A stretch of 13,361 nt of DNA from Chthonomonadales bacterium (GTDB lineage: Bacteria; Armatimonadota; Chthonomonadetes; Chthonomonadales; Chthonomonadaceae). Below the pieces are notes generated by a model, which was not told the origin of the DNA, did not search any database, and worked only from the letters and a program-made list of their open reading frames with translations. The translations under genes were made by a program, and so were the position numbers. The DNA is taken from the NCBI GenBank assembly GCA_038217285.1, contig JBBQPO010000168.1, forward strand, positions 1 to 13,361, read 5' to 3'. Positions within the stretch are counted from its first letter, which is position 1, and each line of letters starts with the position of its first letter. Positions 1-13,361 of the stretch are shown here, in pieces.

Positions 1-2214
1 GATTCGCGCCGCGTCCTTGACACTCTTTTTCTCTTTTGCTGCGGTCGCGAGCGCATCCTTGATGGCGTCTTCGACTGCGCCGACGCGCAATCCGGTGAGG
101 TTGAACTTCGTCAGTTTGTTCAGTTGCCAGGCCAATCCGAACTGATGCCGCGCCAGACCGTGTTCGTTGCCGAGCTGGGCGCGCTCCACGTCGGAGAGGT
201 CGGTCAGGCGGTTAAAGTGGCTGTCGATGGTCTGATCGAGCAGGTTGAACTGCAGCGTCTTGCCGGTGTAGCCGAACTGATAGCGATGCAGAGTGGCGAG
301 GGAATCCTTTGTCGTGCCGCCATTCAACTGGGCCAGATCCATGTGGTTGAAGGAGAGGAAGCCGCCCTTCCCAGCCTTGCCCAACCGCATTTTGGCGTTC
401 AGAAAATCGCGGGAGAGGCCCGCCTCCTTGCCGACTTGATCCCGGTCCTTCTGGACCACCTGGGCGGCGGTGGCGGTGGGATCGAACTGACGGCGGATGT
501 CGAGCGCCAGGGCGGTCTTCTCGATGTCGGCGAGGTCGGTGATGCGGCTGAAATCTTTGTCCGTTTTGCGGCGGGTATAGCCCAGGCTGAACGCGCCGGC
601 ATCCAGGTTCAGGCTGTCGCGCTGCAGACCGGTCGCCAGTGATTTGGCATCCTTTGCGGCATCGGAGAGGCGCAGTTGGGAGAGCGCGAACCCGCCTGCC
701 TTGCCAAACGAAGAGTGGAGGAGAAGGGAATCGCGGCTGAAACCGGCCTCTTTCGCGACCTGCGCTTTGTCCGCTGCGGTCACCTGCTCCAGTTTGGCGG
801 CAGGGTCGTACTGGTGATACAGGTCGAGCGCGAGGGTGGTCTTGTCGGCGTCGCTCAGGTCGTTGAGGCGTTTGAAATCTTTGTCGGCTTTACGGTTTAG
901 GCGCTGAACGCTGACTCCGGCCAGGTTGAAGCCGATACTCTCCCGGCTAAGCCCTCCGCTCTTATCGCCGAAACTCTGGCTGGAGAAGTCGAATGTACCG
1001 GGGGCCGCGCCCTTTTTGGCGGAGCCGAAGTTCAGCCCGAAGCCTAGGCTGGAGGCCCGCATTCCCTTCTCTTTTTCCCACTGCGCTTTGTCCGCCTCCC
1101 GCAGTCCTTTGAACTGGGAGAACTTCTCGTCGATGGTGCGGCTGGCGTAGTTGAAGCGCAGGTTCTGGGAGAGAAAGCCGAGGCTCTGCTGGCTGATGGA
1201 CCCTTTGTCGCCGTGAATCTGGCTGAGGTCGAAACTGAGGCCGTCCGGGGTCTTGCTCTTGGGGCTCAGGCCGAAGCCAAAGCCGAATCCGATGCGCTGG
1301 ATGCCCTTCTCGCCCTCCAACTGAGTGAGGCGGTCGAGCATGGCCTTGTCGTTAGCAGCGCTGCCTTTGAGGGCGGTAAAGCCGCTGAAGTTCTTCCCGA
1401 TGTCCTGGAAATCGGCGTGGGCGCGCAGACGGCCCGACTGTGCGTTCAGGCTCTGAGTGATAAGGTGGTCCACGCCGCTGAGCGCCGGATCGGCTTTGGC
1501 TGCGGACTTCACCCCCGGTTTCGTGCCATCGATTTTGAGGTTGCTGGTCTGGGTCGTATTGGCGAAATAGGCTAGCCCCGAATAGGTCGAAAGCCCGCCG
1601 CCGCCGAACTTGCTGCTCAGATTGAGGCCGTAGAGAGAGGTGCTGGTGCCGTCGCCCATGCTGGTTCCGAACGCGAGGTTCAGGGCTGTGGAGCCGCCGA
1701 AGTTCATCTGCAGTCCGGGCATTCCAAGCGAGGTGCGATGGGCGCTGTCCCCGTCCTCATACCGATAGTAGGCGCTGATGCTGTCGCCAGGGCGAACGGT
1801 CTGGGAAAAATAGAGGGCTCCGCTGTCGGGGTCGAGGAAGTAGTCCTGGCCGGATTTCAGCAGTGAGCCATTGACCCGCAGGCTGATGGTATCGGTCAGG
1901 ATGTTGCCATGAGAGAGGGAATAGCCCAGGCGCGACCCGTTGCCGCGCAGCACTTCGGAAAACGAGTGGCCAGCGGAGGCGCCGGTACGCGCTTTGCCGA
2001 TGTTCTGGCCGAGAACGCTCAGGCCGGAGTTCCCCAGTCCTGTGCTGCCCAGTCCAGAGATTCCGCTGATGTGGGGAGCGTCCAGCGGAGCCTGCGCCTG
2101 CACCGCGCCGGACAGGACAAACGGCAAGGTTACAGACAGAACGACGCCAGCGGAAGCAAAAACTCTTCCTGTTCCACTTCCGCGCTTGCGGGCGCGAAGC
2201 AGTCGCCTTGTCAT
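1..2214 (-). CDS. Large secreted/outer-membrane-type repeat protein (partial, runs off the left edge; >=738 aa)
   Basis: My translation, not in the ORF track: MTRRLLRARKRGSGTGRVFASAGVVLSVTLPFVLSGAVQAQAP... open to position 1. Signal-peptide-like N-terminus (basic stretch, hydrophobic core, VQA^Q). SD-like AAGGT upstream; alternative in-frame ATG at 2235. Contains LKSGQDYFLDPDSGALYF and Gly/aromatic-rich beta-strand-like segments with internal repeats. Confidence 0.85.
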   Translation of the reverse strand, partial: MTRRLLRARKRGSGTGRVFASAGVVLSVTLPFVLSGAVQAQAPLDAPHISGISGLGSTGLGNSGLSVLGQNIGKARTGASAGHSFSEVLRGNGSRLGYSLSHGNILTDTISLRVNGSLLKSGQDYFLDPDSGALYFSQTVRPGDSISAYYRYEDGDSAHRTSLGMPGLQMNFGGSTALNLAFGTSMGDGTSTSLYGLNLSSKFGGGGLSTYSGLAYFANTTQTSNLKIDGTKPGVKSAAKADPALSGVDHLITQSLNAQSGRLRAHADFQDIGKNFSGFTALKGSAANDKAMLDRLTQLEGEKGIQRIGFGFGFGLSPKSKTPDGLSFDLSQIHGDKGSISQQSLGFLSQNLRFNYASRTIDEKFSQFKGLREADKAQWEKEKGMRASSLGFGLNFGSAKKGAAPGTFDFSSQSFGDKSGGLSRESIGFNLAGVSVQRLNRKADKDFKRLNDLSDADKTTLALDLYHQYDPAAKLEQVTAADKAQVAKEAGFSRDSLLLHSSFGKAGGFALSQLRLSDAAKDAKSLATGLQRDSLNLDAGAFSLGYTRRKTDKDFSRITDLADIEKTALALDIRRQFDPTATAAQVVQKDRDQVGKEAGLSRDFLNAKMRLGKAGKGGFLSFNHMDLAQLNGGTTKDSLATLHRYQFGYTGKTLQFNLLDQTIDSHFNRLTDLSDVERAQLGNEHGLARHQFGLAWQLNKLTKFNLTGLRVGAVEDAIKDALATAAKEKKSVKDAARI

Positions 2215-2296
2215 TTTGTCGTACCTTGCCGTCATAAGCCTGGCATCGTTTCTATATATCAGTGCTTACCAAGAAGTTTCGCCTTCGGGGGCGAGA

Positions 2297-3409
2297 CTAA
2301 AAGGTTCCTTTGATCACATCGATCGTCACTTCATGCCGCTGAATGTTTTCGGCCACGTTGCGGTCGTAGCCGCTGTACTTCGCGGTCATGTTATGCCGTA
2401 TCACGGCCGCCGCAATATTCTGGCTGGCTCCCGGCGGCAGCGTCGCGACATGTACCGTGGTTTTCGGCTGCGGCGCAGGCCCCTCGCCTCCGGAAGTCCC
2501 CATGCTGGCGGTCGGCTTTACGGCGTTATCCGTTAGGGGAGTGGAGGTTTCGTTATTGGCGACAACCATCGGACCAAAATCATCGGTCGCAGGGGGAACG
2601 ATGGTCATCGCCGTGTGGGGCGCCGTGTTATTGTCCATCTTCTTGTCATAAGGGTAGCCTGTCCCTGTCCCCGTTGCTATCTGAACGCCGTCGTTGTGCG
2701 GCGCGTTGTTCTTCGGCAGATAGTGATGGCTCGGCAGATGCGGCCCCTCCACAATGGAGGCGGCGTTGCGGTCAGGCCGTAGATGCGTCGGACCGATAGC
2801 CGGAATGAGGTTTGGCCGGATGTTCGACTGGTGATAGACGAGCGTGGGCGACATTTTCTTAAACGGAAGAGGCGGTTTCGGCCCAACTTTCGACCCCTCC
2901 AGCTTTGCCAACTCATTAGCAGGCGGTGGAATGGTGATATTGTACTGCGAAGAACTCGGACTGTTAGCCGCCACCTGAGTCGGCAGGGCGTTGTGGGAGT
3001 TCGTGGAATTCAAGCGCGGCAGGACGAGCAGAGCGCCGATTGCGGCGACTGCGAACGCGCCGCCGACCGTCGCATAGCGTCCAAAGGCAGGGGTGGTCGC
3101 ACGATTCCAGGCGGCGCGAAGACGACCGGCCAGGGTGGGGCGGCGAACTGTACCGGCATAGATGGCGTCCCGCAGAGCGATGGGCGGAGCAACCTCTTCC
3201 AGCGTGTGCATGGTCTTGGAGGTCTGCATCAAAAAGTCGAAGTCGCGTCGGTAGGCCGGATCGGAGCTGAGCATCTGCTCTACGATCGTCGCCTGCGCCG
3301 GGTCCGCTTCGCCGTCCACATAGAGACTGAGCAGATCCCAGAGCTTCTCCTCATCGGTCTGAGGAGCCTGTGCGTCGAATAGATTGTCTGAATGGTTGTT
3401 CGTGGGCAT
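2297..3409 (-). CDS. Membrane-anchored anti-sigma factor (RsiW/RseA-like N-terminal domain, one TM helix, Pro-rich extracytoplasmic tail)
   Basis: N-terminal LLSLYVDGEADPAQATIVEQMLSSDPAYRRDF resembles the anti-sigma 'LSAYLDGEL' pattern. TM segment VGGAFAVAAIGALLVL. SD-like GAAGGAAAAGGG upstream of the ATG. Confidence 0.75.
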   Translation of the reverse strand: MPTNNHSDNLFDAQAPQTDEEKLWDLLSLYVDGEADPAQATIVEQMLSSDPAYRRDFDFLMQTSKTMHTLEEVAPPIALRDAIYAGTVRRPTLAGRLRAAWNRATTPAFGRYATVGGAFAVAAIGALLVLPRLNSTNSHNALPTQVAANSPSSSQYNITIPPPANELAKLEGSKVGPKPPLPFKKMSPTLVYHQSNIRPNLIPAIGPTHLRPDRNAASIVEGPHLPSHHYLPKNNAPHNDGVQIATGTGTGYPYDKKMDNNTAPHTAMTIVPPATDDFGPMVVANNETSTPLTDNAVKPTASMGTSGGEGPAPQPKTTVHVATLPPGASQNIAAAVIRHNMTAKYSGYDRNVAENIQRHEVTIDVIKGTF

Positions 3410-3492
3410 GGTAACCCTTTTCCTTCTGTCAAAAAACTCCGCGCAGACAGCGCGCGGACGACGTCCGCAAATCGTTTAATTCTGTCCGGTGA

Positions 3493-3518
3493 GACGCGAC
3501 GTGAGCAGGAAGGTTGCA
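3493..3518 (-). promoter_or_regulatory. Putative ECF sigma promoter P1 of the anti-sigma gene
   Basis: Minus strand TGCAAC-N16-CGTC(TC), matching the general ECF AAC...CGT pattern. Confidence 0.55.
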
Positions 3519-3581
3519 GTTTTTTCTTATGCAGTCCTGCCTGTTGCCGCGTTCGGAGGCTCGTCACGTAGTGACGGAGGG

Positions 3582-3610
3582 TCAGACAATCAAAACGGCT
3601 TGAAGTTGCA
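3582..3610 (-). promoter_or_regulatory. Putative ECF sigma promoter P2 of the anti-sigma gene
   Basis: Minus strand TGCAACTT...TGTCTGA, i.e. CAACTT-N16-TCTGA, close to the RpoE-type GAACTT-N16-TCTGA. Same TGCAAC and spacing as P1. Confidence 0.5.
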
Positions 3611-3719
3611 GGGGATGTCCGTACGTTGGAAGGGATTGAACTGTGCGGTGAAGAAAGAGGGATCGACATTCGAAATCGAGGAAGAATGGCGTTTTCACGC
3701 CTTCAAGAAGGAGACTGCT

Positions 3720-4142
3720 GTGCTCAAAACGCCTCTGCTGCATCCCGACATTCTGCGCGCGGTCGCAGGAGCCGGACACGGTTCCCGTATCCTGATCGCG
3801 GACGGCAACTACCCGTTCGCCACAACGGCCGGTCCCAACGCCGACGTGGTCTATCTCAACCTTGCACCGGGCCTGGTCAGCGCCACCGACACGCTTCGCG
3901 TCCTGGCCTCGATCTTGCCGATCGAGGCCGCGCATGTGATGCAGACGGCCGACGGAACCGAGCCGCCCGTCTTCGGCGAGTTTCGGCGCCTGCTGCCGAC
4001 AGGAGTCGATATCGCGTCGATAGAGCGCTTCGCTTTTTATGAAACGGTCGGACAGCCCGACGTCTGCCTGGTCATCGCTACCGGAGAACAGCGCATCTAT
4101 GCCAATATCTTGTTGACCATCGGCGTCGTCATGCCCGAATAG
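3720..4142 (+). CDS. RbsD/FucU family sugar mutarotase/pyranase
   Basis: GTG start at 3720 after SD AAGGAG (3708-3713). Motifs MLKTPLLHPDIL, GHGSRILIADGNYP, ERFAFY and YANILLTIGVV are characteristic of the family. Confidence 0.9.
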   Translation: MLKTPLLHPDILRAVAGAGHGSRILIADGNYPFATTAGPNADVVYLNLAPGLVSATDTLRVLASILPIEAAHVMQTADGTEPPVFGEFRRLLPTGVDIASIERFAFYETVGQPDVCLVIATGEQRIYANILLTIGVVMPE

Positions 4143-4177
4143 AACAAGTGACCATCGGCGTCGTCATGCCCGAATAG
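4114..4177 (+). repeat. Perfect 29-bp direct repeat (3' end of the RbsD/FucU gene duplicated)
   Basis: TGACCATCGGCGTCGTCATGCCCGAATAG at 4114-4142 and 4149-4177, separated by AACAAG. Confidence 0.95.
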
Positions 4178-4183
4178 TCGGCA

Positions 4184-4960
4184 CTATTGGTCGGTGAGTA
4201 TAACGGCTCGGGCGGCGGGTTGCCCTACCGTCGGATGGACCAGTCCCAGAACCAGCAAGGAGTACGAGTGCCCACCGGCGAGCGTCACGCTGCCGGGCGA
4301 TGCCAGAACATTGCCCGCATTGTCGCGTACCGTCAGGTTGTAGCCTCCCGCCGTCAGGGTGACATAGTTCGTGCTGCCGGAACTGGAGACACTGCCATAA
4401 GCGACGTTGCTGAGGCCGATGATCGGGACAGCGGTAGGAGGCGCGACCGCCGTATTGTAGAGGGTGACAGGCGGCGAATCGGGCGAGAGGTTGACGACAC
4501 GCACCGCAACGCTGCCGGTCGGCACCGAAGCTGCAAAGTTGTCGCTGATCTGGATAAGCCGGGGCGCTGTGGCACCGGAAGTTCCGGAGATGCCGGCGAT
4601 GACTTCGGTATAGAAGAAATCACGTGTCATCGTCACGGAGCTTTGCGGCGCGAGGTCGGCGGCGGTACCCGCCTGGAAAGCGTCTGTCGTGATCGCGATC
4701 CCACTCGAAACAGCGGCATAGCTGGTTCCCTGTCCGAACGCCAGCGGAGCCGGGTTGAGAGGGATACCGCGCTGTGTGATGTCCACCCCTGCGCTGGGGG
4801 AACCGACGAGCGCGTTCAGAACCCGTTCTTTGTTCGTATCGTTCGGATCGGTACCGAACGGCTTGGAAATGCTCGTGCCGCCACCGCAGCCCAGCAGCGC
4901 CAACGTGAGGACGCAGACGGTTCCGAGCAGCATGCAGCGCCCTATCTTATGCGAAAGCAT
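4184..4960 (-). CDS. DUF4397-like lipoprotein (two tandem beta-sandwich modules)
   Basis: ATG at 4960 after SD GAGGAGG. Lipobox LLG^C followed by GGG. RVLNALVGSP and VRVVNLSPDSPPV are the two repeated DUF4397-type strand motifs; also NVAYGSVS..YVTL.AG.Y. Confidence 0.8.
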   Translation of the reverse strand: MLSHKIGRCMLLGTVCVLTLALLGCGGGTSISKPFGTDPNDTNKERVLNALVGSPSAGVDITQRGIPLNPAPLAFGQGTSYAAVSSGIAITTDAFQAGTAADLAPQSSVTMTRDFFYTEVIAGISGTSGATAPRLIQISDNFAASVPTGSVAVRVVNLSPDSPPVTLYNTAVAPPTAVPIIGLSNVAYGSVSSSGSTNYVTLTAGGYNLTVRDNAGNVLASPGSVTLAGGHSYSLLVLGLVHPTVGQPAARAVILTDQ

Positions 4961-5086
4961 GGCAACCTCCTCTTGCATGGAAATGGAAGTAGTCGGCACA
5001 AAGACTACCTCCAAATAGACGTATGAACCTGACGAACAGGCAAAGCAACAGCGACGGTCTGCCGCGCGCGGCTAACACCGATAAGA

Positions 5087-5113
5087 GACGACGTAACTGG
5101 CTCGGATGTGACG
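5087..5113 (-). promoter_or_regulatory. Putative ECF promoter of the lipoprotein gene
   Basis: Minus strand cGTCACA-N16-CGTC(TC), one mismatch from the ECF41-type consensus TGTCACA-N16-CGTC. Confidence 0.5.
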
Positions 5114-5323
5114 ACAAAATTGAAAATAGGGCCGGTTCGCCGGTGTGCAGCCTGACCGGAACATAAATTTGGCGTTCGGCGTCGAAATTGACACCCGAGA
5201 CATTTTGGATACGTATAGGGATACAGAGGCGCGTTCTCTTACCAGGGCGCGCAACCCGGTCGGCAGGCACGGAGCGCCGCCGCAGCCGCGCACGACCCTA
5301 AATAAGGGGAGGAGTTACCTACG

Positions 5324-5611
5324 ATGACTTGGCTTCTTGGTCTACTCTGGCCGCTGTTGGCCGGGGGCGGAATGTATTTTATGTCGAACCGTTGCAAGGG
5401 CAAAAATGCGAAGCTGTTCTTTCGCTATGGCGCCTGGGGCTTCTGGCTCCTCTATCTATTCGTGATTCCCGGGCCGTTCATGTTCCCCTTCAGTTTGCTG
5501 AACTACGTCGTCAAACTGGCTCCCAGCGTGGTCTGTTTCTGGATGGCCGTAAACAGTATCATCAAAGAGATGCGGGCGCAGGCGCAGGGTCAGTATACCG
5601 ACGCGGTCTGA
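5324..5611 (+). CDS. Small integral membrane protein (about 3 hydrophobic segments), unknown function
   Basis: Strong SD AAGGGGAGGAG, 95 aa, highly hydrophobic and aromatic, followed by a terminator. Confidence 0.8.
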   Translation: MTWLLGLLWPLLAGGGMYFMSNRCKGKNAKLFFRYGAWGFWLLYLFVIPGPFMFPFSLLNYVVKLAPSVVCFWMAVNSIIKEMRAQAQGQYTDAV

Positions 5612-5623
5612 TGTTCCGGAAGA

Positions 5624-5661
5624 GAAAAGGGGCGGCGAACATCAGTTCGCCGCCCCTTTTC
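5624..5661. terminator. Bidirectional intrinsic terminator
   Basis: Perfect 17-bp inverted repeat GAAAAGGGGCGGCGAAC-atca-GTTCGCCGCCCCTTTTC between convergent genes, with U-tracts on both strands. Confidence 0.9.
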
Positions 5662-5690
5662 GACGGAAGGTATGCTGCTTCTGCGTTGAC

Positions 5691-6614
5691 TCAGGACTTC
5701 TTAACCAGATTTTCACAGAAGAACTGCACCACGCTCTGGCGGGTTTCGTCCCGCAGGCTGTGATGGATGCGCCTGTGTCCGGAGCGCGGGATAATGTGGA
5801 GTATTTTGGGATGACCGGCGGCGGCGTGAAGCGCATGCGCGTCTGCCAGATTGACGACCCGGTCCCGACTGCCGTGCAGCAGCATAAGGGGGCGCGGAGT
5901 CAATCTGGAAACGACGTTGATCGGTGAGACAAGTGTGGGGGAGACCGGAAACCAGCGGGTCGCCAGCAGCAGCGCGCCCCAGGAGACCACCGGTGCCAAA
6001 GGCCCGAAGTGCTTCCGGCACCGCTGTCGGATCGCTCCATTCAGTGTCGCGAAGGCTCCATGCGTCGCAACGGCCTGAATACACTCCTCATCGGCTGCGG
6101 CGAGAATGGCCGTCGCACCGCCCATCGAGAAGCCGAAGACTCCCATCGGCACATCGGTAACGTCCGGACGCGAGTTCAGGTATTTCACCGCACCCCGCAG
6201 ATCCTGCGTCTCGTAATAGCCTGCCGAACAGAGCTCGCCGCCGCTGTTGCCCATCGCGCGGAAGTCGAAGAGCAGCAGCGCAAATCCCTCGCGCCATAGT
6301 CGCTCCGCCCAGGGCAACGCCTCTCCCCGGTTCGCCATCATCCCATGACAGAGAATAACGACACCGCGTGCCGATTCCCCTTCCGCCCCCACCGGCGCCG
6401 GAATGAACCAACCGGAGAGCATAGTACCTTCCAGGGAAGCGAAAGCCACCTCTTCGTAAGCGGCTCCGAACCGTGCCGGAGTGCCTTTTACGCGCCGCCG
6501 CGGAGGATGAGTCGCAAACCACGCCAGTAAAAAGGTACCCAGTACCACGAAGGCTGCTGCGCCCAGTGTTCCGGCTCCGGCGACCGCGATCAACCACGCC
6601 CAGAAGGAATGCAA
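5691..6614 (-). CDS. Alpha/beta hydrolase with N-terminal membrane anchor
   Basis: LSGWFIP, ILCHG, LLFDFRAMGNSGG, nucleophile elbow GFSMGG, HGSRDRVV (Asp) and SGH (His). TTG start after GAGAGGA. Confidence 0.9.
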   Translation of the reverse strand: MHSFWAWLIAVAGAGTLGAAAFVVLGTFLLAWFATHPPRRRVKGTPARFGAAYEEVAFASLEGTMLSGWFIPAPVGAEGESARGVVILCHGMMANRGEALPWAERLWREGFALLLFDFRAMGNSGGELCSAGYYETQDLRGAVKYLNSRPDVTDVPMGVFGFSMGGATAILAAADEECIQAVATHGAFATLNGAIRQRCRKHFGPLAPVVSWGALLLATRWFPVSPTLVSPINVVSRLTPRPLMLLHGSRDRVVNLADAHALHAAAGHPKILHIIPRSGHRRIHHSLRDETRQSVVQFFCENLVKKS

Positions 6615-6782
6615 TATGGAATCCTCTCACGTCGAACTTGCTTCCGGATGCGAAGCGCGTCCCGTTACTCTATTCTTAGTTTACCATGTCTCCATCGGGA
6701 TTGCGCTACGCCTGCCATAGAGTTTCGACTATTGCTCCGATAGGCGGACCGTGGACCGCCGTTCAACATCCAACAATAGGTT

Positions 6783-8744
6783 TTACTCCAATGCTGCCGT
6801 GCCCCACATCTCCGGACGACCCCAGACGCCGCCCCAGAACGACCAGGCCAACCGGGACTTGTTCACGTCTTCACCGACGCGCGCGTCTCTTTTGCCCGCA
6901 TGGTACAAAATGACATTAAAACCCAACTTGCGGCCCTTCACGGGGTGGAAGGAGGGAGAGGTATGCAGGGCTTTCCAGGGAATGCGCGCCTCCACGACAT
7001 AGCCCGATGCCGTGCGGCGCGAAGCCAGTCGAATGCCAGGCTCCTTCCTATCAGTAGGACCGGGATTCGCGTCAGCGTCGCGCGCGCCCCGAACATGCCC
7101 GGTCGTATCAGCAGGAAAGATGCCTAGTTTGAGCGTACCAAACGTGTTTTCAGATCGCGGACTTGGATCGATGCAAATTTCTGTACTGGTGCTGCGCCAG
7201 TGTGCTTTGATGTCGTCAGGGGCGATGTTGCTCACTACGATGTCATCGGTGACCTCGACCAACACCTGTATGCCGGCGTCGTCATATCCGACGAAAAAGC
7301 GTCCACTCACCTCCTGCGCACTGCCCGGCGTTCCTTGCGCCGTATTACCGGGGGGGATAGCGACGGGCTTCAGGGACAGTTTTCCCCATTTGGCCACGTC
7401 CGCATCGACAGGCATCGCCTGCGCCAGGCGTTGAACTCGCAGTTGCGGCAGTGCATCCAGTTTGCCTGTATCGAAGTCCGTCCCACCTTCAATCTGCGCC
7501 GTGATATCATAACTGGCAAGAGGGGTCGTCGAAGGAGCCAGGACTTGAAACGAGACCAGAACGGTTCTGCCCGGCGCCACCGCAAAAGGCTTTCTCGTCG
7601 CCTCGGATTTCCAGTCGGTCGGCAGTTTCAAGGCGACAATGCCCTGCTGTTGGGTTAAGGAACGATTGGTCACTTCTACGATGACGGGCGAGAAGGCGCC
7701 AAGGGTGACAGGCACATGTGCAGGAAGACGCGTCATCAAGCGTTCAATTCCATTGGTTCGCAGCCAATTCCGATAGTTGCGCACTGCCGGGCTGGATTGG
7801 ATGCGCGCCTCGACTGATCGGGTAGAATTGGGCGTTTGAAACGGTTCCTTAGCGGAGAAGGGGACTTCCCCCTTTGTATTGGCAAAGAGATCGGTTTCCC
7901 CGTGCGGATCATGGGCGACCCGCGACTTTACCAGGATAAAGCGATCCGGACGTGACCGAGCGTTCCCGGTTGGAGCCGTGCCAAAATACTTGTCGAATCC
8001 CTGACTGCGGTGATTGCTTTCAGCAAGACGGGCTATGTCCGTATAATGCTTGCCCGCCGACAGGATCGCCAGCGCCCCCGTTGCCACTCCATCGGTCTCT
8101 ACCTGTGTCTCACTATTCGCTCCGCCCCCCGCCCAGTAGAGTTTTTGGGCGCGCCAGGGAGCCAATCCTTCCTCTCTCCATAGTTCCGGGAATACTTTCG
8201 GGTCTGCTGCCGCTTCAAAGGCCTCCGTCGCCAATCTGCCAGCCGCTTGATGATGCCCATGCTGCCCGCCGCTCGGAGCCGCATCCATGGTGGCGATGAC
8301 GTCCGGCTTTAGAATGCGCACCAACCGCACAAGCCGCCGAAGTGTCTCGTCATGTCCCCACTTCGCCATCGTTGCCTGGACGCTCTCCGTATAGGCCCAG
8401 TCCGGCTGGTTGAGAAAGTAGAGATAGCGCGTACCGAGCAGAGTCAGGCAGCGTCGAAGTTCGGCCTCCCGCACGATCCCTAAGGCCGCGTGACTCTCTT
8501 TGCCTGCGCTATTTCCTCCGCCTTCCCCGTGTGTGCAGACGACCAGGGAGACAACGCGCCCTTCATCGGCATAGCGCGCCATTGTAGCCGCCATCATGCT
8601 CTCATCGTCCGGGTGCGCCGTGACGATAAGCAGATCGGTCTTCATCATGGAGGTGTTAGGCGGCACGACCTCCTGCGCTCCCACCCACTTCAGTGCGAGA
8701 AACAGCAGGAATGTCGTAAACCACACCGAAAGTTGATATTTCAA
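6783..8744 (-). CDS. Secreted PIG-L/LmbE-family deacetylase with NEW3-like and C-terminal CBM9-like sugar-binding domains
   Basis: Likely TTG start at 8744 after GAGAGGA, with a signal peptide ending VGA^Q. AHPDDE, THGEGG, REAEL and HGHH motifs. VEVTN...LKLPTDW...VAPG..VSFQV is NEW3-like. VDADVAKW...VGYDDAGIQVLVEVTDD...GYVVEARIPW is CBM9-like. Confidence 0.85.
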   Translation of the reverse strand: MKYQLSVWFTTFLLFLALKWVGAQEVVPPNTSMMKTDLLIVTAHPDDESMMAATMARYADEGRVVSLVVCTHGEGGGNSAGKESHAALGIVREAELRRCLTLLGTRYLYFLNQPDWAYTESVQATMAKWGHDETLRRLVRLVRILKPDVIATMDAAPSGGQHGHHQAAGRLATEAFEAAADPKVFPELWREEGLAPWRAQKLYWAGGGANSETQVETDGVATGALAILSAGKHYTDIARLAESNHRSQGFDKYFGTAPTGNARSRPDRFILVKSRVAHDPHGETDLFANTKGEVPFSAKEPFQTPNSTRSVEARIQSSPAVRNYRNWLRTNGIERLMTRLPAHVPVTLGAFSPVIVEVTNRSLTQQQGIVALKLPTDWKSEATRKPFAVAPGRTVLVSFQVLAPSTTPLASYDITAQIEGGTDFDTGKLDALPQLRVQRLAQAMPVDADVAKWGKLSLKPVAIPPGNTAQGTPGSAQEVSGRFFVGYDDAGIQVLVEVTDDIVVSNIAPDDIKAHWRSTSTEICIDPSPRSENTFGTLKLGIFPADTTGHVRGARDADANPGPTDRKEPGIRLASRRTASGYVVEARIPWKALHTSPSFHPVKGRKLGFNVILYHAGKRDARVGEDVNKSRLAWSFWGGVWGRPEMWGTAALE

Positions 8745-8768
8745 AGGTGTTCCTCTCTCGAATTGCTC

Positions 8769-8797
8769 ATTGTAGCATGAATACAAATTAATGGCGA
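8769..8797 (-). promoter_or_regulatory. Putative sigma70-type promoter of the PIG-L gene
   Basis: Minus strand TCGCCA-N17-TACAAT with an extended TG, about 25 nt before the TTG start. Confidence 0.55.
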
Positions 8798-8910
8798 CAG
8801 GACTGCCTTCCGTCTGCACAGCGGCTTTCGGCAGGAGAAGACTACCGCCCCGGCGAACTCTGGGGGGACCTATAACGGAAAGTAAACAGGTAAAATGAAT
8901 AGGATTTCAC

Positions 8911-8990
8911 CGCCTAATGTCCTCCGCTGTCACCACTGGGTGACAGAGATGGAAGGACAAGCCCCCGACGTTTACGTGGGGGTATCTGAC
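8911..8990 (+). mobile_element. IS200/IS605-family right-end relic (3' part of a TnpB-type omega/reRNA scaffold); no tnpA or tnpB in the window
   Basis: CAAG, then imperfect hairpin CCCCCgACG-TTTA-CGTGGGGG, then TATC-TGAC. It is preceded by a nested hairpin (TGTCCTCC/GGAAGGACA enclosing CTGTCACC/GGTGACAG). The layout matches IS200/IS605 right ends from memory. The left boundary is uncertain. Confidence 0.7.
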
Positions 8991-9229
8991 TCATCCGTAT
9001 CTCGACCCGTCGCGCCGCCGACACAACCCTGTTCGCCGAACTGACGGAGCGGGAGATCGAAGTGCTGAAAGAGGTGGCGACCGGCAAGCGCAACCGGGAG
9101 ATCGGCGAGACTCTGTTCATCAGCGAAAAGACCGTCAAAAACCATATCAGCAACATTCTGGCCAAACTGAATGCCAACGACCGTACCGAAGCCGCAATGC
9201 TGGTCGCCCGACACGGTCTGACCGAATAG
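8991..9229 (+). pseudogene. 5'-truncated NarL/LuxR-family response regulator (only linker and HTH remain)
   Basis: My translation: [78 protein letters not shown]. In-frame TGA at 8987-8989, no ATG/GTG/TTG before the HTH, no receiver domain. Confidence 0.85.
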
Positions 9230-9267
9230 TTTTCCATCATTATCAATTGACCGAAGGAGACGACGCT

Positions 9268-10029
9268 TTGTCTGAAACACCGATCCGTGTCACCGTGTGG
9301 GGCGAGAACCTGCACGAGAAGTCCCATGAGAAAGTCAAAGCCGTCTATCCCGATGGCATGCATACCGTGATCGCCGCCGGAATTCGGGAGAATCTAGGAG
9401 AGCGTGTTACGGTTCGCACCGCGACACTGGACCAGCCCGAGCACGGCCTTACAGACGAAGTGCTGCAACAGACCGATGTCCTGACCTGGTGGGGACATAT
9501 GGGGCATCATCTGGTCGATAACGCGGTCGTGGACCGGGTGCATGACCGCGTCTTGTCTGGCATGGGTTTGATCGTGTTGCACTCCGGGCACTGGTCGAAG
9601 ATCTTCACGCGGCTTATGGGGACCACCTGCGCCCTGCGCTGGCGCGACGATGACCGCGAGACGGTCTGGACAGTCAACCCCGGCCATCCCATTGCCGCCG
9701 GCGTACCGCCCGTTTTCCAGATACCAGAGCAGGAGATGTATGGCGAATATTTCGATATTCCGCAGCCCGACGAGCTGGTCTTTCTCAGCACCTTTACCGG
9801 TGGTGAAGTGTTCCGCAGCGGCTGCTGCTTTACGCGCGGGCAGGGCCGCATATTCTTCTTCAGTCCCGGCCATGAGACCTATCCGGTCTACTATCAGTCG
9901 GAGGTGCGACGCGTGATCTCCAACGCAGTCGGCTGGGCCTACTCCGCGCCGCGCCCGCGCTATGCGACCTCCACCTGCGTTCAGTCGCCGCTCGGCTGGT
10001 TTCAGCCGAAAACCGACAAGGCCGAATAG
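9268..10029 (+). CDS. thuA: ThuA-like (trehalose utilization) protein
   Basis: TTG start after [59 protein letters not shown] and [10 protein letters not shown] are typical ThuA motifs. Confidence 0.92.
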
Positions 10030-10045
10030 AAGGAGAACGTATCCG

Positions 10046-11062
10046 ATGGCAGCATTCAAAGCCGTTCTCGTGGGTGCAGGGGGGATGGGCAAGGCGTGGG
10101 GGCGCAATCTGGCCGCCTGCGATGAGGTGGAGATGGTCGGGTGGGTGGACATTCGCCCGGAAGCGGCGGCGGCGGCGGCGGAAGAGCTAAAGCTTGCGCC
10201 CGGCTATACCGGAGACGATCTCGGCAAGGCGATCTCCACCATGAAGCCCGACTTCGTGGTCGATGTGACCATTCCGGAAGCGCACAAAGGAGTGACATTG
10301 ACCGCTCTGGCGGCCGGAATCCCGGTGATCGGGGAGAAGCCGATGGCGGAGAGCATGGCGAGCGCTCGGGAGATGGTCGCGGCCTCGGAAAAGGCGAACA
10401 AGCTCTACATGGTCAGCCAGAGCCGCCGATACGATGCCCGGCTGCACGCCTACCGCAAACTGATCGCCGACCATGTCGGGCCGCTCGGCATTCTCAACTC
10501 CGACTTCTATATCGGCGCGCATTTCGGAGGCTTCCGCGACGAGATGCCGAGTCCGCTAATGCTCGACATGGCGATTCATACCCTCGATGCCGCCCGTTAT
10601 CTCTGTAATGCCGATCCGGTTGCGGTCTACTGCGACGAGTTCAATCCGGCCTGGAGCTGGTACAATGGTGATGTCAGCGCGACCGCCATCTTCGAGATGA
10701 GCAGCGGCCTCCGCTACACCTATCGGGGCAGTTGGTGCGCGGAAGGACGCCCCACTTCGTGGGAGGCGGACTGGCGGGCCGTGGGGCCGCGCGGCACGGC
10801 GACCTGGGACGGACACAGCGCGATCCAGGCCGATATCGTCAAAGAAGTAACCGGCTTTCATGCCACGACCGAGCCGCAAATCGGAGCGGTCGAAGAGGGC
10901 GCGCCTTCCGGAATCGCAGGCTCCCTGCGCGACTTCCTCCACGCCCTCAAGACCGGTGCGACTCCCATGGGAGAGTGCCACGACAACATCAAGAGCCTCG
11001 CGATGGTCTTCGCGGCCATCGAGTCCGCCGCCCTCAAACAGAGGATCCCGGTGCAAGTCTAA
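10046..11062 (+). CDS. Gfo/Idh/MocA family NAD(P)-dependent oxidoreductase
   Basis: ATG at 10046 after AAGGAG. Rossmann LVGAGGMG, GEKPMA and LDMAIHTLD motifs. Only 16 nt downstream of thuA, so likely one operon. Confidence 0.92.
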   Translation: MAAFKAVLVGAGGMGKAWGRNLAACDEVEMVGWVDIRPEAAAAAAEELKLAPGYTGDDLGKAISTMKPDFVVDVTIPEAHKGVTLTALAAGIPVIGEKPMAESMASAREMVAASEKANKLYMVSQSRRYDARLHAYRKLIADHVGPLGILNSDFYIGAHFGGFRDEMPSPLMLDMAIHTLDAARYLCNADPVAVYCDEFNPAWSWYNGDVSATAIFEMSSGLRYTYRGSWCAEGRPTSWEADWRAVGPRGTATWDGHSAIQADIVKEVTGFHATTEPQIGAVEEGAPSGIAGSLRDFLHALKTGATPMGECHDNIKSLAMVFAAIESAALKQRIPVQV

Positions 11063-11916
11063 CGGCGAGCGTGCGTCTTCAGCCTGTCCAGCAGGGCGAG
11101 AGGGGCAGGCTGATCGCCTTCGACGTGTCCGAGGAAGACCGTGGGCTTGACGGTGGGGCCGTGGAAGTCGGAGCCTCCGGTCGTCAACAGGCCATGTCGG
11201 TCGGCCAGGGCGAGATAGTGGGCGTTCTCTGCCGGAGTATGTCGGTTGTAGCGGGCCTCGATGCCGTCGAGGCCCAGGGAATGCAGGTGCAGGATCTCGG
11301 CCTCTGTACCGGCCTGGTCGCGCTTCAAATTGTTGGGGTGCGCCAATAGTGCGATGCCGCCTGCGCCGTGAATCAGCGCGATGCACTCCTCGGGAGTCAG
11401 CCGGTCCCGATCTACATACGCCTTCGCGCCTTTGCCCAGATAGTCGTCGAAGGCTTGCTGCATCGAGGTCACGTAGCCTTTGCGCAGCAGCACTTTGGCG
11501 AAGTGGGGCCGCGCCACGACCAGCCCGCCCGACTCCGCCTTGACCTCCTCCAGCGTGATATCGAAATGCAGTTCGTTCCGCATCTTCTCGACGATCAGCC
11601 CGTTGCGCTTGTCGCGGTTTTCGATCACCTCCCGCAGGCGATCATTCAGCGTCGGATCGGCCGGGTCGATCAGCAGTCCTAGAATATGGCACTGTCCGAC
11701 CTCGACCTCCGCGCTCAGTTCGATCCCCGGCACGATCTCAACACCGAATCGCTGGCCCGCCTCCAGCGCCTCCGCCAGGCCCGCAGTGGTATCGTGGTCC
11801 GTGACGGCGAGAGCGGTCAGCCCGATCTCGCGGGCCTGTTGAACAAGCTGAGTAGGGGACTGGTCGCCGTCGGAGGCCGTGGTGTGTGCATGCAGATCCA
11901 GGGTTCGGTCGTTCAA
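11059..11916 (-). CDS. PHP-domain phosphoesterase (YciV/TrpH-like; candidate 3',5'-nucleoside bisphosphate phosphatase)
   Basis: DLHAHTTASDG, AVTDHDT, GIELS, HILG, RPHFA, LAHP and GGSDFHG motifs. Likely TTG start at 11916 after AAAGGT; the ORF track start at 11979 overlaps cysC. Confidence 0.9.
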   Translation of the reverse strand: MNDRTLDLHAHTTASDGDQSPTQLVQQAREIGLTALAVTDHDTTAGLAEALEAGQRFGVEIVPGIELSAEVEVGQCHILGLLIDPADPTLNDRLREVIENRDKRNGLIVEKMRNELHFDITLEEVKAESGGLVVARPHFAKVLLRKGYVTSMQQAFDDYLGKGAKAYVDRDRLTPEECIALIHGAGGIALLAHPNNLKRDQAGTEAEILHLHSLGLDGIEARYNRHTPAENAHYLALADRHGLLTTGGSDFHGPTVKPTVFLGHVEGDQPAPLALLDRLKTHARR

Positions 11917-11950
11917 CGTGCGGTACCTTTCGTGGCGGGCGGTGGGCCGT

Positions 11951-12505
11951 TCAGCGTCCGCCGATGATGCCCTGTTCAATCAGATAGTTCAAGATGCGAT
12001 CCGCCGATTCCTGGATGCTCTCCTGGCTGGTAAGCGCCGTCACCTCTGGATTTTCCGGTGGCTCATAGGGATCGGACACCCCCGTGAAGTTCTTGATCTC
12101 GCCTGCCAACGCGCGTTTGTAGAGGCCCTTCACATCCCGTGCGACGACCGCTTCCAGAGGGGCATGGGCAAAGATCTCGACGAAGGCGGCACGGCCTTCG
12201 CGCTCGGTTTCGGCGCGGATCTCCTCGCGAATGGCGCGGTAGGGGGAGATGGCGGCGGTGACGGCGAGAACGCCGTTGCGGGCCAGCAGACGTGCTACCC
12301 AGCCGATTCGGCGCACATTGGTGTCGCGATCTTCCTTGGAAAAACTCAGGCCCTGCGAAAGATGGGTGCGTATCTCGTCACCGTCCAGCAGTTCTACCTT
12401 ATAACTGCGGCTTCGAAATTCGGTGACCAGCGTTTCGGCCAGTGTCGATTTGCCTGCGCCGGACAGGCCGGTGAACCACAGGACAGCGCCCTGATGGGAA
12501 CTCAT
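11951..12505 (-). CDS. cysC: Adenylyl-sulfate (APS) kinase
   Basis: WFTGLSGAGKST P-loop, LLDGDEIR, ISPY, RDVKGLY and FTGVSDPYEPP motifs. Confidence 0.96.
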   Translation of the reverse strand: MSSHQGAVLWFTGLSGAGKSTLAETLVTEFRSRSYKVELLDGDEIRTHLSQGLSFSKEDRDTNVRRIGWVARLLARNGVLAVTAAISPYRAIREEIRAETEREGRAAFVEIFAHAPLEAVVARDVKGLYKRALAGEIKNFTGVSDPYEPPENPEVTALTSQESIQESADRILNYLIEQGIIGGR

Positions 12506-12562
12506 CGTCGCGTTTCCTTACCCAGGCCGGAGGCGGGAAACCAACCCCTTTCCCGGCGCGTA

Positions 12563-12613
12563 TTGACTAATAGAAGAGGATTGTACTATAATCCTATTGA
12601 TTTAGTCAAGATT
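12563..12613. promoter_or_regulatory. Overlapping divergent sigma70-type promoters for cysH and cysC, with a putative Rrf2-family operator
   Basis: Plus strand TTGACT(12563)-N18-TATAAT(12587-12592). Minus strand TTGACT(12609-12604)-N18-TACAAT(12585-12580). AT-rich AATCTTGACTAAATCAATAGGATTAT on the minus strand resembles IscR/CymR-type boxes. Confidence 0.7.
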
Positions 12614-12652
12614 GAATCAAGCACGCTAAATAGCTTGGGAGTCCAGAACGCG

Positions 12653-13361
12653 ATGACGACGTTAGAACGCACGACCGCTCCCTCTCCGGAGGAGTTGAAG
12701 GCCATCAGCGACCGGTTTGAACGGAGTACTCCGGAAGAGATACTGCAGTGGGCTGTCGAGACCTACGGCGCTGGCCTGACGATGGCGACGGCCTTCGGGG
12801 CCGAAGGTTGCGCCCTGCTTGCCATGCTCGGGGACACGGTGCCGGACGGCCGTTCGGTGCATGTCTTCAACCTGGAGACGGGCTACCAGTTCGCGGAGAC
12901 GCTGGAGCTGCGGGAGCGCATTAAGGAAAAATACGGGATCGAGGTCGAATATGTGCGCGCAAAGGAGACCGTTGCGGAGATGGAGGCGCGTTTCGGCGGC
13001 CCGATCTACGGCACGGATCCGGACCTGTGCTGCGGCATCCGCAAGGTCGCTCCGCTGAAAGACGCGCTGGCTGGGCACACCGCCTGGATCACCGCTATTC
13101 GCCGCGATCAGACGTCACACCGTGCGCAGGCGGACATCGTCGAGTGGGATCCCAAATTCAACCTTGTCAAGATCAACCCGCTCGCCAACTGGTCGAAGGG
13201 TGAGGTCTGGGCCTATATCGCCATCAACGAAGTGCCGTACAATCCGCTGCACGATCAGGGCTATCCGAGCATCGGCTGCTGGCCCTGCACTCGCGCCGTC
13301 GCAAAAGACGAAGACGATCGATCCGGGCGCTGGGCCTCCTCCGCGAAACTGGAATGCGGCC
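12653..13361 (+). CDS. cysH: APS/PAPS reductase, 4Fe-4S type (partial, runs off the right edge)
   Basis: My translation, not in the ORF track: MTTLERTTAPSPEELKAISDRFERSTPEEILQWAVETYG...TAFGAEG...LETGYQFAET...DLCCGIRKV...WITAIRRDQ...KINPLANW...GYPSIGCWPCT...RSGRW...KLECG. Confidence 0.95.
   Translation, partial: MTTLERTTAPSPEELKAISDRFERSTPEEILQWAVETYGAGLTMATAFGAEGCALLAMLGDTVPDGRSVHVFNLETGYQFAETLELRERIKEKYGIEVEYVRAKETVAEMEARFGGPIYGTDPDLCCGIRKVAPLKDALAGHTAWITAIRRDQTSHRAQADIVEWDPKFNLVKINPLANWSKGEVWAYIAINEVPYNPLHDQGYPSIGCWPCTRAVAKDEDDRSGRWASSAKLECG

What the first reader, a model, noticed from the sequence alone, without database searches (positions are those of the whole stretch)
8911..9006. Orphan IS200/IS605 right end (TnpB omega-RNA-like scaffold) whose would-be guide comes from a LuxR gene
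Seen: two stacked hairpins ending CAAG-[CCCCCgACG TTTA CGTGGGGG]-TATCTGAC, with no tnpA, tnpB or iscB in the window. Established: in IS608-type TnpA chemistry a tetranucleotide 5' of the hairpin base-pairs with the cleavage tetranucleotide (AAAG/TTAC, GAAT/TCAA); extrapolating that rule gives CAAG/TGAC, which is what is present. TnpB omega-RNAs end at the right end and take the next ~16 nt as guide, here TCATCCGTATCTCGAC. Inference: this is a decayed element, a MITE/PATE, or a stand-alone guide cassette usable in trans by a TnpB or nuclease-dead TldR-like protein encoded elsewhere, aimed at a response-regulator sequence. A TAAAAT at 8891-8896 could act as a -10 box, but there is no good -35.
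Basis: partly seen in the sequence, partly recalled or inferred. Interest (0 to 1): 0.75.

Follow-up and report, generated by a model that had tools for sequence, protein, structure and literature searches.

The report
Dead right-end scar of a TnpB transposon
This is an 80-base leftover of the right end of a TnpB-carrying jumping gene, sitting where a regulator gene was cut short; it has lost part of its guide-RNA fold, so it is most likely an inert scar.

Summary
Window 8911-8990 is the last 80 bases of a tnpB-only IS200/IS605-family element. It is 80 of 80 identical to fuller copies on two other contigs of the same genome. All six copies that keep the terminal hairpin end at ...TATCTGAC and then diverge.

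Across right ends in this one genome the guide and cleavage tetranucleotides change together: CAAG/TGAC, GAAG/TCAC, AAAG/TTAC.

The guide-cassette reading is not supported:
- Twelve related elements share a covarying fold with a pseudoknot, and the window copy lacks the first stem's 5' arm and the pseudoknot strand.
- No plus-strand promoter-like site was found.
- No TCAC-flanked match to the would-be guide was found in the genome.
- Intact alleles of the regulator in three other metagenomes read GGAGT, not TCAC, before the protospacer.

New here: the scar abuts TCAC, the family's insertion motif, and begins just after an internal AGAC. All six recent solo right ends examined abut their family's motif. 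This points to deletions started by the transposase at the left-end cleavage site.

This is an ordinary kind of object, and the scan has met such scars before on other DNA. Interest is low to moderate.

The parts
8907..8910 (+). TCAC: the family's insertion (transposon-adjacent, TAM / left cleavage) motif, directly 5' of the scar
   Evidence: Left-end junctions of this family read TATCAC|, CCTCAC|, GTTCAC(C)|, CTTCAC|, GTTCAC| on contigs C194, C266, C390, C8 and C144. The full-length metagenome copy L045 reads TCTCAC|. The window reads GGATTTCAC|CGCC.
8911..8990 (+). 80-nt 5'-truncated right end of a tnpB-only IS200/IS605-family element. It holds the last 11 codons and stop of tnpB plus the 3' part of the omega-RNA scaffold.
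   Evidence: 80/80 identical to C399 and C452, 79/80 to C228 and C280, 72/80 to L045. In the fuller copies it follows a TnpB C-terminus ...CLQCGLEANADFVGSRNIEARAELSDRLMSSAVTTG*.
8911..8914 (+). CGCC: what is left of the 3' arm of scaffold stem A (the stem-1 equivalent). Its 5' arm GGCGG and the loop carrying GTCAGA are missing.
   Evidence: Stem A, alignment columns 40-45 with 56-61, is 97.2% paired and 4 of its 6 pairs change on both sides. The full copies read GGGCGGAACTGTCAGAC|CGCC.
8918..8959 (+). Stem B plus inner hairpin 1 (TGTCCTCC..CTGTCAC-CACTGG-GTGACAG..GGAAGGACA). It holds the tnpB stop codon TGA (8941-8943) and an internal TGAC (8941-8944).
   Evidence: Fold. Covariation: helix 65-71/105-112 is 95.2% paired with 5 of 7 pairs changed on both sides. 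L045 has CCGCTGC/GTAGCGG where the window has CTGTCAC/GTGACAG.
8958..8961 (+). CAAG: the 4-nt DNA guide 5' of the hairpin foot that pairs with the cleavage tetranucleotide TGAC
   Evidence: Pairing scheme from IS608 (C-3:G-35, T-4:A-34; PMC3201880 passages). Own-genome right ends show CAAG/TGAC, GAAG/TCAC and AAAG/TTAC.
8962..8982 (+). Subterminal imperfect hairpin CCCCCgACG-TTTA-CGTGGGGG. It is the TnpA recognition hairpin and also the last omega-RNA stem, with its loop at -20..-17.
   Evidence: Helix 115-124/129-138 is 96.3% paired with 6 of 9 pairs changed on both sides. ISDra2 has a UUUA tetraloop at -20 to -17 (PMC10097598 passages).
8985..8990 (+). TCTGAC: the right cleavage motif (TGAC) and 3' strand of the scaffold pseudoknot. 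Its partner GTCAGA is absent from the window.
   Evidence: Columns 50-55 with 140-145 are 94.4% paired, against 12-43% when the partner is slid. Two pairs covary.
8991..9006 (+). Would-be 16-nt guide TCATCCGTATCTCGAC. It is simply the flank, inside the regulator's linker.
   Evidence: The only exact genome match is itself. The intact allele reads ...CTTCAGGAGT|TCATCCGT in runs X2, X3 and X4.
8993..9229 (+). 5'-truncated NarL/FixJ-type response-regulator gene. Only the linker and the GerE/LuxR helix-turn-helix remain, with no receiver domain and no in-frame start before the domain.
   Evidence: PF00196 GerE, E = 3.4e-23. A same-genus genome (G002) has the full receiver-plus-HTH gene. The receiver part gave no blastn match in this assembly.

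Best explanation
Window 8911-8990 is a dead 5'-truncated right end (a solo right end) of a roughly 1.38-kb tnpB-only IS200/IS605-family element. That element is present in several near-identical copies in this Chthonomonadales-like genome.

In an intact copy this stretch does two jobs. As single-stranded DNA, the hairpin, the guide CAAG and the cleavage motif TGAC are the right-end substrate of a Y1 transposase (TnpA). As RNA, it is the 3' part of the TnpB omega-RNA scaffold, whose guide is whatever lies beyond TGAC.

The window copy has lost the left end, tnpB, the 5' arm of the first scaffold stem and the 5' strand of the scaffold pseudoknot. It can therefore neither move nor, most likely, load TnpB. 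The LuxR-derived 'guide' is an accident of position.

Probable origin (inferred): the deletion was started by TnpA at its own cleavage positions. The left junction is exactly insertion motif | internal AGAC-following sequence. The right junction is exactly TGAC | flank. The scar marks a strain-specific rearrangement that removed the regulator's receiver domain.

My confidence by step: about 0.95 that it is a solo right end, about 0.8 that it is inert as a guide, and about 0.55 that TnpA started the deletion.
For: Identity and boundary:
- 80/80 identity to fuller copies that follow a TnpB C-terminus.
- 6 of 6 hairpin-bearing copies end at TGAC and then have different flanks.
- The full-length relative L045 encodes a 362-aa TnpB matching PF07282 and PF01385.

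TnpA logic (scheme from PMC3201880 passages):
- Right ends covary: CAAG/TGAC (this family, C9, C19, C21, C46, C30), GAAG/TCAC (C62, C173, C81), AAAG/TTAC (C155).
- Left ends covary: GAGG/TCAC against GAGA/TCAT, and GGGG/CCAC against GGGA/CCAT.

RNA fold:
- In 12 related right ends, 93.2% of cells pair, against 71.3% in shuffles and 39-49% when slid. 19 of 26 pairs change on both sides.
- The pseudoknot is 94.4% paired against 12-43% when slid.
- The layout matches ISDra2: a UUUA loop at -20..-17, and a pseudoknot formed by the bases just 5' of the guide (PMC10097598 passages).
- The window starts 3' of the pseudoknot strand.

No sign of use:
- No plus-strand promoter-like site.
- No TCAC-flanked target in the genome.
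- The intact allele has no TCAC before the protospacer.

Site-specific origin:
- All 4 solo right ends of this family are preceded by TCAC. They are the window, C280, C23 and L044 (in genome G018).
- They begin right after internal AGAC (-80), TGAC (-125), TGAC (-46) and TGAC (-46) respectively.
- Only 10 internal GAC sites, 3 of them TGAC, exist in the last 557 nt.
- Two recent solo right ends of other families (C5, G001:C24) also abut their family motif TCCAT.
Against: - The flanks are not contiguous in relatives. The left flank has no match in 4 of 4 same-genus genomes.
- The intact allele has GGAGT, not TCAC, before the right junction. A simple in-place partial excision therefore cannot explain the window copy; at least one more event on the right side is needed.
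- In the two other-family remnants the internal breakpoints (CCCT|, GCGT|) do not look like the right cleavage motif TGAC. Pseudo-site cleavage is thus not general. Repair of a TnpA break through 1-2 nt of shared sequence fits them equally well.
- Two older remnants do not give clean junctions. C63 (92% identical) shows no TTAT, the motif I infer for its family.
- No cognate TnpA was found. The 4 Y1 genes sit among REP-like palindromes and not these ends.
- The 5' end of the real omega-RNA is unknown. That 80 nt is too short is argued only by analogy with ISDra2.
- The 82-bp repeat could have caused a chimeric join in the contig. Public contigs of run X1 do not cover 8810-8902 or 8996-9026.
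Confidence: 0.7

Rival explanations
1. It is a stand-alone guide cassette. The scar is transcribed, and TnpB (or a nuclease-dead relative) made elsewhere in the genome uses it in trans to bind or cut a response-regulator sequence.
For: - tnpB copies of the same family exist in the genome. C228 and C349 hold C-terminal parts with the RuvC E and D motifs.
- Left ends with the start of the element lie on C194, C266 and C390.
- The last two stem-loops and the cleavage motif are intact and 100% conserved.
- Published discussion says gene-less PATEs often encode omega-RNAs that must be used in trans (PMC10055086 passage).
Against: - It lacks the 5' arm of stem A and the pseudoknot 5' strand, both of which covary across 12 families.
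- In ISDra2 the pseudoknot and stem 1 are protein-contacted parts of the 116-nt scaffold.
- No plus-strand promoter-like site was found.
- There is no TCAC-adjacent target: one exact 16-mer (itself), 3 sites with 2 mismatches and 24 seed matches, none after TCAC.
- The intact allele lacks the motif.
- Solo copies come in three lengths, not one functional unit.
Confidence: 0.07
2. It is ordinary random decay. An element once sat here and unrelated deletions removed its left part and the neighbouring DNA, with no role for the transposase.
For: - The genome is littered with decayed tnpB elements. There are 14 zinc-ribbon matches, several short or broken, and 17 covariance-model hits.
- C452 has an internal deletion and C349 has lost the hairpin.
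- The flanks of the window copy are not contiguous in relatives.
- No cognate TnpA was found.
Against: - Both junctions fall exactly on TnpA cleavage positions.
- 6 of 6 recent solo right ends abut their family's motif. For this family, by my own estimate, the chance is about 1/12 per copy given how the breakpoint is defined.
- All 3 distinct internal breakpoints follow GAC, which has 10 internal sites in 557 nt.
Confidence: 0.15
3. It is an assembly artefact. The contig joins the left flank of one copy to the right flank of another through the 82-bp repeat, so the scar-next-to-LuxR arrangement does not exist in any cell.
For: - The repeat occurs at least 6 times.
- The assembly is fragmented: 459 contigs, all breaking inside this element.
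- Run X1's public contigs leave 8810-8902 and 8996-9026 uncovered.
Against: - Each junction must still exist in reads. Even if the contig is chimeric, there is a real 5'-truncated copy after TTTCAC and a real TGAC|TCATCC joint lacking a canonical motif.
- An 82-bp repeat is shorter than usual reads.
- The depths of the two flanks are alike, 7.45 and 6.39.
Confidence: 0.08
4. It is a mobile miniature element. Right-end-only units (46, 80 or 125 nt) are themselves cut out and pasted by TnpA.
For: - The 46-nt unit occurs with the same left boundary at two unrelated loci in two genomes, C23 and L044.
- Its internal TGAC lies 17 nt 5' of the hairpin foot, the same spacing as at the family's left end.
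Against: - The only guide such a unit carries is CAAG, which would select TGAC targets. All four copies instead follow TCAC, the target chosen by the left-end guide GAGG.
- Each length occurs only once or twice.
Confidence: 0.04

Closest known systems
Non-autonomous tnpB-only IS200/IS605-family elements (IS1341-type), and their truncated solo right ends
   Same: - A TnpB with PF07282 and PF01385 domains.
- Subterminal hairpins at both ends.
- Insertion 3' of a short motif without target duplication.
- The omega-RNA overlaps the tnpB 3' end.
- Decayed copies are scattered in the genome.
   Different: This family is not named or characterised. Its motifs are TCAC at the left and TGAC at the right, one base apart. 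The window copy is only the last 80 nt.
IS608 (Helicobacter pylori) TnpA end recognition
   Same: A 4-nt guide 5' of the hairpin foot pairs with the cleavage tetranucleotide, with the first two positions crossed (PMC3201880 passages). Here CAAG/TGAC, GAAG/TCAC and AAAG/TTAC follow that scheme.
   Different: - Spacing: the left cleavage site is 17 nt from the hairpin foot, against 19 nt in IS608.
- The right site ends 8 nt after the foot, against 10 nt in IS608.
- No matching tnpA gene was found in this assembly.
ISDra2 TnpB omega-RNA (Deinococcus radiodurans)
   Same: - The UUUA loop of the last stem lies at -20..-17.
- A pseudoknot joins the bases just 5' of the guide to the loop of the first stem.
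- The scaffold overlaps the tnpB 3' end (PMC10097598 passages).
   Different: - The scaffold here looks shorter, about 97 nt from stem A to TGAC against 116 nt.
- There is no sequence similarity, and Rfam has no family for it.
- The window copy lacks the first 17 nt.
PATEs (palindrome-associated transposable elements) carrying omega-RNAs for use in trans
   Same: Gene-less DNA carrying a right end and an omega-RNA scaffold.
   Different: A PATE has both ends and is mobile. The window copy has no left end and an incomplete scaffold. Gene-less copies sharing upstream sequence (possibly PATE-like; no left end shown) were seen in relatives G050 and G013 but not here.
TldR-type domesticated TnpB with fixed guide RNAs
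   Same: The idea of an immobilised guide next to a fixed target.
   Different: There is no adjacent tnpB-like gene, no complete scaffold and no motif-flanked target. Nuclease-dead TnpB homologues in this genome were not looked for.

Membership tests
IS200/IS605 right end | Occurs at the 3' end of tnpB copies with one sharp common boundary and unrelated downstream flanks | tested here: met
   6 of 6 hairpin-bearing copies end at TATCTGAC with six different flanks. Four fuller copies follow a TnpB C-terminus.
IS200/IS605 right end | Subterminal imperfect hairpin conserved as structure | tested here: met
   helix 115-124/129-138 is 96.3% paired, 6 of 9 pairs change on both sides, and the loop TTTA is conserved.
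IS200/IS605 right end | A tetranucleotide 5' of the hairpin foot pairs with the cleavage tetranucleotide | tested here: met
   CAAG/TGAC, GAAG/TCAC and AAAG/TTAC across own-genome families. One relative (L039) ends TGAT with CAAG. Scheme from PMC3201880 passages.
IS200/IS605 element (complete) | Left end with its own hairpin, placed 3' of the target motif | tested here: not met
   The family has it. The window copy has only the motif TCAC and no left-end sequence.
IS200/IS605 element (complete) | A Y1 TnpA in the genome able to act on these ends | tested here: inconclusive
   4 PF01797 matches, none on a contig with tnpB; they are flanked by REP-like palindromes, not these ends. The assembly is 95% complete.
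TnpB omega-RNA (functional scaffold) | Complete scaffold including the first stem and the pseudoknot | tested here: not met
   stem A and the pseudoknot covary in 12 families. The window starts after the pseudoknot's 5' strand.
TnpB omega-RNA (functional scaffold) | Transcribed and bound by TnpB | not testable with these tools
   No RNA run holds the stretch. The promoter scan found no plus-strand site.
PATE / MITE | Both transposon ends present, with many copies of one unit length | tested here: not met
   No left end is present. The solo copies are 46, 46, 80 and 125 nt.
TldR-like fixed guide | Guide matches a motif-flanked genomic target, with a nuclease-dead TnpB partner | tested here: not met
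   no TCAC-flanked match; the intact allele has GGAGT before the protospacer. A nuclease-dead partner was not searched for.

The most novel reading that the evidence does not exclude
Solo right ends that abut the insertion motif are made by the transposase itself. TnpA would cut at the left-end site and then join it to an internal look-alike of the right cleavage site. This would be an undescribed, regular decay route of IS200/IS605 elements, one that immobilises omega-RNA genes. Copies that keep the whole scaffold, such as the 125-nt one on contig C280, would then serve as fixed guides for the family's TnpB in trans. The window copy would be the dead, over-trimmed version.
Probability: 0.12. 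Interest if true: 0.6.

Novelty: new member of a known kind. Interest (0 to 1): 0.3.

Why it matters
As an object it is ordinary: transposon debris that truncated a response-regulator gene in one strain. Two by-products are useful.

First, one genome gives a natural covariation test of the IS608 guide/cleavage pairing rule, at both transposon ends and across several families.

Second, every recent solo right end examined sits exactly against its family's insertion motif. If a wide survey confirms this, such scars are made by transposase-initiated deletion and not by random erosion. That would also show a simple route by which guide-RNA genes become fixed in a chromosome.

Tried and rejected
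RNA families:
- Rfam gave no match, either at gathering threshold on the window or by E-value on the full 3' region of L045.

Searches that led nowhere:
- One search was a mistake of mine. I sent the flank of C228 in place of the element, so its hits say nothing about the element.
- Empty-site orthologues for the C280 and C23 remnants: none was usable in 4 same-genus genomes.
- Flank contiguity for L044, C23 and C280 by translation was inconclusive.
- The family-wide search with the C19 element's 3' 400 nt (12 of 42 genomes matched) gave mostly full copies and gene-less, possibly PATE-like copies. It gave no further clean solo ends.

Sequencing runs:
- No RNA holder was listed for the stretch.
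- Public contigs of run X1 leave 8810-8902 and 8996-9026 uncovered, so the contig's continuity could not be checked.

Assembly limits:
- The N-terminal two-thirds of this family's tnpB is not in the assembly. The smallest contig is 1562 nt.
- The tnpB fragment at the end of C239 belongs to another family.

Older remnants:
- C63 and C435 (92% and 80% identical) did not give clean breakpoints and were left out of the 6-of-6 count. C63 does not show the TTAT motif I infer for its family.

Readings I dropped:
- The resemblance of the left flank AATAGGATTTCAC to the regulator's NRIS codons; I take it as chance.
- Abortive TnpB-driven gap repair as the source of motif-abutting remnants. TnpB cuts 15-21 nt away from the motif, so exact adjacency in all six would be unexpected.

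Literature:
- Three full-text searches and passages of PMC7290912 turned up no description of partial excision at internal sites, or of motif-abutting solo right ends. This does not show that none is in print.

Earlier findings of this scan:
- Nothing is recorded for this genome.

Full report
WHAT IS THERE

- CAAG at 8958-8961
- the hairpin CCCCCgACG-TTTA-CGTGGGGG at 8962-8982
- TATC TGAC at 8983-8990
- a second, larger hairpin at 8918-8959

Folded as RNA, 8909-9006 gives both hairpins at -38.8 kcal/mol with z = -2.9. None of 200 shuffles folded as well.

The window is a whole 13.4-kb contig (C168) of a 6.2-Mb, 459-contig assembly. A relative's record title names the group as Chthonomonadales.

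IT IS A REPEAT, AND IT IS THE 3' END OF A tnpB ELEMENT

A search of the own genome with 8780-9010 gave 8 matches including the window itself. I lined the copies up:
- Contigs C399, C452, C228 and C349 continue leftwards into an open frame ending ...TSRTCPECGYCDKANRKS..FRCLQCGLEANADFVGSRNIEARAELSDRLMSSAVTTG*. This is a TnpB C-terminus with the zinc ribbon and the last RuvC motif.
- C280 keeps 125 nt, the window keeps 80 nt, and C23 keeps 46 nt.
- All 6 copies that have the terminal hairpin end at ...TATCTGAC and then differ: TCATCC, TCGAAA, ACAAAC, TCGTCT, GAATGA, TCTAGG.

The window copy is 80/80 identical to C399 and C452 and 79/80 to C228 and C280. The truncation is recent.

The genome has 14 TnpB zinc-ribbon matches, none on the window's contig. 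The middle of this family's element is missing from the assembly because contigs break inside it.

A full-length relative, 87% identical, lies on two metagenome contigs (L045, L046). It is 1376 nt long and encodes one 362-aa TnpB matching PF07282 and PF01385. Its left end follows TCTCAC.

In the own genome the matching left ends sit at the ends of contigs C194, C266 and C390. Solo left-end pieces lie on C8 and C144. All follow TCAC: TATCAC|, CCTCAC|, GTTCAC(C)|, CTTCAC|, GTTCAC|. So the insertion motif (TAM) is TCAC, and the right cleavage motif is TGAC.

THE PAIRING RULE

Passages of He et al. 2011 (PMC3201880) state the IS608 scheme. Four bases 5' of the hairpin foot pair with the cleavage tetranucleotide, and the first two positions cross (C-3 with G-35, T-4 with A-34).

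By that scheme CAAG reads TGAC. The tnpB families of this one genome give a natural test.

Right ends:
- CAAG/TGAC in this family and in C9, C19, C21, C46 and C30
- GAAG/TCAC in C62, C173 and C81
- AAAG/TTAC in C155

Left ends:
- GAGG/TCAC in six copies, against GAGA/TCAT in three (C82, C92, C407)
- GGGG/CCAC in C19, against GGGA/CCAT in C9 and L084

One relative (L039) ends TGAT with CAAG and does not fit.

THE RNA FOLD, AND WHAT THE WINDOW COPY LACKS

I aligned the last 130 nt of 12 related right ends from this genome, four relatives and L045. The consensus fold has three parts:
- stem A (GGGCGG / CCGCCT)
- stem B enclosing a variable hairpin
- the terminal hairpin

Counted on the alignment:
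- 93.2% of cells pair, against 71.3% in shuffles (0 of 500 reach it) and 39-49% when partners are slid.
- 19 of 26 pairs change on both sides.

The structure came from this same alignment, which favours it. The slid controls and the compensatory changes are nonetheless strong.

The loop of stem A holds GTCAGA, complementary to the last six bases TCTGAC. That pseudoknot is 94.4% paired, against 12-43% when slid. It covaries at two pairs: GC 8, AU 2, GU 2; and AU 5, CG 4, UA 1.

This matches the solved ISDra2 omega-RNA as described in passages of Nakagawa et al. 2023 (PMC10097598):
- a 116-nt scaffold
- a UUUA loop at -20 to -17, the same position as TTTA here
- a pseudoknot between the bases just 5' of the guide and the loop region of stem 1
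- stem 1 and the pseudoknot contacted by the protein

By that analogy the scaffold here runs from about -97 to -1.

The window copy starts at -80. It keeps only CGCC of stem A's 3' arm and lacks both the 5' arm and the pseudoknot strand. The flank supplies no GTCAG.

That 80 nt is too little is an inference. The true 5' end of this RNA is unknown.

IS THE 'GUIDE' AIMED AT ANYTHING?

The 16 bases after 8990 lie in the linker of a NarL/FixJ-type regulator. Of that gene only the linker and the GerE helix-turn-helix remain (PF00196, E = 3.4e-23). A same-genus genome (G002) has the full receiver-plus-HTH gene.

In the own genome:
- The only exact 16-mer match is the flank itself.
- Three sites have 2 mismatches.
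- 24 other sites match the 12-nt seed with at most 1 mismatch.
- None of these follows TCAC.

Public contigs of three other metagenome runs (X2, X3, X4) carry the uninterrupted allele...GGTATTGCCGCCCGGGTGCTTCAGGAGT|TCATCCGT. Even the intact gene therefore lacks the motif a TnpB of this family would need.

No plus-strand promoter-like site lies in 8650-9300. The one site found, at 8797 to 8769, is on the minus strand and faces the PIG-L/CBM9 gene. The TAAAAT at 8891-8896 is there but has no partner hexamer. No RNA run holds the stretch, which says nothing either way.

HOW THE SCAR AROSE

The junctions are not random. In each solo right end of this family, the base before the homology is the end of a TCAC. 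The homology begins right after an internal GAC of the full element:

| Copy | Solo-copy junction | Same place in the full element |
|---|---|---|
| window | GGATTTCAC\|CGCC | CTGTCAGAC\|CGCC |
| C280 | CAGATTCAC\|TTTGTT | AATGCTGAC\|TTTGTT |
| C23 | ACGGTCAC\|AGAG | GGGTGAC\|AGAG |
| L044 (genome G018) | AAGTTCAC\|AGAG | GGGTGAC\|AGAG |

The last 557 nt hold only 10 internal GAC sites, 3 of them TGAC. The sites used are -125 (TGAC), -80 (AGAC) and -46 (TGAC).

The -46 site lies 17 nt 5' of the hairpin foot. That is the same spacing as between TCAC and the left-end hairpin.

Two recent solo right ends of other families also abut their family's motif. C5 reads GATCCAT|AATG and G001:C24 reads GGTCCAT|AGGG, and TCCAT is the motif at the C9 and L084 left ends. 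That makes 6 of 6.

In those two, however, the internal breakpoints (CCCT|, GCGT|) do not resemble TGAC.

Two older remnants, C63 (92%) and C435 (80%), gave no clean breakpoint. I left them out of the count, and C63 does not show the TTAT motif I infer for its family.

My reading is as follows. TnpA cuts at the left-end junction. The freed motif end is then joined inside the element. In this family the join is at look-alikes of the right cleavage site, selected by the right-end guide CAAG. Elsewhere it may use one or two bases of shared sequence.

This is inference. No cognate tnpA was found. The 4 Y1 genes sit among REP-like palindromes.

WHAT DOES NOT FIT

For the window copy the two flanks were never neighbours:
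- The left flank (8.9 kb, ending with the promoter region of a PIG-L/CBM9 gene) has no match in 4 of 4 same-genus genomes.
- The DNA that lies upstream of the regulator in G002 is on another contig, C94. Homology there stops about 250 nt before the gene, at a TTCAC in G002.
- The receiver domain gave no blastn match in the assembly.
- The intact allele has GGAGT, not TCAC, before the right junction.

So the joint TGAC|TCATCC is not a canonical insertion joint. A second event, again starting exactly at a TnpA cleavage position, must have removed DNA to the right of the element. Alternatively, the contig is a chimeric join through the 82-bp repeat; could not settle this. Either way both junction sequences exist in the data.

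COMPARISON WITH WHAT IS KNOWN, AND VERDICT

This is a truncated solo right end of an uncharacterised tnpB-only IS200/IS605 element. It is a new member of a known kind.

Gene-less elements that carry omega-RNAs for use in trans are discussed in print (PMC10055086 passage). Those are PATEs with both ends, which this is not.

The scan has met such scars on other DNA before and judged them debris. None of those notes mentions motif adjacency.

Three full-text searches found no description of motif-abutting solo right ends or of partial excision at internal sites. That is not proof of absence.

The object is ordinary. The regularity of the junctions is the one thing worth a systematic follow-up.

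Noticed in passing
G000 contig C280:944-1069 (locus L004): A 125-nt solo right end of the same family. It keeps stem A, the pseudoknot strand and all later stems, so it may hold a complete omega-RNA scaffold. It follows ATTCAC, and its would-be guide is TCGTCTATGGCCGTAT. It is a better candidate for a trans-used orphan guide than the window copy.
   Followed up: partly
G000 contig C349, about 5022-5277, minus strand (locus L007): A tnpB 3' end in which the terminal hairpin and TATC are cleanly missing (...GGAAGGACAG|TGAC|flank). This copy cannot be recognised by TnpA.
   Followed up: no
G000 contig C15:37188-37313 and downstream: A related right end whose terminal hairpin loop is interrupted by about 170 nt of other sequence. 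It then resumes as ...TTTAGGCGGGGGTCTGAC. This looks like a nested insertion.
   Followed up: no
G000 contig C94, about 12278-12300: Homology to the region upstream of the regulator in G002 ends where G002 has ATCGTTCAC. C94 reads GATCGTTAC followed by AGATT, the first five bases of this family's left end. It may be a trace of the other side of the same rearrangement, or chance.
   Followed up: partly
Loci L086 and L091 (G050), L087 (G013), L082 (G064): Right ends with this scaffold but no tnpB upstream. The two G050 copies share about 230 nt of upstream sequence, and the G013 copy has a similar stretch just 5' of stem A; L082 does not. They may be PATE-like, but no left end was shown.
   Followed up: no
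G020:C234:6208-6292 and G018:C259:4988-5035: Stretches 100% identical to this family's element lie in genomes assigned to other genera. This suggests recent horizontal spread, or cross-binning of metagenome contigs.
   Followed up: no
G000 contigs C119, C104, C375, C220: The only four Y1 (PF01797) genes are flanked by REP-like palindromes such as GGGGTGAYAACCCC. They look like REP-associated transposases and not partners of the tnpB elements. No cognate tnpA was seen for any of the tnpB families.
   Followed up: partly
Right flanks of the family's copies: 5 of 8 right flanks begin with TC: the window, C399, C280, C23 and L044. This may be a target preference just 3' of TCAC, or chance.
   Followed up: no
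G000 contig C81 upstream region and about 20 contig ends: A different repeat of about 95 nt, 94-100% identical, sits at many contig ends. It is another multi-copy mobile element that fragments the assembly.
   Followed up: no
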